Of a stretch of 64,000 nt of DNA, positions 1 through 64,000 are shown one piece after another. Made by a program: the position numbers and the translations under genes. How positions within the stretch are numbered: the stretch's first letter is position 1; every line of letters starts with the position of its first letter. The notes beneath the pieces are model-generated. The model searched no databases and was not told where the DNA came from. It saw only the letters and a list, made by a program, of their open reading frames with translations. Origin of the DNA: Desulfatiglandales bacterium (lineage in GTDB: Bacteria; Desulfobacterota; DSM-4660; Desulfatiglandales; Desulfatiglandaceae); assembly GCA_963662465.1 (NCBI GenBank), contig OY759599.1, positions 6,304,001 through 6,368,000 on the forward strand. Direction: 5' to 3'.

Positions 1-287
1 ATAAAATCGCAGACCGGATCAGTGGCTTTTACCTGGCCGGGGGGACAGGACTTGCGCTTCAATTGGGCCACAGGGTATCGGAAGACCTTGATTTTTTCTC
101 GGAAGAAAGATTCAAAGGCACGGGGATTAACCTTTATCATTTGCTGAAGAGCCTGGTCTATTTCGAAGATGCGGAGAATGACCCTGATCCGGTTTTGCTG
201 CCGGATGGAAAACGTCCGGATTGGAATAAAATCAAACTTTTTTTTGAAGGAAACATCAAGAACTTTGAAAGAATTTTGATCAAATAA
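1..287 (+). pseudogene. AbiEii-family nucleotidyltransferase toxin, 5' end outside the window, probably internally deleted
   Basis: Frame open from the window start: FYLAGGTGLALQLGHRVSEDLDFF (AbiEii N-terminal motif) runs almost directly into the C-terminal LLKSLVYFEDAENDPDP motif, so the usual middle part is absent. Confidence 0.65.
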
Positions 288-306
288 CCGAGGTTCGGAT
301 CAAACC

Positions 307-1380
307 ATGATGCTAAGAATCCTTTTCATTACCCGAAACTATCCGCCAAAGGTAGGTGGTCTCGAGGAATACAGCTATCATCTGATCCGGGAATTTGAGT
401 CCCGTGTGCCGACCCATAAGATCACCTTGTCAAAGTCAAAAAAACACCTCCCGTGGTTTTTTCCGTATTCCTTTTTTAAGGCGCTTTATGTCATCCGGAA
501 ATATCCCGTTTCACATGTTCACCTATGCGACGGTATGCTTGCGCCCGTGGGCCGGCTCCTGAAGGGCCTGACCGGAACAACGGTTACCGCAACGGTGCAT
601 GGTTTGGACATTACCTATCGTAATCAGCTTTACCAAAAGGTGATTCCATTGTGCATTGAAAGTCTGGATCGGATTGTTTGTATCAGCCATTCTACCCGGG
701 AGGAGGTATTGAAACGAACCCGCATTTTTCCTGAAAATTGCGCAGTTATTCCCAACGGGGTCAATTCCGATGAAATGTACATTCCGCAGCCGAAAACAGA
801 ACTTTTGAGAAAATTTGAGACGTTAACCCATCTAACATTTTCAAACCGGAAAATTTTGTTCACACTTGGCCACCTGGTAAAGAGAAAAGGGGTTGCATGG
901 TTTACGGCGCACGTGATGCCGAAACTACCGGAAGAATATGTTTACCTGGTCGCAGGGGATGGTTCCGAAAAAGCGCGTATTGAGAAGATCATACTGGATC
1001 ATCAACTTCAAGAGCGCATGTTCCTTCTGGGTGAGGTATCGAATGAAATCCGCAATATTCTCTACAACCTCGCGGATATTTTTGTCATGCCCAATATTAC
1101 CGTTCCCAATGATGTGGAAGGTTTCGGCATTGTCGCCATAGAGGCGGGGAGTTGTGGCCTTCCGGTTGTTGCCACGAATATTCAGGGAATACGGGATGCT
1201 GTGATTGATGGAAAGACGGGTTTTTTGATTCAGGAGGGAGGCGTGGAGGGATTTCTTGAAAGCATCCAGAACATGGCGCTCAGAAAAGTGGATGTAAGGG
1301 CAATCGTAAATGAAACATTTGCCTGGTCAAAGATCTCAGCGCAATACCAAGATTTTATTTCCCCGTCCCGTTTCCTTTGA
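307..1380 (+). CDS. Glycosyltransferase family 4
   Basis: NYPPKVGG N-terminus, EGFGIVAIEAGSCGLPVV GT-B motif. Confidence 0.9.
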   Translation: MMLRILFITRNYPPKVGGLEEYSYHLIREFESRVPTHKITLSKSKKHLPWFFPYSFFKALYVIRKYPVSHVHLCDGMLAPVGRLLKGLTGTTVTATVHGLDITYRNQLYQKVIPLCIESLDRIVCISHSTREEVLKRTRIFPENCAVIPNGVNSDEMYIPQPKTELLRKFETLTHLTFSNRKILFTLGHLVKRKGVAWFTAHVMPKLPEEYVYLVAGDGSEKARIEKIILDHQLQERMFLLGEVSNEIRNILYNLADIFVMPNITVPNDVEGFGIVAIEAGSCGLPVVATNIQGIRDAVIDGKTGFLIQEGGVEGFLESIQNMALRKVDVRAIVNETFAWSKISAQYQDFISPSRFL

Positions 1381-2125
1381 TCAGAAGCCAGACGTACCCC
1401 GGGCACAAACCGTAGGCATATTGAACGATAAATTTTGCCAACTTTCTTTTAATCGTGGTCGGTCGGATCATATATTCAGCAGAAAAAGCCTTGGGCTGTT
1501 CAATGATTTTTCGTGTATAGTCAATGTGATAAAAGTGGCGGGTTAGTTTTCTGAGCCCCCAATAACTGAGATGCCTTTCCGGATAATGGGAACCCTTGCC
1601 TGAAACCCTCATGTAGATATGGGCCAGTGGTCTCGGGAGAACCGAAAGAAATGGCAGCCTGTGATGTGGTTCCATCAGATTGATCCGGTTTCCTGCAGCG
1701 AAGTAGCAAACTCCTCCCGGCTTCAGGACCCTGTATATTTCCGCCAGCAATCTATCCGCGTCCGGTACGTGTTCGTAGACATGCGCACAGATGATGACAT
1801 TAAAGTGTGATTTCGGAAAGGGAACGTCCATGGCATCAGCAAAATTGAATCTGACGTGATCCTTCGTAAAATTCTCTTTTGCATATTGAATGGCAGGCTC
1901 ATCCGTGTCAATCCCAACCACTTCACCCAAATAATCCGAGAGATAATTGGCGATGATTCCCGTTGAACATCCTACATCAAGAAGGGAGAGCGATTTTAGT
2001 TCAGCGCCGTAAAAATCGTTCAATACGGCAACGATGGTTTTTGCCTTTTTTTGTCTTGCTTCATGATTGTAGACAGCCTGAGGATGTTTCTCAGAGAAAG
2101 GGCATTGGCAATGAATGTTTGTCAT
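1355..2125 (-). CDS. Class I SAM-dependent methyltransferase
   Basis: LLDVGCSTG, HVYEHV, YRVLKPGG motifs. Confidence 0.9.
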   Translation of the reverse strand: MTNIHCQCPFSEKHPQAVYNHEARQKKAKTIVAVLNDFYGAELKSLSLLDVGCSTGIIANYLSDYLGEVVGIDTDEPAIQYAKENFTKDHVRFNFADAMDVPFPKSHFNVIICAHVYEHVPDADRLLAEIYRVLKPGGVCYFAAGNRINLMEPHHRLPFLSVLPRPLAHIYMRVSGKGSHYPERHLSYWGLRKLTRHFYHIDYTRKIIEQPKAFSAEYMIRPTTIKRKLAKFIVQYAYGLCPGYVWLLIKGNGTGK

Positions 2126-2148
2126 AATGCTATTGGGTGTAATTCGTT

Positions 2149-3144
2149 TTATCCCAACACTTCCTCGAAAAGATCTTTGTATTCATTCACCATACGTTTA
2201 AGGGTAAACATTTTTTCTACTTTGGCCCTGTTGTATTCCCCCATTTCGCGTCTGAGATTGGGAGCGTTTGCCAGGAGGTTGATTTTTTCGGCGAAAGAAT
2301 CCACATTACCGATGGGGCACAGAAATCCCCCCTTGCCGTGATCGATCTGTTCCGGGAGAGAACTGCAGTCGCTTGCGATCACCGGAAGTCCGCACGCCAT
2401 ACCTTCCAATACTGAGAGGCTCAAACCTTCCCGCACCGTTGGAAGCAACAATATGTCCATTTCTCGATACCGGTCTGCCATTTGTTCGAAAGGAATGGTT
2501 CCAATTGCTTTAAGGCCCTTTGCTGTTTGTAATGGTTTTTTGGTTCTGAGTCCCTGGGTGAAATAAATTGTCACATCTTTTTTTAGTCGCTTACCGATGG
2601 CATGCAACCAGTGTGCGCCTTTCCTGCGAGTGAGATTTCCGGAGAAAAAGACACGCAATTCTTTTCGAGGAGTGTTTGAGCGGGCCGGAATAAACCGGGC
2701 CGTATCGATGCCATTGTAGATGACCCTGATGGGATGGTGTATGTTTAAATCCTTCTTTGCAAGGCGGGCGGTAAAATTGCTGACGGCTGTTATCGTATGG
2801 GCTCTGCGAATAGCCATCTTGGACCATAATCGCAGATCCGTTGCATAATGAATTCTTTGGAGGGAAGAGCTGTAAGAACGCATCCAGGGGTCAAGGACGT
2901 AGTTATGGAAAGTGAGTATCGTGGGAATTTTCTTCCGATGAGAAAAAATAGCATAGTCCGGGCTGGTGTGGATTAGTCGCGTATATTTGATTGGGGCAAA
3001 ACCCCGTAAGACGAAAGGGAAAAAAGTCCAGGAGGGATTATAGCCTGCCACATTGTAACCGGGGATTTCCGTTCCCAGGGTTTTGTGTACAATATAAGCC
3101 CCGTTGCCTGTCGCTATAGGACTTAGTATCTGGTGTTTTTTCAA
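2149..3144 (-). CDS. Glycosyltransferase family 4
   Basis: VIYNGID, EGLSLSVLEGMACGLPVIAS. Confidence 0.9.
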   Translation of the reverse strand: MKKHQILSPIATGNGAYIVHKTLGTEIPGYNVAGYNPSWTFFPFVLRGFAPIKYTRLIHTSPDYAIFSHRKKIPTILTFHNYVLDPWMRSYSSSLQRIHYATDLRLWSKMAIRRAHTITAVSNFTARLAKKDLNIHHPIRVIYNGIDTARFIPARSNTPRKELRVFFSGNLTRRKGAHWLHAIGKRLKKDVTIYFTQGLRTKKPLQTAKGLKAIGTIPFEQMADRYREMDILLLPTVREGLSLSVLEGMACGLPVIASDCSSLPEQIDHGKGGFLCPIGNVDSFAEKINLLANAPNLRREMGEYNRAKVEKMFTLKRMVNEYKDLFEEVLG

Positions 3145-4484
3145 ATGCTTTCCTTTTGTTCAAAATTCAGGACATGAGCCATTTTTTGAGCCAATGCCTT
3201 CCTGCTGTAATGGTCAATTTTTTCCTGGATAGGAGCAAATGGAAATGATTTTTTCATCCAGCAGGAGAGGAATTGCTCGATTGCGCTTGCTATTTCCTGT
3301 TTGTCTTTGGGATCCACCTTAAGACCGATATTTGTTTCTTGAATGATTTCAGCGGCGGTGTTGTCTTTGGCCAGGGCCAATACCGGTTTTCCGGATTGCA
3401 TATAGTCAAAAATTTTGCTTGTCGCTATTGATCTCTGCTCGTGCGACGTTATCAAGAGCATGGCATCGGCTTCCATCATTATATGAATAGCATCCCTTTT
3501 TGGCACCGACGGGTGGAAGTGAACGATGTCTTCTATCCCCAACCTCCTGACCTGTTCAATCTCAGGACCAGATTCGATTCCGAAAAAGATAACGGATAAT
3601 TGGGAAATGAATTCGGGTTTTGCTCGTTTTAAATCTTGTATGGCAGCGAATAGCAGCGTTGGATCTCTGTCTTTTCTAGCAGCGGATAATCTGCCCATAT
3701 GAACCATCACCATTCTTTTTGTTCTATTTTTATCCAGAAATTTTTCGACAATACCCGAAAATGGTTCGACAGCACACCACTCCTCAGGATCGAACCCATT
3801 GGGGATCACGAAAACATCCTCTTTCGAAATACCGAATCGATTCCTTAGATCAACGGCCAATGGTTTGCTCACAGTTGTTATTCTGTCTGGTCGTGAAAGC
3901 AACATCCTCTCCAAAAAACATTCCGCTCTTTGGCGTAGGCCTCTGCCCTTGCGTATTTCAAGGTACGGCTCAAACATCCATCCGTCCCTTAGATCGGCCA
4001 CCCAATGAAGCGCCAGAAACCTTTTCATCATCCACCCAATTAGATGAGCAGATTCTGGTGGTGATGTTGTTAGCACAACGTCAAATTTTTCTTTAGTGTG
4101 CAATTTATTTGCAACCACAAAAGCATTAAAAGCCCAATAGAGCTGTCTATCAGGGAAGTAGAATAATCTTTTGTGCCAATCAGTAGACTTCTTTCTTCTG
4201 GTGTTTATAGGGCAGCGATTCTTTGGACCTCCAATTTTAGCCCAACGGGATATGGAATTTAGAAAAAGGCTTTCCGCGGCGGAAATCGGATCCACGGAAC
4301 GATAGATGCGTTCCCCGAAAAGACCTGTTGCTTGAAATCTTGGGCGAGTTTCTCTAAAACTTAGAACGACAACTTCATTACCTTGGGCGCCCAGATACTT
4401 TGAAAATGAAAATGCCCGTTGTGAGCCTGTCAGGATACTCATCGGGGAAGTATCATACGCATAGGCGACCAGCAGAATTTTCAT
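3141..4484 (-). CDS. Glycosyltransferase family 4-like
   Basis: TSPPESAHL, WVADLRDGW, IPNGFD, SKIFDYMQSGKPVL. Confidence 0.85.
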   Translation of the reverse strand: MKILLVAYAYDTSPMSILTGSQRAFSFSKYLGAQGNEVVVLSFRETRPRFQATGLFGERIYRSVDPISAAESLFLNSISRWAKIGGPKNRCPINTRRKKSTDWHKRLFYFPDRQLYWAFNAFVVANKLHTKEKFDVVLTTSPPESAHLIGWMMKRFLALHWVADLRDGWMFEPYLEIRKGRGLRQRAECFLERMLLSRPDRITTVSKPLAVDLRNRFGISKEDVFVIPNGFDPEEWCAVEPFSGIVEKFLDKNRTKRMVMVHMGRLSAARKDRDPTLLFAAIQDLKRAKPEFISQLSVIFFGIESGPEIEQVRRLGIEDIVHFHPSVPKRDAIHIMMEADAMLLITSHEQRSIATSKIFDYMQSGKPVLALAKDNTAAEIIQETNIGLKVDPKDKQEIASAIEQFLSCWMKKSFPFAPIQEKIDHYSRKALAQKMAHVLNFEQKESI

Positions 4485-5482
4485 TTCAAGGGGGGCTCCT
4501 TTTTCCTATTCAACTCGGCGAAACGTACCCTGGGCATTCGTAAAGCCAATATTTTTCGGTAAAAGGATACCCCCCCCAACCCAAGGAAAAAGCCCGCCCA
4601 TGTACGGAATTCAAAAGGATTTAGGCGGATAGCGCGCCCATACGCTTTTATCCCTTGCGAGAAATAACCTGCCAGCAAATACTCATTACCAAGTTTGGCA
4701 TATCGATATCCCATGGCCTTCCGATAAGGCCTCTTTCCAAGATATCTGGCAAATTCTTCAATGAATTTCGCAAAGGCAATTTCGCCTTTTAACATCATTT
4801 CCGGATTTGAGGTTAACCTTAACCCTTGGTGTTCCATATACCATACTAAATACCTATCAAGGAGAACAATGCGAAATTGAGAAAGGTATCGCAGTGCCCA
4901 CTGGCGGTCTTCATGAGCTCGAAAAGTCTCATCGAAAAGGCCTACCTGATCAAACACTTCTTTTTTGATTAGAAGCGTCTGAGGGGGCAGGTTGCCGTCT
5001 TGAAACAAAAGGCTATTTCTTATTATTTGGTTGGAAGGTGAATAATGCGTACGCCGAATTTCGTTCCCGGTATTGTTGTGAATAATCATTTGGCAGAAAA
5101 TTGCTTGAATTCGAGGCGTTTCAAGTTTTCTCAAAAGATTGAATTGAGATTCCAGTTTTTCCGGCATCCAATGGTCGTCATCGTCCAGAAAAGCGAGATA
5201 GGCACCCTTTGCTATTCGAATGCCGGCATTTCGTGACGCAGAAACCCCCAAGGGCTTTATGTGGTGGTGAATGACAATAGAAATATCTTGGTAAGCTATC
5301 TTGAACCAGTTTGACTTTACCTTCTCATCAGAACCATCATCCACGACCACGATCTCAATGGGACGATACGTTTGCTCCGCAACACTGGCTATGGCCCTAC
5401 GCAATAGCGCCGGCCTGTTGTAGGTTGGAATGATCGTGCTTATAAGTGGTGTGGCGTTTTGGGGCATTAGATGTTTCGTCAT
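4481..5482 (-). CDS. Glycosyltransferase family 2
   Basis: IIPTYNR, VVDDGS, FLDDDD motifs. Confidence 0.9.
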   Translation of the reverse strand: MTKHLMPQNATPLISTIIPTYNRPALLRRAIASVAEQTYRPIEIVVVDDGSDEKVKSNWFKIAYQDISIVIHHHIKPLGVSASRNAGIRIAKGAYLAFLDDDDHWMPEKLESQFNLLRKLETPRIQAIFCQMIIHNNTGNEIRRTHYSPSNQIIRNSLLFQDGNLPPQTLLIKKEVFDQVGLFDETFRAHEDRQWALRYLSQFRIVLLDRYLVWYMEHQGLRLTSNPEMMLKGEIAFAKFIEEFARYLGKRPYRKAMGYRYAKLGNEYLLAGYFSQGIKAYGRAIRLNPFEFRTWAGFFLGLGGVSFYRKILALRMPRVRFAELNRKKEPPLK

Positions 5483-5524
5483 CTATTTTGTTCCTGGGCC
5501 GAGGACATTATTATTGGTTATGCT

Positions 5525-5800
5525 TTTGCCAAGTGTTGAATCGTATTTAAAACCTGCCTCTGCATGAATTGCCGGGGTTACGCGCATATCGTAATGGAGA
5601 TAATGCTGGCCTATGCTGACGACGTCGTGCCCAATGACCTTTTCCATTTTCCAGAGCTTCTTTCTGACGCTTAAGCTCGTCCACCCATCGAAGGAATAGC
5701 AGGACGGATGAAGTCAAATCTCCCAGCCCTGCCGGTCTATCTCCCGGGCCAATTCCACTACTGTGCATCTCTGATTGTCGAATATGACGGACTTAGACGG
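5525..5800 (-). pseudogene. Polysaccharide deacetylase remnant
   Basis: Fragments read across frames: LHPSCYSFD / VDELKRQKEALE / GHDVVSIGQHYLHYDMRVTPAIHAEAGFKYDSTLG; frameshifted and truncated; boundaries approximate. Confidence 0.6.
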
Positions 5801-5858
5801 TTTTTAGGCGCAATCAACTGATGCTTTTGCCGACATTAAAAGAGTATAAGTCTGACCC

Positions 5859-7100
5859 CTATCCTCGCAAGTTCAATGCCAAATCCTCATACATCTTTAC
5901 AAGTCGTTCACTATCATTTTTCCATGAATATTCACCAAGGGCAGCTTGATGACCATGTTGGCCGTATTTTTTGGCAATTTCATCCCCATCTTCGTAAACC
6001 TTTACAAGGCAATCTGCAAGATCTTCACTATTATTTGCATTAAATACCAAACCACTTTCGGTATCTTCGACGATTCTCTTTAAGGGCTTGCAACTGCTTA
6101 CAATAACAGGTTTTTTCATGATCATATACTGAAAAAGTTTATGCGGAACTGTTGTATTTGTATGCTCAAAGTCATTGTGTGGCACAAGACAAACCTTGCT
6201 CGCAGCAATATAGCTACTAACTTTGTTTGCTGGAACCCAATCAACTAACTCCAAATAGCTGGACGCATTTTCTTTTTCTGCAATTTGCATAATCTGTTGG
6301 CGCTGTTTGGGGACTTGTGTTCCTACAATCAGTAATTTAAAATCTGCAATGCTCTTACCCGCCACGGTAGCTGCACGTATTGCCGTATCAATACCCCTAT
6401 GAGGTCCGATTCCTCCGATATATAGGGCTACCCAACTCTCTTTATAGTGTTCAATTAATTTTTCATCTAAGTCAGAAGCATTGAATGTGCTTTCATCCTC
6501 TGTGTTTGAAACAATACATACCCTTTCACGTGGAATATCGTAATCATTTATAATTCTTTCTGCCGCTTCAGGCACAACAACGATAATGCGATAGCAATTA
6601 CGCAACGTCAGTTTTTCACGCCACCGCCACAGGTAATAATTGGTTATTATAGAAGAACGTAATTTGCGCAAAGGTTGAAGATTACTTCTATAAGCGATCA
6701 TAGCTGCCGGCATGTTTTCATGTAAATCGGCAACTAAAGGCAAATTATGTTTTTTTGCAATTTTTAATGCTGTGGGAACAATAGTAAAATCATGAGCATG
6801 TAAAACATCAGGCCTGACTTTTTTTGCAAAAGTATCTATAGCAAGAAGCCAGCCTCCTTTAATTAAAGTGAACTTTTCCAAGATCTTATGAAGAAGATCC
6901 TGCTGAGATTGGATTTCAGCCCGGTACACTTCAAGCCCATAACCAAATGTTTCATATACTTTTTGACTTGGACTTGCCTTTTGCGTCAAAAGGGATACCT
7001 TAAAACCAGCTTTGATAAGAACACGAGCTTCCTTCTCAATCCGTATATCTGGTGGAAAGCCCCGACTTACATCCAAGATCATGCCTATTTTTAATGCCAC
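5859..7100 (-). CDS. Glycosyltransferase family 4
   Basis: PPDIRIEKEA, HAHD, DLHE, PHKLFQYM..KPVIVS; visibly AT-rich compared with its neighbours. Confidence 0.9.
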   Translation of the reverse strand: MALKIGMILDVSRGFPPDIRIEKEARVLIKAGFKVSLLTQKASPSQKVYETFGYGLEVYRAEIQSQQDLLHKILEKFTLIKGGWLLAIDTFAKKVRPDVLHAHDFTIVPTALKIAKKHNLPLVADLHENMPAAMIAYRSNLQPLRKLRSSIITNYYLWRWREKLTLRNCYRIIVVVPEAAERIINDYDIPRERVCIVSNTEDESTFNASDLDEKLIEHYKESWVALYIGGIGPHRGIDTAIRAATVAGKSIADFKLLIVGTQVPKQRQQIMQIAEKENASSYLELVDWVPANKVSSYIAASKVCLVPHNDFEHTNTTVPHKLFQYMIMKKPVIVSSCKPLKRIVEDTESGLVFNANNSEDLADCLVKVYEDGDEIAKKYGQHGHQAALGEYSWKNDSERLVKMYEDLALNLRG

Positions 7101-7214
7101 TAAAACCCTCCTCGAAATAAATCACTACATTTGGGTGTTGATAAAAAAATCGTTCTAAAGATTCATATAACTGCTTATGAAGCGAGAATCGGCATTTGAG
7201 AATTATTGCAACGT

Positions 7215-8555
7215 TCATTTTTGGATCTCCTTCAGAAACTGTCTATAATATTTTGTATGAAGGGCATATGATACCATTCTTGACAAAAGGCTCGCTACTG
7301 CTGCTCCCTCAGCTCCCCACATAGGCACAAAAACAGCATTGCCAATAACATTAACTGCAGAAGCCACTAAGGACATATCCCTTTTCCATTTACCTTTTCC
7401 TTGAGCTCCAAAGAACATATTATACGGCTGATACATCCCTTGAAAAAAAGCTGCCAGCGCTAATGGCAAGATCAAGGGAACTACTGGTAAAAAGTCATCG
7501 GTGAAGAGAAAGACCACGATAAACCTTCCCAACAGTACCAAACTAACTACACCAGTGAGTAGCCACAGAAAATTTAATTGAATAACCTTTGGAGGTATCC
7601 GATCCTTATTAGCTAAACTTTTGAACAGGCTTATGGACAGTGACTGGGATAGCATCGCCAGCGGTGAGGTAATGGCATTTGATAGAGAGTAAAAACCAAG
7701 CTGGGTTGTGTTAACGAAGTAAGTGATGAAAATGCCATCCAGCTTATAAGTTGACTGATCGGCAATCTGCCCCCAGTAAAGGTGAATCCCATATTCCTTA
7801 GTTTTTAACCAAATGATTCTGAAGCTCCCCCTCAAATTGTTCAATGAAGGCTTAAAGCTATATATTATCGTTGCTACAACAATAATTGTTGCCGACAGGT
7901 TCAGCAAAATAAGCATGGTTACGCTTACACGAGCGAGATCGATCAATACGAGTAATCCAGCTACGTAGAGCACCTTCGGGATAACATTAAACAAGGAAAG
8001 ATTTGCTATTTTATTTGTTCCCCGCCCAATCTGTGGTATCAGAAGCGAAAAGGGCAGCACAATTAACAGAGGCGAAAAAATCCTCAATATGTATCTGATA
8101 TTTGTATAGAAGACCTTGTCCACAAAAAAACTTGAGATAAAGATAAACAGAGCGAAGCTGAGACCAACGCCCACGCCGATGAGGGCCAGAGCTCCTATCA
8201 ACTCCTGCTCCCGCCCTTTATCCCTCTCTTGCGCCAGGAGTAATCCACCAGCGCTGAAAAACCCAAAGCGAAAAAACAGGACGGAGAAGCCTGTTACAGT
8301 ACCAAAGAAGGCCAGCACACCATAATCCTTGGGCCCCAATATTCGGGTATTCAGTGAGCTTGCCACTATTCCAAGCACAATTAACAATATCTGCGAGGCA
8401 TACAGCGTTACGGTCTGTTTAGCAGTCTTAGAAAAGGCGTATCCTTTAAGCGCAATTACCGCTTTACTTGCTACATCTCTAATTTGCATACCTCGCTCAG
8501 ACCTTTCAACATCCATGCCTGTCCCCATCGAATATATGGGATCTTGGTCTTCCAT
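7215..8555 (-). CDS. wzx: Polysaccharide flippase (Wzx/MOP family); true start may be downstream (MQIRD)
   Basis: Many hydrophobic helices, RILGPKDYG, LGFYS, WGAEGAAVAS motifs. Confidence 0.8.
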   Translation of the reverse strand: MEDQDPIYSMGTGMDVERSERGMQIRDVASKAVIALKGYAFSKTAKQTVTLYASQILLIVLGIVASSLNTRILGPKDYGVLAFFGTVTGFSVLFFRFGFFSAGGLLLAQERDKGREQELIGALALIGVGVGLSFALFIFISSFFVDKVFYTNIRYILRIFSPLLIVLPFSLLIPQIGRGTNKIANLSLFNVIPKVLYVAGLLVLIDLARVSVTMLILLNLSATIIVVATIIYSFKPSLNNLRGSFRIIWLKTKEYGIHLYWGQIADQSTYKLDGIFITYFVNTTQLGFYSLSNAITSPLAMLSQSLSISLFKSLANKDRIPPKVIQLNFLWLLTGVVSLVLLGRFIVVFLFTDDFLPVVPLILPLALAAFFQGMYQPYNMFFGAQGKGKWKRDMSLVASAVNVIGNAVFVPMWGAEGAAVASLLSRMVSYALHTKYYRQFLKEIQK

Positions 8556-9673
8556 TCAATGCCTTTTAGATTTCGAATCATGTAGTAAAAATACCCTGTC
8601 GAGTCCTGCATATTTTCACTTATCCAACGGGCCGTGTTTGCCAGATATTCCCTTCCTGACGGGAAATCCGGAGTCAGGGTTGCAGTGCATAATAAGGCCT
8701 CAGCACAGGTATGGATGTTGATAGGGTACTTGTTTTCAGGGGTAAGCTTGGGAATGGTCTTGTGCTCAAAAAAATTGGTTAGGTAAAATCGATAATACCG
8801 ATCTACTGCTCGATAAATCCTCTCTTCCCTTGTGAACTTCCAGACAGAATGTAGGCATCGAATCTCGAAACCGCTGTGGTAATGGTCAATGTGAAACTGA
8901 TTATCCTGATCTTTGCCCCAGTAGCAGAGCGACCCATCCTCATTCTGCTCACTTAATGCATAATTTACAGCCTTTGAGCCCAGCTCAACAAACTTATCAT
9001 TACCGATCTCTTTGCCCACCCTGATAAGAAACTCCGCCACGAACAAATTCGCATTATGCACGTGAAAACCATCAAGCGGCGTATAACTAAAACAGATCTT
9101 ATCTTTATCAATTTGATCAATATTGAGGTTTTGTATGAAGAAATTGCAGATACTCGTACATGTTCTTAAATATTTTCTTTCTCCTGTCAAAATGTAAAAA
9201 TTCCAATATGCGTTTCCTACAGTCGTGCTAACCACACTGGAAGGCGTCGCCTTAGGAATGAAGATGCGGGACTGCCAATCGAAGGGGTACCCCCAGCACT
9301 TGCCAGAGTATCCCACACTATAATTCTTATCAAGCCACCTGACAGTCTCTTCAGCTTTTTCCAGATAAGAACGCTTTTTAGTCACCTGATAGAGATTCAA
9401 ATACCCATCAGCAAATAATCCCATTGCCTTCGCATTGATTTCTTTCTTAACCCGGAAGATTCTCCTCAAAAGAAGAGGAGCAAATAACTCTGTTTTGAAA
9501 GTCACCTCCCTTATCATTTTCTCAAAAACAGTAGGAGTGTCGTTTCTGAAAAGAGGCAGGCCCTTCAAATCGTAAGGATCATATCCCGCCCAACCGTTAC
9601 GAGATAGCCAAGCATCCAGTTGTCCAATCGATTGGTACACCTGTTCAATCAGAGGAATAGAGGACGTTGGCAC
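8471..9673 (-). CDS. Conserved polysaccharide-cluster protein, likely (alpha/alpha)-barrel glycosidase/epimerase-like fold
   Basis: GYDPYD, WGYPFDWQ, VHNANL, IDHYHSGF, YIRWGQAW motifs typical of this LPS/capsule-cluster family. Confidence 0.65.
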   Translation of the reverse strand: MPTSSIPLIEQVYQSIGQLDAWLSRNGWAGYDPYDLKGLPLFRNDTPTVFEKMIREVTFKTELFAPLLLRRIFRVKKEINAKAMGLFADGYLNLYQVTKKRSYLEKAEETVRWLDKNYSVGYSGKCWGYPFDWQSRIFIPKATPSSVVSTTVGNAYWNFYILTGERKYLRTCTSICNFFIQNLNIDQIDKDKICFSYTPLDGFHVHNANLFVAEFLIRVGKEIGNDKFVELGSKAVNYALSEQNEDGSLCYWGKDQDNQFHIDHYHSGFEIRCLHSVWKFTREERIYRAVDRYYRFYLTNFFEHKTIPKLTPENKYPINIHTCAEALLCTATLTPDFPSGREYLANTARWISENMQDSTGYFYYMIRNLKGIEWKTKIPYIRWGQAWMLKGLSEVCKLEM

Positions 9674-9677
9674 TTCG

Positions 9678-9938
9678 TCACCTTTGGCCCAAGCGGCCTA
9701 ACAATCTCTTATTTTCGACGAATATTTTAGGAAGCATGGTTGAAAGCTCATACCCAAGGCAGGTCACAACAGCGATGATACCTGTAAATGATGCAAAAAG
9801 GGCGGCAACACCAAACGCCTCTGGCGCAAACAGCCTGGCGACGATCGGCGCGACAAGCACAGCAAGTCCCTGAGCAAAGACGCTGCCGGTAACAAGCTTT
9901 AGGACATTTCCTGCAAAGCTGGATGTTGGTTTGGACAT
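9678..9938 (-). pseudogene. Truncated N-terminus of a second flippase (WzxC-like)
   Basis: SFAGNVLKLVTGSVFAQGL..PIVARLFAPEAFG..LGYEL, then ends after about 70 aa. Confidence 0.7.
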
Positions 9939-9942
9939 GTAA

Positions 9943-11106
9943 TTATGTTGGCTGATGAGCTGTTAAACATTGGACTATTTTCTCTGCAGCTCTGCCATCT
10001 CCATAAAGTTTAGGGCGAGGGTTGGCCGTTTTAAAAGATCTGATGGCATTTATTATGTTTTCCCTGTTTGCCCCGACTACTACATTCCAGCCCGTTTCAA
10101 CTGTCTCAACCCATTCTGTTTCTGTTCTCATTGTTATGCAGGGTACTCCGAAAAAGTATGCCTCTTTTTGCATGCCACCGGAGTCGGTGAGGATGGCTTT
10201 TGCGTTTTGCTCAAGAACGAGCATATCCAGATAACCGACGGGAGAAATACATCTTAATTTTGAATCTTTCACAAAGTCCACAGAGGTTGCTTTTAAGTCT
10301 GTAAGGCATTGTTTTGTGCGGGGGTGAACGGGAAATACGATCGGTTCTTTGATTTCGAGAAAGGCGGACAAAATACTTTGAAAGTTTTCATGTATGTCTG
10401 TGTTATATGGGCGATGGACTGTTGCCAGCAGGTATCCCTTCGGCTTCAGCCCCAGATCCTCAAGAATCGTCGATTGTCTGCGGGCAATTTCAAAAAATTG
10501 CAGGACGGCATCGTACATGGTGTCGCCGACATTAATAACCAAAGGTGAAAGGTGAAAGCTAAAAGCTGAAAGTGCCTTTTCAAAAAACCTTCTCTCAAGC
10601 AGTTTACCATCATTAATTATGTTGCTGAAACCCTCTTTTTGGAGATTTTGAACTGCCGTTTGGGAGGGACAAAAGAGTAGATCAGAACAGTGATCCGTCA
10701 GAACCCTGTTGTGTTCTTCGGGCATTCCTCTGTTAAATGATCGGAGGCCTGCTTCTACATGCGCTACCGGGATATGGAGTTTTGCCGCGGCAAGAGCGCC
10801 GGCGAGGGTGGAATTCGTGTCGCCATAAACCAGAACCCAATCCGGTTTTTCCCTGATTAGGAGTTCTTCGATCTTTTCCAACATGCGACCGGTCATTGCT
10901 CCGTGGGAAGAGCTGTTTATGCCAAGATTATAATCGGGTTTTGGGATATTCAGTTCCTTGAAGAACACATCGGACATATCGGCGTCAAAGTGCTGGCCGG
11001 TGTGGACGATGACCTCGATGATGCGATTATGTTCGACAATGGCGCGGCTGACAGGAGCTGCTTTGATGAATTGTGGCCGGGCGCCGAGTATGGTTATAAT
11101 TTTCAT
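9943..11106 (-). CDS. wecB: UDP-N-acetylglucosamine 2-epimerase family, non-hydrolysing (WecB/WbpI-like)
   Basis: GARPQFIK, HTGQH, GDTNSTLAG, HVEAGLRS, TDSGGMQKEA. Confidence 0.9.
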   Translation of the reverse strand: MKIITILGARPQFIKAAPVSRAIVEHNRIIEVIVHTGQHFDADMSDVFFKELNIPKPDYNLGINSSSHGAMTGRMLEKIEELLIREKPDWVLVYGDTNSTLAGALAAAKLHIPVAHVEAGLRSFNRGMPEEHNRVLTDHCSDLLFCPSQTAVQNLQKEGFSNIINDGKLLERRFFEKALSAFSFHLSPLVINVGDTMYDAVLQFFEIARRQSTILEDLGLKPKGYLLATVHRPYNTDIHENFQSILSAFLEIKEPIVFPVHPRTKQCLTDLKATSVDFVKDSKLRCISPVGYLDMLVLEQNAKAILTDSGGMQKEAYFFGVPCITMRTETEWVETVETGWNVVVGANRENIINAIRSFKTANPRPKLYGDGRAAEKIVQCLTAHQPT

Positions 11107-11161
11107 TTGTTTTCTCTCACAGAGTACTCAGGGATACAGTGGGGTGATTTTAAAAAAGGTA

Positions 11162-12754
11162 TTAAGAATTAAGGATCAGACCATCTTCGGCCTCTGTGTA
11201 TTTTTTCCCACATACTGTGCATGTTAAGTCATCGGCAAGTTTTTCTCCGCACTCGCATGCCCAGCCGATCTGTTTCCCCGGATTTCCAACGACCAAAGCG
11301 TAATCCGACGCATCTCTGTTGACGAGTGCGGCGGCTCCTATGAATGCAAACGAACCAATGGTCACGCCACAAATGATGGTGCAGTTTGCTCCCAGGGTTG
11401 CGCCGTGCTTGACCAGGGTGGGTCGTACCTGATCCATCTTCCGAATTTTGGCCCTTGGGTTGTATATATTTGTAAATACCGCAGATGGTCCACAAAAGAC
11501 CCCATCCTGAAGGGTTACCCCTTTATAAACACTCACGTTGTTCTGAATTTTGCAGCCATCCCCAATGGTCACATCCGGACCGATTACGACGTTTTGTCCT
11601 ATGTTGCAGTTCTGACCAATTTTGGACCCCGAAAGGATGTGTGAAAAATGCCAGATCTTTGTACCACTGCCTATTTCCGATCCTTTGTCAATGACCGCTG
11701 TTTCATGTGTGAAATATCCTTCAGGGGTAGTGGCGGGTTGGAGGTCGTGGGTTTCAGGTAAAGATAAGACGATTTTCATCCCAACTGCATCCAAGGACTG
11801 CTGCGCAGCATTAAGGACTTTCAGGACACTGAGGCCTTCGTTTCCATCGGTGTGCGGCCTGCTACCTGTTGAGATGCACTTTAAAAAGTGTTCGCATTCG
11901 TTACGCAGCGGTTCGGATTCATAAAGCTGTACCCTTTCTGCTTCACCCTTGACAGATAAGGGTGCATTGTTTTCCCAGTTTATCTGGTGCGAGTAGAGGA
12001 GGAGTTTATCCTTCCAGGGCAGGGTGTCGTTGAATACTGCCATCTTTTTATCGCCAACAACCACCAGCTTCTGTTCCTTGAACGGGTGCAGCCAGGAAAC
12101 AAAGATATGGGCATGGAGTCCTGAGGGAAATTCCATATGGGTGACGGTTACATCCGCGATACTTTTGTGCAGATAATTGCCGCCGGTGGCATGTACAGCT
12201 TCCGGTTCTTCACCGGCGAGAGCAAGGATCATTGAGATGTCATGAGGTGCGAATGACCAGAGGATATTTTCTTCACGGCGGATTTTTCCAAGATTCAACC
12301 TGTTTGAGTATATGTAATTGATTCTGCCGAGTTCCCCTCTCAGGGTTTTTTCTTTTAGCTTAACAAACGCCGGATGATAATGCAGCAGGTGTCCCACCAT
12401 GAGGACAAGATTTTTTTTATCGGCTAGAGCGGTAAGTTTTTTACCCTCGGTCGTATGAAGGACAAGGGGTTTTTCAACATAAACGTGTTTGCCTGTAAGC
12501 AGGGCCTCACGCGCCAGCGTATAATGTGTTTCCGCTGGAGTGGCGATAACCACGCCTTCTATTTCCTTACGGGAAAGAACGTCATTTAAGGCAAAACAGG
12601 TCTCCATACCTGGATATTGTTTTTTGAAAATGTTTAGAACTGTTTCATTTTTGTCACATACGAGTTTAAGCGCACCAAGTTCGTAGTAGTTTCGAATAAG
12701 ATTTTTTCCCCAGTAACCGCTTCCAATTACTGCAATATTTTGAGAATTCGACAT
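11162..12754 (-). CDS. Gfo/Idh/MocA oxidoreductase fused to hexapeptide N-acetyltransferase (WbpB-WbpD-like)
   Basis: GSGYWG and VEKP in the N-terminal domain; C-terminal [26 protein letters not shown] left-handed beta-helix. Confidence 0.88.
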
Positions 12755-12786
12755 CTTATGCCCCTATTTCATTGTAGGATGGTGCT

Positions 12787-14141
12787 TCATTTTGTTTGTT
12801 CGAAAAGAGTCAACGGCGCACGATTTTTCTGAATAGATCTGATGAGGATATAAGGTGTAAAAAGAGCCATCCCGTATAAGAAGGGGCGAAGAGGAACTGA
12901 ATATCTGGGGAACGGAGCCCCTATCATGTGTATAAGCGTATAATAAATGAGCAGAAGAGAGCAAAACCGTGCTGTCAAAAGAGACACTTGGGTTAGATTA
13001 AGCTTTGCCTGAGGAAACCATGCCATGAAACATCCAAATAAGGTCAGCACCAATAAGGGGTAATGGAGGCTGTACATCAATCCATGGGTAACCCGAAAGA
13101 ATGTGTTGTGAAAATAAGGTGAATTCGTCACAGGATAGACAAAAACGTCACCCGATCCCTGGATGATGTCCCATGGGCCAGAATACCCTTGGCTTATCCA
13201 GCAGATACCATTTTGCGTGTCGTAAAGGTGCCCGCACAAACCGGTCCGAAATCTCCCTGATAACCGAAAATGTATCCGCTGAAATCTCTTTCGCTTTTGG
13301 ATCATACCGGTATGGAAAGCCGTGGCTTTGAGGGAGTCCCTCATACATGAAATCCGGATAGAGACCATGATGCAGAAAGTTGACCATAAGCCGATTGTCA
13401 GTGGGTGTATTCAGAGTATAAATGTTTCGCCCGATCCAGGGCAGAAACGCCAGAAAAAAGCCCACCAGCAACGTAGCCGACATTCGCACTCCCTTTCTCC
13501 AGCCGTAATGAAAAATAAAAAAGGCAAGCCAACACCAGGGAAAAGAATTGAAGGCTGGGTCTCACCAGGGAGGTGATTCCGATCACAATTCCAATAACAG
13601 CTGCAAACCAGACTGACGGCTTTTTTGCGAACAAGGTGATCAGGTATCCCAACAGGACCAGCAGAAAGCAGAAAAGGGTTTCGGTCAAAATATAGCTGTT
13701 TGAAACAATCAGATGCGGGCTGAGGGCCACCAAAAGTGCTGGGGCTAATGACCAGGGCGGAGAGAGGCATTTTTCAAAAAGGAGAAATGTAAAAAGGATT
13801 GTGAGTGTACTGATGAACACCTGCGAAAACAAAATCCAGCTAAACATTGTCCGGTTCGGTAAGCCATCGACAAAAAGGGCCAAAAACAATGGATAGCCCG
13901 GGGAACGAACTGCATCCGGCTTCACCGGAGAGTCAAGATCCTTGGGGTTGCCCACTTGGTGAGAGTAAGTATGCTTGTGCCTCAAGTTGTATGCATACAT
14001 GAAATACTGGCCTGCATCGGCACGCAGTGGTTTGATGACTTCGGTTTTTAATACGGATTCGCATCTCAGATAGAAGCCTGACACGAGAATCAATATCAGG
14101 GCAGGGAGAAGCACGAATGAACTTTTCTTATCTATTACCAT
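12787..14141 (-). pseudogene. GT-C (PMT/ArnT-like) membrane glycosyltransferase broken into three frames
   Basis: RADAGQY, RSPGYPLFL, LTETLF, LVRP (13398-14141) continue as LPWIGRN (13148-13489) and PRYSVPLRP (from 12787); two frameshifts. Confidence 0.7.
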
Positions 14142-14493
14142 TCTTGTAACCGCTTACGGTTTCCTCATGATCCTTTTTGGAATTAGCAGGGTTCTTCCAA
14201 CAGCTCCGAGAATACGTTTATGTGGAAGAAAAGGTTCAAAGGGGCAGAGGCACAAAGGCACAAAGTGGAAGATTGACGTTATGATGCCGCGCCTGGCGAT
14301 GTATTCCATGTCATGGCCCTGGGAGAGCAAAGTGTCGATTTCGCCAAAATTGGCATTTCCGACAATTTCTGATGCCCTGTTTCGGCTTGAGGCCACTGTT
14401 TCCAAAATTTTCTCCTGAGGCCATCCAAGGCGGCTGTTATCAACTCAAAGTGTGCTGAGGGATGGAGGTAACAGATGAAGTTAAAACTTAATT

Positions 14494-16453
14494 GTATCCT
14501 ATTCAACCCCCCCCCACAGGATTCGGAAAATTAGGATGCAACCTTGAAGTGAAGTAACAAACAGCGGCATAATCCTACAGCATCATACGGCCGAGAGCAA
14601 TATGATTGCTGCGAAGGATGGGGTGTGAAATTCTTGTTTTAATGATTTGGTGAAGGGAACAGCTACCCGGGCTGTATCTTCTCTCTTTCAATAATCAGAT
14701 CAGATAGCGCTGGCATACTGAACTTTTTGGAAACCCTGTCGCTAATGTATTCGAAAGCGTTGACCCCCAATTTCTTGGCGGTTTGGACAATGGTGAGAAA
14801 GGCATCTTTCGCTGTTGTTCCTGCCTCGGATATCGTATGTAGGCTGACATCCTGCCTACGTTTTTCAACTCTTGCCCCCAACTCTGAATCATTGTTATGC
14901 AGTGGCAACCAGGGGTATTTCAGGACCAACAAGAGTTCGTCCTTTTTATTCCTGGTTTTTTCTATACGATCGTTTAGAGCGTCATAAATCGTTTTGGTGG
15001 AAAATAGCTCGTCGAATTCGATGGATAACTTTGCCGCTGTTTCAGGACTTGGATTCTGTTTGTATTTCAGAAGATCACCATAGAAATCCCAGAAACGTGT
15101 CTTGAAATCCTTGAGAGCATCAACACTGCATGGTACGACCGGATCCAAACGATTGTAGTGACGACCCTCATGAATCCAGCAAAGGGCCAGCTCCTCAACA
15201 ATCTTCTTAAATTGAGGCGCATCATCGGCTAGCAAAATGTCTACAATCGGAACATCTGTTTGGCGATGATAGGCGGCTATGGCAGCGGCTTCCATGATTC
15301 TGGCCTTTGTGTTTTTTCCTTTTCCTTTTTTAAAGACCTTTTGCAGCAACAGTTGCATTTCCGCTTCACATTCCTTGTCTTCGGTCAAATCCCGAAGCTG
15401 ATCGGTCACTTTCTTTGAAACCTTGAAATCCGCCATTAAACAAAATGCTTTCTGATCAAAACGGTATGTTCTTTCCCTGCCACACAGCAACAAATCAAGT
15501 ATCGTGAGACGATCTTTGCGCGGGACGGTGAAAAAGGCTGTATAATATGGATTACAGAGAATCTGTGAATAGTGGTTTTTGCCGTTAACCCTTACCGTGG
15601 TATCGTCGATTTGGTGATAAGGCGTATGCTCCAATGCAGCGCGGAAGATGTCTTTTTTCTCCTGGTTGAACCCGGTTTCATCATTGGTAAGGATTCGTGA
15701 AATAGTCGATTGTGAAATGTCTATGCCACAGTTTTCAAGCAACTCCCGAATTTTTGGCTGAGACATGTTTGCTACATATTTCAGCGTGCAAACCAGCGAT
15801 CGTATCCCGGGACCGAACTTACCAACTATCCCGGCGGGTAATTCTCCTACGTAAGTGCGTTTCTCGGAAGGTGAATAAAAGATCTCTTTTCTATATTCGA
15901 CGTTGTCTGTTGTGATCAGGATTTCCTGCACAAGGATAGGTTCATAGCCTCTATATTCGGCATCAGCGGGCAATACGGAGGGATCGACTTTACATATTTC
16001 GGTTCGATCGATTGGGATGTTTTTCTTCTTGCTTTTCGGCTTTTCCTCTTTTCCTTCTCGTTGCTTTCTGTCCTTTTCCGAGGATATGTTTTTGCTTTTA
16101 CCGCTTCCTTTTTTGCCGGGAATTTTCGGCTTGCCCTGTTCTCCTTTCAGTCTGTTGTTTTCATCGCGAAGTTTTTGGATTTCAATCTTTAACTTTTCGT
16201 TTTCTTCGCTCAATCTTTCGATAAGATTTATAAAAATGGGAAGAGCTTCGGAATGTGGTTTCTGGAGGGAACTGTCTACTCGAAAATCAATATTGTGAAG
16301 TATTTCCTTTATCTCCTGGCGGCTCATATTTTGAGCATAGCATTATCCTTATCTGTTTGTCCTTTAAAAAATGCATCTTTTTTATTTTTTTTCCCTACCT
16401 TTCTAAATCTTCTCGCACTGAATCCACGGGAGAGGGGGGCTTGAATAGGATAC
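14494..16453 (-). mobile_element. IS66-family element, single-ORF (ISBst12-like) type
   Basis: TIR GTATCCTATTCAA at 14494 and TTGAATAGGATAC ending at 16453; 8-bp direct repeat ACTTAATT at 14486-14493 and 16454-16461. Confidence 0.9.
14663..16327 (-). CDS. IS66-like DDE transposase
   Basis: N-terminal coiled coil, QIDDT, LADDA, LCWIHEGRH, PLHNNDSEL, QTAKKLGVN. Confidence 0.9.
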   Translation of the reverse strand: MSRQEIKEILHNIDFRVDSSLQKPHSEALPIFINLIERLSEENEKLKIEIQKLRDENNRLKGEQGKPKIPGKKGSGKSKNISSEKDRKQREGKEEKPKSKKKNIPIDRTEICKVDPSVLPADAEYRGYEPILVQEILITTDNVEYRKEIFYSPSEKRTYVGELPAGIVGKFGPGIRSLVCTLKYVANMSQPKIRELLENCGIDISQSTISRILTNDETGFNQEKKDIFRAALEHTPYHQIDDTTVRVNGKNHYSQILCNPYYTAFFTVPRKDRLTILDLLLCGRERTYRFDQKAFCLMADFKVSKKVTDQLRDLTEDKECEAEMQLLLQKVFKKGKGKNTKARIMEAAAIAAYHRQTDVPIVDILLADDAPQFKKIVEELALCWIHEGRHYNRLDPVVPCSVDALKDFKTRFWDFYGDLLKYKQNPSPETAAKLSIEFDELFSTKTIYDALNDRIEKTRNKKDELLLVLKYPWLPLHNNDSELGARVEKRRQDVSLHTISEAGTTAKDAFLTIVQTAKKLGVNAFEYISDRVSKKFSMPALSDLIIEREKIQPG

Positions 16454-16484
16454 ACTTAATTTTTAAGATGTGATGCTAAAGCTC

Positions 16485-16742
16485 TTATTTTAATCCGGAT
16501 AGTACATCCCTGGGGCTGATTAGCCAGTGTTCTCCATTTTTGATTTTATTATTTTTGCACCATACTGCCATGATTATTTTTTTATCAGTCTGTTTGGGGA
16601 AGTTGGCGACAGATTTTGTTAACTTGCTTATTGTTGCTTTAATATTCGTTTTCTCCTCCCACTTTGCCTCGCCGAATAATAAGCGGAGGGATGGGGACAG
16701 GCTAATTATTGCTATTATTAAATCCTCCTTTTTGATTGGCAT
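16485..16742 (-). pseudogene. C-terminal fragment of an ATPase-associated PD-(D/E)XK-like (DUF234-type) domain
   Basis: DLIIA..LLFGEAKW motif; no upstream body. Confidence 0.4.
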
Positions 16743-16785
16743 ATCGAAATTCCAGGATATTCAGGTTAACATGCCATGAAAGGAG

Positions 16786-16808
16786 TTGTACGTTTTGAAG
16801 GTGTACAA
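16786..16808. promoter_or_regulatory. Inverted repeat TTGTAC-N11-GTACAA, probable autoregulatory operator of the DUF1778-GNAT TA module
   Basis: Lies just upstream of the AAGGAG RBS and ATG at 16821/16827. Confidence 0.45.
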
Positions 16809-16826
16809 TAACAAAGGAGTATGAAC

Positions 16827-17421
16827 ATGCCCCAAATTCTTGTCAAAAACAACAGCCGAGTATCGCTGAGAATCCCGGTCGAGGACAAGGGCTTCTCGTG
16901 CGTGCAGTCGCCTTGCAACAGACTACTACACCGAATCACAAATTCCTCGGGGGTTAATAAAACTGAAATACATCCTAAATTCAAGTGATTGCTTTACACG
17001 AATACCCCACGAATTTATGATTTGCTGTACTACTCTGACGGATTTTGTCATCCGACATGCGGTAGAGGCGGCGAAAACGCTGATCGATCAAGCCGAGAGA
17101 TTTACGCTCAGCGAACGGGACAGCTTGCGCGTTCTCGAACTGTTGGAAAACCATCCGGCACCGAATGCGAAGCTAATGAAGGCTGCTCATGCCTTGCCTG
17201 AGCGACCGAGACCATTCCTCCCTGACATGAAAGCCGATTTCCAGGGCATGTAATCGGGACGTCTTTGACTGCGGCGACGCTTCCTTGAATGCGTTCCTGC
17301 GCCGCCATGCACGCAAGAACCATGAACGAGGCGGGGCCAAGACGTTTTTGGCCATCAAAGACGGCGACGGTAAAAGAATTCTCGGTTTCTACAGCCTCGC
17401 GCCGGCTTCAGTTGCCTATTA
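16827..17421 (+). pseudogene. DUF1778 antitoxin + GNAT toxin module, disrupted
   Basis: MPQILVKNNSRVSLRIP / LLVRAVALQQT [insertion] TLTDFVIRHAVEAAKTLIDQAERFTLSERDSLRVLELLE; then FDCGDASLNAFLRRHARKNHERGGAKTF..ILGFYSLAPAS* (truncated GNAT). Confidence 0.8.
16927..17029. mobile_element. 103-bp MITE inserted in the DUF1778 gene
   Basis: Imperfect TIRs TACACCGAATCACAAATTCCTCGGGG / CCCCACGAATTTATGATTTGCTGTA; CTAC duplicated at 16923-16926 and 17030-17033; removal restores QQTTLTDF. Confidence 0.75.
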
Positions 17422-17577
17422 GGCTCTTTGAGGCTTCACTCAGGGAAGCATAGCCGCAAAGACCATAAGGGCATACGGTGCGTTTCCATTGCTTGGCAGC
17501 TTGGCCACCCGGCCGAAGATCACAGTGAATACCAGCATGGTCAATAAAGGCATAATAAATCATTAGGTCATGTCAAA

Positions 17578-17895
17578 CTACAGGATTTCCTGGCCGGTAC
17601 TCTTAATTTCATCAATAAGTATTCCACCTTGTGCATAGTCCTCAGGAGTAAAAGGGATGGGCTCAATCCTGCTGTCTATTCCACGTCTTAAAGGGACAAT
17701 AAGCCTTCTATCTGAATATCTGTCACCTTTAAATGAGGATGAAATAACAGCAATATCTATATCACTGTCTTCCCTTGACGTCCCTTTCATAATAGAACCA
17801 AACAACAATACTTTTTCGATAGAGATATTATTTTCTTTTAAACGTAATATATATTCTTTTATTAAATTGATGATTGAAGATTTTGAAGAAGCCAT
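17578..17895 (-). CDS. Minimal nucleotidyltransferase (MNT) antitoxin
   Basis: LFGS..GTSREDSDIDIAV. Confidence 0.88.
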   Translation of the reverse strand: MASSKSSIINLIKEYILRLKENNISIEKVLLFGSIMKGTSREDSDIDIAVISSSFKGDRYSDRRLIVPLRRGIDSRIEPIPFTPEDYAQGGILIDEIKSTGQEIL

Positions 17896-18158
17896 TTCTT
17901 TAACCTCTCAATTTGTTCAAGCTTATTCTTCGTAAATTCCACGGTGCTTTTCTTATAGAATGAGAACTTATCATCCGGATACCTTGCTTCAAGGTTGAAA
18001 TCTGAGACCTTCTCAAGTAATTCCAGGTTGTCATCATTCAATTCCAGGTCGGCTTTTTCGGCAAGATATACAAGGTTGTGTGAAAATGGCGGTGTTTTAT
18101 CCTTTTTATCGGTAAAAAACGCCTTTAAGATTTTCTCAACCGTTAAATGTCCAAAAAA
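17862..18158 (-). pseudogene. HEPN-domain protein, 5'-truncated (partner of the MNT)
   Basis: FFGHLTVEKILKA..PPFSHNLVYLAE..FNLEARYPD; no start codon; not in the ORF track. Confidence 0.7.
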
Positions 18159-18249
18159 ATGAGACTGCTAATTGCTGATTGAAAGGCAAAGAAAATAATG
18201 AGGGATGGTGGAGACAACGAATCTGAATCATTGGCTGCGTTCCCAATCA

Positions 18250-18654
18250 TTACAGCAAGCAACGCGCGAGTTCCTCATAAAGTGGAAATTTGCGATCCGC
18301 TGACATCAGCTGCCCCTCATGGGCCAGTGCAGTCGCAATGATAATTCTGTCTTGCGGGTCACTGTGGTGTTCGGGAAGGTCGACTGCGATACCAGCAATC
18401 TGCGGTGTAATGGGCAAGAGCATAATTCCAGACCCCTTCAACGCCTTTTCGAACCAAGAGATCTTGTCGCAAGGCAGCACAATGCGGCTATGACGTTCAA
18501 GCCAGGCAACTTCAAAACAACTGATCGCGGAAACCGCTACAGTATCAGCAGCCTCAATCAACTTTTTTCGATTAGCCCCGAGTTCAGCAGCCTCGCTATT
18601 AACCCACCAGAGCCATATGTGAGTGTCCAGGATAATCACTTTGGCAAATTCCAA
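18250..18654 (-). CDS. vapC: PIN-domain VapC toxin
   Basis: ILDTHIWLWW, SAISCFE, HSDPQDRIIIATA. Confidence 0.9.
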   Translation of the reverse strand: MEFAKVIILDTHIWLWWVNSEAAELGANRKKLIEAADTVAVSAISCFEVAWLERHSRIVLPCDKISWFEKALKGSGIMLLPITPQIAGIAVDLPEHHSDPQDRIIIATALAHEGQLMSADRKFPLYEELARCLL

Positions 18655-18863
18655 TCAGTCTCGGGAACACTGCTGATAATATCACCAAGGATGCGGGTTT
18701 TTCCGGCGATATCGGGATGGGGGCTGCGACATCGCGACTGACCTACCCGAACATCGTCAAGCACCAAGAGGATGATCTCCAGGTGTTTGTTGGGTGGAAG
18801 TTTCGGCACATGTTTCAGATTGCCGGACTGGTCTGTTTCAAGTATCAAGCGTTCCGCATACAT
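18636..18863 (-). CDS. Putative antitoxin of the VapC
   Basis: Small ORF overlapping the vapC start, with an acidic C-terminus. Confidence 0.7.
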   Translation of the reverse strand: MYAERLILETDQSGNLKHVPKLPPNKHLEIILLVLDDVRVGQSRCRSPHPDIAGKTRILGDIISSVPETDWNLPK

Positions 18864-18968
18864 GATTTTTCCCTCACATTAATGTTAATACAGATCTCGT
18901 AGTATATCTGCATTCTTCATAAATATTCCAAATTCCCTCATAGTTGTCAATCAATTCGTTAGCTTTTT

Positions 18969-19379
18969 CTATCCATAGTGAGGGCCGTTAGCACTCCTTG
19001 AGATTTTGTGGGTTTCCGGAAAAAGAAGATGCTTTTTCATGTTGATTTTTCTTTCTGTCTTCAATACGTCGGCAATCTCTTTGTATTCTGTTATGCCCAC
19101 ACCAAACGCTTTTGCCGCGATATGTTTGCCCAAATCCATGAGCGCTTCAAGGGCGCGCCTGAGGCATGATTCCGCCGACCAGACGTTTCTTCGATCGGCC
19201 GTAAATGAGCTGTAATTTTCCAGTGGTAAGGTCCGAATTTCTCGTACCATTTTTTCGCTCCAGTCCAGGCGATCGGCAATGACCCGTTTTGAAACTCTAT
19301 TCGGGCTCATTTTTTTCTCCCATTATAAGGGCGATACGTTCTCGTTCCAAAGGGATCAGGTCCCCCGCGCGTCTGAGGA
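18969..19379 (-). pseudogene. Truncated duplicate of the mntA(3')-hepT(5') junction found intact at 34799-35693
   Basis: 19060-19379 is near-identical to 35007-35326; cut by the IS at 19380 and lacks the RxxxxH motif. Confidence 0.85.
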
Positions 19380-21385
19380 CGCATAAGTCTAAATGTTGTG
19401 GGGTTGTATAACCCATCAAAATTAAAAGGCGTTTTCGGTAAACAAGAATGCATTATGAACATTCATAACTTGAATCCAAGGTAAGTCAAATGTTTGGCCG
19501 TTGGCTAATTCAAAGGGACTTTTATGAGCATTTTTTGCGCCAGGTAAAAATGGGACAAAATTCCTGATAGTCGCATGTGCTCGAAAGAAAAGACTTGCCC
19601 ATTTCTTATCTCGAAAACTCTCAATTTGTTTTAGTTTACGTTTGATTCCTTTTAAATAATTGTCAACAATGGAGGTTGTTTGTTTTATCCCATTTCTATT
19701 TTTATGAGAGGTATAATGAGTGGCATTTTCTTTTAATTCTACTACCCTCTTTTTTAGTAATGGATGAGAAAATGCATCGTCATCTAATGCCTTAATCTTT
19801 ACTTCCAAGTTAACTTTAGATGTGGATGTTTTCAAAACTTTCTTAAATTTTTTATAAAGCTTGTCCACTTCTTGGTCGGTACATTTTGATTCTTTTTGAT
19901 ATTTTGATAGTGCATCGTAGAAGTTTTTCAAACAATGACGATGGCAATATCCGACCCAAATGTTATGGAATACGGTCTTGATAGCATTGGTTGAGGCTTT
20001 CCACTTATCTTTTGTTACACCAAGGATTTTGAAGTCGATTTTTTGCAAAAAATCCTCAAATGAACCGCACAGGTTTTCTTCATCAACATGATCAACATAA
20101 TCGGAGTGCCATACTAATAAATTTTCAGGATCGACCATAACTACAGAATAAGTTCTTAAATTTGGTTCTTTTTCAAAGCCCTCATCTTCCTGTAGATATC
20201 CTGAGCCTTTCACTCCTGCTCTTGTTAGTATTGTTGCAGGATGAAGTGTTCCTGCCCATCGATTCCAGTTCAAGATGGTTTGTTTGCTTTTGACACTTTT
20301 TTTGCCAATAATTTTAAGGCTTTCGATGGCTCCTTGAATGCTCGCATTAAAACGGTACATATTCCGAAATACGTGCCCAATAATCTCTATACCAAAATTC
20401 TTTTCCCTTGGGAGAAAGCTGGGAACAAGAGAGAACTTTTGTTTGCACTTCCGGCATTGTATCATGCGGATTGGGAATGTCTGTTGTTCTCCTCCATTCA
20501 TTATTGTTTTTCGAGGATTCCCGCGGAAACCAGATAAAATATATTCTTTAGGTCCAGAACATGTTGAATTATGGCCTGTGTGGTGATCATATTTATCGAG
20601 TTTATCTAATACTTCAATGCGAAACTTCTTACTATCTTTTACGAGAGCATGATAGCTTTCGGTGTTATTATAAGGAAAGATATATGTTTGATTTCCTCGT
20701 TTAGAAACAAGGTCTTCCATTTTCTTTTTTACATTTTCGATTATGGATTTATCAAAAGATTTTAACATCCCTATCTCAAATGCAATACTGATTGTACTAT
20801 CACGACTTTTTACATTATTCAATTTTTTAGTAATATTACTTATCATTGAACGAATTGAATAAAAGATTCTAATTTTCTGTCGATCCCGTTGTGTTTTTGG
20901 AATGCTTTTTTTCCCTTTTATTGGCTTACAAATATCCCATAATTGACTTATTAACCTACCAAGTTCATCAATAAGAGCAGACAATGTTACATAAAAATAT
21001 TGCAATGATTGAAACATCTCCCTTTCATTGATCCATGATCTGATGGCATTAATGCATTTCTCAATTTCAAAGAAAATCTCAGGATACTGTTTTGGATCGT
21101 AATAACATTGTCTTGCAAGTCTGTTTTGAGCTTTGTCCAACATTGTCAAAGCTCTCTTAATATTATTAATCATGTGCAACCTCTCTAATTTAACATAGAC
21201 TGTTGCACTATGATTATGCACACTTATCAAAAAAAGTCCCTAACTTTTTTCCGCTAAGGCGAATTCAGGAAAAAATGTTTGGCCTCACGAAATGCGCTTT
21301 GATTAGGATATTGATTCTGAACCGTTTAACAGATGAAATAATTTCAATATGTTAGAGTAAACCCCACAACATTTAGACTTATGCG
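19380..21385 (-). mobile_element. Unclassified 2006-bp IS, copy 1 (intact transposase)
   Basis: Perfect 26-bp TIR CGCATAAGTCTAAATGTTGTGGGGTT at both ends; flanks do not match (no TSD). Confidence 0.92.
19422..21230 (-). CDS. Putative DDE-type transposase (IS256/ISH6/Mutator-like CxxH motif), about 580-600 aa
   Basis: Fills the TIR-bounded element; CRKC zinc-ribbon motif, QEDEG, VTKDKW, YCHRH, TTSIVDNY..IKRKLK..ESFR, SPFELA. Confidence 0.8.
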   Translation of the reverse strand: MISVHNHSATVYVKLERLHMINNIKRALTMLDKAQNRLARQCYYDPKQYPEIFFEIEKCINAIRSWINEREMFQSLQYFYVTLSALIDELGRLISQLWDICKPIKGKKSIPKTQRDRQKIRIFYSIRSMISNITKKLNNVKSRDSTISIAFEIGMLKSFDKSIIENVKKKMEDLVSKRGNQTYIFPYNNTESYHALVKDSKKFRIEVLDKLDKYDHHTGHNSTCSGPKEYILSGFRGNPRKTIMNGGEQQTFPIRMIQCRKCKQKFSLVPSFLPREKNFGIEIIGHVFRNMYRFNASIQGAIESLKIIGKKSVKSKQTILNWNRWAGTLHPATILTRAGVKGSGYLQEDEGFEKEPNLRTYSVVMVDPENLLVWHSDYVDHVDEENLCGSFEDFLQKIDFKILGVTKDKWKASTNAIKTVFHNIWVGYCHRHCLKNFYDALSKYQKESKCTDQEVDKLYKKFKKVLKTSTSKVNLEVKIKALDDDAFSHPLLKKRVVELKENATHYTSHKNRNGIKQTTSIVDNYLKGIKRKLKQIESFRDKKWASLFFRAHATIRNFVPFLPGAKNAHKSPFELANGQTFDLPWIQVMNVHNAFLFTENAF

Positions 21386-21853
21386 GTCCTTCATATGTTC
21401 CAGGCTATGCCACATGGTAATGCAGTCAAAGCACTCGGTATGATCTATCTCATTGAGCGTATGCTTTACATCAAGGCCGAAAATTCTCACCGGACGCGGA
21501 TTGATTTCCGTCCCCATGACTTTCCATCCCGCCGCTCTTGCCGCAAGCAAAAAGGAACCGTCACCACACCCGATATCAAGCAATCGTTTTTCAGTTGTGT
21601 TATCCACTGTACGTTCGATAAACCGGAGGCGTTGTCTTGTACGAAACTTTGAGGTCACGCCGTGACGGCTGCCTTAATAGTGGTTTTCATAATACCGAGT
21701 CAAGTTGGCAGGGTAGGGACTGGTATGTCCGAGCCCGCATTTTGTACAACCTAAAATGGCGAAAGACTCGCTTGTTATGGGGTCGCGAACTTCACTGAAA
21801 CGGGGAAGTAACCTACCATTACATACGTTGCAAGACTGGTGCGTCGAATTCAT
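21386..21853 (-). pseudogene. SAM methyltransferase with N-terminal Zn-finger; internal stop and truncated by the IS
   Basis: MNSTHQSCNVC..CTKCGLG..HY*GSRH..LLDIGCGDG..WHSLEH, then the IS TIR. Confidence 0.8.
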
Positions 21854-22632
21854 TCATCCAACCTGGGAAACAATTTCGAGGAGATGATTTTCATCTTGGC
21901 CATACGAAAAATAAAGGCAGTCAACAGGCATCCAAAACCGTATTTTATGCTTTTGGTCAAATTGATAGAAGACGCTTCGGCAAAATACTTTGTTGGGCAA
22001 CTGATTTCAGCCACAGTATATCCCATCCAGATAACCTGTGTCAGCATCTGATTGTCAAACACAAAATCATTTGAATTATTTTCAATTGGAAGCTTTTCGA
22101 GCAGTTCACGGGAAAAGGCCCGGTAACCGGTGTGGTATTCGGATAATTTGGCCCCTGTAAGAATGTTTTCGACAAAAGTGAGAAAACGATTGGCGATATA
22201 TTTCCACAGCGGCATGCCGCTTTTTAATGCAGATCCACCCAGGATTCTGGACCCCAAAACACAATGATAAAGGCCGTTGCCGATCATTGAAGTCATTGCG
22301 GGAATCAGTTTAGGCGTATACTGATAGTCAGGATGAACCATGATGATGATATCGGCTTTTGTTTTCAAAATGATATTATAGCATGACTTTTGATTGCCGC
22401 CGTATCCCAGATTCCGGGAATGTTTATGAACGATAGTCTTGGGAAGTTCTTGAGCGATTTTGACCGTCTCGTCCTGACTTGCATCGTCGACGATGACGAC
22501 CAGATCGACGATCTCCTGATCCATCACTTCGCTATATGTTTTCTGTAGCGTTTTCGCCGCATTGTACGCGGGCATTGCCACAACAACTTTCTTATCCTTG
22601 TACACAAAATACCTCTGACGATAGTGGCTCAC
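21850..22632 (-). CDS. Glycosyltransferase family 2 (DPM synthase-like)
   Basis: VAMPAYNAA, VDDASQD, NLGYGGNQK, HPDYQY. Confidence 0.9.
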   Translation of the reverse strand: MSHYRQRYFVYKDKKVVVAMPAYNAAKTLQKTYSEVMDQEIVDLVVIVDDASQDETVKIAQELPKTIVHKHSRNLGYGGNQKSCYNIILKTKADIIIMVHPDYQYTPKLIPAMTSMIGNGLYHCVLGSRILGGSALKSGMPLWKYIANRFLTFVENILTGAKLSEYHTGYRAFSRELLEKLPIENNSNDFVFDNQMLTQVIWMGYTVAEISCPTKYFAEASSINLTKSIKYGFGCLLTAFIFRMAKMKIISSKLFPRLDE

Positions 22633-22900
22633 ATTTCTGTTCTATACATCTCAAAATGCCGGTAAACTTTCGATTTCCAAAAAGCTGTACAGAAAATATC
22701 GTTTTTTGTCACTTTTAGCAAGTTTAAGGTATTTGCTTTGAAAGGCTATGAAAAGTTTTTTGTTCTTTTCGGAATTTCTTGTGGAAATGGCGGCCTCCAC
22801 AGGTTATTTACTTAATTCAAAAGGGGTGTTATGGTTAGCCCCTGAGTGTCTGATATTCTCCAAGGAGCCGCTGATCAACATAAATTCAGCTTTGGACCGT

Positions 22901-23578
22901 ATGACTCATTTTTTACCGCGCCTTTCGAAGAGCCGAACACAGAGCGCTATTCTTGCGGGCTTTGCCTTGATAATCATCCTCCTGGCTATGGTGTGGGTAC
23001 GGACCTTTTATGGTTCAATGAAAACCTACCAGAAAGGCGAAATCCATTTTAAGGCAAATCAGTACATCAACGCAATTACATTCTATGACCGTTCAATCCA
23101 CTGGTATACGCCATTCAATCCTTACGTTCACAAATCGGCCCGCCATCTGTGGGAAATTAGCATGGATGCTCAGGCAAGGGGGGATATTCGCCTGGCACTA
23201 ATTGCAGTCAAAACAATCAAGCGGGGATTTGTCGCTGCAAGGAGCTTTTACACGCCGGGCAGGGATTGGATCGAAAAATGCGACATAAGAATGTCTGAGC
23301 TTTTGAAATTTGAACAAGGTAAGAAAAATCATCTAAAACGAGAGGGAAAAGTGGAAGTCTTACTCCTTGACAACCCACAGGTAAAAGGCCCTGACATCCT
23401 ATGGAGCATCATTTTGCTTATCGGTCTCCTGGGATGGATCGGATCTGCCATTGGGTTTATCATTTCAAGGTTCCGAACCTCCAACCCCTCAGGGTTGTTA
23501 AGCTTTTCTAATTTCAAGTGGGTATTGTTCTGGGCTGTCTTCTTTGCAATCTGGATTGTTGGGATGATGAAGGCTTAG
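22901..23578 (+). CDS. Hypothetical membrane protein with a TPR-like soluble segment (start uncertain; ORF is open from 22748)
   Basis: One N-terminal and two C-terminal TM helices, HWYTPFNPY motif. Confidence 0.65.
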   Translation: MTHFLPRLSKSRTQSAILAGFALIIILLAMVWVRTFYGSMKTYQKGEIHFKANQYINAITFYDRSIHWYTPFNPYVHKSARHLWEISMDAQARGDIRLALIAVKTIKRGFVAARSFYTPGRDWIEKCDIRMSELLKFEQGKKNHLKREGKVEVLLLDNPQVKGPDILWSIILLIGLLGWIGSAIGFIISRFRTSNPSGLLSFSNFKWVLFWAVFFAIWIVGMMKA

Positions 23579-23649
23579 CGCGGCCTTTAACTCTTAGGCA
23601 AACCAATAAAATGACCGATAATTTTACATTTTAGAGAGCAGGTGGATCA

Positions 23650-24534
23650 ATGGAGAAAATCAAAGAATCTGATGTTTCCGTCATCATCCCGGCCCACAAT
23701 GAAGCCCGGCACATTGGCAATGTGGTTTCCCATGTTATGGCCCTTCATCCCGATTTTGAAATTATTGTCATTGATGATGGTTCAACGGACGGTACGGGAG
23801 ATATGGCTCGTGAGGCCGGGGCCATTGTTTACCGGCATCCCTACAATATCGGCAACGGGGCCGCCATCAAGAGCGGTGTTCGGATTGCATCGGGCCGGGT
23901 TCTGGTGTTCATGGATGCGGATGGACAGCATGATCCCGCGGACCTGGCTCAACTGATTCAATATTTTCCGGAATTCGATATGGTGGTGGGCGCCAGGCCC
24001 GGGGGAACGCAGGATTCAAAGATCAGGGCCTTGGGAAATCGGACATACAATCGTTTGGCTTCCTACGTGACAAATTTTCCCATCCGGGATTTGACCTCGG
24101 GTTTCAGGGCCATTAAGTCGGATCTGGCGCGAAATCTGCTCTATCTTTTGCCCAATACCTACTCTTATCCCACAACCATGACGTTGGGAATCCTCAGGTC
24201 CGGCAAGAGTGTAAAATATGTGAAAATCAATATTCAGTCGAGAAAGACGGGGAAAAGTGAGATTCGGATTGTTAAGGATGGCGTCCGGTTTTTTATGATC
24301 ATTGTCAGGATATGCACCTTTTATTCCCCTCTTAAGATTTTTCTCCCCACAAGTATGGGCCTTTTTCTGGTGGGTCTTTCCTATTATGCCTATACATTCC
24401 TTACTTCCGGTCGATTTACCAACATGAGCGCTCTTCTGTTTACGACGTCTATTTTGATTTTTATGCTGGGCTTGATTTCCGAACAGATCAGCCAGATGCG
24501 ATTTGAGAAGAGTGAAGGGGATCGGTTTGTTTGA
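23650..24534 (+). CDS. Glycosyltransferase family 2 with C-terminal TM helices
   Basis: IIPAHNE, IDDGSTD, MDADGQH, DLTSGFR. Confidence 0.9.
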   Translation: MEKIKESDVSVIIPAHNEARHIGNVVSHVMALHPDFEIIVIDDGSTDGTGDMAREAGAIVYRHPYNIGNGAAIKSGVRIASGRVLVFMDADGQHDPADLAQLIQYFPEFDMVVGARPGGTQDSKIRALGNRTYNRLASYVTNFPIRDLTSGFRAIKSDLARNLLYLLPNTYSYPTTMTLGILRSGKSVKYVKINIQSRKTGKSEIRIVKDGVRFFMIIVRICTFYSPLKIFLPTSMGLFLVGLSYYAYTFLTSGRFTNMSALLFTTSILIFMLGLISEQISQMRFEKSEGDRFV

Positions 24535-24539
24535 ATCCA

Positions 24540-24730
24540 AACTCGCTGGAAGATTTCTACCAGCCCGGCAGGGATTGGATGAAAAAATGCGACCGGAGGA
24601 TTTTTACCTCCAAAAAGTTGCCCGGAAGAAAAGGGTGCATTCAATTGATGAAACCCCGGGTAAAAGCGCGATACTGGAAGACCCTCAGGTCAGGGGGCTG
24701 GGTATCTTGGGGATGGTAAAGGCTTAGCGT
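24540..24730 (+). pseudogene. Degenerate partial copy of the 3' part of the 22901-23578 gene
   Basis: GGCAGGGATTGGAT..AAAAATGCGAC and GGGATG..AAGGCTTAGCG match about 23258-23284 and 23561-23580. Confidence 0.6.
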
Positions 24731-24805
24731 GTTTCAAACACGATTCTGCTGTCCACGGAATTCTCGTATCAATGGCAAAATATTTGGGCTTTTTTCCGGA
24801 TCGAT

Positions 24806-26065
24806 TCAGGAGAGCAACCAGTGAACGGGAATGTTCCAGATCCGTTCCTCAAGCTTTTTGATGGAATTTGACATATTCAGCAAAAGGCCGACATTGTTTT
24901 CATTGAGGGAAACAAATTTCCGCAGGTGTCGAATATCGACGCCATGTGGGGTGTCCCGCTGCTTGATTTCACTATAAAACGTTAACCCGTTCTCAATATT
25001 CTTGAAAACAGCATCTGCTTCTACGCCGGTTGATGTCCTGGCAAAATAGATATCCTCACGAAGTGTTTCCTGGTAGACTCCTTTTCGCAATTCTGAAATA
25101 ACCGCGTTTTCAAAGCAGTTCCCATCTTCCATCCTGAAATTGTTCATCAACGATCTGAAAATCCCGGTATCAATGAAATACCATTTTGGCATTTTTTTCA
25201 TGCGCTTGCCGATGTTCTCGAAAAATGGCAAACTGGACCAGGCAACAAAAAGCTGACGATAATAGTTCATGAATCTGCGGATTGTATCGGCTGAAAGCGC
25301 GCAATCTCTTGCGAGTTCACTGATGTTCATCAATGATCCGACACGTGTGGCAAAGAGCAGCTCAAACCGTTCAAATGATTCCTGGTTTCTCAAATCAACG
25401 ATTTCTCTCAAATCCGTGTCAAGGTAGGTCTGACGGTAATTATTGAGCCATTGCCTGCGATCTTCCGGATTTGTCCGTGTCAGGAATTCGGGATAGCCGC
25501 CATACAATGTAAATTCGCGAAATTTTTCTGACAGCATGTTTGATTGTTTTGCTGGAAGATAAAATTCCGACAGTTCTGTTTCGACGTCCTTTACCGATGG
25601 CGCATATAATAGTTTTTTCAGCAAAGACTGCTCAGAGTGACTGACAAGTTCTCTGAATGACAAGGGGAACAGGGTATAAACAGAAACCCTTCCCGCCAAT
25701 GATTCTTTGATTCTCCGGTTCAGCAGAAGGTGATTTGAACCTGTGATGAGAAACCGGCCCTTTCTTTCAGGTTGGATGTCGACTTGAAGTTGAATTAGCT
25801 CAATAAGGCTCGGCATCTGTTGTACTTCATCTAAAACAATGAGGTGTTTCCCAAAGTACTCAAATTCTTTTCGAGCGTTTGCTGCCAATGCCTGTCGGGT
25901 GTCCGGATCCTTGAGATTGTAGTACTGGATGTCAAGATCACTTTTGATGAGATGCTGTGACAGGGTGGTTTTTCCTGCCTGACGGGGACCCATAATCGCA
26001 GTGACACGGTCAATTTTCAACGAATGCTGGATATGCCGCGTCAAATCCCTCGAAAGTAAATTCAC
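24806..26065 (-). CDS. AAA+ ATPase (AAA_14 + DUF4143)
   Basis: GPRQAGKT, LDEVQ, ITGS, ESLAGR, GGYP, PKWYFIDTG. Confidence 0.9.
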   Translation of the reverse strand: MNLLSRDLTRHIQHSLKIDRVTAIMGPRQAGKTTLSQHLIKSDLDIQYYNLKDPDTRQALAANARKEFEYFGKHLIVLDEVQQMPSLIELIQLQVDIQPERKGRFLITGSNHLLLNRRIKESLAGRVSVYTLFPLSFRELVSHSEQSLLKKLLYAPSVKDVETELSEFYLPAKQSNMLSEKFREFTLYGGYPEFLTRTNPEDRRQWLNNYRQTYLDTDLREIVDLRNQESFERFELLFATRVGSLMNISELARDCALSADTIRRFMNYYRQLFVAWSSLPFFENIGKRMKKMPKWYFIDTGIFRSLMNNFRMEDGNCFENAVISELRKGVYQETLREDIYFARTSTGVEADAVFKNIENGLTFYSEIKQRDTPHGVDIRHLRKFVSLNENNVGLLLNMSNSIKKLEERIWNIPVHWLLS

Positions 26066-26150
26066 TTACCGACCCTCCTTGATATCATTTCGATCCGAAT
26101 GGCTAAATTCTAACGATAGTATCGTCGGATTGCAAGGATAATCCGCGATT

Positions 26151-26580
26151 TTATCGATATTTCTCATTAAGTTTCGCCAGGCGCATATAGCGTCGGTGTA
26201 AATTCGTACCGGACCGACGGGCTCTCAGGTAAGCAGCGAACATTAGTACTCCTATGACTCCGATGAAGGCTGCCCCTCGCTTGAAAAGCCTGCTTCCGAT
26301 GGCGAACACTAAAAGGGTGTTTATGGCTCCGATGAATATCTGAAAGCATTTAATAAAGGGCCAGATTACGCCGAACAACTTGTTCAAAATAGCCAAAAAG
26401 TAGAGATAGAAGGGACTCAGGTTGACCAGCCTTTCTCCAATGTCCACGCCGTTGGCCAGTTTTTCCGCAAAAAAGGGATATTTAATGAATAGGATCGGCA
26501 CGTCAATCCAGATTAGGAAGAATATACGGATGCAAATAGCAGCCCATGGCGTACAGGGTGTAATCCTGCTGTATTGTTTT
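26151..26580 (-). pseudogene. N-terminal remnant of a GT-C/TPR-type membrane protein
   Basis: FIKYPFFAEKL..LSPFYLYFL..FQIFIGAINTLLVF hydrophobic segment, ends early; boundaries approximate. Confidence 0.4.
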
Positions 26581-26846
26581 CAAAGGTAGTCGAATTCCAC
26601 TGGGGCCTGATTACAAGCCCGGAAATGAGAGGTGAAATCGATCATCGCAATACAAATTCATTGATTTATATCGAAAAAATTCTTAGTCTCCGTTAAATAT
26701 TGCCAAATTGTTTTGTTGCATGTTTTGCAGTGGTTGTCCAAAATCTTAAGTGATTGTTATAAATGGATTTATTTGAAAAGATAAAAGAAAAATTTAGAAA
26801 GGGTGAATATGCCGTTAGTGATCATGCCGTCATTGAAGGCAGAAAA

Positions 26847-28851
26847 CGCATAAGTCTAAATGTTGTGGGGTTTACTCTAACATATTGAAATTATTTCATC
26901 TGTTAAACGGTTCCGAATCAATATCCTAATCAAAGCGCATTTCGTGAGGCCAAACATTTTTTCCTGAATTCGCCTTAGCGGAAAAAAGTTAGGGACTTTT
27001 TTTGATAAGTGTGCATAATCATAGTGCAACAGTCTATGTTAAATTAGAGAGGTTGCACATGATTAATAATATTAAGAGAGCTTTGACAATGTTGGACAAA
27101 GCTCAAAACAGACTTGCAAGACAATGTTATTACGATCCAAAACAGTATCCTGAGATTTTCTTTGAAATTGAGAAATGCATTAATGCCATCAGATCATGGA
27201 TCAATGAAAGGGAGATGTTTCAATCATTGCAATATTTTTATGTAACATTGTCTGCTCTTATTGATGAACTTGGTAGGTTAATAAGTCAATTATGGGATAT
27301 TTGTAAGCCAATAAAAGGGAAAAAAAGCATTCCAAAAACACAACGGGATCGACAGAAAATTAGAATCTTTTATTCAATTCGTTCAATGATAAGTAATATT
27401 ACTAAAAAATTGAATAATGTAAAAAGTCGTGATAGTACAATCAGTATTGCATTTGAGATAGGGATGTTAAAATCTTTTGATAAATCCATAATCGAAAATG
27501 TAAAAAAGAAAATGGAAGACCTTGTTTCTAAACGAGGAAATCAAACATATATCTTTCCTTATAATAACACCGAAAGCTATCATGCTCTCGTAAAAGATAG
27601 TAAGAAGTTTCGCATTGAAGTATTAGATAAACTCGATAAATATGATCACCACACAGGCCATAATTCAACATGTTCTGGACCTAAAGAATATATTTTATCT
27701 GGTTTCCGCGGGAATCCTCGAAAAACAATAATGAATGGAGGAGAACAACAGACATTCCCAATCCGCATGATACAATGCCGGAAGTGCAAACAAAAGTTCT
27801 CTCTTGTTCCCAGCTTTCTCCCAAGGGAAAAGAATTTTGGTATAGAGATTATTGGGCACGTATTTCGGAATATGTACCGTTTTAATGCGAGCATTCAAGG
27901 AGCCATCGAAAGCCTTAAAATTATTGGCAAAAAAAGTGTCAAAAGCAAACAAACCATCTTGAACTGGAATCGATGGGCAGGAACACTTCATCCTGCAACA
28001 ATACTAACAAGAGCAGGAGTGAAAGGCTCAGGATATCTACAGGAAGATGAGGGCTTTGAAAAAGAACCAAATTTAAGAACTTATTCTGTAGTTATGGTCG
28101 ATCCTGAAAATTTATTAGTATGGCACTCCGATTATGTTGATCATGTTGATGAAGAAAACCTGTGCGGTTCATTTGAGGATTTTTTGCAAAAAATCGACTT
28201 CAAAATCCTTGGTGTAACAAAAGATAAGTGGAAAGCCTCAACCAATGCTATCAAGACCGTATTCCATAACATTTGGGTCGGATATTGCCTCGTCATTGTT
28301 TGAAAAACTTCTACGATGCACTATCAAAATATCAAAAAGAATCAAAATGTACCGACCAAGAAGTGGACAAGCTTTATAAAAAATTTAAGAAAGTTTTGAA
28401 AACATCCACATCTAAAGTTAACTTGGAAGTAAAGATTAAGGCATTAGATGACGATGCATTTTCTCATCCATTACTAAAAAAGAGGGTAGTAGAATTAAAA
28501 GAAAATGCCACTCATTATACCTCTCATAAAAATAGAAATGGGATAAAACAAACAACCTCCATTGTTGACAATTATTTAAAAGGAATCAAACGTAAACTAA
28601 AACAAATTGAGAGTTTTCGAGATAAGAAATGGGCAAGTCTTTTCTTTCGAGCACATGCGACTATCAGGAATTTTGTCCCATTTTTACCTGGCGCAAAAAA
28701 TGCTCATAAAAGTCCCTTTGAATTAGCCAACGGCCAAACATTTGACTTACCTTGGATTCAAGTTATGAATGTTCATAATGCATTCTTGTTTACCGAAAAC
28801 GCCTTTTAATTTTGATGGGTTATACAACCCCACAACATTTAGACTTATGCG
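26847..28851 (+). mobile_element. Unclassified IS, copy 2 (2005 bp), inverted relative to copy 1
   Basis: Same 26-bp TIRs; 8-bp TSD GCAGAAAA at 26839-26846 and 28852-28859. Confidence 0.93.
27002..28809 (+). pseudogene. Transposase of IS copy 2, frameshifted by a 1-bp deletion near 28289
   Basis: TGCC-TCGTCAT versus TGCCATCGTCAT in copy 1; splits the ORF into 433 + 178 aa within the CHRH motif. Confidence 0.85.
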
Positions 28852-29089
28852 GCAGAAAAGATGGTATTGCGCCAAAAACAGTTGCCAGGAATCGGAGAAG
28901 CTGTTGCTGATGTGAATGAAATGCGCTTTCTGACTCAGCGCTGACCCGCATACCATCAATAAACCTTTTCGCCATCAAGCCCACAGTATCTACAAGCCTG
29001 GAATAAGCAGGAGTTGCCTGCTCTTGAACAGAAAGTTGTTTATTATGCGTGGTTTGGCATAGGATAAGAAGATAAATGGGGGGTGTTCT

Positions 29090-29413
29090 ATGGTGCGTGG
29101 CAAGGTATTCCAGTGTGAGATCACCGTCTCTTCAGGTGTGAAGGATAAGCTACTGATAAAACACAATATTGAAATTTGGGAACTGGAAGAAGTCATATAC
29201 GACGACAAACACGCTTTCTCAATTTCACACAGCGACTGCTATTTCGTGTATGGACAAACTTTTGCAGGCAGATACTTGCTGGTACTCGTCAGAGTTCTCT
29301 CCCAAGAAGAAGTCCACAAACTTGGGCTGGAGGTTGGGCGTAGTTTCGTGAAAATCATAACCGCCAGGGATAGAAACCAAAGGAAAATTTATCTCAAGAG
29401 AAAAGGAGGTTAG
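29090..29413 (+). CDS. BrnT-like toxin
   Basis: KLLIKHNI..ELEEV, YGQTFAGRYLLV, IITARD. Confidence 0.75.
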   Translation: MVRGKVFQCEITVSSGVKDKLLIKHNIEIWELEEVIYDDKHAFSISHSDCYFVYGQTFAGRYLLVLVRVLSQEEVHKLGLEVGRSFVKIITARDRNQRKIYLKRKGG

Positions 29414-29415
29414 CT

Positions 29416-29688
29416 ATGGGGAAACCATCAGAAAATGTAGCTGATTTGCCCGAAATGGACGATGCACAATTGGCGCAATTTTGGGATCGACACGAGCCTG
29501 AGGATTTTAATGGCTGGGAAGAGGGAGGCTTGAACTTCCAGCGTCCACCCAAGAAACTCATTCAGTTGAGGCTCGAACCGAGAGATGTCAGACTTATTGA
29601 TAAGGAGTCAAAACGTACCGGAATTGAACGTTCACAGCTTGTGCGAGCATGGGTGAAAGAGAAAATTGAACAGCTACTTGACGCTTAA
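29416..29688 (+). CDS. BrnA/CopG-like antitoxin
   Basis: QFWDRHE motif and C-terminal ribbon-helix-helix (IQLRL..LVRAWVKEKI). Confidence 0.75.
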   Translation: MGKPSENVADLPEMDDAQLAQFWDRHEPEDFNGWEEGGLNFQRPPKKLIQLRLEPRDVRLIDKESKRTGIERSQLVRAWVKEKIEQLLDA

Positions 29689-30078
29689 GTAAGCTATCTC
29701 AAATTGTTCAGTCTGCATGCTTAGGGTTTTCACCGCTCGGAGCTCGCAGAGCTTGAAAATATTTTTGTTTTTGCTGCCCACACATTTCTTCGATCTGTGA
29801 CAAAGAACGTATAATTTGCCAGTGGCAGAGTATTGATTTCTCGCACCACTCTTTCTATTCAGTCTAGGCGATCGGCGCTACCCTTTTAAAATTCAAGTGC
29901 GCCGAACTTTTTTCGTGCATTTTCCAGAGGCCGGCGGGTTCTCAGATTCTGTAAAAAACGGCTCCCAAAAGCCCACAATTGGAATGATTGACTGATTCGC
30001 ATTTGGATATTACAATATCGCAACATAAGAAAGCAGGGATGGGGTTCCACTCCTCAATCTATTTGATCGGCGATCGTA

Positions 30079-30150
30079 GTGGAAAAAATAAGGGAATCTG
30101 ATGTCTCCGCTATCATTCCGGCGCATAATGAAGCCAACAATATTGAAAAG
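30079..30150 (+). pseudogene. Fragment paralogous to the N-terminus of the GT2 at 23650
   Basis: VEKIRESDVSAIIPAHNEA versus MEKIKESDVSVIIPAHNEA. Confidence 0.7.
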
Positions 30151-30299
30151 ATGGAAGAAAAGGGGCTGGTCCATAAAGTGGGGAGCTGCCCCCATGCGCG
30201 ATTTACGCCCGATTTCGCTTGCATCGCTAATAATAGACCCTTATAATCCTCTCACCTTGCAGAAAACAAGCCCCTGTTACAGGCGTATTCAAAATTAAA

Positions 30300-30902
30300 A
30301 TGGAACGGATTGCAGAAAAAAGACTGACGGATTGGCTCGATTCAAGTTACCGCAAACCCTTGATCATTCGTGGTGCGCGTCAGGTGGGAAAGTCAACGCT
30401 GGTCAGACAGTTTGCAGGCCATAAAGAATTGGTCCTCCATGAAGTCAATCTTGAACGGCATCCGACATTGGTGGATGTTTTTAAAACTCACGATACCGGA
30501 AAGATCCTTCGAGAACTTGAATTTATCTGTGGGAAAGGACCGATTTCAGGACAAGAGGGGTTGCTTTTCCTGGATGAAATACAGGCAGCGCCGATCGCCA
30601 TTCAGGCCCTTCGATATTTCTATGAGGATCATCCCGAACTACCCGTAATCGCAGCCGGTTCCCTCCTCGAATTTACAATGAGCAAACATTCCTTTTCCAT
30701 GCCCGTGGGTCGGGTTGAATACCTCTACCTGGGTCCCGTAACCTTTGAAGAAACGCTGGCGGCCATGGGCAAGAGTACTTTGCTGAACTTGTTGAACCAT
30801 TATACCCTTGAACTCAGAACCCAGGTTTTTGGCTATTTCCCAATATTAAAACATGTCATTTTTGGAGATGTTCCAATGTATTCCTGTCATTATTTTGGAT
30901 AA
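30300..30902 (+). pseudogene. AAA_14 ATPase, 3'-truncated at about 30808
   Basis: GARQVGKS, LFLDEIQ, AAGSLL, PVGRVE; DUF4143 part absent. Confidence 0.75.
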
Positions 30903-31067
30903 TTTCCAATATAAATCACCATAGGGGGAAAATGATGGAAAGAAGTTCTCTCCGAAATGCTTCAGGGTATAGGTCTTGCCGACCTGTCGAGCGCCGCTTA
31001 GCACCAAGGGCTTCTTGGCAGCGGCGTTTTGCCATGTTTTCAGATTATTAAGCAGATCTCTTTTCAT
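30846..31067 (-). pseudogene. N-terminal fragment of another AAA_14 ATPase
   Basis: KPLVLSGARQVGKT, then loses homology. Confidence 0.7.
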
Positions 31068-31481
31068 TCAAACGTCCAAGCTTGTATGTAAGTGATGCTT
31101 GTTTAATGATTAAATTGCCACTTTCTGGTAGCACTTTTTATTAAATATTGTTGGACACACCCTTTGTCTTAATCGTTCTTTTAACTATAATATAATGATC
31201 CAACCTCACAATATCCCAAACATCGACTGGCGGTATTGTGCGCTGATATCTCTAACCATGAGTCGCCAGGTGAGTTCGTGGGACGCGAGGAGATCGTGCA
31301 CATGCTTTTCAGCGACTTTCCCGGCTTGCGCAATTGGGAATCAGGTGTATAAACTGCCTCGGGGAGTTTTTCTGTTGTTTGCAAAGTCTCGCCCATTTTG
31401 GTTTTATTAGACAGGATTGACAGGATTTATTGGATTTGGCGCTAAGTACACTTGAAAAATAGGGAGACGCTGGTACCTTTC

Positions 31482-31883
31482 CTATTCTACATCAAGATGG
31501 GATTTGACAATGGAAACGAACCGTCCTGCCTTCACCGCCAGATCCGCAGTCTGATCCCGTGTCACCTCGAAATATTCCCTATAGTCACCCCGTTGCCTTA
31601 ACTCAAATGCCTTGTTAACCCAACGGCCCATTTCCCTGTCGAATATCCCTTCCTTAATGAAACGCCGATTGAAATATCCAAGAACGCCGCTGTGCTTTGA
31701 CGACGAATAGGGCTCATAAATCAGCAACGCCAAAATCGCATAAAACATCGCGTAATATAATCGGTTGATTATGGATCGAGGGCTCTTTCCGCCCGAAAGA
31801 AGAAATGTTGCTTCATCAAGGCTTTCTCGGGCCTGTTCCAATCTGTATTGGGCAAGCGCTTTCTTATCAGCCGCAACACTCAA
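31482..31883 (-). CDS. HEPN-domain protein
   Basis: NRLYYAMFYA, SKHSGV, ELRQRGDY. Confidence 0.88.
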   Translation of the reverse strand: MSVAADKKALAQYRLEQARESLDEATFLLSGGKSPRSIINRLYYAMFYAILALLIYEPYSSSKHSGVLGYFNRRFIKEGIFDREMGRWVNKAFELRQRGDYREYFEVTRDQTADLAVKAGRFVSIVKSHLDVE

Positions 31884-32197
31884 ATTCTTATACCTTCTCT
31901 GCTTATTGATCTATAAATGGGTGATTCCCTAAGTGGGCCTTCATGCAGTTCCTTGCTCCCAAAAATCACCGCGGATATGAGACAATCATAATCGAGGTTG
32001 ATTTCGAATATCAGGTCGTCAATTAGTGCTTCTACGTCCGGGGTGTAGTTTTCTACCTCAATCATTACGTCTATATCAGATTCAGGAAATTCTTCGCCCC
32101 GAGCCTTTGATCCGAATACACGATAATCAACCAGATTCAGGATTTTCCCTATCTCCCTTTTAAGTTTACGCAGGGCGGCCCGTTCATTTGATTTCAT
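31880..32197 (-). CDS. MNT nucleotidyltransferase
   Basis: VFGSKARGE..ESDIDV. Confidence 0.88.
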   Translation of the reverse strand: MKSNERAALRKLKREIGKILNLVDYRVFGSKARGEEFPESDIDVMIEVENYTPDVEALIDDLIFEINLDYDCLISAVIFGSKELHEGPLRESPIYRSISREGIRI

Positions 32198-32407
32198 TGA
32201 TAAACCCCTTCACCATAACACGCGTAACAGGTGATCGATGTAATGGGGGACATTATGAATTTACCATTCACTTTATAAACTAGTTCCCCCAGTAGAGACT
32301 TCATCCTAATTGAAGTGGAAGCAAAAGTAAAACCGTTTTGAAATATGGACTCAGTTGTCGATTGGCGATCCAGGTTCTTCTATATTCGCCTGCCGCGTCT
32401 GTAAATC

Positions 32408-32650
32408 TGATTTTGTCATCCGACATGCGGTAGAGGCGGCGAAAACGCTGATCGATCAAGCCGAGAGATTTACGCTCAGCGAATGAAGGCTGCTCATGCC
32501 TTGCCTGAGTGACCGTGACCATTCCTCCCTGGCATGAAGAGCCGATTTCCAGGGGATGTGATTCTTCCCATGGGAATGCTCAGGTCTGGAAAGAGGGTAA
32601 AGTATGTGGAAATTAATGTTCAGTCGAGAAAGACGGGGAAAAGTGCGTCG
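32408..32650 (+). pseudogene. Mosaic remnant: second DUF1778/GNAT fragment joined to a mid-gene fragment of the 23650 GT2 paralog
   Basis: About 32408-32555 matches about 17041-17246 with an internal deletion; about 32570-32645 matches about 24185-24260. Confidence 0.7.
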
Positions 32651-32782
32651 GATCATATCCGAAGACTCCGACGTCGAATGTTTTCTTGACCTGAAATGAA
32701 AGAGTTGATAGCATAACGGTTGTAGAAGCGAGTCGGAAGAGAAACTAGAGAAGACGATGCGGCATCAGAGGAGGGCCAAAGG

Positions 32783-33145
32783 ATGCCTGATCTCAGATTG
32801 GTTTCTACGCGAAAACACCAGCTAAGACCGCTTGTGGAAGCAAGGATATCCGGTTTGCGAATTGAAACCTATTTCCAGCAGATTGAAAAAATAATTGACG
32901 CATGTCTTGTTATCCAACTATCAAATGTCACGTATGAGAAACGTGGCACATATGAGGGATTCATTCGCGAAAAACTATGCTTTGCGGATGGTTCCGCTTT
33001 TTATTTGCACGAATTTGTTGACGTTGAAATGACCCCAGACCGGTTAATGTATGCCTATCAATTCATTGATCCTTCACAAAAACTGGTATTTCGTTATGAT
33101 AACACGGGTCACCATAAGAAGTTTAGATCCAGGCAAATTGTTTGA
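32783..33145 (+). CDS. DUF6516/TumE-like toxin, possibly chimeric or truncated
   Basis: FADGS..LHEFV..YAYQF..LVFRYDNTGHH. Confidence 0.6.
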   Translation: MPDLRLVSTRKHQLRPLVEARISGLRIETYFQQIEKIIDACLVIQLSNVTYEKRGTYEGFIREKLCFADGSAFYLHEFVDVEMTPDRLMYAYQFIDPSQKLVFRYDNTGHHKKFRSRQIV

Positions 33146-33212
33146 ATCAGAATCGAAGCTGGTTTTTCTGCACCCTGACAATTGCACCCTGTGAACGGTT
33201 ACAAAAAAAAAG

Positions 33213-34127
33213 GTGATAAAAATGCCAAAAAGAAGATTAATCAGCTTTGATTGGGCAATGAAAAAGCTCCTGAGAAGTAAAGCAAATTTCGAGATTTTAG
33301 AAGGGTTCTTGAGTGAGTTGTTGAGATACAACATTTATATTTTGGAAATCCTTGAAAGTGAGAGCAACAAAGAAAACCAGCGTGATAAATTTAATCGTGT
33401 TGATCTAAAGGTCAAAAATCAAAACAACGAAATCATTATCATCGAAGTTCAATATGAAAGGGAATTTGATTATTTACAGAGAATTCTCTTTGGCACTTCA
33501 AAAGTCATTACCGAGCATCTTCATGAAAGTTCCCCTTTTTCAGAAGTCGTTAAAGTCATCTCGGTCAATATCCTTTATTTCGATCTAGGACAGGGTGAAG
33601 ACTATGTTTATCACGGTTTTACAGCATTCAAGGGTCTTCATAAACAGGACATATTACAGTTATCGGAAGATCAGCAAGAACTGTATGGGAAAAATAAAAT
33701 TTCTGAGATATTTCCGGAATATTACCTCATTAAAGTCAACAATTTTGACGATATTGCCAAAGACACGTTAGACGAATGGATATATTTTCTTAAAAACGAG
33801 GAGATAAAGGAAAACTTTACGGCGAAAGGCATCAAAAAAGCCAAATATGAACTCGACATTTTAAAGTTGCCTGAACAAGAACGTCTTGCGTATGAAAATT
33901 TTCAAGATGACCGCCATTATCAAGCCAGCATGGTTGAATCCTCTTATACCATAGGCTTTAAAAAAGGAGAAAAAAAAGGAGAAAACAGAGGAAAAAAAGA
34001 AGGGAAGAAAGAGAAAGCATTAGAAATAGCAACGAACCTTCTTGGTGCAGGTCCTTTTGACACAAAAACCATTGCCGACATGACAGGATTGACGGAAGAA
34101 GAAATTGAAATATTGAAGGCAAAATAG
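33213..34127 (+). CDS. Rpn-family PD-(D/E)XK nuclease / putative transposase
   Basis: ISFDWAMKKLL, NRVDL, IIIEVQ, LDEWIYFLK, GxxxG repeats, IADMTGLT. Confidence 0.88.
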   Translation: MIKMPKRRLISFDWAMKKLLRSKANFEILEGFLSELLRYNIYILEILESESNKENQRDKFNRVDLKVKNQNNEIIIIEVQYEREFDYLQRILFGTSKVITEHLHESSPFSEVVKVISVNILYFDLGQGEDYVYHGFTAFKGLHKQDILQLSEDQQELYGKNKISEIFPEYYLIKVNNFDDIAKDTLDEWIYFLKNEEIKENFTAKGIKKAKYELDILKLPEQERLAYENFQDDRHYQASMVESSYTIGFKKGEKKGENRGKKEGKKEKALEIATNLLGAGPFDTKTIADMTGLTEEEIEILKAK

Positions 34128-34234
34128 TCCAACCCAGGAGAAGTAGTTCGCGTTCAGTTCGGATTCCTGGCGATCCACATTGGACCATGAGTACTCAGCG
34201 TATAGCTTGATCCAGCATTGCAAGCTATCGTGCT

Positions 34235-34786
34235 TTATGGCAACGGTGCTTTCATCAAGCGAATGTCGTCGATCCAGACCGTTCCTTCCCCATTGATGAC
34301 AAGGTTCAATTTTACATTGTTAGGGTTTTCGCCCTTTTTGAGGAAGAAAGGCGTTTCTTGGGAGGTCCAGTCATGGGTTCCGGATAGCGCCGATTGCACC
34401 GCACGTGAGAAAAATTCACCTTTTTCGGGGAAGTTGCACCACATTTCAAGATACGCCTGACCTTTGATGTCTTGGGTGCGAAGTTTGGCGCGATAGATCA
34501 ACTGCGCATTCTCGATATCAATATCGCCTGTTTCATATAGCCTCACCGTGGTTGGTTTAGTTGCAACAATGCGCAATGAGCCGTTGCCGTCATCAGAAAC
34601 TTCTTGATCGATCTCTATTCTTGATTTAGCGATAACGCCTTCGAGATTATCAACTGGATAATACTTGATCTGTGTGGTTTCCGCGGGCTTTGTCGAACAG
34701 GCCACCAGAAAAAGGCTCACAAAAATAATCGCTGAAATGCATGATTTTATTGCCGGCATATTGCTCTTCTCCTTTAAAAACAGCAA
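34235..34786 (-). CDS. Hypothetical lipoprotein with a beta-rich, carbohydrate-binding-like domain (start likely MPAIK)
   Basis: Lipobox LVAC; GTVWIDDIRL C-terminus. Confidence 0.65.
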   Translation of the reverse strand: MLFLKEKSNMPAIKSCISAIIFVSLFLVACSTKPAETTQIKYYPVDNLEGVIAKSRIEIDQEVSDDGNGSLRIVATKPTTVRLYETGDIDIENAQLIYRAKLRTQDIKGQAYLEMWCNFPEKGEFFSRAVQSALSGTHDWTSQETPFFLKKGENPNNVKLNLVINGEGTVWIDDIRLMKAPLP

Positions 34787-34798
34787 ACATCCCTCCCG

Positions 34799-35257
34799 TT
34801 AAAGCCTTTCATCCAGTACTTCCGGATTACGGTGAGTCCAATCTTTTATGATGGTTGCCATTTTAGAAATATCTGAAAGTTGACCGGAACAGATGTCAAA
34901 AAGTTCGTGTTCCGATATTTCATGGTAAAAGTGGACCATCCTGTTCCTGTAGCCGGCGAGGGTTCTGAACGTAAGATGCGATTCGTGGTCAAAAACACCT
35001 TTTGCCTTCAATACGTCGGCAATCTCTTTGTATTCTGTTATGCCCACACCAAACGCTTTTGCCGCGATATGTCTTCCCAAATCCATGAGTGCTTCAAGGG
35101 CGCGCCTGAGGCATGATTCCGCCGACCAGAAGTTTCTTCGATCGGTCGTAAATGAGCTGTAATTTTCCAGTGGCAAGGTCCGAATTTCTCGTAGCATTTT
35201 TTCGATCCAGTCCAGGCGATCGGCAATGACCCGTTTTGAAACTCTATTCGGGCTCAT
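34799..35257 (-). CDS. hepT: HepT-like RNase toxin (DUF86)
   Basis: GYRNRMVHFY (RxxxxH-Y). Confidence 0.88.
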   Translation of the reverse strand: MSPNRVSKRVIADRLDWIEKMLREIRTLPLENYSSFTTDRRNFWSAESCLRRALEALMDLGRHIAAKAFGVGITEYKEIADVLKAKGVFDHESHLTFRTLAGYRNRMVHFYHEISEHELFDICSGQLSDISKMATIIKDWTHRNPEVLDERL

Positions 35258-35693
35258 TTTTTTCTCCCATTATAAGGGCGATACGTTCTCGTTCCAAAGG
35301 GATCAGGTCCCCCGCGCGTCTGAGGATATAAAGATCGTATTCGTCCGCAAGATAGGTATCTTTTGAGAATAATCTCTCGCCTCGAATAATATTGGCCGCC
35401 AGAAAAGGGTCTGCCTCTGGAAGATTCACAAGGTCGACTCCGGATATGCAGAAAAGATCTTCCAGTGCCATTGCCAGGTGGACCTTTTCTTTTACGGACA
35501 ACTTTTTTTTAGTGGCGGGCTTGATGGCGATATCCAGGTCTGATGGTGACAAGATCGAGAGCAAAAACTGCTCGTCTTTCAGCCATTTCAGAGCATCCCC
35601 GGCATGGCTTCCAAATGCATAAATGATTTCCAGATCAAATGTTCGGGCTATTTCGGAGAGTCTATCCTCTCGTGATTTTTTGAATGCATTCAA
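35244..35693 (-). CDS. mntA: MntA-like nucleotidyltransferase antitoxin
   Basis: YAFGSHA, SDLDIA, VDLVNL; overlaps hepT. Confidence 0.85.
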   Translation of the reverse strand: MNAFKKSREDRLSEIARTFDLEIIYAFGSHAGDALKWLKDEQFLLSILSPSDLDIAIKPATKKKLSVKEKVHLAMALEDLFCISGVDLVNLPEADPFLAANIIRGERLFSKDTYLADEYDLYILRRAGDLIPLERERIALIMGEKNEPE

Positions 35694-35697
35694 ACCG

Positions 35698-35877
35698 TTA
35701 ACCTTCCGTATAGGGTATGCGATTGGCGATCAGCAGCATCATCACTTTCTTGAGCCGGTTTATGTCGTACCGACCGGAACGCGACAAGCGAACCCAATCT
35801 TTCAGAAAGGATTTTGTGTAGTCTGCGGCGCGTGGCAGCGAAGCCTGTTTACTGGCCGCTGTTTTTTTTAAGGTCAT
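35698..35877 (-). pseudogene. YafQ toxin, 3'-truncated
   Basis: LPRAADYTKSFLKDWVRLSRSGRYDINRLKKVMMLLIAN, then ends. Confidence 0.75.
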
Positions 35878-36127
35878 CGAACAACTCGGTAGCGGCGCCG
35901 AAACGTGCTTGGCGCTTTCGGGTAATCTCGTCAACTTCGGCCATCGCAGCGCGAGTATCAGTGTTCGGAACTTTGAGGGTAAACGGCAATTGTTTTTCGG
36001 CAACGACCAGGGTCAGAAAAACGCGTACGGCGTCGGAAACGGTCAGCCCCATTGCCGCAAGCGTTTCCGCCGCCTGTGCCTTTATCTGTTCGTCCACGCG
36101 AACGTGAACCATTGTTGTTATAGCCAT
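35849..36127 (-). CDS. dinJ: RelB/DinJ antitoxin
   Basis: MVHVRVDEQIKAQA..MGLTVSDAVRVFL..LPF..VPN. Confidence 0.88.
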   Translation of the reverse strand: MAITTMVHVRVDEQIKAQAAETLAAMGLTVSDAVRVFLTLVVAEKQLPFTLKVPNTDTRAAMAEVDEITRKRQARFGAATELFDDLKKNSGQ

Positions 36128-36212
36128 ATCTACCTTCGCCCACTGTCAAAAGAGAACCGCGGAATGTTGAACATTTTACGGTTGGATTGAGGTTAAGGGT
36201 TTTGCCCTACGG

Positions 36213-36482
36213 CTAACCGAAGAGGTCCGCGTGTGTGCCGGTACGAACTAAACAAAGTTCACTCCCTTCTATCCGATATACAAGCAGCCAATCCGGTTCA
36301 ATATGACACTCACGACAATCTTTCAGGGTACCCTTAAGGGGATGATCCTTATTCTCGGGTGGCAGTTTTTGCGAACGTACGAGAACCCGAAGAACGGTTT
36401 TTAGCTTTCCAATATCTTTGCCGCGTTTTCTTATCCGCGTTACATCTCTCTTGAATTGGGTGTCGCGTCTTATGTCTCTCAT
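36213..36482 (-). CDS. yafQ: YafQ-family mRNA interferase
   Basis: KDHPLKG..RECHIEPDWLLVY..RTGTHADLF; start corrected to ATG at 36482. Confidence 0.9.
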   Translation of the reverse strand: MRDIRRDTQFKRDVTRIRKRGKDIGKLKTVLRVLVRSQKLPPENKDHPLKGTLKDCRECHIEPDWLLVYRIEGSELCLVRTGTHADLFG

Positions 36483-36486
36483 CTCG

Positions 36487-36750
36487 TCATATTCCGAGAT
36501 CATCAAACAATTCCCGTTCAGATGAAAACCTCTGTCCCTTTCCCTCCCTGGAATTCTCAATGGCTTTCATGGTCTTTTCATTTGGAATATTAACTTCAAA
36601 CGGCAATCCATGCTGAGCAATAACCTGCCGGTAAAAAAGCTCAAAGGATTTTGAGACTGACAACCCTAACCTATGCAAAATCTCTTCGGCCTCTTGTTTT
36701 ACCTTTGGATCAAGTAAAGCCCTGGCTGAAGCTGTCTTTGTTGTGCCCAT
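36487..36750 (-). CDS. dinJ: RelB/DinJ antitoxin
   Basis: KQEAEEILHRLGLSVS..GLPFEVNIPN. Confidence 0.88.
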   Translation of the reverse strand: MGTTKTASARALLDPKVKQEAEEILHRLGLSVSKSFELFYRQVIAQHGLPFEVNIPNEKTMKAIENSREGKGQRFSSERELFDDLGI

Positions 36751-36890
36751 TCTGCAACCTCCATCAGCATTTAGAGTATAGCATATTGTATGCCGTCATT
36801 ATTGAACAGTCAATGCATAAATTGGGTCAGAGAAGATATGAACAGGCGGCAGTTACCCTCCTTTTTTTCAATCGTGTGCGGTCAGGCATT

Positions 36891-37226
36891 TCACCTCATA
36901 GATTTCTTCTCGTACAAAATCTTGCCATATTTTTTTATATGCTCAAGTAATTCTTGATTACGAGCGGATTCCAGGTGGAGACAATCAAAGAAATACGGGA
37001 ATAACGTCTCTTCTTCCAGGTAGGTTTGAATTCGACTGACAAGCTGGAACGTCAAATCTTTTCCGATGAAGGCACAATCAATGTCAGAACCGGGTTTAGC
37101 GTTGCCTAATGCTCTGGACCCAAAAATGATCACTTTTTCAATTTCTGGATAAAAAACAAAAATATCGACCAATTGCGCGGCAACTTCCGCGGGTAAATCA
37201 ATCTTCCGTTCTTTTATTACATCCAT
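36891..37226 (-). CDS. Orphan MNT nucleotidyltransferase
   Basis: IFGSRALGNAKPGSDID. Confidence 0.85.
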   Translation of the reverse strand: MDVIKERKIDLPAEVAAQLVDIFVFYPEIEKVIIFGSRALGNAKPGSDIDCAFIGKDLTFQLVSRIQTYLEEETLFPYFFDCLHLESARNQELLEHIKKYGKILYEKKSMR

Positions 37227-37435
37227 CCGCGGCTAAAAAATCATACGGACATCTTCCCAACTACCCACTCCCCAACATTCCGGTCGGTGAATTCAACCCC
37301 AAGGAGATAAATCTCCTTATCCGTTTTCTTATGCGGATTCCGACCTCCAATCTCCGACTTTTGGCCTCTGCCCCTTGTTCCCTGATACTTTTCAAAATAC
37401 TTCCAGGGGGGGACTTGATGTGTATCAGCGGCGGT

Positions 37436-38599
37436 TTACCGTGCAGCCCCATAGGTCACAACGAATTCATTCTTATCGGGGGTCTGGAAAAAACGGCATT
37501 CAATGCCGTTGTCTTTGCATCCTTTAATCATGCGCAACATCCCCTTGCCCCTTCGCTCCATATACCCGTATCCGGTCAAAAACGAGGCAATCATCTGGTT
37601 TCGGGTGAACTGTCGATACAGCATGTTTTCTTCAGTCAAAGTGTTAGGGAGGCCACCGGGGGAGCGTATCTCCAGTCGATCATTAAACAGGAGAAGTCTG
37701 ATGGCACTGCCTGTGATGGTATAGTCCCTGTGACAAACGGCGTTTACAATGGCCTCACGAAGGGCTTCCACGGGATAGAGGTAGTTGTCTTTTCGCTGAA
37801 TATTTCGTTCCAATATGGGGTTTTGGGGCATGGTGAGTTTGACGAAGGCAATGGCATCCTCAATAAGCTCGTCCAGTGTTCCAACAAGATCCTTCTCCCG
37901 GATGGCATCCGCGGCCAGATCTTCGCCATTATAGGCGCCACACTGGATACTGTAGGAAGGGAAATATTTTTGAGGATTTTTGCCAAAGGCCAGAATTCCG
38001 CCGAGAGATGGGTGCAAGGTGTTGTCAACCGCAACCAGAATGGACAGATTGATCAGTTCGTGGGTAAGCGATGTGTCGCTGTCTTCATTTAACGGGCTTT
38101 GGCTCAATTTAGCGAGGAACGTGTTGACTTTGGCGATGTCAATACTTCGCAAAGATGTTTTTATCACTGGGGTTTCATCGAGCTGGATCATGTTCCTTTT
38201 TTGAAACAGCCTCAAAAGTTCCTGCTGTGTCGGCGTCTGTTTGGTTGAGCCGACCCTGATGTAATATAACCCCCGGTTTGTGGAATAGGCGGTGTCTCCT
38301 CGTGGAACCGTCACGGTGAAAATCCGTTTTTCGTCAACCATCACTTTTTCAATCACGGGGATAAGAGGCGGTCTTACATTGTTCCGGCAAACATTGACAA
38401 TAAATTCCTCAAGATCTTTTTTTGTGCATCCCTTCAAAGTGCCTGTATCGTCAACGCCGATCAAGATGGTTCCACCTTCAAAATTTGCAAAAGCAATGAT
38501 CTCTTCGGCAAGGGAATTGGGATGAACGCCCTCTTCCTTGAATTCGATCTTTGAAGATTCACCATTGGTGATGATTTCCAGCAACTCTTCCCGCCTCAT
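37436..38599 (-). CDS. Schlafen/AlbA_2 + HATPase_c_4 domain protein
   Basis: GESSKIEFKE, AFANFEGG.ILIGV.D, REAIVNAVCHRDY, SPGGLP, RN..IA. Confidence 0.85.
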   Translation of the reverse strand: MRREELLEIITNGESSKIEFKEEGVHPNSLAEEIIAFANFEGGTILIGVDDTGTLKGCTKKDLEEFIVNVCRNNVRPPLIPVIEKVMVDEKRIFTVTVPRGDTAYSTNRGLYYIRVGSTKQTPTQQELLRLFQKRNMIQLDETPVIKTSLRSIDIAKVNTFLAKLSQSPLNEDSDTSLTHELINLSILVAVDNTLHPSLGGILAFGKNPQKYFPSYSIQCGAYNGEDLAADAIREKDLVGTLDELIEDAIAFVKLTMPQNPILERNIQRKDNYLYPVEALREAIVNAVCHRDYTITGSAIRLLLFNDRLEIRSPGGLPNTLTEENMLYRQFTRNQMIASFLTGYGYMERRGKGMLRMIKGCKDNGIECRFFQTPDKNEFVVTYGAAR

Positions 38600-38743
38600 G
38601 CTCTCCCCTTTTCCATGTTTACCCTGGCTTGCACTTTACAGCTCCGCCCTTTGGATTACCAAAACGTTTCAGAGACCCATTCCAGGATTCAAAACATCAA
38701 CTGTTATTGGCTTACCCGCAAAAAGCTCGGCTTTTTTGATATT

Positions 38744-39301
38744 TTAAGCGGGTTTTTCTTTTTTGGCTTCCCAGATCAGTACCCGCGGTTTTTCGCTCAG
38801 TTTCGGCGAAAATTCTTTGAACTCTTCCTGGGTCAGCACCAGGGACCGGATTTTTCGCTTAATATAACGTTCGGTTTTTCTGCTCAAATCATTCAGATGG
38901 TATCGGTCGATATCGCCCACCATCAGCAGATCGATAATCCCCGTATCTTTCCCTTCGGCATAATCGTCAATCAGGTAGGCTTTTTCCAGATCGCCCAAAC
39001 GTGACACAATGCTGTCTATGACCTGATCAATTCCCATGGCCTTGCTCACCATGCTTTTGAGTTCCGGGAAAAGGGGGTGCTGGTCGTTTGCCATATAAAG
39101 GACGCTGCGACCGTTTTTTTCACAGTTGAGCAAGCCGGTTTTGGTCAGTTGGTTAAGTTCCTCTCGGACGGAATTGGTGGAAACCTGAAACTCCTTGGCC
39201 AGTTCTCGAAGATATGCCCTTGTGTGGGGGTTGAAAAAAAATCGGGTCAGCAGCTTAACCCTGACTTTTGAAGCAATGAGGCCTGAGAATGGACTGTCCA
39301 A
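38744..39301 (-). CDS. Winged-HTH (ArsR-like) protein with a nucleotidyltransferase-like C-terminal domain
   Basis: YLRELAKEF..NSVREEL; DYAEGKDTGIIDLLMVG. Confidence 0.8.
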   Translation of the reverse strand: MDSPFSGLIASKVRVKLLTRFFFNPHTRAYLRELAKEFQVSTNSVREELNQLTKTGLLNCEKNGRSVLYMANDQHPLFPELKSMVSKAMGIDQVIDSIVSRLGDLEKAYLIDDYAEGKDTGIIDLLMVGDIDRYHLNDLSRKTERYIKRKIRSLVLTQEEFKEFSPKLSEKPRVLIWEAKKEKPA

Positions 39302-39311
39302 TGATTTCTCC

Positions 39312-39338
39312 GTTATGAGTAGTAGAATTACTCATAAC
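39312..39338. promoter_or_regulatory. Perfect inverted repeat GTTATGAGTA-N7-TACTCATAAC, probable autoregulatory operator
   Basis: Ends 10 bp upstream of the wHTH gene start; TTGACA on the minus strand at 39353-39358. Confidence 0.6.
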
Positions 39339-39563
39339 ATATCTTTAATCCTTGTCAAGTCTTTTTGAGAAGGTCTGAAAAAAATACCTCCCTTGGTGGT
39401 TTATTGAAAGCGCCCACATTTTTTCGTATTTACCCGGTAAGAGCAAGCTGGATGCGACAATCTCTTTTTTGGCCTTGACGGGGGTGTTTTGAAATTCGAT
39501 AATACCCCCCATAAAATCCGTGAAAATATTTCCGGTTTTCCGAAATTTTATGGAGGGTTGTTT

Positions 39564-41183
39564 ATGACGCAGGAAGGAACAATGGATCCTGAACTGTTGA
39601 AAATGGTTCTGGATACCATTGATAAATTAGAAAAAGAGAAGCTCCCCGTGGAGATAAAGCTGGAAATGGATCGTCTGGGAACTTTTCCAACCGAACTGAT
39701 TCGTTTTATGCTGGGGTCGGATATTGCACTCCACCTCATTTTTATTCCGGAAGCGTATGGTGGTTTGGGCGCCGGCGCCACGGAAATTGCCATTGTATCA
39801 GAGCGTATGGCAAAGATGGATCTGGCCATTGCCACCTCTTTTCTGGCCATCTGCCTGGGCATGGATCCCATCCGGGTGGGCGCTACGCCGGAACAGAAAG
39901 AAAAGTATATCGGAAAAATCGCCGAGGAAGGCCTGGTGGTAGCCTACGGCGTTACCGAACCGGAGGCAGGCTCCAATGTACAGTCTTTGAAAACCAGGGC
40001 CGAGCGCGTTCTGGATGAAAACGGCCAAATTAAGGGATACCGGATCAACGGTCAAAAACAATTTATTACCAACGGGGGCGTGGCCCAGCTTTACACCATC
40101 CTGGCCGATACGCCGGATGGGCCTTCTTTCTTTATCGTGGCGGGGGGCGCCGAAGGTCTGATTCCCGGCAAACATGAAGACAAGCACGGGATTCGGGCAT
40201 CGGACACCTGCCCCATCACCCTGGAAGACCTTTACGTGCCCGTGGAGGACCTGGTGGGCGGTGTGGAAGGCCAGGGGTTGAAACAGGCCAATAAAGTGTT
40301 CGGTTACACCCGGCTGATGGTGGCCACATTCGGTCTGGGCGGTGGTATGGCGGCCCTTGAAAGGACCGTCAAGTATGCCAAAGAGCGGGTTCAGTTCGGC
40401 ACCCCCCTGGCTGAAAAGCAGGGATATACCCACCAGCTTCTGGTTCCCCACGCCGTGCAGCTGGAGGCGGCCAGGGCCCATATCGAAGAGGTGGCCCGGC
40501 GGCTGGACACCGATGAAGAAGACCTTCAGGTGGAAGGTTCCATTGCCAAATACTTCGCCACCGAGGCCGGGGACGCCATGGCCAACGATGCCATTCAGGC
40601 ATTTGGGGGGTATGGCTATATTCGGGAATACGAGGTGGAAAAGATCAAGCGGGATGTGAAAATCCTGACCATCTATGAGGGAACCAGCGAAATCCAGCGA
40701 AATATCATCTCCATGTTCCGGCTCCGATCCACCGTTCGTTCCAAGGGTGGTTTCTATAATGAAATAGCGGATCATTTGGCCAGGCTGCCCTCTGAAACCG
40801 GCGGTCCCATGCTGGCGGACGGTGTGCGGGTCATGAATGAGGTCATTCAGGGCGCTCGCAAAGGAAAGCTGACCAAGAGCCAGTATGTCATGTTTCAGTT
40901 GGCGGACATGATGACGATGGCAGAGGTGGGAAGCGCTCTTTGCCGCAAGGCCGCCGCTTATGAAGGCGGACAAACGCGAACCCCTGCGTACATGAAGGCG
41001 GCGGCACGGCTTTTTGCCCGAGAGGCCATTAACACGATTCGGGCCAACGGCCTTCTGGTCAGCCAGGGGGGAGAAAAGACATTGGATGAGGTCGCCGAAA
41101 AATTGAATGCGCTCAGTACGAAGCAGATTCTGGCCGGCAGCCTGGCGGACATGAACCTGGTTGCGAAGGAACTGGTGGCATGA
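39564..41183 (+). CDS. Acyl-CoA dehydrogenase with C-terminal extension
   Basis: PEAYGGLG, TEPEAGS, INGQKQFITNG, RVQFG, QAFGGYGY, IYEGTSEIQ; GGAGG RBS before ATG 39564. Confidence 0.92.
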   Translation: MTQEGTMDPELLKMVLDTIDKLEKEKLPVEIKLEMDRLGTFPTELIRFMLGSDIALHLIFIPEAYGGLGAGATEIAIVSERMAKMDLAIATSFLAICLGMDPIRVGATPEQKEKYIGKIAEEGLVVAYGVTEPEAGSNVQSLKTRAERVLDENGQIKGYRINGQKQFITNGGVAQLYTILADTPDGPSFFIVAGGAEGLIPGKHEDKHGIRASDTCPITLEDLYVPVEDLVGGVEGQGLKQANKVFGYTRLMVATFGLGGGMAALERTVKYAKERVQFGTPLAEKQGYTHQLLVPHAVQLEAARAHIEEVARRLDTDEEDLQVEGSIAKYFATEAGDAMANDAIQAFGGYGYIREYEVEKIKRDVKILTIYEGTSEIQRNIISMFRLRSTVRSKGGFYNEIADHLARLPSETGGPMLADGVRVMNEVIQGARKGKLTKSQYVMFQLADMMTMAEVGSALCRKAAAYEGGQTRTPAYMKAAARLFAREAINTIRANGLLVSQGGEKTLDEVAEKLNALSTKQILAGSLADMNLVAKELVA

Positions 41184-41295
41184 TGCTCTCCTTACGAGAG
41201 ATCGATTCAGCCGTTCTTATACGGAAAAATGTTTTTGAATGCCGCGCCTTTTTTTTCAATCAACAATCAACAATCGCCAATCCATAAAGGTATCC

Positions 41296-44001
41296 GTGAC
41301 CCTGAAAAAACAATATCGCAAATCTAAAAGACCACCTCGCTCCGGAAAAAGAAAACTGGTCAGGAGCGAGGACCAATATGTCAAACCCAAAATTGATCAA
41401 GCCCTTAATGCTGTTTTCGAAAAAATCGGGGTTCCCGGTGAAACCCCTTTTATTCCGGATCCATTTCAGCTGGAAGCGGTTGATCTTGTTCAGAATGATG
41501 ATGTCCTGGTCAGTGCGCCCACCGGGTCGGGAAAAACCTGGATCGCTGTTCAGACCATTCACACCTATCTTTCCCGGGGGCTCAATGTCTGGTATGCGTC
41601 CCCCCTGAAAGCCCTTTCCAATTCAATCTATCAGGAATTTACACGGGAATTCGGTTCTGCTTCTTGCGGGATACTCACCGGCGATCGCAAGGAGAACGCT
41701 GAGGCCCCTGTGATCGTGGGGACCACCGAGATTCTCAGGAACCAGCTTTATGACGCCATGCACAAGGGCGTCAGCATTGGAACGGACCTGGTCATTCTTG
41801 ACGAAGCACACTATTTGAGCGACCCGGATCGTGGCGTCGTATGGGAGGAGGTGTTGATCTATCTTCCCTCACGGGTAAGGCTGTTGCTCCTTTCCGCCAC
41901 CATCAGCAATCCCGAAGAGATCTGCGCCTGGTTGAAAGAGATTCGAGGCGTTGCCAACGGGATAGTGTTTTCAAAGGACCGTCCCGTTCCCCTGGAAACG
42001 CTGTTTTTGTTTCCGGATGGTCTTGTGACGGCCCTGGGGTCGAAAAAAGGATTGGGGCCCAAGGTTAAAAAATTTCTGGGTTCAAAAGAAGGGAGGGGCG
42101 GCGGTCGGTCTGAAAAGATTGAATACGGCAGGATACTACGGTGTTTGAGGAAGCTGGATCTGTTGCCGGCCATTTTTTTTCTCAAATCCAGGGCTGATTG
42201 CGACCGTGCCCTTGCGACCTGTTCGGTGGTTAAAAAACCGCCCGAGATGGAACGACGGATGAAGGGGGTCGTCAAAGCCTTTGTCAAACAATATCCCCAT
42301 ATTGAAGGCCACCGTCAGATTAAACCCCTGCTGGATTCGCTGGTGGGTTCCCATCACGGCGGACAGCTGCCCTATTGGAAGGTACTCATTGAGCAGATGA
42401 TGAACAAGGGGTTTCTGGAGGCTATTTTTTCAACATCAACCGTGGCCGCGGGCGTCAATTTTCCCGCAAGATCGGTGGTGCTGTTCCAGAGTGACCGCTA
42501 TAACGGCCATGAATTCGTTGATCTTAACCCGACGGCCCTGCACCAGATGGTGGGGCGCGCCGGAAGGCGGGGCATGGATAACATCGGCTTTGCCCTGGTG
42601 GTGCCGGGATATTATCAGAAGCCCAAATTGATCAATGAATTGTTGTCTTCCCCGCCGGACCCCTTACTGAGCCAGATTCATATCAATTTTTCCATGACGC
42701 TCAACCTGCTCCTGTCCCACACGCCCCTTGAGGTCAGGGATCTGCTGGAGCGTTCTTTTGCGACCTTTCAGGAAAAAGGACGTGGGGCCGCCGAAGAAAA
42801 ACGGCTGAAACACCTGTTGTTGACCTTAAAGGCGTATTTGCCCCAGGCCCAGTGCGATGCTTCCGATCCCTACGAAATTATGGACTATATTCAGAAATGG
42901 GCGCCCATTGAAGCGGCCAGGGGGAAAACTCGCAAGTCCGTTGCGTATGACCGGCAGGTGGCGGAAACCCTGCCCTATCTAACCCCCGGAAGACTGTTCC
43001 TTCACAAGAACGGCAACATCTATGTGGTGTTCAAGGCCTATATGGATCAGGAAAGATTGATCTGCGCCGCCCACAATATCCGAAAAAAAGAGGCTCACAC
43101 CAAGCGCCAGTTGACGTTGCGACGGGTGGACCTGGCCCAGATAGAGGCCGTCTATGACCGGGTGGTTCAACTCCCCGAGGATTATTCGCGGGATGGGTTG
43201 GATTTGCTCTTTGAGGTGTTGCCCCGGGAAGATTTACAGGTATTATCCATCCATATCCCTGAAAGTGAATTGGATGAGGCGTCGAAAGGCCCGGAAGAAG
43301 AACGCCAAAAGCTGCCATGTGAGAACTGCGCCCATAAGAGCCTCTGTCACCGAAAAACGGACCGGGAATTTAACCTTCTGCTCCAGACGTTTCGGACTTC
43401 CAGGGACAGTGTGAAAGTATCTGAGAGCGTATTGTGGTTGAGTTTCAAACGGCATTTGCGATTCCTGAAGGAAACCGGGTTTGTGGATGAGGCGGATCGG
43501 TTGACCGCCGATGGCAAATGGGCCTCCAATTTGAGGGTGGATCAACCGCTCCTCATTGCCGAGGCTATCCGACAGGGCGCCTTTGATGGCATACCGCCTG
43601 AGGTCTTTGCCGGCGGACTGGCGCCGTTTGTGTGGGACAGGACGCAGGAGGTGGATTTGAAAGGGATTGAAGGGATGGATTTATCCCCGATGGAAGGGGT
43701 ATTTCGCGGCATGCTGGCGCATCTTCGGGAATTCATGATCCTAAAGGACAGCCGGGGCTTCAAGACGCCGCCCATTTCGTTCTGGCCGGCCGCCATTCTT
43801 TTCATGTGGGCCAAAGGGGTCCCCTGGGAAACGCTTCTCGATCTGGTGTCCGTGGGCGAGGGGGATCTCGCTTCCCTCATCATGAGAACCGCGGACCATT
43901 TAAGACAGGTGGCGGCGCTCAGGGAAACGCATCCAGAGTTGGCCCGTACCGCCTTCGAAAGCATCGATTTGATCCTTCGTGAGCCGGTCTATCTTTTTTG
44001 A
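41296..44001 (+). CDS. Ski2/HelY-like DEAD/DEAH-box RNA helicase (start probably GTG 41296)
   Basis: APTGSGKT, PLKALSN, DEAH, LSAT, HHGG, QMVGRAGRRG. Confidence 0.9.
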   Translation: MTLKKQYRKSKRPPRSGKRKLVRSEDQYVKPKIDQALNAVFEKIGVPGETPFIPDPFQLEAVDLVQNDDVLVSAPTGSGKTWIAVQTIHTYLSRGLNVWYASPLKALSNSIYQEFTREFGSASCGILTGDRKENAEAPVIVGTTEILRNQLYDAMHKGVSIGTDLVILDEAHYLSDPDRGVVWEEVLIYLPSRVRLLLLSATISNPEEICAWLKEIRGVANGIVFSKDRPVPLETLFLFPDGLVTALGSKKGLGPKVKKFLGSKEGRGGGRSEKIEYGRILRCLRKLDLLPAIFFLKSRADCDRALATCSVVKKPPEMERRMKGVVKAFVKQYPHIEGHRQIKPLLDSLVGSHHGGQLPYWKVLIEQMMNKGFLEAIFSTSTVAAGVNFPARSVVLFQSDRYNGHEFVDLNPTALHQMVGRAGRRGMDNIGFALVVPGYYQKPKLINELLSSPPDPLLSQIHINFSMTLNLLLSHTPLEVRDLLERSFATFQEKGRGAAEEKRLKHLLLTLKAYLPQAQCDASDPYEIMDYIQKWAPIEAARGKTRKSVAYDRQVAETLPYLTPGRLFLHKNGNIYVVFKAYMDQERLICAAHNIRKKEAHTKRQLTLRRVDLAQIEAVYDRVVQLPEDYSRDGLDLLFEVLPREDLQVLSIHIPESELDEASKGPEEERQKLPCENCAHKSLCHRKTDREFNLLLQTFRTSRDSVKVSESVLWLSFKRHLRFLKETGFVDEADRLTADGKWASNLRVDQPLLIAEAIRQGAFDGIPPEVFAGGLAPFVWDRTQEVDLKGIEGMDLSPMEGVFRGMLAHLREFMILKDSRGFKTPPISFWPAAILFMWAKGVPWETLLDLVSVGEGDLASLIMRTADHLRQVAALRETHPELARTAFESIDLILREPVYLF

Positions 44002-45500
44002 TGAAGACGCTCAGCCGGAGAAAAAACCACCCCCTTGATCGATCCGGCTTTGTCTGGATACTCTCCTTCCTGTTGCTGATCGGCTTTTTTTACTGGCTGG
44101 ACCGGAACCCCTGGTTTCAGGAGGTTGTGGTGGCCAGGCTTTCCCTCTGGACCGCCGGGGGGACGGCCTTTATCCTCTCTGTTCTAGGACTTAAACTAAA
44201 TGTCGTCGGATCGACGGTCACGGGTCCCGCCATGCGGCTTGAAATCGCCGACTCCTGTACCGGCAGCTTTGTCTTTCTTATGTTTGCCGCCGCCGTCATT
44301 CCTTTCCCGTCCCCGTGGAAGGCCCGTGTTAAAGGGCTTTTAATGGGGCTTGGGACCCTTCTCCTGGTCAATCTGCTGCGAACTTCCCTGATTGTTTTGA
44401 TGGTAAGCCGTTTCCCCGATTCTCTGTGGACCTTTCATATTATCGTTGGTCAGGTGATGGTGATTGCTGCCATGATAGGGGTTTTTTTATGGTGGACGAA
44501 AAATTCCGGGGAAGAATCATTGTTCCCTTTCTTGAAAGACAACCGAACCATCTTTCGGACCGTTTTGTTGTTTTGTGTTGGATATGTCCTGGGTTACGGT
44601 CTTTATCAGATTTTTCTGGAAAGTTCGTTGGGCCTCTTTATCAAGAGGCTTATCGAGACCCATACCTTCCGTATCCTTTCCATTTTTAATGCCCATTTTG
44701 TCGGCGGCGGGTTGTCCTCATTTGCGGCAACCCCCGTGAGACTGGTGGAAGGATGTCTTTCAAGCCCCGTGGTGGTCCTTCTGGCAGCAGTAGCCATGGC
44801 TTGGCCGGCTCGGTGGTGGAAACGGGGTCTGGTGATTATTCTCGGTTTTATTCCCTTTTTTTATGGCTACCATCTTCTTCGCGCCGTGCTGGTTTCGCTG
44901 ACCCTTGGTCTTCAGGCAAAAGATGTAAACCTGGTATACAATTTTTATGGGCAGGTCTTTCTTGTTTTATTTCTGTTTGGGGGTCTGGGCTATTTCAGGT
45001 GTTCCAGAGAGAAAATCATGTCTTACGGGAACTACCTGTTGCAATTTGTTTTCTCCTGCCTTGTTGCCCTGCCCGCGGCAGTTCTTCTAGGATGGCTGGC
45101 CCATCACCGGCTCACGCCTCTGTTGCTCAATGAAATTTCAGGAGCAACAGTGCTGGCGTTTGATCCCGAACAGATCGTCAGCACCATGCTGTCGGTCCAG
45201 ACGTTTATCTGGTGGGTGCTTGTGGGAACGACGCCGAACCTGACGCCGGCAAAAAAAAGCCTCCTGAGCCTTCTGGGTGTTCTGGTTTTCCCGGCACTCT
45301 ATGTTTTAACGGTAATGCTGTTTGAAACTTTCCACATGGCCCCCCACAAAGGGCTGTTGAAGCTTTTTGTGATCCTGTTGCCTTTTGGGGTTTATGGGGT
45401 CTTTTTTCGTGTGAAAGCGGCTTTCAGGAGCGAAAAGTCGCGGCGGAATGCCGTTCACACGGGAGACACGGAGAAAGGGGGAGGGGACCCGGATTTGTGA
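44001..45500 (+). CDS. Exosortase/archaeosortase-family membrane protein with two sortase-like repeats
   Basis: EIADSCTG..NLLR..FH in the first half; RLVEGCLSSP..HLLR in the second half; polytopic. Confidence 0.7.
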   Translation: MKTLSRRKNHPLDRSGFVWILSFLLLIGFFYWLDRNPWFQEVVVARLSLWTAGGTAFILSVLGLKLNVVGSTVTGPAMRLEIADSCTGSFVFLMFAAAVIPFPSPWKARVKGLLMGLGTLLLVNLLRTSLIVLMVSRFPDSLWTFHIIVGQVMVIAAMIGVFLWWTKNSGEESLFPFLKDNRTIFRTVLLFCVGYVLGYGLYQIFLESSLGLFIKRLIETHTFRILSIFNAHFVGGGLSSFAATPVRLVEGCLSSPVVVLLAAVAMAWPARWWKRGLVIILGFIPFFYGYHLLRAVLVSLTLGLQAKDVNLVYNFYGQVFLVLFLFGGLGYFRCSREKIMSYGNYLLQFVFSCLVALPAAVLLGWLAHHRLTPLLLNEISGATVLAFDPEQIVSTMLSVQTFIWWVLVGTTPNLTPAKKSLLSLLGVLVFPALYVLTVMLFETFHMAPHKGLLKLFVILLPFGVYGVFFRVKAAFRSEKSRRNAVHTGDTEKGGGDPDL

Positions 45501-45550
45501 GAGGGGTTTTTAGAACTTGTGTCCACTCCCTATGTCGGAACGAATGCCGC

Positions 45551-47187
45551 TCACATCCCCCACACACCGATGGTTTTCCCGTCGTATGTTTCGGTCTCCA
45601 CATATATTTTCTCTTCCCATGTCCTATGATGCCTGCGATCAAAGATAATCAGATGGCCTTCAGGGCTTCCGCATCGGTCCATATAAGCTGCGGTCTGGTT
45701 CAAACCTCGGTTTCGGATGGTTTCCAGGGTTTCCCGTCGCCGCACCTTTAACTCGATGACTACTTTCTGAAGCGGCCATTCCGGCAGGATGCCGGTTTGG
45801 GAAATGTCCCGGTCTCCATTGTCGGGCAGGATCGGCCAGATGATCAGCAGATCCGTACGCAGCAAGCCCAGCCCGTATTCCCGCTCCACCCGTCCTCCTG
45901 AATTGACGATGCGTTGCAAAAAGTCCTGCATCAACAGCTGGGGGCCTGCTTCCCTGTACTCAAACCGTTCCAGCCAATGCTCGGAATGTTCCCGGAAGAA
46001 AGTCTGGAATGCACCGAGGAGTTTATCCATGTTCAGGCGGCCGTTCTTCTCTACATACCATGCTGTCTGACGATTGATGGTTAATTGCGTACTGAAGGTC
46101 AATTCCCTCGGGATAACCTCCCGGTAGATGGGATTGGCAATTTGAAGTTGACCTTTGGTGGTGATTAATCCCAGGTCGGCCACATACTGAATATCGTCCG
46201 TGGGAATTTTTTGGGGATCCGTTTCCCCGCTCAACAGCGGCTCGATGACTCGCCGTACCCGCGTCTCTTTGAGTTTGTCCGCCAATTGATCCAGATGGGT
46301 TTCACGTCTGACAATGAGATTTTCCGCTCCCTGACGAATCATTTGAGACGTAATGGGACGGCTTCGGTCCCTGCCTGCCTTGTTCCTGAAACAAGTCTCA
46401 TAGCCCACGCATTCACCAGCCAGGGTTGTCCTTGAGCCAGTTCCCAGACCGCGGCACGGGCCTCCGGTTTAAAGATCTGTCCCGTTTCATTCGTGTGTTG
46501 ATCGAGGAGCGTGAAAACCTCACGTTCAATGAAGTCCCCCACCCGTAATGACTCCGCCTTGATATTGAAAGCACTCCCACCTGTAATCACCGATTTTTCC
46601 GTATCCGAATGAATGCGGTAATCCCGGATGTCCCGCACCCCGCACAGAATGATGGACTGGGGAAACGCTTCCGGTCGTTTGTCGTACCCGGAACGTAACT
46701 GTCGCAGAACCGAAATCAGTGTGTCTCCCACCAGGGAATCGATCTCATCGATGATCAATACCAGCGGTTTACGGTTCTCCCTGCACCATCGGGTCAGCCC
46801 GATGTTTAAAGCCGTGCCGAAGCCCCGATCCTGAAACAGCGCCTTCAAGTTTTCATACAGGAAGTCGTCGTTCAGATGAAGCTGAGCGCGGGAAGCCATT
46901 TCCCGCAGAATGTCGTTGATGCCCTGGCTCACATTCTCCCTGGCCGCCTGGGCCGCTTCCACGTTGCAGTACAGGCAGTGGTAACGGTCTTCCCGGTTGA
47001 GATAATGCATCAGCGCGAGCATGCACGTGGTCTTGCCCGTCTGCCGGGGAGCGTGCAGCACAAAATATTTCTGCTGGTCAATGAGCATCAGCTCATCTTC
47101 CAGGCCGATGCGTTCTAGGGGCGGCAGGCAGTAATGGCGTTTATCATCCACGGGACCGGCGGTGTTGAAAAAGCGGACGGCATTCAT
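45551..47187 (-). pseudogene. AAA-like ATPase with C-terminal PD-(D/E)XK domain, frameshifted at about 46409
   Basis: RFFNTAGP, APRQTGKT, IDEID; GQPWLVNA continues as GYE in the other frame (1-bp loss); C-terminal RTDL..IELK. Confidence 0.8.
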
Positions 47188-47301
47188 GGGCAATGGCCTC
47201 CGTCGGGATCGAAAAAATATTGATGTTGATTGTAACAAGTTCCATGATGCTTTGCAAATGCAAGCGAATTCCCGCAACAATTCTCAAAAAAGAAAACGTT
47301 T

Positions 47302-47823
47302 TTGCTCAGTGTTTGCATTTTTTTCGCGAGCATTTTGTTTTTCGGCGGGGGACCCGCAGTGGCCTGCTTCCAGGACAACGGCGACGGCACGGTGACGGAC
47401 ACCAGGACCGGTCTCGTATGGGAACAGGTGCGAACGGAAGGCAGCGGCGAGGTGACCTGGGAAGAGGGGCTTGCCTATTGCGCGAATCTGGAACAGGGGG
47501 CATGAGCGACTGGTGCTTCCCCGGAATCCGTTTATGTCTGTGCCTGGGCTACCAGCAGCGCAGGTACCGTCTACGGCGACAACCGTTTCTTCAAAACATT
47601 CACCACCGCCGGTTGCCCCGACTGTTCAGGCGTCAACCCGACGGTCCACGACATGACTTTCAACGGCGGCGCCGACTGCACCTGTAAGGGCACAACATCC
47701 CTCACCATCGGTCTCAACGTGGTGATTGAACCAAGGGCCCGAGCCACATTCAAATCGGGCAATATCGTGGTCAAAAGCAAGGTGGAAGCCAAAAAGGGAT
47801 CGGTTGTGAAAATGAGTCAGTAG
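47302..47823 (+). pseudogene. Collapsed secreted-protein gene: DUF1566/Lcl start joined to an FN3-like tail and a C-terminal beta domain
   Basis: FQDNGDGTVTDTRTGLVWEQ..GMSDW.FP; later YVCAWATSSAGTVYGD..CPDCSG..DCTCKGTTSLTIG..GSVVKMSQ*. Confidence 0.6.
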
Positions 47824-47862
47824 GTGTGAGAGAGGAATATGTTCGGATAAATCCGCACCTAC
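47820..47862. repeat. Degenerate REP-like palindrome
   Basis: GTAGGTG...CGGATAAATCCGCACCTAC. Confidence 0.5.
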
Positions 47863-48044
47863 AGGCCCATAATGGGGCAAGACAAATGGGTGACCCGGAA
47901 AAAACCCCTTGATGTCGGTCCTTTCGGTCTCTATAATTGTCCTCAGTGACTTACAGATTATTTGCTTCGAAAAAAACAAGAAGGTTCTTTCATCGCTTTG
48001 TAACTCAGCACCAGATAAGGCATTTTGAGGATTTCCGGTGCTGG

Positions 48045-48158
48045 TAATTTTCACATCAACCATGCTCATTTTGAAATGAGGGCTCTGTGTGAGCGGCTTT
48101 TCAGCCGCGAAAAATCGCGGCAAGATGCCGCTCCCACAGCGTCCACAATGAGAATTGC
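48045..48158. repeat. REP-doublet-like palindrome within a small inverted-repeat-bounded element
   Basis: TGTGTGAGCGGC..GCCGCGA AAAA TCGCGGC..GCCGCTCCCACA (48086-48138); outer imperfect IR GTAATTTTCAC / ATGAGAATTGC. Confidence 0.6.
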
Positions 48159-48232
48159 GGGTTTAAAATCCCTTGGGTTGCGGGCATCGTCCGCCTTGGC
48201 ATTCACCCATATAATTGGAGGCATTGCACCTG

Positions 48233-48655
48233 ATGACCGAGAACGGCGAAGAAGAGGGCCTGACCTTGGACAAACGGACCATGGATGTTCTGGTTGCCAA
48301 CATCATTCCCACATCCAGATACTTCGAGGTTCGTTTTGACCACATGCAAAGTCAGATTGACGATATTAAGGATGAAATCAAGGACTTTCGTGGTGATGTG
48401 GGCAAGCGCTTTGACGCAGTTAAAGTGGATATGGACAAGCGCTTTGACGAAGTTAAAGTGGATATGGATAGGCGTTCTGAGCAGGTTGATAAACGTTTCG
48501 ATCAGATTATTGCCTCCATAGACCGTCTGGGGGACAAACTGGATTACCGGGACGAGAAGCAGAGGGGCTTCACCCTGCGGATGTTCACCATTTCCATTGG
48601 CATCTCCATTCTCGGCGTTCTGGGCGCTTTCCTGAAATCCATGGGGATCATATAG
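48233..48655 (+). CDS. Membrane-anchored coiled-coil repeat protein, short allele
   Basis: GGAGG RBS then ATG; 11-aa repeats DKRFDEVKVDM; C-terminal TM helix. Confidence 0.8.
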   Translation: MTENGEEEGLTLDKRTMDVLVANIIPTSRYFEVRFDHMQSQIDDIKDEIKDFRGDVGKRFDAVKVDMDKRFDEVKVDMDRRSEQVDKRFDQIIASIDRLGDKLDYRDEKQRGFTLRMFTISIGISILGVLGAFLKSMGII

Positions 48656-48750
48656 GGTTTTCCTGACATTAAAAATCCCTTGATGTTGGTTTATTCGGTT
48701 CCTATAATTATTCTCTGCATTCACCCATATAATTGGAGGCGTTGCACCTG

Positions 48751-49326
48751 ATGACTGAGAGTGGCGAAGAAGAGGGCCTGACCTTGGACAAACGAACCAT
48801 GGATGTTCTGGTTGCCAATATCATTCCCACATCCAGATATTTTGAGGTCCGTTTTGACCACATGCAAAGTCAGATTGACGATATAAAGGACGATATAAAG
48901 GACTTTCGTGGTGATGTGGGCAAGCGTTTTGATGAAACGAACGCGAGTGTGAATAGACGTTTTGACGCAGTTAAAGTGGATATGGGTAAGCGCTTTGACG
49001 CAGTTAAAGTGGATATGGACAGGCGCTTTGATGAAGCCAAAGTCGATATGAACAGGCGTTCTGAGCAGGTTGATAAACGTTTTGACGAAGTTAAAGTGGA
49101 TATGGACAAGCGCTTTGACGAAGTTAAAGTGGATATGGACAGGCGTTCTGAGCAGGTTGATAAACGTTTCGATCAGATTATTGCCTCCATAGACCGTCTG
49201 GGGGACAAACTGGATTACCGGGACGAGAAGCAGAGGGGCTTCACCCTGCGGATGTTCACCATTTCCATCGGTATTTCCATCCTCGGCGTTCTGGGCGCTT
49301 TCCTGAAATCCATGGGGATCATATAA
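48751..49326 (+). CDS. Membrane-anchored coiled-coil repeat protein, long allele (tandem paralog)
   Basis: Nearly identical head and identical tail to 48233-48655, with 51 aa more repeat. Confidence 0.8.
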   Translation: MTESGEEEGLTLDKRTMDVLVANIIPTSRYFEVRFDHMQSQIDDIKDDIKDFRGDVGKRFDETNASVNRRFDAVKVDMGKRFDAVKVDMDRRFDEAKVDMNRRSEQVDKRFDEVKVDMDKRFDEVKVDMDRRSEQVDKRFDQIIASIDRLGDKLDYRDEKQRGFTLRMFTISIGISILGVLGAFLKSMGII

Positions 49327-49449
49327 AACCCCCCGAAATTTGTCAGCTTATGTTCCTTTTCTTGAGTTTTAGATTCTTACTCAATCATTCTGAGAGTTCA
49401 TTTCTCACATTTGTAACATGTGCATTTAAAAGTATTTTTTTGAACCGCA

Positions 49450-49518
49450 GAATGTCGAACAAGGAATAATGAATGTCGAAGTAAAACTTCATCATCGGAC
49501 ATTCCTTGTTCGATATTC
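49450..49518. repeat. Palindromic element built from heptamer-like units
   Basis: GAATGTCGAACAAGGAAT ... GAAGT AAA ACTTC ... ATTCCTTGTTCGATATTC, between convergent genes. Confidence 0.7.
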
Positions 49519-49531
49519 GTTTTTAAAAATT

Positions 49532-50260
49532 TCAAATATCTTTGGCTAGACTTTCAGCTTTCAGTTTCTTATTGCGTTCATATCGCATCTGGACCATTTC
49601 GACGCACAGCGCAAAGCCCATGGGAAGGTAGATGTAAGCCTTTGGGACGTGCTTGTGAAGTCCCTCCATGAAAATGGTGATGCCGATGGTGATTAGGAAG
49701 GAAAGGGCGAGAATTTTAAGGGCAGGGTGTTTCAGAATGAAGTCCCCGATGGGTCCGGCAAAGGCCAAGATAACCACAAAGGACAGCACGACGGCCGTAA
49801 TGATGATCCAGATCTCATTGGTGAGTCCGATGGCGGTGATCACCGAGTCGATGGAAAAAACAACGTCCAGAAGAACGATTTGAGTGATGACCGAACCAAA
49901 GCTCTTCTGAACATTGGCGGCGATCTCCGGCTCATCGTCTCGCAGGGTGACGGTGTGGTGAATTTCTCGAACCGCCTTCCACAGGAGGAACAGTCCCCCC
50001 GCAATGAGGATGATGTCCCGGGTTGAAAAGTGATAAATCAGGGTGTTGGTCAGGTTGCTCAGAGTCAGCAGGATAAAAAGGACCAATATTCGAGCTGTCA
50101 GGGCGATACCTAAACCCATGATCCTGGCTCTGGTTCGGTGGGATGCCGGGAGTCGTGAGACAAAAATGCTGATAACCAGGATGTTGTCCACTCCGAGGAC
50201 CAGCTCCAGGCCAATCAGCAACAGCAGTAAGGCAGCTGCATCAGCCATTTTGGCATCCAC
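49532..50260 (-). CDS. TerC-family membrane protein
   Basis: LELVLGVDN, GGLFLLWKA, DVVFSIDSVITAIG. Confidence 0.92.
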   Translation of the reverse strand: MDAKMADAAALLLLLIGLELVLGVDNILVISIFVSRLPASHRTRARIMGLGIALTARILVLFILLTLSNLTNTLIYHFSTRDIILIAGGLFLLWKAVREIHHTVTLRDDEPEIAANVQKSFGSVITQIVLLDVVFSIDSVITAIGLTNEIWIIITAVVLSFVVILAFAGPIGDFILKHPALKILALSFLITIGITIFMEGLHKHVPKAYIYLPMGFALCVEMVQMRYERNKKLKAESLAKDI

Positions 50261-50304
50261 TCAATTTCGTCATCATTCGGAAAAACGATATTTTCGTTGC
50301 CACA

Positions 50305-50958
50305 TTATCGGTCATGTTCCTTTACATCAAATTCCGGCAGACTTTCCACCTGATCCTTGTTGATTTTAAGGTATACGTCACCGTTTTCATAATGGTCAAT
50401 TTGGTTGACAGGCACCGCAATATCCTTTTTGCCCCACAGGTGGCCTTCCAGCAAAACGAGGTGGGTAATGCGGCCGCTTTTCCCTTCCACCAGGAATTCG
50501 TCAACGCGACCCACCCGTTCGTCCTTGGCAAAAACCTTGGCGCCCTTGTGAACCGCAGCGCCGCCGGCCGGAATATTCTCGTGTTCCACAAACACGCTTG
50601 CGGGTATTCCCGCATACCAACCCTCCTGTTCGGCCATGTAAAGCATCACATTGGAGGGGATGTAGTCCTCTTGAATAAAGTGTTTCATTTCCCTGAATTT
50701 TTCCTTGCTGATGGAAAGCGTTACGGTATCATGGTTTGCCTCTTTCACCTTTTTTTCCGAAACCAGTCGCAAGGTATTTTCCACGTCGTGTTCCTTGACC
50801 ACCAGATAGGTGATCTTTTCAGCATGCGTATTCACAATAATATTTTCAAGGCGACCGATCCGGCCGTCCGTGCAGTCAACATGGGCGTTTAAATGAATAT
50901 CCATAAAAATCTTCCTCCAATGCAGGTTGTTGTTTTTTCTCTTTTGATCATTTTCCAC
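50305..50958 (-). CDS. PRC-barrel domain protein (start probably MDIHL)
   Basis: Two barrels: VDCTDGRIGRL..ITYLVV and DERVGRVDE..ITHLVL..GHLWG. Confidence 0.85.
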   Translation of the reverse strand: MENDQKRKNNNLHWRKIFMDIHLNAHVDCTDGRIGRLENIIVNTHAEKITYLVVKEHDVENTLRLVSEKKVKEANHDTVTLSISKEKFREMKHFIQEDYIPSNVMLYMAEQEGWYAGIPASVFVEHENIPAGGAAVHKGAKVFAKDERVGRVDEFLVEGKSGRITHLVLLEGHLWGKKDIAVPVNQIDHYENGDVYLKINKDQVESLPEFDVKEHDR

Positions 50959-50969
50959 GAAGCAGTTGA

Positions 50970-51374
50970 TTATCGCGCAGGCGTGTGGCTCCGGATGTAA
51001 TCGATAATATCCGTTGTAACGGTTCCGGGGCCAAATATTTCCGTAATTCCGACCGCTTTAAGCGCCGGGATATCCTCGTCGGGAATGATGCCGCCTCCCA
51101 GGACCAGCATGTCGTTTACGCCCTTTTTTTTCAGTAATTCCATGACCTTTGGGAAAAGATAGTCGTGGGCGCCGGACAGGATACTCATGGCGATGACATC
51201 CACATCTTCCTGTATGGCGGATTCCACAATTTGCGTGGGCGTTTGTCTTAAACCCGTATAGACCACCTCCATGCCCGCGTTCATGAGGGCCGACGCCACC
51301 ACCTTGATTCCTCTGTCATGGCCATCCAATCCCGGTTTTGCCGCCAGAACCCTTATCTTTTTTGCTTTACCCAT
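50970..51374 (-). CDS. Methylmalonyl-CoA mutase, cobalamin-binding subunit
   Basis: [24 protein letters not shown]. Confidence 0.95.
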
Positions 51375-51389
51375 TTTTTGTTTCTCCTA

Positions 51390-53069
51390 TTAGCCCAGCG
51401 TGTTGATGGGCTGGTATTCGCCGAATACGCTGCGCAATACGTCGCAGATTTCACCAAGGGTCGCATAAACCCGCACGGCATCCAGAATGAGAGGCATCAG
51501 ATTTTCGGTTCCGCGAGCGCCCCGGTCCAGAGCGGCCAGCGTGTTTTTCACGTCTTGGCCGTTTCTCTCCGTCCTCAGTTTTTTGAGACGGCCGATCTGT
51601 TCCGTTCGAACCGCCGGGTTCACCCGCAACAGATTTTTAGGCTTTTCCTCTTCTATGTGAAAGCGGTTAAGGCCCACTACAATCCGCTCTTCCTTTTCAA
51701 TGGCCCGTTGATAGGCGTAAGCACTGTCCTGGATTTCTCGCTGCACGAATCCCTGCTCGATGGCGGCGGGCGCCCCTCCCATCTCGTCGATTTTTTGAAT
51801 GTAGGCGTGGGCCCGGTCATGGATTTCCCGGGTAAGCGCTTCCACGTAATAGGAACCGGCCAGGGGGTCCACTGTGTCGGTTACCCCGGTTTCGTAGGCA
51901 ATCATTTGCTGGGTTTTCAGGGCGATCTGTACCGACTCCTGGGAAGGAAGGCTCAATGCCTCGTCCATGGAGTTGGTATGTAGGCTCTGGGTGCCGCCCA
52001 GAACCGCGGAAAGCGCCTGATAGGCCACCCGAACGATATTGTTCTTGGGTTGCTGGGCGGTTAAGGTACACCCCGCCGTCTGGGTATGAAAGCGAATCAT
52101 CATACTCTTGGGGTTTTTGGCGTGAAAACGCTCTTTCATGATATGGGCCCACAGCTTCCTGGCTGCCCGGTATTTGGCCACTTCTTCCAGAAAATCCAGG
52201 TGGGCGTTGAAAAAGAAGGAGAGTCTGGGGCCGAATTGGTCCACATCCAGCCCGGCTTTGAGGGCCGCGTCCACATAGGCGATGCCGTTGGCCAGGGTGA
52301 AGGCGATTTCCTGCACCGCCGTTGAACCTGCCTCCCGAATATGATACCCGCTGATGCTGATGGTGTTCCAGAGGGGAACCTGCTCGGCGCAATAGGAAAA
52401 GATGTCCGTAATAATGCGCATGGAAGGTTTGGGCGGATAGATATAGGTGCCGCGGGAGGAATATTCCTTTAAAATATCGTTTTGGATGGTCCCCCTCAGT
52501 TTTTTGGGGTCTGCCCCCTGTTTCTCCGCTACCACGATGTACATGGCCAGCAGCACCGCCGCTGGGGCGTTAATGGTCATGGAGGTGCTGACCTTTTCAA
52601 GGGGAATTTCTCGAAACAGGGTTTCCATATCGGCCAGGGAGTCGATGGCCACGCCCACCTTTCCCACTTCCCCGATGGCCATTTCATGGTCCGAATCATA
52701 ACCGATCTGGGTGGGGAGATCAAAGGCCACGGAAAGTCCCGTCTGACCCTGGTCCAGCAGAAAGCGGTATCGTTTATTGGACTCCTCGGCTGAGGCAAAC
52801 CCCGCATACTGCCGCATGGTCCAGAAGCGTCCCCGGTACATGTTAGGCTGAACGCCCCGGGTATAGGGGTATTCGCCCGGGAATCCCAGGTTTGATAAAT
52901 AGTCTTTTTCCACATGGTCCAAGGGCGTATAGAGCCTGTTGATGGGGATTCCGGAGGTATTGACAAATGCCGGTTTTCGTTCCGGCCGTTTGCTGATTTT
53001 CCGGTCAACCTCTTTTGACCATTTTTTCAATGCATCCGTCAGCGTAGCCTGGTTTTTTTCGTCAGACAT
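51390..53069 (-). CDS. Methylmalonyl-CoA mutase, substrate-binding subunit
   Basis: [14 protein letters not shown] (Tyr), [22 protein letters not shown]. Confidence 0.95.
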
Positions 53070-53127
53070 GGGTGATTCTCCATTCTTCCCGTCCCGTTTA
53101 ACGGGGATATAGGCGTTATGCCGGTTT

Positions 53128-54003
53128 TCAGGCGCTTTTCATGACTTCAAGTACGGTTTGCCCCAAATGGGAAAGGCTTGGGGCCACGGTGATGCCGGCC
53201 TGTTCAAGGGCCTTGATCTTGTCTTCGGCTTTGCCCTGGCCGCCGGAAATGATGGCGCCCGCATGGCCCATGCGTTTTCCGGGAGGGGCCGTTTGCCCCG
53301 CAATAAAGGCCACCACCGGTTTACGAAAAGACGCCTCGATATACAGGGCGGCCTCTTCTTCGGCGTTTCCGCCGATTTCCCCGATCAGCACCACCCCTTC
53401 GGTGCCCGGATCTTCCTGGAACCGTTTGAGATGGTCAATGAAGGTGCTGCCGATGATCGGGTCTCCGCCGATGCCGATGCAGGTGGACTGGCCCAATCCC
53501 GCCTGGGTTAACTGGTACACCACTTCATAGGTGAGGGTGCCGCTTCGGGAAATGACGGCCATGCTGCCGGGTCTGTGAATATCTCCGGGCATGATGCCCA
53601 CCTTGGTTTTTCCGGGGGAGATAATGCCCGGACAGTTGGGGCCAATGAGTACGGTGTCTTTGCCTTTCAGGCAACCGGCGACCTTTACCATGTCCAGGGT
53701 GGGAATGCCCTCCGTAATGCACACGATCACCTCGATGCCGCTGGAAATGGCTTCAAGGACCGCATCCGCCGCAAAGGGCGGCGGCACAAAGATGATGGCC
53801 GTGTCGGCGCCTTCCTTTTCCACCACTGCTTCCACCGTGTTGAATACAGGCACCCCTTCGACGGTTTGCCCCCCCTTTCCCGGTGAGACGCCCCCCACCA
53901 CGTTTGTGCCGTAGGCTAACATCTGTTGGGTGTGGAAGGTCCCTTCACGACCGGTCATGCCCTGAACCACAATTCTGCTTTTTTCATCAACCAGTATGCT
54001 CAT
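53128..54003 (-). CDS. sucD: Succinyl-CoA ligase alpha subunit
   Basis: [23 protein letters not shown]. Confidence 0.96.
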
Positions 54004-54005
54004 AA

Positions 54006-55181
54006 TCAGTCTGTCCCCTTAACCTGTTCCGCCACATGGTTCGCCGCTTCGGCCAGATCTTTCGCCAGCAGGAACGATAATTCGGAATTCTCGAGAATTT
54101 TTCGGCCTTCCGCCACATTGGTGCCTTCCAGTCGGACGATCAACGGCACTCGGATTTGACTTTTTTTGGCCGCGGCCACCACGCCTCTCGCCAGAATGTC
54201 GCACCTGAGGATGCCGCCGAAAATGTTGACCAGAATCGCCTTGACCCGCCGATCTTTCAGGATGATTTCAAATCCCTTGGCAATCATTTCTTCACTGGCG
54301 CCGCCCCCCACATCCAGAAAATTGGCCGGTTCCGCACCGGCCGCCTTGATCAGGTCCAGAGTGGCCATAGCGAGGCCCGCCCCGTTGACCATGGCCCCGA
54401 TATTGCCGTCCAGACGAATGTAGTTGAGATGGTACTGCTTGGCGACCAACTCCAGCGGATCCTCTTCGCTGGGGTCGTCCAGGGCCAGGAGTTCCTTCTG
54501 GCGGAACAGGGCGTTATCGTCCAGGTTGATCTTGGCATCAACCGCAAATACCCGCTCCCCCGTTGTAATCACCAGGGGATTGATTTCAACCAGTGAACAG
54601 TCCAGGGTGACGAATATATCATAAATCTTGGTCATTACCGACATCAGCTGTTTGACCACCCCGGGGGCCGGCAACGGATTCAATTTGTAGATCAGGTTTC
54701 GTGATTGATAAGGGAGCCAGCCCGTGGCCGGATCCACGTACTCCTTCCAGATCAGCTCCGGCGTTTTTTGGGCCACCTCCTCGATTTCCATGCCGCCGGC
54801 CTGGCTGAAAATCATTGCCGGCATGGCCATTTTGCGATCGATGACCATGCCCAGGTACAGTTCCCTTTCAATGTCCACCCCCTGTTCCACGAGAACTTTG
54901 TGGACCCTGACGCCGTCAGGTCCTGTCTGGGGCGTCACCAGTGAGGTCTTGAGCAGGGATTCCGTGGTGGTGACCACCTCATAAGGGTAATTGACCACCT
55001 TGACGCCGCCGCCTTTGCCCCGACCGCCGGCGTGAACCTGGGCCTTGACGACCCATGGATGCCCACTGATGATCTGAGTAACCTTGGAGGCCTGGTCCGG
55101 AGAGGACACCACCTGGCCTTCCGGCACCGGAACGCCCGATTGCCTGAGAATGTCTTTTGCCTGATATTCGTGTATTTTCAT
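54006..55181 (-). CDS. sucC: Succinyl-CoA ligase beta subunit
   Basis: [42 protein letters not shown]. Confidence 0.96.
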
Positions 55182-55222
55182 GGGTTGTCCTTCTGTTCAT
55201 GTTGTTTGAATAATAATTTTTT

Positions 55223-55459
55223 TCATGATGCAAAGCGCTTTTCAATATCTCGCATTGCTTTGCCATAATTAACGCCAATCGCCGTTCCAGCATCGACGGC
55301 ATGAACCCTATCCGTGATTTCCTTTTCCCAAGCGGTGTTAACATCATCGGAATTCAAAGATTGGTTATCAAGAAAAAGAAGGAATCTGGCTATTTCCAAC
55401 TGCTTTTTCCTGGGCAAGCTGATTAATTCCGTGGTTAAAGCTTCAATGTTTAGCGCCAT
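55223..55459 (-). CDS. Orphan addiction-module antitoxin
   Basis: LISLP...AWEKEITDR..VDAG pattern; no full toxin follows. Confidence 0.75.
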   Translation of the reverse strand: MALNIEALTTELISLPRKKQLEIARFLLFLDNQSLNSDDVNTAWEKEITDRVHAVDAGTAIGVNYGKAMRDIEKRFAS

Positions 55460-55527
55460 TTTTTGCAGTCCCTTTCTTTACGAGCTTAACGGCTTTCCGT
55501 GAGAAAAAAGAATAGTTACTGAGCAGA

Positions 55528-57078
55528 CTATAACGGACAATTCCCGTGCCGTCTTCCGGGAATGGTTTCCTTTTTGTTTTTGAGCATCATGAGCGCCTTG
55601 ATCAATCTGGGCCGGGTTTTTTCCGGAAAGATGATCTGATCGATGTAACCCAGTTCGGCCGCTTTGAAGGGGCTGGCGAAATTGTTTCGATAATCATCAA
55701 CCAGTTCCTTTCTTTTGGCTTCAGGGTCGTCTGCTTCGGCAAGTTCTTTTCTGAAAATGATATTGACGGCCCCTTCAGGTCCCATGACGGCGATTTCAGC
55801 GGTGGGGTAGGCATAGTTGATATCGCCCCCATGGTGCTTGCTGCTCATAACGTCATAGGCCCCGCCATAGGCCTTTCGGGTGACCACGGTGATCTTCGGC
55901 ACCGTGGCCTCGCAGTAGGCATAAATAATTTTGGCCCCGTGTTTAATGATGCCCCCGTGTTCCTGGCCGACCCCCGGTAGAAACCCCGGCACGTCCACGA
56001 AGGTGATAAGGGGAATATTGAAGCAATCGCAGGTTCGCACGAATCTGGAACATTTCATGGAGGCGTTGATGTCCAGGCATCCCGCCATGTATTTGGGCTG
56101 ATTGGCCACAATCCCGACCGGCATGCCGTTCAAGCGACCGAACCCGATGACCATGTTCTGAGCATAGTGGCGCTGGATTTCCATGAACTGGTGATGGTCC
56201 AGAACCGATTCAATAATATCCTTGATGTCGTAGGGAATCCTGGGATTGGTGGGCACCACGTTGTTCAATTTGGGGTCGATTCGTTCGGGATCATCGGTGC
56301 AGGGGATTGCGGGGGGCATTTCCCGGTAGTTTTGCGGCATATAGGCCAGGATATTTTTGACCCGGTCAAGGGCTGCCTGGTCGGACTCCTCCGCGAAATG
56401 GGCCACGCCGCTCTTGGTGTTGTGGGCCATGGCGCCCCCCAGGGCCTCGGCGGTTACTTCCTCGGCGGTGACGGTTTTAATGACCTGAGGGCCGGTGACG
56501 AACATGTTGCTGGTTTTTTTGACCATGACCGTAAAATCCGTAATGGCCGGTGAATAGACGGCCCCACCGGCGCAGGGCCCCATAATTACCGAGATCTGGG
56601 GGACCACGCCCGAAGACCACACATTCCGCTTGAATATTTCACCGTAGCTCCCCAGGCTGGTGACCCCTTCCTGGATTCTGGCGCCCCCCGAATCGTTCAA
56701 CCCGATAACCGGGGCGCCGTTTTTTAGCGCCAAATCCATTATTTTGCAGACTTTTTCACCAAAAGCGCCACTCAAAGACCCGCCAAATACGGTGAAATCC
56801 TGAGAAAATATGAAGACAGACCGACCATCGATGGCGCCATATCCCGTCACCACCCCGTCACCGGGAATCTTTTTTTTCTGCATGCCGAAATCCTGGCAGC
56901 GATGGACCACGAACTTGTCGATTTCTTCAAAACTGTCTTTGTCAAGCAGGTAGTCGATCCTCTCCCGGGCCGTCAGTTTTCCCCTGGCGTGTTGCGAATC
57001 AATCCTTTTTTGGCCGCCGCCCAGGGCTGCTTCACGATTTCTTCTCTTAAGTTCACTGATTTTCTCTTCTATATCCAT
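55528..57078 (-). CDS. pccB: Acyl-CoA carboxylase carboxyltransferase subunit (propionyl-/methylmalonyl-CoA)
   Basis: [36 protein letters not shown]; start at MDIEEK. Confidence 0.92.
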
Positions 57079-57155
57079 TTGGGTCTCCTTGGGGTTGTGG
57101 TAACAGAAGGGCCGATGCCAAAGCACTGTGCGAACGGAGTGCTGAGTGATGGTTT

Positions 57156-57452
57156 TCAGGAACGCTTGTTTTTCCAGTTCTGGTATTTGTGAAGGTCTTT
57201 TTCCAGATAATAGAGACAGAGCAGCAAAATGAACGCGTCATCGATCTGTCCCAGCAACGGAATAAAGTCAGGAAGGATGTCAATGGGGCTGAGGACATAG
57301 ACAATGGCCAGAACAAAGACGACAATGGATCCGAGAGAAACATCGCGATAGTCCCCTTTCCAATAATCTTTTATCAGCGAGACCAGAAGCTTGAAATCCT
57401 CAAGCAGCCGGCGCCACAAACCGATTTTGACCAGATTATTCCGTTGCATCAT
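57156..57452 (-). CDS. YkvA/DUF1232 small membrane protein
   Basis: [21 protein letters not shown]. Confidence 0.9.
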
Positions 57453-57591
57453 AGAAGACCTTGCTGAAAAGCGGCCTTATCATGTCAGGGTTTGAAGATA
57501 ATTTCAATAAATTTCATTGGGGTGGATTGGATCAAGCCCTAAAATTGTATTCCGGTTAATGGTTTTGAAAGCCAAAAGATGGTTTTTTGGC

Positions 57592-57627
57592 TTGCAAAGA
57601 ATTCCCGACATAGTTACAATGTAGCTA
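57592..57627 (+). promoter_or_regulatory. Sigma70-type promoter of the hdr operon with an overlapping imperfect palindrome
   Basis: TTGCAA-17 bp-TACAAT; TAGTTACA-A-TGTAGCTA overlaps the -10. Confidence 0.5.
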
Positions 57628-57706
57628 CAATCGAGAATCGAAGGGTTACAATGTTCAGTTTCGGCGGAAATTCCGTTCTTTGCCAAAGAATGAAGGAGAT
57701 AATCCA

Positions 57707-58102
57707 ATGACAGAAAAATTAAGGGGTTCCGTCCTGGTTGTGGGCGGAGGGATTGCCGGGATGCAGTCGGCACTGGATCTCGCCAACTCCGGTTACTATG
57801 TGTACCTGCTGGAAAAGAGCCCATCCATCGGGGGGGCCATGTCCCAGTTGGACAAGACCTTTCCCACCAATGACTGCGCCATGTGAATCATCTCTCCCAA
57901 ACTGGTCGAGGTCGGCCGGCATTTAAATATTGAATTGATTACCTATGCGGATCTGGAATCGGTGGAAGGGTCTGCGGGGAATTTCAAGGTGAAAATCAAA
58001 AAGCGCGCTCGAAGCATTGATATGACCCGCTGCACCGGGTGTGGCAGCTGCATCGAGAATTGTCCGGTAACCCATCAGGCGGTTAGTTTCGGGCAGGCAT
58101 GA
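57707..58102 (+). CDS. hdrA: Selenocysteine-containing N-terminal HdrA fragment (131 aa, Sec at codon 60)
   Basis: [47 protein letters not shown]; HdrA homology continues in frame past TGA 57884-57886 to the stop at 58100-58102. Confidence 0.88.
57902..57919 (+). promoter_or_regulatory. Putative bacterial SECIS hairpin
   Basis: CUGGUCG-AGGU-CGGCCGG stem-loop, 15 nt after the UGA, with a G-containing apical loop. Confidence 0.7.
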
Positions 58103-58175
58103 GTGTTCATTTGCGGTCATAAAAAAAAATCAAAACCCAAAACCGGGCTTACCGCCCTACGGAGTCTTTCTTAAA

Positions 58176-58682
58176 ATGAATGATACGAACCCCATGGCGA
58201 ATGAGGCGACTTTAGCCATTGATTATCTGGCTCTGGATCGGCTGGTGGAGGAGAGGTTTAACAACGACAAGGAAAACCTGATCATGATCCTTCAGGCCAT
58301 TCAGGCCCAATATAATTATCTTCCGCGACCCGCTTTGGCCTATCTTTCCGAAAAAATAGAAATCCCCCTCAGCCGTATTTACGGGGTGGCCACCTTCTAC
58401 AGCACCTTTAGCCTCGAACCCCGAGGGAAAAACATTATCAGCGTCTGCCTGGGCACCGCCTGTCATGTGCGGGGGGCCGGCAGAGTGATGGATCGGATTG
58501 AAGATATCTTGCACGTGGAAAACGGAGAAACCACCGAGGATGGTTTGTTCACCCTGGAATCGGTGCGGTGCATCGGTTGCTGCAGTCTGGGTCCGGTGGT
58601 TAAAATCAATGAAGACGTATATGGCCGAATCGCTTCAGAGAACCTGACGCAAATTCTGGATCATTACGGGGAATCCCACTAG
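58176..58682 (+). CDS. NuoE/HydC-like [2Fe-2S] subunit
   Basis: YGVATFY, VCLGTACHVRG, CIGCCSLGP. Confidence 0.93.
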   Translation: MNDTNPMANEATLAIDYLALDRLVEERFNNDKENLIMILQAIQAQYNYLPRPALAYLSEKIEIPLSRIYGVATFYSTFSLEPRGKNIISVCLGTACHVRGAGRVMDRIEDILHVENGETTEDGLFTLESVRCIGCCSLGPVVKINEDVYGRIASENLTQILDHYGESH

Positions 58683-58695
58683 AACAGGGCGGACG

Positions 58696-60603
58696 ATGGA
58701 TATGAAGATTCAGCAAATAACGGATATCGAAGAAATAGGCCGTAAACAAAAGGATGCCCTTTATTTTCCCGAAGGGGTGACCGTCAATACGGGTATGGCG
58801 TCCTGTGGCATTGCGGCGGGGGCTGACAAGACCTTTGCGCGGGCCGCGGCGGAATTCGGTGAAAACAAGGCCATAAAGATTCGAAAGACCGGGTGCCTGG
58901 GGTTTTGTGAAGTGGAGCCCCTGGTGGAAATCTTTAAAAAGGATGGCCCGCGAATTGTATATCGGAACGCAACGGAAGATAAAATCACGGATATCATCAA
59001 CGGCTACATGGAGGGCCGGTTTGACGGGAAACTGATCCTGGGGCAAATGCGCGATCCCAGGTCCCTGCTGGAGGACGACTTCCCAAACCCGCTTCAGGGC
59101 ATCACACCCGTCCCGGAAATACCGTTTCTGGAAGATGTTCCCTTCTATAGCCGGCAGATCAAGATCGCCCTTCGCAACTGCGGTTACATTGACCCCGAAC
59201 GTATCGAAGAATACATGGCCAAAGGGGGTTACAAGGCGTTTCTGTCGGCCCTCGAAGCCGGTCAACCCGAAAGCATCATCGCCGCCATCAAGGACTCGGG
59301 GCTGCGGGGGCGGGGGGGCGGTGGTTTTCCAACGGGGGCCAAATGGGAGAGTTGCGCGGCCCACGAGGGAGAACGCTTTATCATCTGCAACGCCGACGAG
59401 GGGGACCCCGGGGCCTACATGGATCGCAGCATCCTGGAGGGGGATCCCCACACCATTATCGAGGGAATGCTCATCGCGGGTCTGGCCATCGGCGCCAACA
59501 GCGGGTTTCTCTATGTGCGAAACGAATATCCCCTGGCCGTGAAACGGCTGGTCACGGCAATACGCCAGGCCACGGATTACGGTCTTTTGGGGCAAAACAT
59601 CGCGGGCTCCGATTTTTCCTTTGAGATGAAGATATCCACCGGTGCGGGGGCCTTTGTGTGCGGTGAATCCACGGCCCTCATGGCTTCCCTGGAAGGGGAA
59701 GTGGGTCGTCCCAGGGCCAAATATATCCATACGGCGGAAAAAGGATTCCGGGACAACCCCTCCAACCTGAACAACGTGGAAACCTATGCCAATGTGCCGG
59801 CCATTCTGTTAAAGGGCGCCGAGTGGTTTTCCCAGTTGGGAACGGATCGCAGCAAAGGAACCAAGGTATTCAGTCTGGTGGGCAAAATTAAGAATACGGG
59901 TCTCGTGGAAGTGCCCATGGGCACCAGCCTGCGCAGCATCATCTATGAGATGGGGGGCGGGATTCCCAAAAAGAAAGCTTTCAAGGCCGTGCAGACCGGC
60001 GGGCCTTCGGGGGGGTGCATTCCGGAGCAATTTTTGGATCTGGGAGTTGACTTTGATGCCTTGAAAAAGGTGGGGTCCATCATGGGGTCCGGCGGCATGA
60101 TCGTCATGGACCAGGATACCTGCATGGTGGATGTGGCCCGGTATTTCCTGGATTTTCTCAAGGAGGAATCCTGCGGCCAGTGCAACCCCTGCCGGGAAGG
60201 GATAAAACGGATGCTGGAGGTGCTAACCCGCATCTGCGACGGCGAAGGCCGGGAAGGGGATATTGAATTGCTGGAGGAATTGGGCGGCATGGTCAAGAAA
60301 TTTTCCCTCTGCGGGTTGGGTACTTCGGCCCCCAATCCGGTACTCACCACCATCCGCTATTTCAGGGACGAGTATGAGGCCCATATTCGGGACAAAAAAT
60401 GCCCGGCCGGGGTTTGTAAACCCTTGTTTCATTATGAAATTGATGAGAACGCCTGCACCGGTTGCCGGCTATGCGCCCTCAAATGCCCCCAGGAAGCCAT
60501 CACCGGGGAAAAGAAAAAACCCCATCAGCTGGCCCAGGAAAAATGCATCAAGTGCGGCATCTGTTATGAGGCCTGTAAATTTGGCGCCATTGTTATTGCC
60601 TGA
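58696..60603 (+). CDS. NuoF/HydB-like FMN/NAD(H) subunit with an N-terminal thioredoxin-like Fe-S domain and two C-terminal [4Fe-4S] motifs
   Basis: GLRGRGGGGFPTG, NADEGDPGAYMDR, GAGAFVCGE, GGPSGG, ESCGQCNPCREG, two CxxCxxCxxxC. Confidence 0.94.
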   Translation: MDMKIQQITDIEEIGRKQKDALYFPEGVTVNTGMASCGIAAGADKTFARAAAEFGENKAIKIRKTGCLGFCEVEPLVEIFKKDGPRIVYRNATEDKITDIINGYMEGRFDGKLILGQMRDPRSLLEDDFPNPLQGITPVPEIPFLEDVPFYSRQIKIALRNCGYIDPERIEEYMAKGGYKAFLSALEAGQPESIIAAIKDSGLRGRGGGGFPTGAKWESCAAHEGERFIICNADEGDPGAYMDRSILEGDPHTIIEGMLIAGLAIGANSGFLYVRNEYPLAVKRLVTAIRQATDYGLLGQNIAGSDFSFEMKISTGAGAFVCGESTALMASLEGEVGRPRAKYIHTAEKGFRDNPSNLNNVETYANVPAILLKGAEWFSQLGTDRSKGTKVFSLVGKIKNTGLVEVPMGTSLRSIIYEMGGGIPKKKAFKAVQTGGPSGGCIPEQFLDLGVDFDALKKVGSIMGSGGMIVMDQDTCMVDVARYFLDFLKEESCGQCNPCREGIKRMLEVLTRICDGEGREGDIELLEELGGMVKKFSLCGLGTSAPNPVLTTIRYFRDEYEAHIRDKKCPAGVCKPLFHYEIDENACTGCRLCALKCPQEAITGEKKKPHQLAQEKCIKCGICYEACKFGAIVIA

Positions 60604-60621
60604 CAGCTAAAAGGAATACCC

Positions 60622-63600
60622 ATGATAACATTTAAAATCAATAATAAAGAAGTTCAGGGAGAGGAAGGGCAGTATATCCTCGACGTGGCCAAAAAGGTCG
60701 GCATTAAAATCCCCACCCTCTGCCATCATGAGGCCCTGGAGCCGGCAGGCATGTGTAGATTATGCACCGTGGAGCTCTTTGACGGGCGCAGAACCAAATT
60801 CGTGACCGCCTGCAACCACCCCATTTGGGAAGGGATGGAGGTGTTTACGGATACCGAATCCGTCATCGAGGGGCGAAAACTCATTGTGGAGCTGCTGCTG
60901 GCCCGCTGCCCGAATGTGCCGGTGATTAAAGATCTGGCCCAAGAATACGGCATTTCAAAACCCCGGTTTCTGGAAGAGGGAGATGACTGCATTCTCTGCG
61001 GCCTTTGTGTTCGCATGTGCGAAAAGATGGGCAACAGCGCCATCAGCTTCACGGGCCGCGGGGTAGAGATGAAAGTGGATACCCCCTTTCATGTACAGAC
61101 CGAATTCTGCATGGGGTGTGGGGCGTGCGCGTCGGTCTGTCCCACCGGGCATATCAAACTTGAAGACATCGCCAAGCATCAGGTGAAACCCATTCCATCG
61201 GAATACGACATGGGTCTGAAAGGCCGCAAGCCCATTTACGTGCCCTATGCCCAGGCGATTCCCAATACTCCCGTTATTGACCGGGACATGTGTATGCACT
61301 TCAAAACCGGCGGATGCCAGGTATGTACGGAATTCTGCGGGGTGGATGCCATTGATCACATGCAGCAGGATGAAATTATTGAACTGGAAGTGGGGTCCAT
61401 CATTCTGGCGCCGGGGTTTCAACCTTTCGATCCCTCCAAACTGACCCATTACGGATACGGCCGGCATCCCAACGTAATGACGGCAATGGAATTTGAGCGC
61501 ATTTTGTCGGCCTCGGGACCCACCCTGGGACATTTGACGCGGCCCTCCGACGGGGGGGAACCCAAGAAAATTGCCTGGATACAATGCGTGGGTTCCCGGG
61601 AAGAGAATCGTTGCGATCACGGGTATTGTTCTTCCGTGTGCTGCATGTACGCCATCAAGGAGGCGGTCATCGCCAAGGAGCATGCGGGAAGCGATCTGGA
61701 GTGTACCATCTTCTTCATGGATATGCGGACCCACGGCAAGGATTTCGAGCGCTATTATGACGACGCTCGGAATAAGCATGGGGTTCGTTTTATCCGGTCC
61801 CGAATCCCTGCCATTGACATTGTCAAGGGTCGGGATGAACTGGGCATTACCTATGTAAATGAACAGATGACCCCCACGACGGAATCCTTTGATCTGGTGG
61901 TTTTATCCGTGGGTATGGAAACGCCGCCTGAACTGACAGCGTTGGCCCATCGGCTGAATATTGATCTCACCACGGGTCATTTCTGCGACAGTTCCTCCTT
62001 TCGTCCCGTGACCACATCCCGTGAAGGGGTTTTTGTGTGCGGCGCCTTTGCCGGACCCAAGGATATCCCCCAGTCCGTGGTGGAAGCCAGTTCCGCGGCG
62101 GCTGAAGCGGGGGCGCTCCTGAAAGGCGCTCGAAACACCCTGACGAAGCAGGAAACCTTTCCCGAGGAACGGGTCGTTGCGGGTGAGCGCCCCAGAATCG
62201 GCGTTTTTGTCTGCCAGTGCGGCATCAATATCGGTGGGGTGGTGGATGTCCCTTCGGTGAGGGATTACGCAGCCTCCTTGCCCTATGTGGCGTATGTGAC
62301 CGACAACCTATACACCTGTTCCCAGGACACCCAGGAGAGCATAGCCAAGGTTATTCGCGAAAACAACCTGAACCGCATTGTGGTGGCCGCCTGTACGCCT
62401 AAGACCCATGAGGCCCTGTTCCAGGAAACCCTGGTGGCGGCGGGGTTGAACAAGTACCTGTTTGAGATGACCAACATCCGCAACCAGGATTCCTGGGTGC
62501 ATAAGAATGATCCCCAAATGGCCACCCAAAAAGCCATGGATCTGGTGCGCATGGCCGTGGCCAAAGTGGCGCTCATGGAATCCCTTACGGAAACGGAGCT
62601 TGATATCAACCCGAAAGCCCTGGTGGTGGGGGGCGGCATCTCCGGTATGGCGGCGGCACAGAGTCTTTCAGATCAGGGCTATGCGGTTTGTCTGGTGGAG
62701 CGGGAACCATTTCTGGGGGGGCAGGGGAGTCTTCTTTTCAGGACCTGGAAGGGCGAAGATGTGCAGATGAACCTGACCCAAATGATTGAGAAGATCCAGG
62801 CCGATCCGAATATCGATCTGCACCTGAATACGGAACTGACGGACGTTGCGGGGTTTGTGGGGAATTTTAAAAGCACCCTTTCAACCGAAGGCCATGAGAC
62901 TCTGGTGGAGCATGGCGTGGCGGTCATTGCCACGGGCGCCTTTGAACGAAAACCGGATGAATATCTCTACGGTGAAGATGCCCGGGTGTTGACCCATCTG
63001 GAACTGGATCAGCGCTTCATCGGAAACGATCCTTCCTTAAAAAAGATGAAATCCGCCGTCTTTATCCAATGTGTGGGGTCCCGGGAACCGGATCGCCCCT
63101 ATTGTTCTCGCGTGTGCTGCACCCATGCCATGGAAAGCGCGTTGCACCTGAAGAAACTGAATCCCGAAATGCGGGTGGTGGTTCTTTTCCGTGACATTCG
63201 AACTTATGGGGAACGGGAGTATCTTTATCGTGAAGCGCGTCTGGCGGGGGTATTGTTCATTCCCTTTACCGTGGATCGGAAGCCGAGGGTTTTTAAGGAT
63301 CAGGACCAGCTCAAAATCCAGGTGATGGATCCGTTGCTGGGAGAAGAAGTGGTGTTGACGGCGGACCTTTTGTGCCTCGCTTCGGCCATTGTTCCCTACC
63401 GGGATGAAACATTGGCCCAGATGTTCAAGGTTCCCATGAATGCGGATGGCTTTTTTGTGGAAGCCCATGCCAAGCTGGGACCGTCGGAATTTGCCACGGA
63501 CGGCGTCTTTTTATGCGGCATGGACCACTATCCAAAGCCCATCGACGAATCCATTGCCCAGGCCCTGGCTGCCGCCTCCAGGGCCGTGACCCTGCTGGCC

Positions 63601-63855
63601 CGGAAAACCGTTCGCATGAGCGGCACTGTTGCCTGGGTTGACCCACGCCAGTGCAGCAGCTGCGGCGTATGCCTTGCCATTTGCCCCTATTCCGCGCCCA
63701 CCATCCTCGAGAAAGGTCCCTTTGCCGGTAAAATGGAAATTAACCCGGCATTGTGCAAGGGATGCGGTTTATGCGTGGCGTCCTGCAGGTCGGGCGCCCT
63801 CAATCTTAAGGGGTTCGGGGAAAATCAGATCATGGCCATGATCAATGAAATATAG
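60622..63855 (+). CDS. hdrA: Fusion: HydA/NuoG-type N-terminal Fe-S domain + remainder of a tandem (two-flavin) HdrA
   Basis: IPTLC..CRLC..TAC, CILCGLC, CMGCGAC; then SEYDMGLKGRKPIY, QCVGSR..CSSVCC, GVFVCQCG, VVGGGISG, second QCVGSR..CSRVCC, C-terminal 2x[4Fe-4S]. Confidence 0.92.
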   Translation: MITFKINNKEVQGEEGQYILDVAKKVGIKIPTLCHHEALEPAGMCRLCTVELFDGRRTKFVTACNHPIWEGMEVFTDTESVIEGRKLIVELLLARCPNVPVIKDLAQEYGISKPRFLEEGDDCILCGLCVRMCEKMGNSAISFTGRGVEMKVDTPFHVQTEFCMGCGACASVCPTGHIKLEDIAKHQVKPIPSEYDMGLKGRKPIYVPYAQAIPNTPVIDRDMCMHFKTGGCQVCTEFCGVDAIDHMQQDEIIELEVGSIILAPGFQPFDPSKLTHYGYGRHPNVMTAMEFERILSASGPTLGHLTRPSDGGEPKKIAWIQCVGSREENRCDHGYCSSVCCMYAIKEAVIAKEHAGSDLECTIFFMDMRTHGKDFERYYDDARNKHGVRFIRSRIPAIDIVKGRDELGITYVNEQMTPTTESFDLVVLSVGMETPPELTALAHRLNIDLTTGHFCDSSSFRPVTTSREGVFVCGAFAGPKDIPQSVVEASSAAAEAGALLKGARNTLTKQETFPEERVVAGERPRIGVFVCQCGINIGGVVDVPSVRDYAASLPYVAYVTDNLYTCSQDTQESIAKVIRENNLNRIVVAACTPKTHEALFQETLVAAGLNKYLFEMTNIRNQDSWVHKNDPQMATQKAMDLVRMAVAKVALMESLTETELDINPKALVVGGGISGMAAAQSLSDQGYAVCLVEREPFLGGQGSLLFRTWKGEDVQMNLTQMIEKIQADPNIDLHLNTELTDVAGFVGNFKSTLSTEGHETLVEHGVAVIATGAFERKPDEYLYGEDARVLTHLELDQRFIGNDPSLKKMKSAVFIQCVGSREPDRPYCSRVCCTHAMESALHLKKLNPEMRVVVLFRDIRTYGEREYLYREARLAGVLFIPFTVDRKPRVFKDQDQLKIQVMDPLLGEEVVLTADLLCLASAIVPYRDETLAQMFKVPMNADGFFVEAHAKLGPSEFATDGVFLCGMDHYPKPIDESIAQALAAASRAVTLLARKTVRMSGTVAWVDPRQCSSCGVCLAICPYSAPTILEKGPFAGKMEINPALCKGCGLCVASCRSGALNLKGFGENQIMAMINEI

Positions 63856-63879
63856 TTTATAGACCGGGAGGAAACATGT

Positions 63880-64000
63880 ATGGGAGCCGTTGACCTGGAC
63901 CAATGCGATCCTGATTTTGCAAAAGAATTGGCCCGACAGCCTGAAGCCGAAAAAATATCCGCCTGTTTTGTATGCCGTACCTGCGTTGCCGGGTGTCCCA
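63880..64000 (+). CDS. hdrC: HdrC-like Fe-S subunit, runs off the window
   Basis: GGAGG RBS; MGAVDLDQCDPDFAKEL..SACFVCRTCVAGCP. Confidence 0.8.
   Translation, partial: MGAVDLDQCDPDFAKELARQPEAEKISACFVCRTCVAGCP

Follow-up and report, generated by a model that had tools for sequence, protein, structure and literature searches.

The window, a stretch of DNA of 64,000 nucleotides, carries hdrA-N, a nuoE-like gene, a nuoF-like gene, a large ORF and hdrC in series, all on the forward strand:

57707..58102, + strand: hdrA N-half, 131 aa with Sec60, aligned to 5odc_A 146-259; GxGxxG strand for FAD binding and Cys57-x-x-Sec60 pair
within 57707..58102 (hdrA N-half), + strand: first CxxCxxCxxxCP half of the inserted ferredoxin domain
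57884..57886, + strand: in-frame TGA at a conserved Cys position, putative selenocysteine codon by codon comparison of related loci
57902..57919, + strand: SECIS-like hairpin, 7 bp, loop of 4 nt, starting 16 nt past the TGA
58176..58682, + strand: bfuC (NuoE/HydC-like), [2Fe-2S] ligands C91, C96, C132 and C136
58696..60603, + strand: bfuB (NuoF/HydB-like, 635 aa), with FMN/NAD site, B1, B2-site, B5-site and B3/B4 ligands
60622..63855, + strand: large ORF, 1077 aa, comprising BfuA head, HdrA unit 1 C-half and HdrA unit 2
60622..61170, + strand: BfuA head of the large ORF, aa 1-183, with A1 [2Fe-2S] and A2 and A4 [4Fe-4S]
61192..62136, + strand: HdrA unit 1 C-half, aa 191-505, second half of the inserted ferredoxin domain and the remaining TrxR1
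62185..63855, + strand: HdrA unit 2, aa 522-1077, N-terminal cluster domain, TrxR2 without insert, C-terminal 2[4Fe-4S] domain
63880..64000, continuing to about 64356, + strand: start of hdrC, partly past the window end
about 64430-65302, outside the window, + strand: hdrB, with two intact CCG motifs

The window operon contains neither mvhD nor flx genes, and the genome's 16 MvhD matches all lie away from it; this copy therefore encodes no mid-potential input. W-enzyme genes were likewise not seen in the operon, and no BamBC-like acceptor adjoins it among the genes scanned. A promoter scan of the locus gave three weak sites against 1.0 expected. Two RNA runs contained 0.07-0.08 of the words, the contigs listed being short and mostly divergent, which speaks neither for nor against expression; one run, its kind unrecorded, matched several pieces without differences, none of those listed crossing the TGA.

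The sequence-only reading placed the two parts of one HdrA in the small and the large ORF, with hdrC following, and both points were borne out. The small ORF corresponds to 5odc_A 146-259 and the large ORF, from residue 191, to 5odc_A 260-563, with no gap and no overlap in the alignment; the halves are also contiguous on 8rvu_a (153-267, then 268-574), and hdrC starts at 63880. The ferredoxin half-motifs are invariant (4/4), with Cys ligands unchanged on both HdrA halves. Unit 1 has the features of a bifurcating HdrA, namely E292 and K346, equivalent to E356 and K409 of 5odc_A, and the four-Cys TrxR cluster motif (C322/336/340/341); a role of K409 and E356 in bifurcating HdrA is described in the part of PMC12054007 covered. 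K346 and E292 are invariant across 119 aligned sequences, and Cys57 and K346, counted over the two genes, are 221 residues apart, as are Cys59 and Lys280 of BamE. Only 17 residues separate the last BfuA ligand, C173, from HdrA residue I191. Read from the sequence, a bfuC-bfuB-bfuA (HydCBA-like) cassette cuts a tandem BamE-type HdrA inside its inserted ferredoxin domain, and the selenoprotein N-half very probably completes FAD site 1 and both inserted-ferredoxin clusters.

AlphaFold2 monomer models had a mean pLDDT of 59.6 for the full large ORF (8 sequences) and 70.0 for residues 1-513 (119 sequences). The ferredoxin region fell below 50 in both (most of residues 125-244), so that the models are silent on the pairing of the half-motifs. 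A Foldseek search with the model of residues 1-513 returned only HdrA and BfuA/NuoG chains.

The length of 131 aa first given for the small ORF stands if the TGA at 57884-57886 is read through; the in-frame TGA itself had gone unmentioned. Under table 11 the ORF ends after codon 59, so the small subunit is easily missed by gene callers. The codon at this site is TGA in 32 of the 34 readable related loci, TGC in one and TGT in one. Locus L035 and the archaeal locus L046 have operons of the Cys type. A search for tRNA-Sec and selB in the genome found the tRNA and a selB match above the cut-off. The six hairpin codons are identical in 34/34 TGA loci and altered in the two Cys loci, the mean codon identity at 57 other conserved codons being 0.60. 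The 60-nt fold around the SECIS was not more stable than shuffles (whole-strand z -0.46), and the case for a SECIS therefore rests on codon conservation. With an in-frame UGA at a Cys-aligned site, a downstream SECIS-like hairpin and Sec machinery in the genome, the sequence features of a bacterial selenoprotein are present, and we infer that residue 60 is selenocysteine, in a Cys57-x-x-Sec60 pair.

Forty-five related loci were found, as well as a second copy in the same genome. The small ORF lies upstream in 35 of the 45, and in the remaining 10 the contig extends no more than 2531 bp upstream. The split layout is conserved in many anaerobes and is not an assembly quirk; the gene order in those 35 loci contradicts the possibility, raised with the sequence-only reading, that the synteny is unique to this assembly. 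The in-frame TGA and a frameshift in one related locus (L047) might still suggest an assembly artefact, or a dead hdrA broken by an insertion and a nonsense codon. However, this explanation was rejected and retains next to no probability, being contradicted by the 45 loci and the second copy, their gene order, the interchange of TGA, TGC and TGT with a conserved hairpin, and protein conservation of 0.94 and 0.87 on the two sides of the TGA.

HdrA-N is fused to BfuC in an archaeal locus (L046), in 5 of 8 same-phylum genomes (only the other genomes with full-junction matches being counted) and in 117 of the best 120 matches; such fusions therefore attach both ends of the cassette to the inserted domain. 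Searching the phylum at E 1e-40 gave 143 of 301 genomes, a count that includes head-only matches. In one genome (G040) a distance of about 22 kb separates the N-half and bfuC from bfuB. Directly after the large ORF comes mvhD in 30 of the 38 loci in which that ORF is complete on the contig, encoding a short MvhD (137-140 aa), and in 25 loci three genes follow mvhD, the last of them FAD/NAD flxA-like, which implies that the input port has another donor in relatives. No hdrB or hdrC match was found in the flanks retrieved for most mvhD-flx loci; hdrC-hdrB without mvhD occurs in the window copy and 5 of the 45 related loci. Among cultured carriers, Desulfatitalea alkaliphila (L024) belongs to the mvhD-flx type and strain NaphS2 (L028) to the hdrCB type.

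The second HdrA unit of the large protein had been considered complete, which does not hold: it has no inserted ferredoxin domain, FPTxDCxxC motif or CxxC/U pair, and D796/E838 occupy the positions of 5odc_A E356/K409. A Lys is found at the K409 position of unit 2 in only 3 of 115 homologues, versus 120/120 for unit 1. Given these absences, FAD 1 is probably the only bifurcating FAD. The second FAD of BamE is also reported to be non-bifurcating, in the portion of the preprint covered (bioRxiv 10.64898/2026.04.10.717634).

The HydA/NuoG-type head proposed for the large ORF was recovered as a match of residues 19-182 to the BfuA chain 9mqx_A (E 1e-43), with A1, A2 and A4 present and no A3 motif seen in the head. 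The Pfam search of the large ORF found neither an H-cluster nor a molybdopterin domain, as had been stated. The motifs GDPGAYM, GAFVCGE and GGPSG and the extra Cys sites, also noted earlier for the NuoF-like subunit, are present in BfuB, with ligands at B1 (C493/496/499/539), the B2-site (C37/67/71/162), the B5-site (C476/H564/C569/C574) and B3/B4 (eight Cys). Cluster C1 of BfuC has C91/96/132/136. These site labels come in part from alignment to 8oh5_B and 9bov_B. The sequence features expected of BfuABC are present (the FMN site and B1-B5 sites of BfuB, C1 of BfuC, A1 and A2 of BfuA), and the ferredoxin-binding set of BfuB is complete.

Sequence homology is no proof of bifurcation (PMC5861303), and the NuoEFG-like part could be an ordinary NAD(H) diaphorase that does not bifurcate and takes the place of ferredoxin at the exit port. 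This is very improbable, however: BfuB keeps the B2-B5 ligand sites, which are absent from non-bifurcating homologues in the covered part of PMC9304861, and the nine best solved matches to BfuB are all long HydB/Bfu-type chains (8oh5_B, 9bov_B, 7q4v_B and 7t2r_B among them). The module therefore appears to be a HydABC/Bfu module of the bifurcating type, apparently joined with HdrA in one complex. That part of the original proposal, with FAD 1 assembled from two chains, is favoured by the complementarity of the halves, synteny, invariant Cys residues and HdrA-N::BfuC fusions, but its wiring to two working flavins is not.

Several known systems share parts of this layout, as judged from the covered portions of the reports cited. 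BfuABC enzymes of Type 1 (PMC9304861) have the same BfuBC core ligands and a BfuA with A1/A2/A4 and a fused third-substrate domain. Methanogen HdrABC-MvhADG and Elp-Hdr (5odc, 8rvu; PMC12350162) share the TrxR-type FAD domain, K409/E356 and the inserted ferredoxin domain, there a docking site for polyferredoxins, but are homodimers of intact HdrA with a non-covalently bound exit partner, MvhB/FmdF. The hdrA-mvhD-flx-like order of most relatives recalls FlxABCD-HdrABC, or Hdr-Flox (PMC5947623), and the window copy shares hdrC-hdrB with it; in its canonical form that system lacks a Bfu module, and its HdrA is intact. Membership of that family was rejected because mvhD and flx are absent at the window locus, though present in most relatives. 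In HdrL/type III HdrA (PMC2702500, PMC12054007) the inserted ferredoxin domain likewise has an NAD(P)H module between its two Cys motifs. There a single GltD-like flavoprotein domain enters about 25 residues further downstream and the chain stays continuous, whereas here a three-gene FMN/Fe-S cassette splits hdrA; with bfuCBA as the insert, the chain split and no GltD-like domain in a continuous chain, membership was also rejected.

A further counterpart is BamDEFGHI of class II benzoyl-CoA reductase (BCRII) from Geobacter metallireducens (bioRxiv 10.64898/2026.04.10.717634), in the part of that preprint covered. It too combines a HydABC-type module with a fused HdrA dimer, one bifurcating FAD (Lys, CxxC pair), one non-bifurcating FAD and an HdrBC-like high-potential branch. 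BamE is one intact chain, however, whereas the window HdrA is split with Sec in a CxxU pair; BamI, a subunit of its own, feeds the C-terminal ferredoxin domain/BamF (MvhD-type input), whereas the window BfuA is fused into the inserted domain; and the inserted domain of BamE feeds BamBC. In the absence of an intact BamE, separate BamI, long BamF or BamBC tungsten module, the locus was not assigned to BCRII.

The mechanism proposed is a single soluble complex, (HdrA-N)(BfuC)(BfuB)(BfuA::HdrA-C::HdrA2) with HdrC and HdrB. Mid-potential electrons would enter through the C-terminal ferredoxin/MvhD port, from NADH via Flx-like proteins in most relatives, the window copy needing MvhD in trans. From FAD 1, one electron would pass to HdrC/HdrB (a disulfide, perhaps DsrC) and the other would reach BfuA cluster A4 by way of Cys57/Sec60 and the clusters of the inserted ferredoxin domain; in Bfu enzymes without A3, the third substrate enters at A4 (PMC9304861, in the part covered). 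The BfuBC core would then split these electrons, at roughly -400 mV, again, to ferredoxin and NAD+, with the net reversible reaction 3 NADH + 2 RSSR + 2 Fd(ox) -> 3 NAD+ + 4 RSH + 2 Fd(red). The placing of Bfu at the low-potential exit of HdrA is suggested by analogy: as far as the sources were covered, the inserted ferredoxin domain is that exit in BamE (bioRxiv 10.64898/2026.04.10.717634) and, in methanogen HdrA, the place where FmdF/MvhB dock (PMC12350162).

Two bifurcations in series, HdrA first and Bfu second, are marginally favoured. More tentative, and conceivable rather than probable, is the full picture: a widespread enzyme with the order opposite to BCRII, in which the low-potential electron of HdrA crosses a two-chain ferredoxin domain to a covalently attached Bfu core and is split again, NADH reducing -500 mV ferredoxin pulled by disulfide alone (3 NADH : 2 RSSR : 2 Fd), a separate 14-kDa selenoprotein contributing the bifurcating FAD site and the Cys/Sec gate. 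With NADH at -280, ferredoxin at -500 and the disulfide at -140 mV, the computed energy was +15 kJ for a one-step reaction and -12 kJ for the series; an acceptor at -200 mV leaves the series uphill (+12 kJ), and the true acceptor and its potential may differ. That uphill value, the G040 arrangement and the low-pLDDT ferredoxin region were counted against the series reading, as were the window operon without mvhD and the mvhD-flx loci mostly without an hdrB/hdrC match in their flanks. The electron path does not follow from covalent position alone, and the analogous GltD insert is proposed as an NADH entry, not an exit, in the covered part of PMC12054007.

Bfu may instead be the electron input, in an NAD(H)/Fd:disulfide oxidoreductase where electrons from NADH, with or without reduced ferredoxin, would run through A4, the inserted domain and Cys/Sec to FAD 1, acting as a relay without bifurcation, and on to HdrC/HdrB. 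This is unlikely, yet it accords with hdrC-hdrB lacking mvhD in the window copy and five related loci and with the NADH uptake proposed at the same site for HdrL/type III HdrA (PMC12054007, in part). Moreover, one HdrL encoded in this genome shares 72% identity across unit 2 and groups within the split copies (98/97 support), an AU test giving p 0.03 against a split-only clade for a group picked after the tree was seen. Against such an input stand the invariant K346 and E292, the retained C-terminal ferredoxin motifs, the intact BfuB ferredoxin-binding set and the second NAD(H) module on the MvhD side in most relatives.

Improbable to a further degree is wiring as in BCRII, where the BfuA head would swing to the C-terminal ferredoxin domain/MvhD, NADH and reduced ferredoxin would confurcate into FAD 1, and the inserted domain would deliver very low-potential electrons to an outside acceptor. 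It is the only Bfu-HdrA wiring solved so far (bioRxiv 10.64898/2026.04.10.717634, in part), and the A1/A2/A4 set of the BfuA head is that reported for Bam-type BfuA. However, the short C173-I191 spacing, the tethering of BfuC to the other half of the inserted domain in fused forms and the lack of a BamBC-like acceptor among the neighbouring genes scanned all speak against it, as does the short MvhD, since the BamF that binds BamI is reported to be more than 100 aa longer.

The HdrA split was undescribed in the literature searched, a search outside which lay Appel 2021, Pereira 2011, the Schut 2022 member table and the BCRII preprint supplements. Within the literature covered, a coupling of two kinds of bifurcation module is shown for BCRII only; the split-HdrA family seems to represent a second solution, and a common one, with Bfu on the other port. 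Such a layout may chain two energy-coupling steps by placing a second electron-splitting machine at the most reducing exit of HdrA. If true, the series mechanism would explain how sulfate reducers and other anaerobes could reduce low-potential ferredoxin with NADH even though the disulfide provides little driving force. Because the CxxC/U pair is located on its own small subunit, the natural split also allows the role of that pair to be tested.

As to origin, an in-frame entry of the bfuCBA cassette into hdrA would have separated the two Cys motifs of its inserted ferredoxin domain; HdrA-N::BfuC fusions are still common, and the window lineage has separate genes for both pieces. The unit-1 tree is poorly supported, and the order of events was not drawn from it. 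The genome also holds three HdrL-sized paralogues, one of which shares the scaffold and is followed by mvhD and flx-like ORFs.

The hdrA gene at the window's end is split by a HydCBA-like cassette (bfuCBA); the coordinates were taken from the window's ORF list or, for the small ORF, from translation:

57707-58102, +, small ORF, N-terminal half of HdrA (131 aa on TGA read-through)
57884-57886, +, in-frame TGA, codon 60 of the small ORF
58176-58682, +, nuoE-like gene (bfuC)
58696-60603, +, nuoF-like gene (bfuB)
60622-63855, +, large ORF (1077 aa)

The small ORF was missing from the ORF list because of its TGA; the length of 131 aa given in the sequence-only reading stands if the TGA is read through, and otherwise the frame ends at codon 60. 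The genes hdrC, hdrB and sixA lie 3' of the window end. In alignments to the solved methanogen HdrA (5odc_A), small ORF residues 9-122 covered positions 146-259 and the large ORF, from its residue 191, covered 260-563. The halves adjoined with neither gap nor overlap, confirming that the HdrA continuation sits in the large ORF, and the cut left one Cys motif of the inserted ferredoxin domain on each side. The proposed HydA/NuoG-type head was recovered as a match of residues 19-182 to BfuA of the WOR-Bfu enzyme (9mqx_A, E 1e-43), and the large ORF contained only Fe-S and FAD Pfam families, in agreement with the reported lack of an H-cluster or molybdopterin domain. The gene composition of the operon is solid, and we strongly infer from the sequences that its chains assemble into one complex.

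Codon 60 very probably encodes selenocysteine, judging by its conservation and context. The window's genome has tRNA-Sec, and selB scored above cut-off. The codon was TGA in 32 of 34 readable related loci, and TGC and TGT in one each. The next six codons were identical in all 34 loci with TGA, a set that adds the window and the second copy in its genome to those 32; at 57 other conserved positions codon identity averaged 0.60. The six form a 7-bp hairpin, and were altered in both Cys loci. The genome holds 15 FPTxDC HdrA motifs, 11 with TGA at this site. Selenium here is not new in itself, since Sec-containing HdrA and HdrL are known from Desulfobacterium autotrophicum (PMC2702500).

A genome scan with large ORF residues 1-293 returned 45 loci in 43 genomes (by titles), mostly Desulfobacterales-type or deltaproteobacterial with one archaeon, and 43 loci matched the whole junction. 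The expected synteny was conserved: the small ORF lay upstream in 35 of the 45, including one cut by the contig start, and the other ten had at most 2531 bp of upstream contig. The split layout is therefore real and conserved, and the window's genome carries a second copy. When 300 further genomes of the phylum were sampled evenly, eight had the full junction, with the N-terminal half fused to BfuC in five, separate in two and distant in one (G040), where it lies with bfuC ~22 kb upstream of bfuB. Both operon parts of G040 look intact on one contig (C40, 3423-4304 and 26133 onward; L066 and L068), and its contig C3 has a second stand-alone N-terminal half, with Cys. One related locus (L047) has the whole operon with several frameshifts, probably sequencing errors of that assembly.

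The archaeal locus (L046) also fuses the N-terminal half to BfuC. That order was found in 117 of the best 120 matches to this fusion, 21 of which have a long N-terminal extension like that of single-type HdrA. Another locus (L043:2027-3830) encodes a 600-aa single-unit BfuA::HdrA fusion, followed by mvhD, that matches the longer N-half::BfuC fusions; the bfuCBA insertion is also found in single-type HdrA. The simplest history, judged from the sequences, would be that bfuCBA entered hdrA in frame and the N-terminal half was released later.

In the fused forms BfuC is attached to the first half of the inserted ferredoxin domain, and BfuA is fused 17 residues ahead of its second half. All four ferredoxin half-motifs were invariant in the aligned homologues, as would be expected if they formed four clusters, two of which span chains. 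BamE, the tandem HdrA of Geobacter metallireducens class II benzoyl-CoA reductase (BCRII; bioRxiv 10.64898/2026.04.10.717634), uses the inserted domain as its low-potential output; in methanogen HdrA this domain is the anticipated exit and binds FmdF/MvhB (PMC12350162). In BCRII, Bfu feeds the opposite, input port via BamI, the C-terminal domain and BamF (same preprint), whereas here it sits on the inserted domain itself; by sequence, two known modules are joined at a different port. In HdrL/type III HdrA the same inserted domain takes a GltD module. One HdrL of the window's genome shares 72% identity with unit 2 of the large ORF and nests among the split copies in a tree; a split-only clade, picked after the tree was seen and omitting L002 (the second copy), L046 and one duplicate row, was rejected (p-AU 0.03). 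This suggests either that the scaffold can swap one NAD module for the other or that recombination affects unit 2.

The second HdrA unit, previously described as complete, retains an N-terminal cluster domain, a TrxR domain and a C-terminal ferredoxin domain. By alignment it is degenerate, lacking both the insert and the FPTxDCxxC motif, with D796/E838 at the positions of 5odc_A E356/K409, residues described as key to bifurcation (PMC12054007). Among the best 120 homologues, unit 1 had Lys at the K409 position in all 120, and unit 2 had Glu in 79, Asp in 26, Lys in three and others in seven of the 115 reaching the motif. The same division is reported for BamE, where the unit 1 FAD bifurcates with Lys280, the unit 2 FAD is structural, and a CxxC pair is placed between FAD and the low-potential cluster (bioRxiv 10.64898/2026.04.10.717634). 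The spacing from Cys57 to K346 across both genes is 221 residues, equal to that from Cys59 to Lys280 of BamE by published numbering, so the small subunit most likely bears that pair.

BfuB retains the ligand sites by which bifurcating homologues are told apart from non-bifurcating ones; sites B2 and B5 may hold zinc (PMC11829005). The best reading, which we favour slightly and whose direction of electron flow is hypothetical, is a series in which bifurcation by HdrA would be followed by bifurcation by Bfu. Assuming potentials of -280 mV for NADH, -500 mV for ferredoxin and -140 mV for the disulfide (the CoM-S-S-CoB value; PMC9304861), the HdrA low branch would reach about -420 mV, which lies near the -390 mV midpoint of Bfu, and calculated coupling energies were +15 kJ in one step and -12 kJ in series. 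With a -200 mV acceptor both were uphill; DsrC has been proposed as acceptor in related systems (PMC5947623).

Neighbouring genes bear on this reading. The large ORF was cut by the contig end in seven of the 45 loci; downstream of the 38 complete ones lay mvhD directly (30), a second tandem hdrA then mvhD (one), hdrC-hdrB (five) or none of the queried genes (two). In 25 loci mvhD precedes three genes, the last of them for an FAD/NAD oxidoreductase; the set is presumably flxDCBA by Flx-Hdr gene order. The window copy is of the hdrCB minority type, and L046 has hdrC, hdrB, mvhD and flx-like genes together. All 16 MvhD matches in the genome lie away from the window operon, whose own genes supply no input for the MvhD port. 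Nearby hdrBC matches were missing at most mvhD-flx loci. Both observations speak against the HdrA-then-Bfu series. An HdrL-like input relay via Bfu is therefore a less likely but credible alternative, above all for the window copy.

The split layout is uncharacterised in the literature covered, which did not extend to Pereira 2011, Huwiler 2019 or Appel 2021, where an earlier account would most likely be found. The available text of PMC5736913, PMC11237513, PMC9723677, PMC5861303 and PMC5109826 does not describe it; that on Desulfotignum phosphitoxidans co-locates nuoEFG with hdrA and mvhD, mentioning no split or fusion (PMC4046663), and a Desulfatiglans study handles NuoEFG as a complex distinct from HdrABC-MvhD (PMC13343851).

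The genome's second split copy lies on its contig C1 at ~1.068-1.077 Mb:

L002:8878-12726, second split copy
L002:4486-5808, gene upstream

Its Bfu part shares 92% identity with the window copy and its unit 2 only 53%, which suggests a mosaic. The copy ends in a glycine-cleavage-H-like domain (PF01597); the upstream gene has two Cys-rich repeats and a similar domain, and by eye a lipoyl lysine of the usual kind was not obvious. Locus L004 is arranged identically. Genome-wide there are also three HdrL-sized proteins, several other Bfu-type modules and TGA in nine of the MvhD matches; with its FPTxDC motifs, the Hdr/Bfu set is unusually large.

At the window locus sixA follows hdrB (L001:11322-11786, past the window end), as in L003, L008 and L028. 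A divergent cluster (window 50970-57452, -), whose translations we take to resemble propionyl-CoA carboxylase, succinyl-CoA synthetase and methylmalonyl-CoA mutase, is also upstream in L003, L005, L008, L013 and L028; these are close relatives, so it may reflect shared ancestry only. Further past the window end (L001:14175-19999), ORFs resembling a transposase and a serine recombinase were seen by eye.
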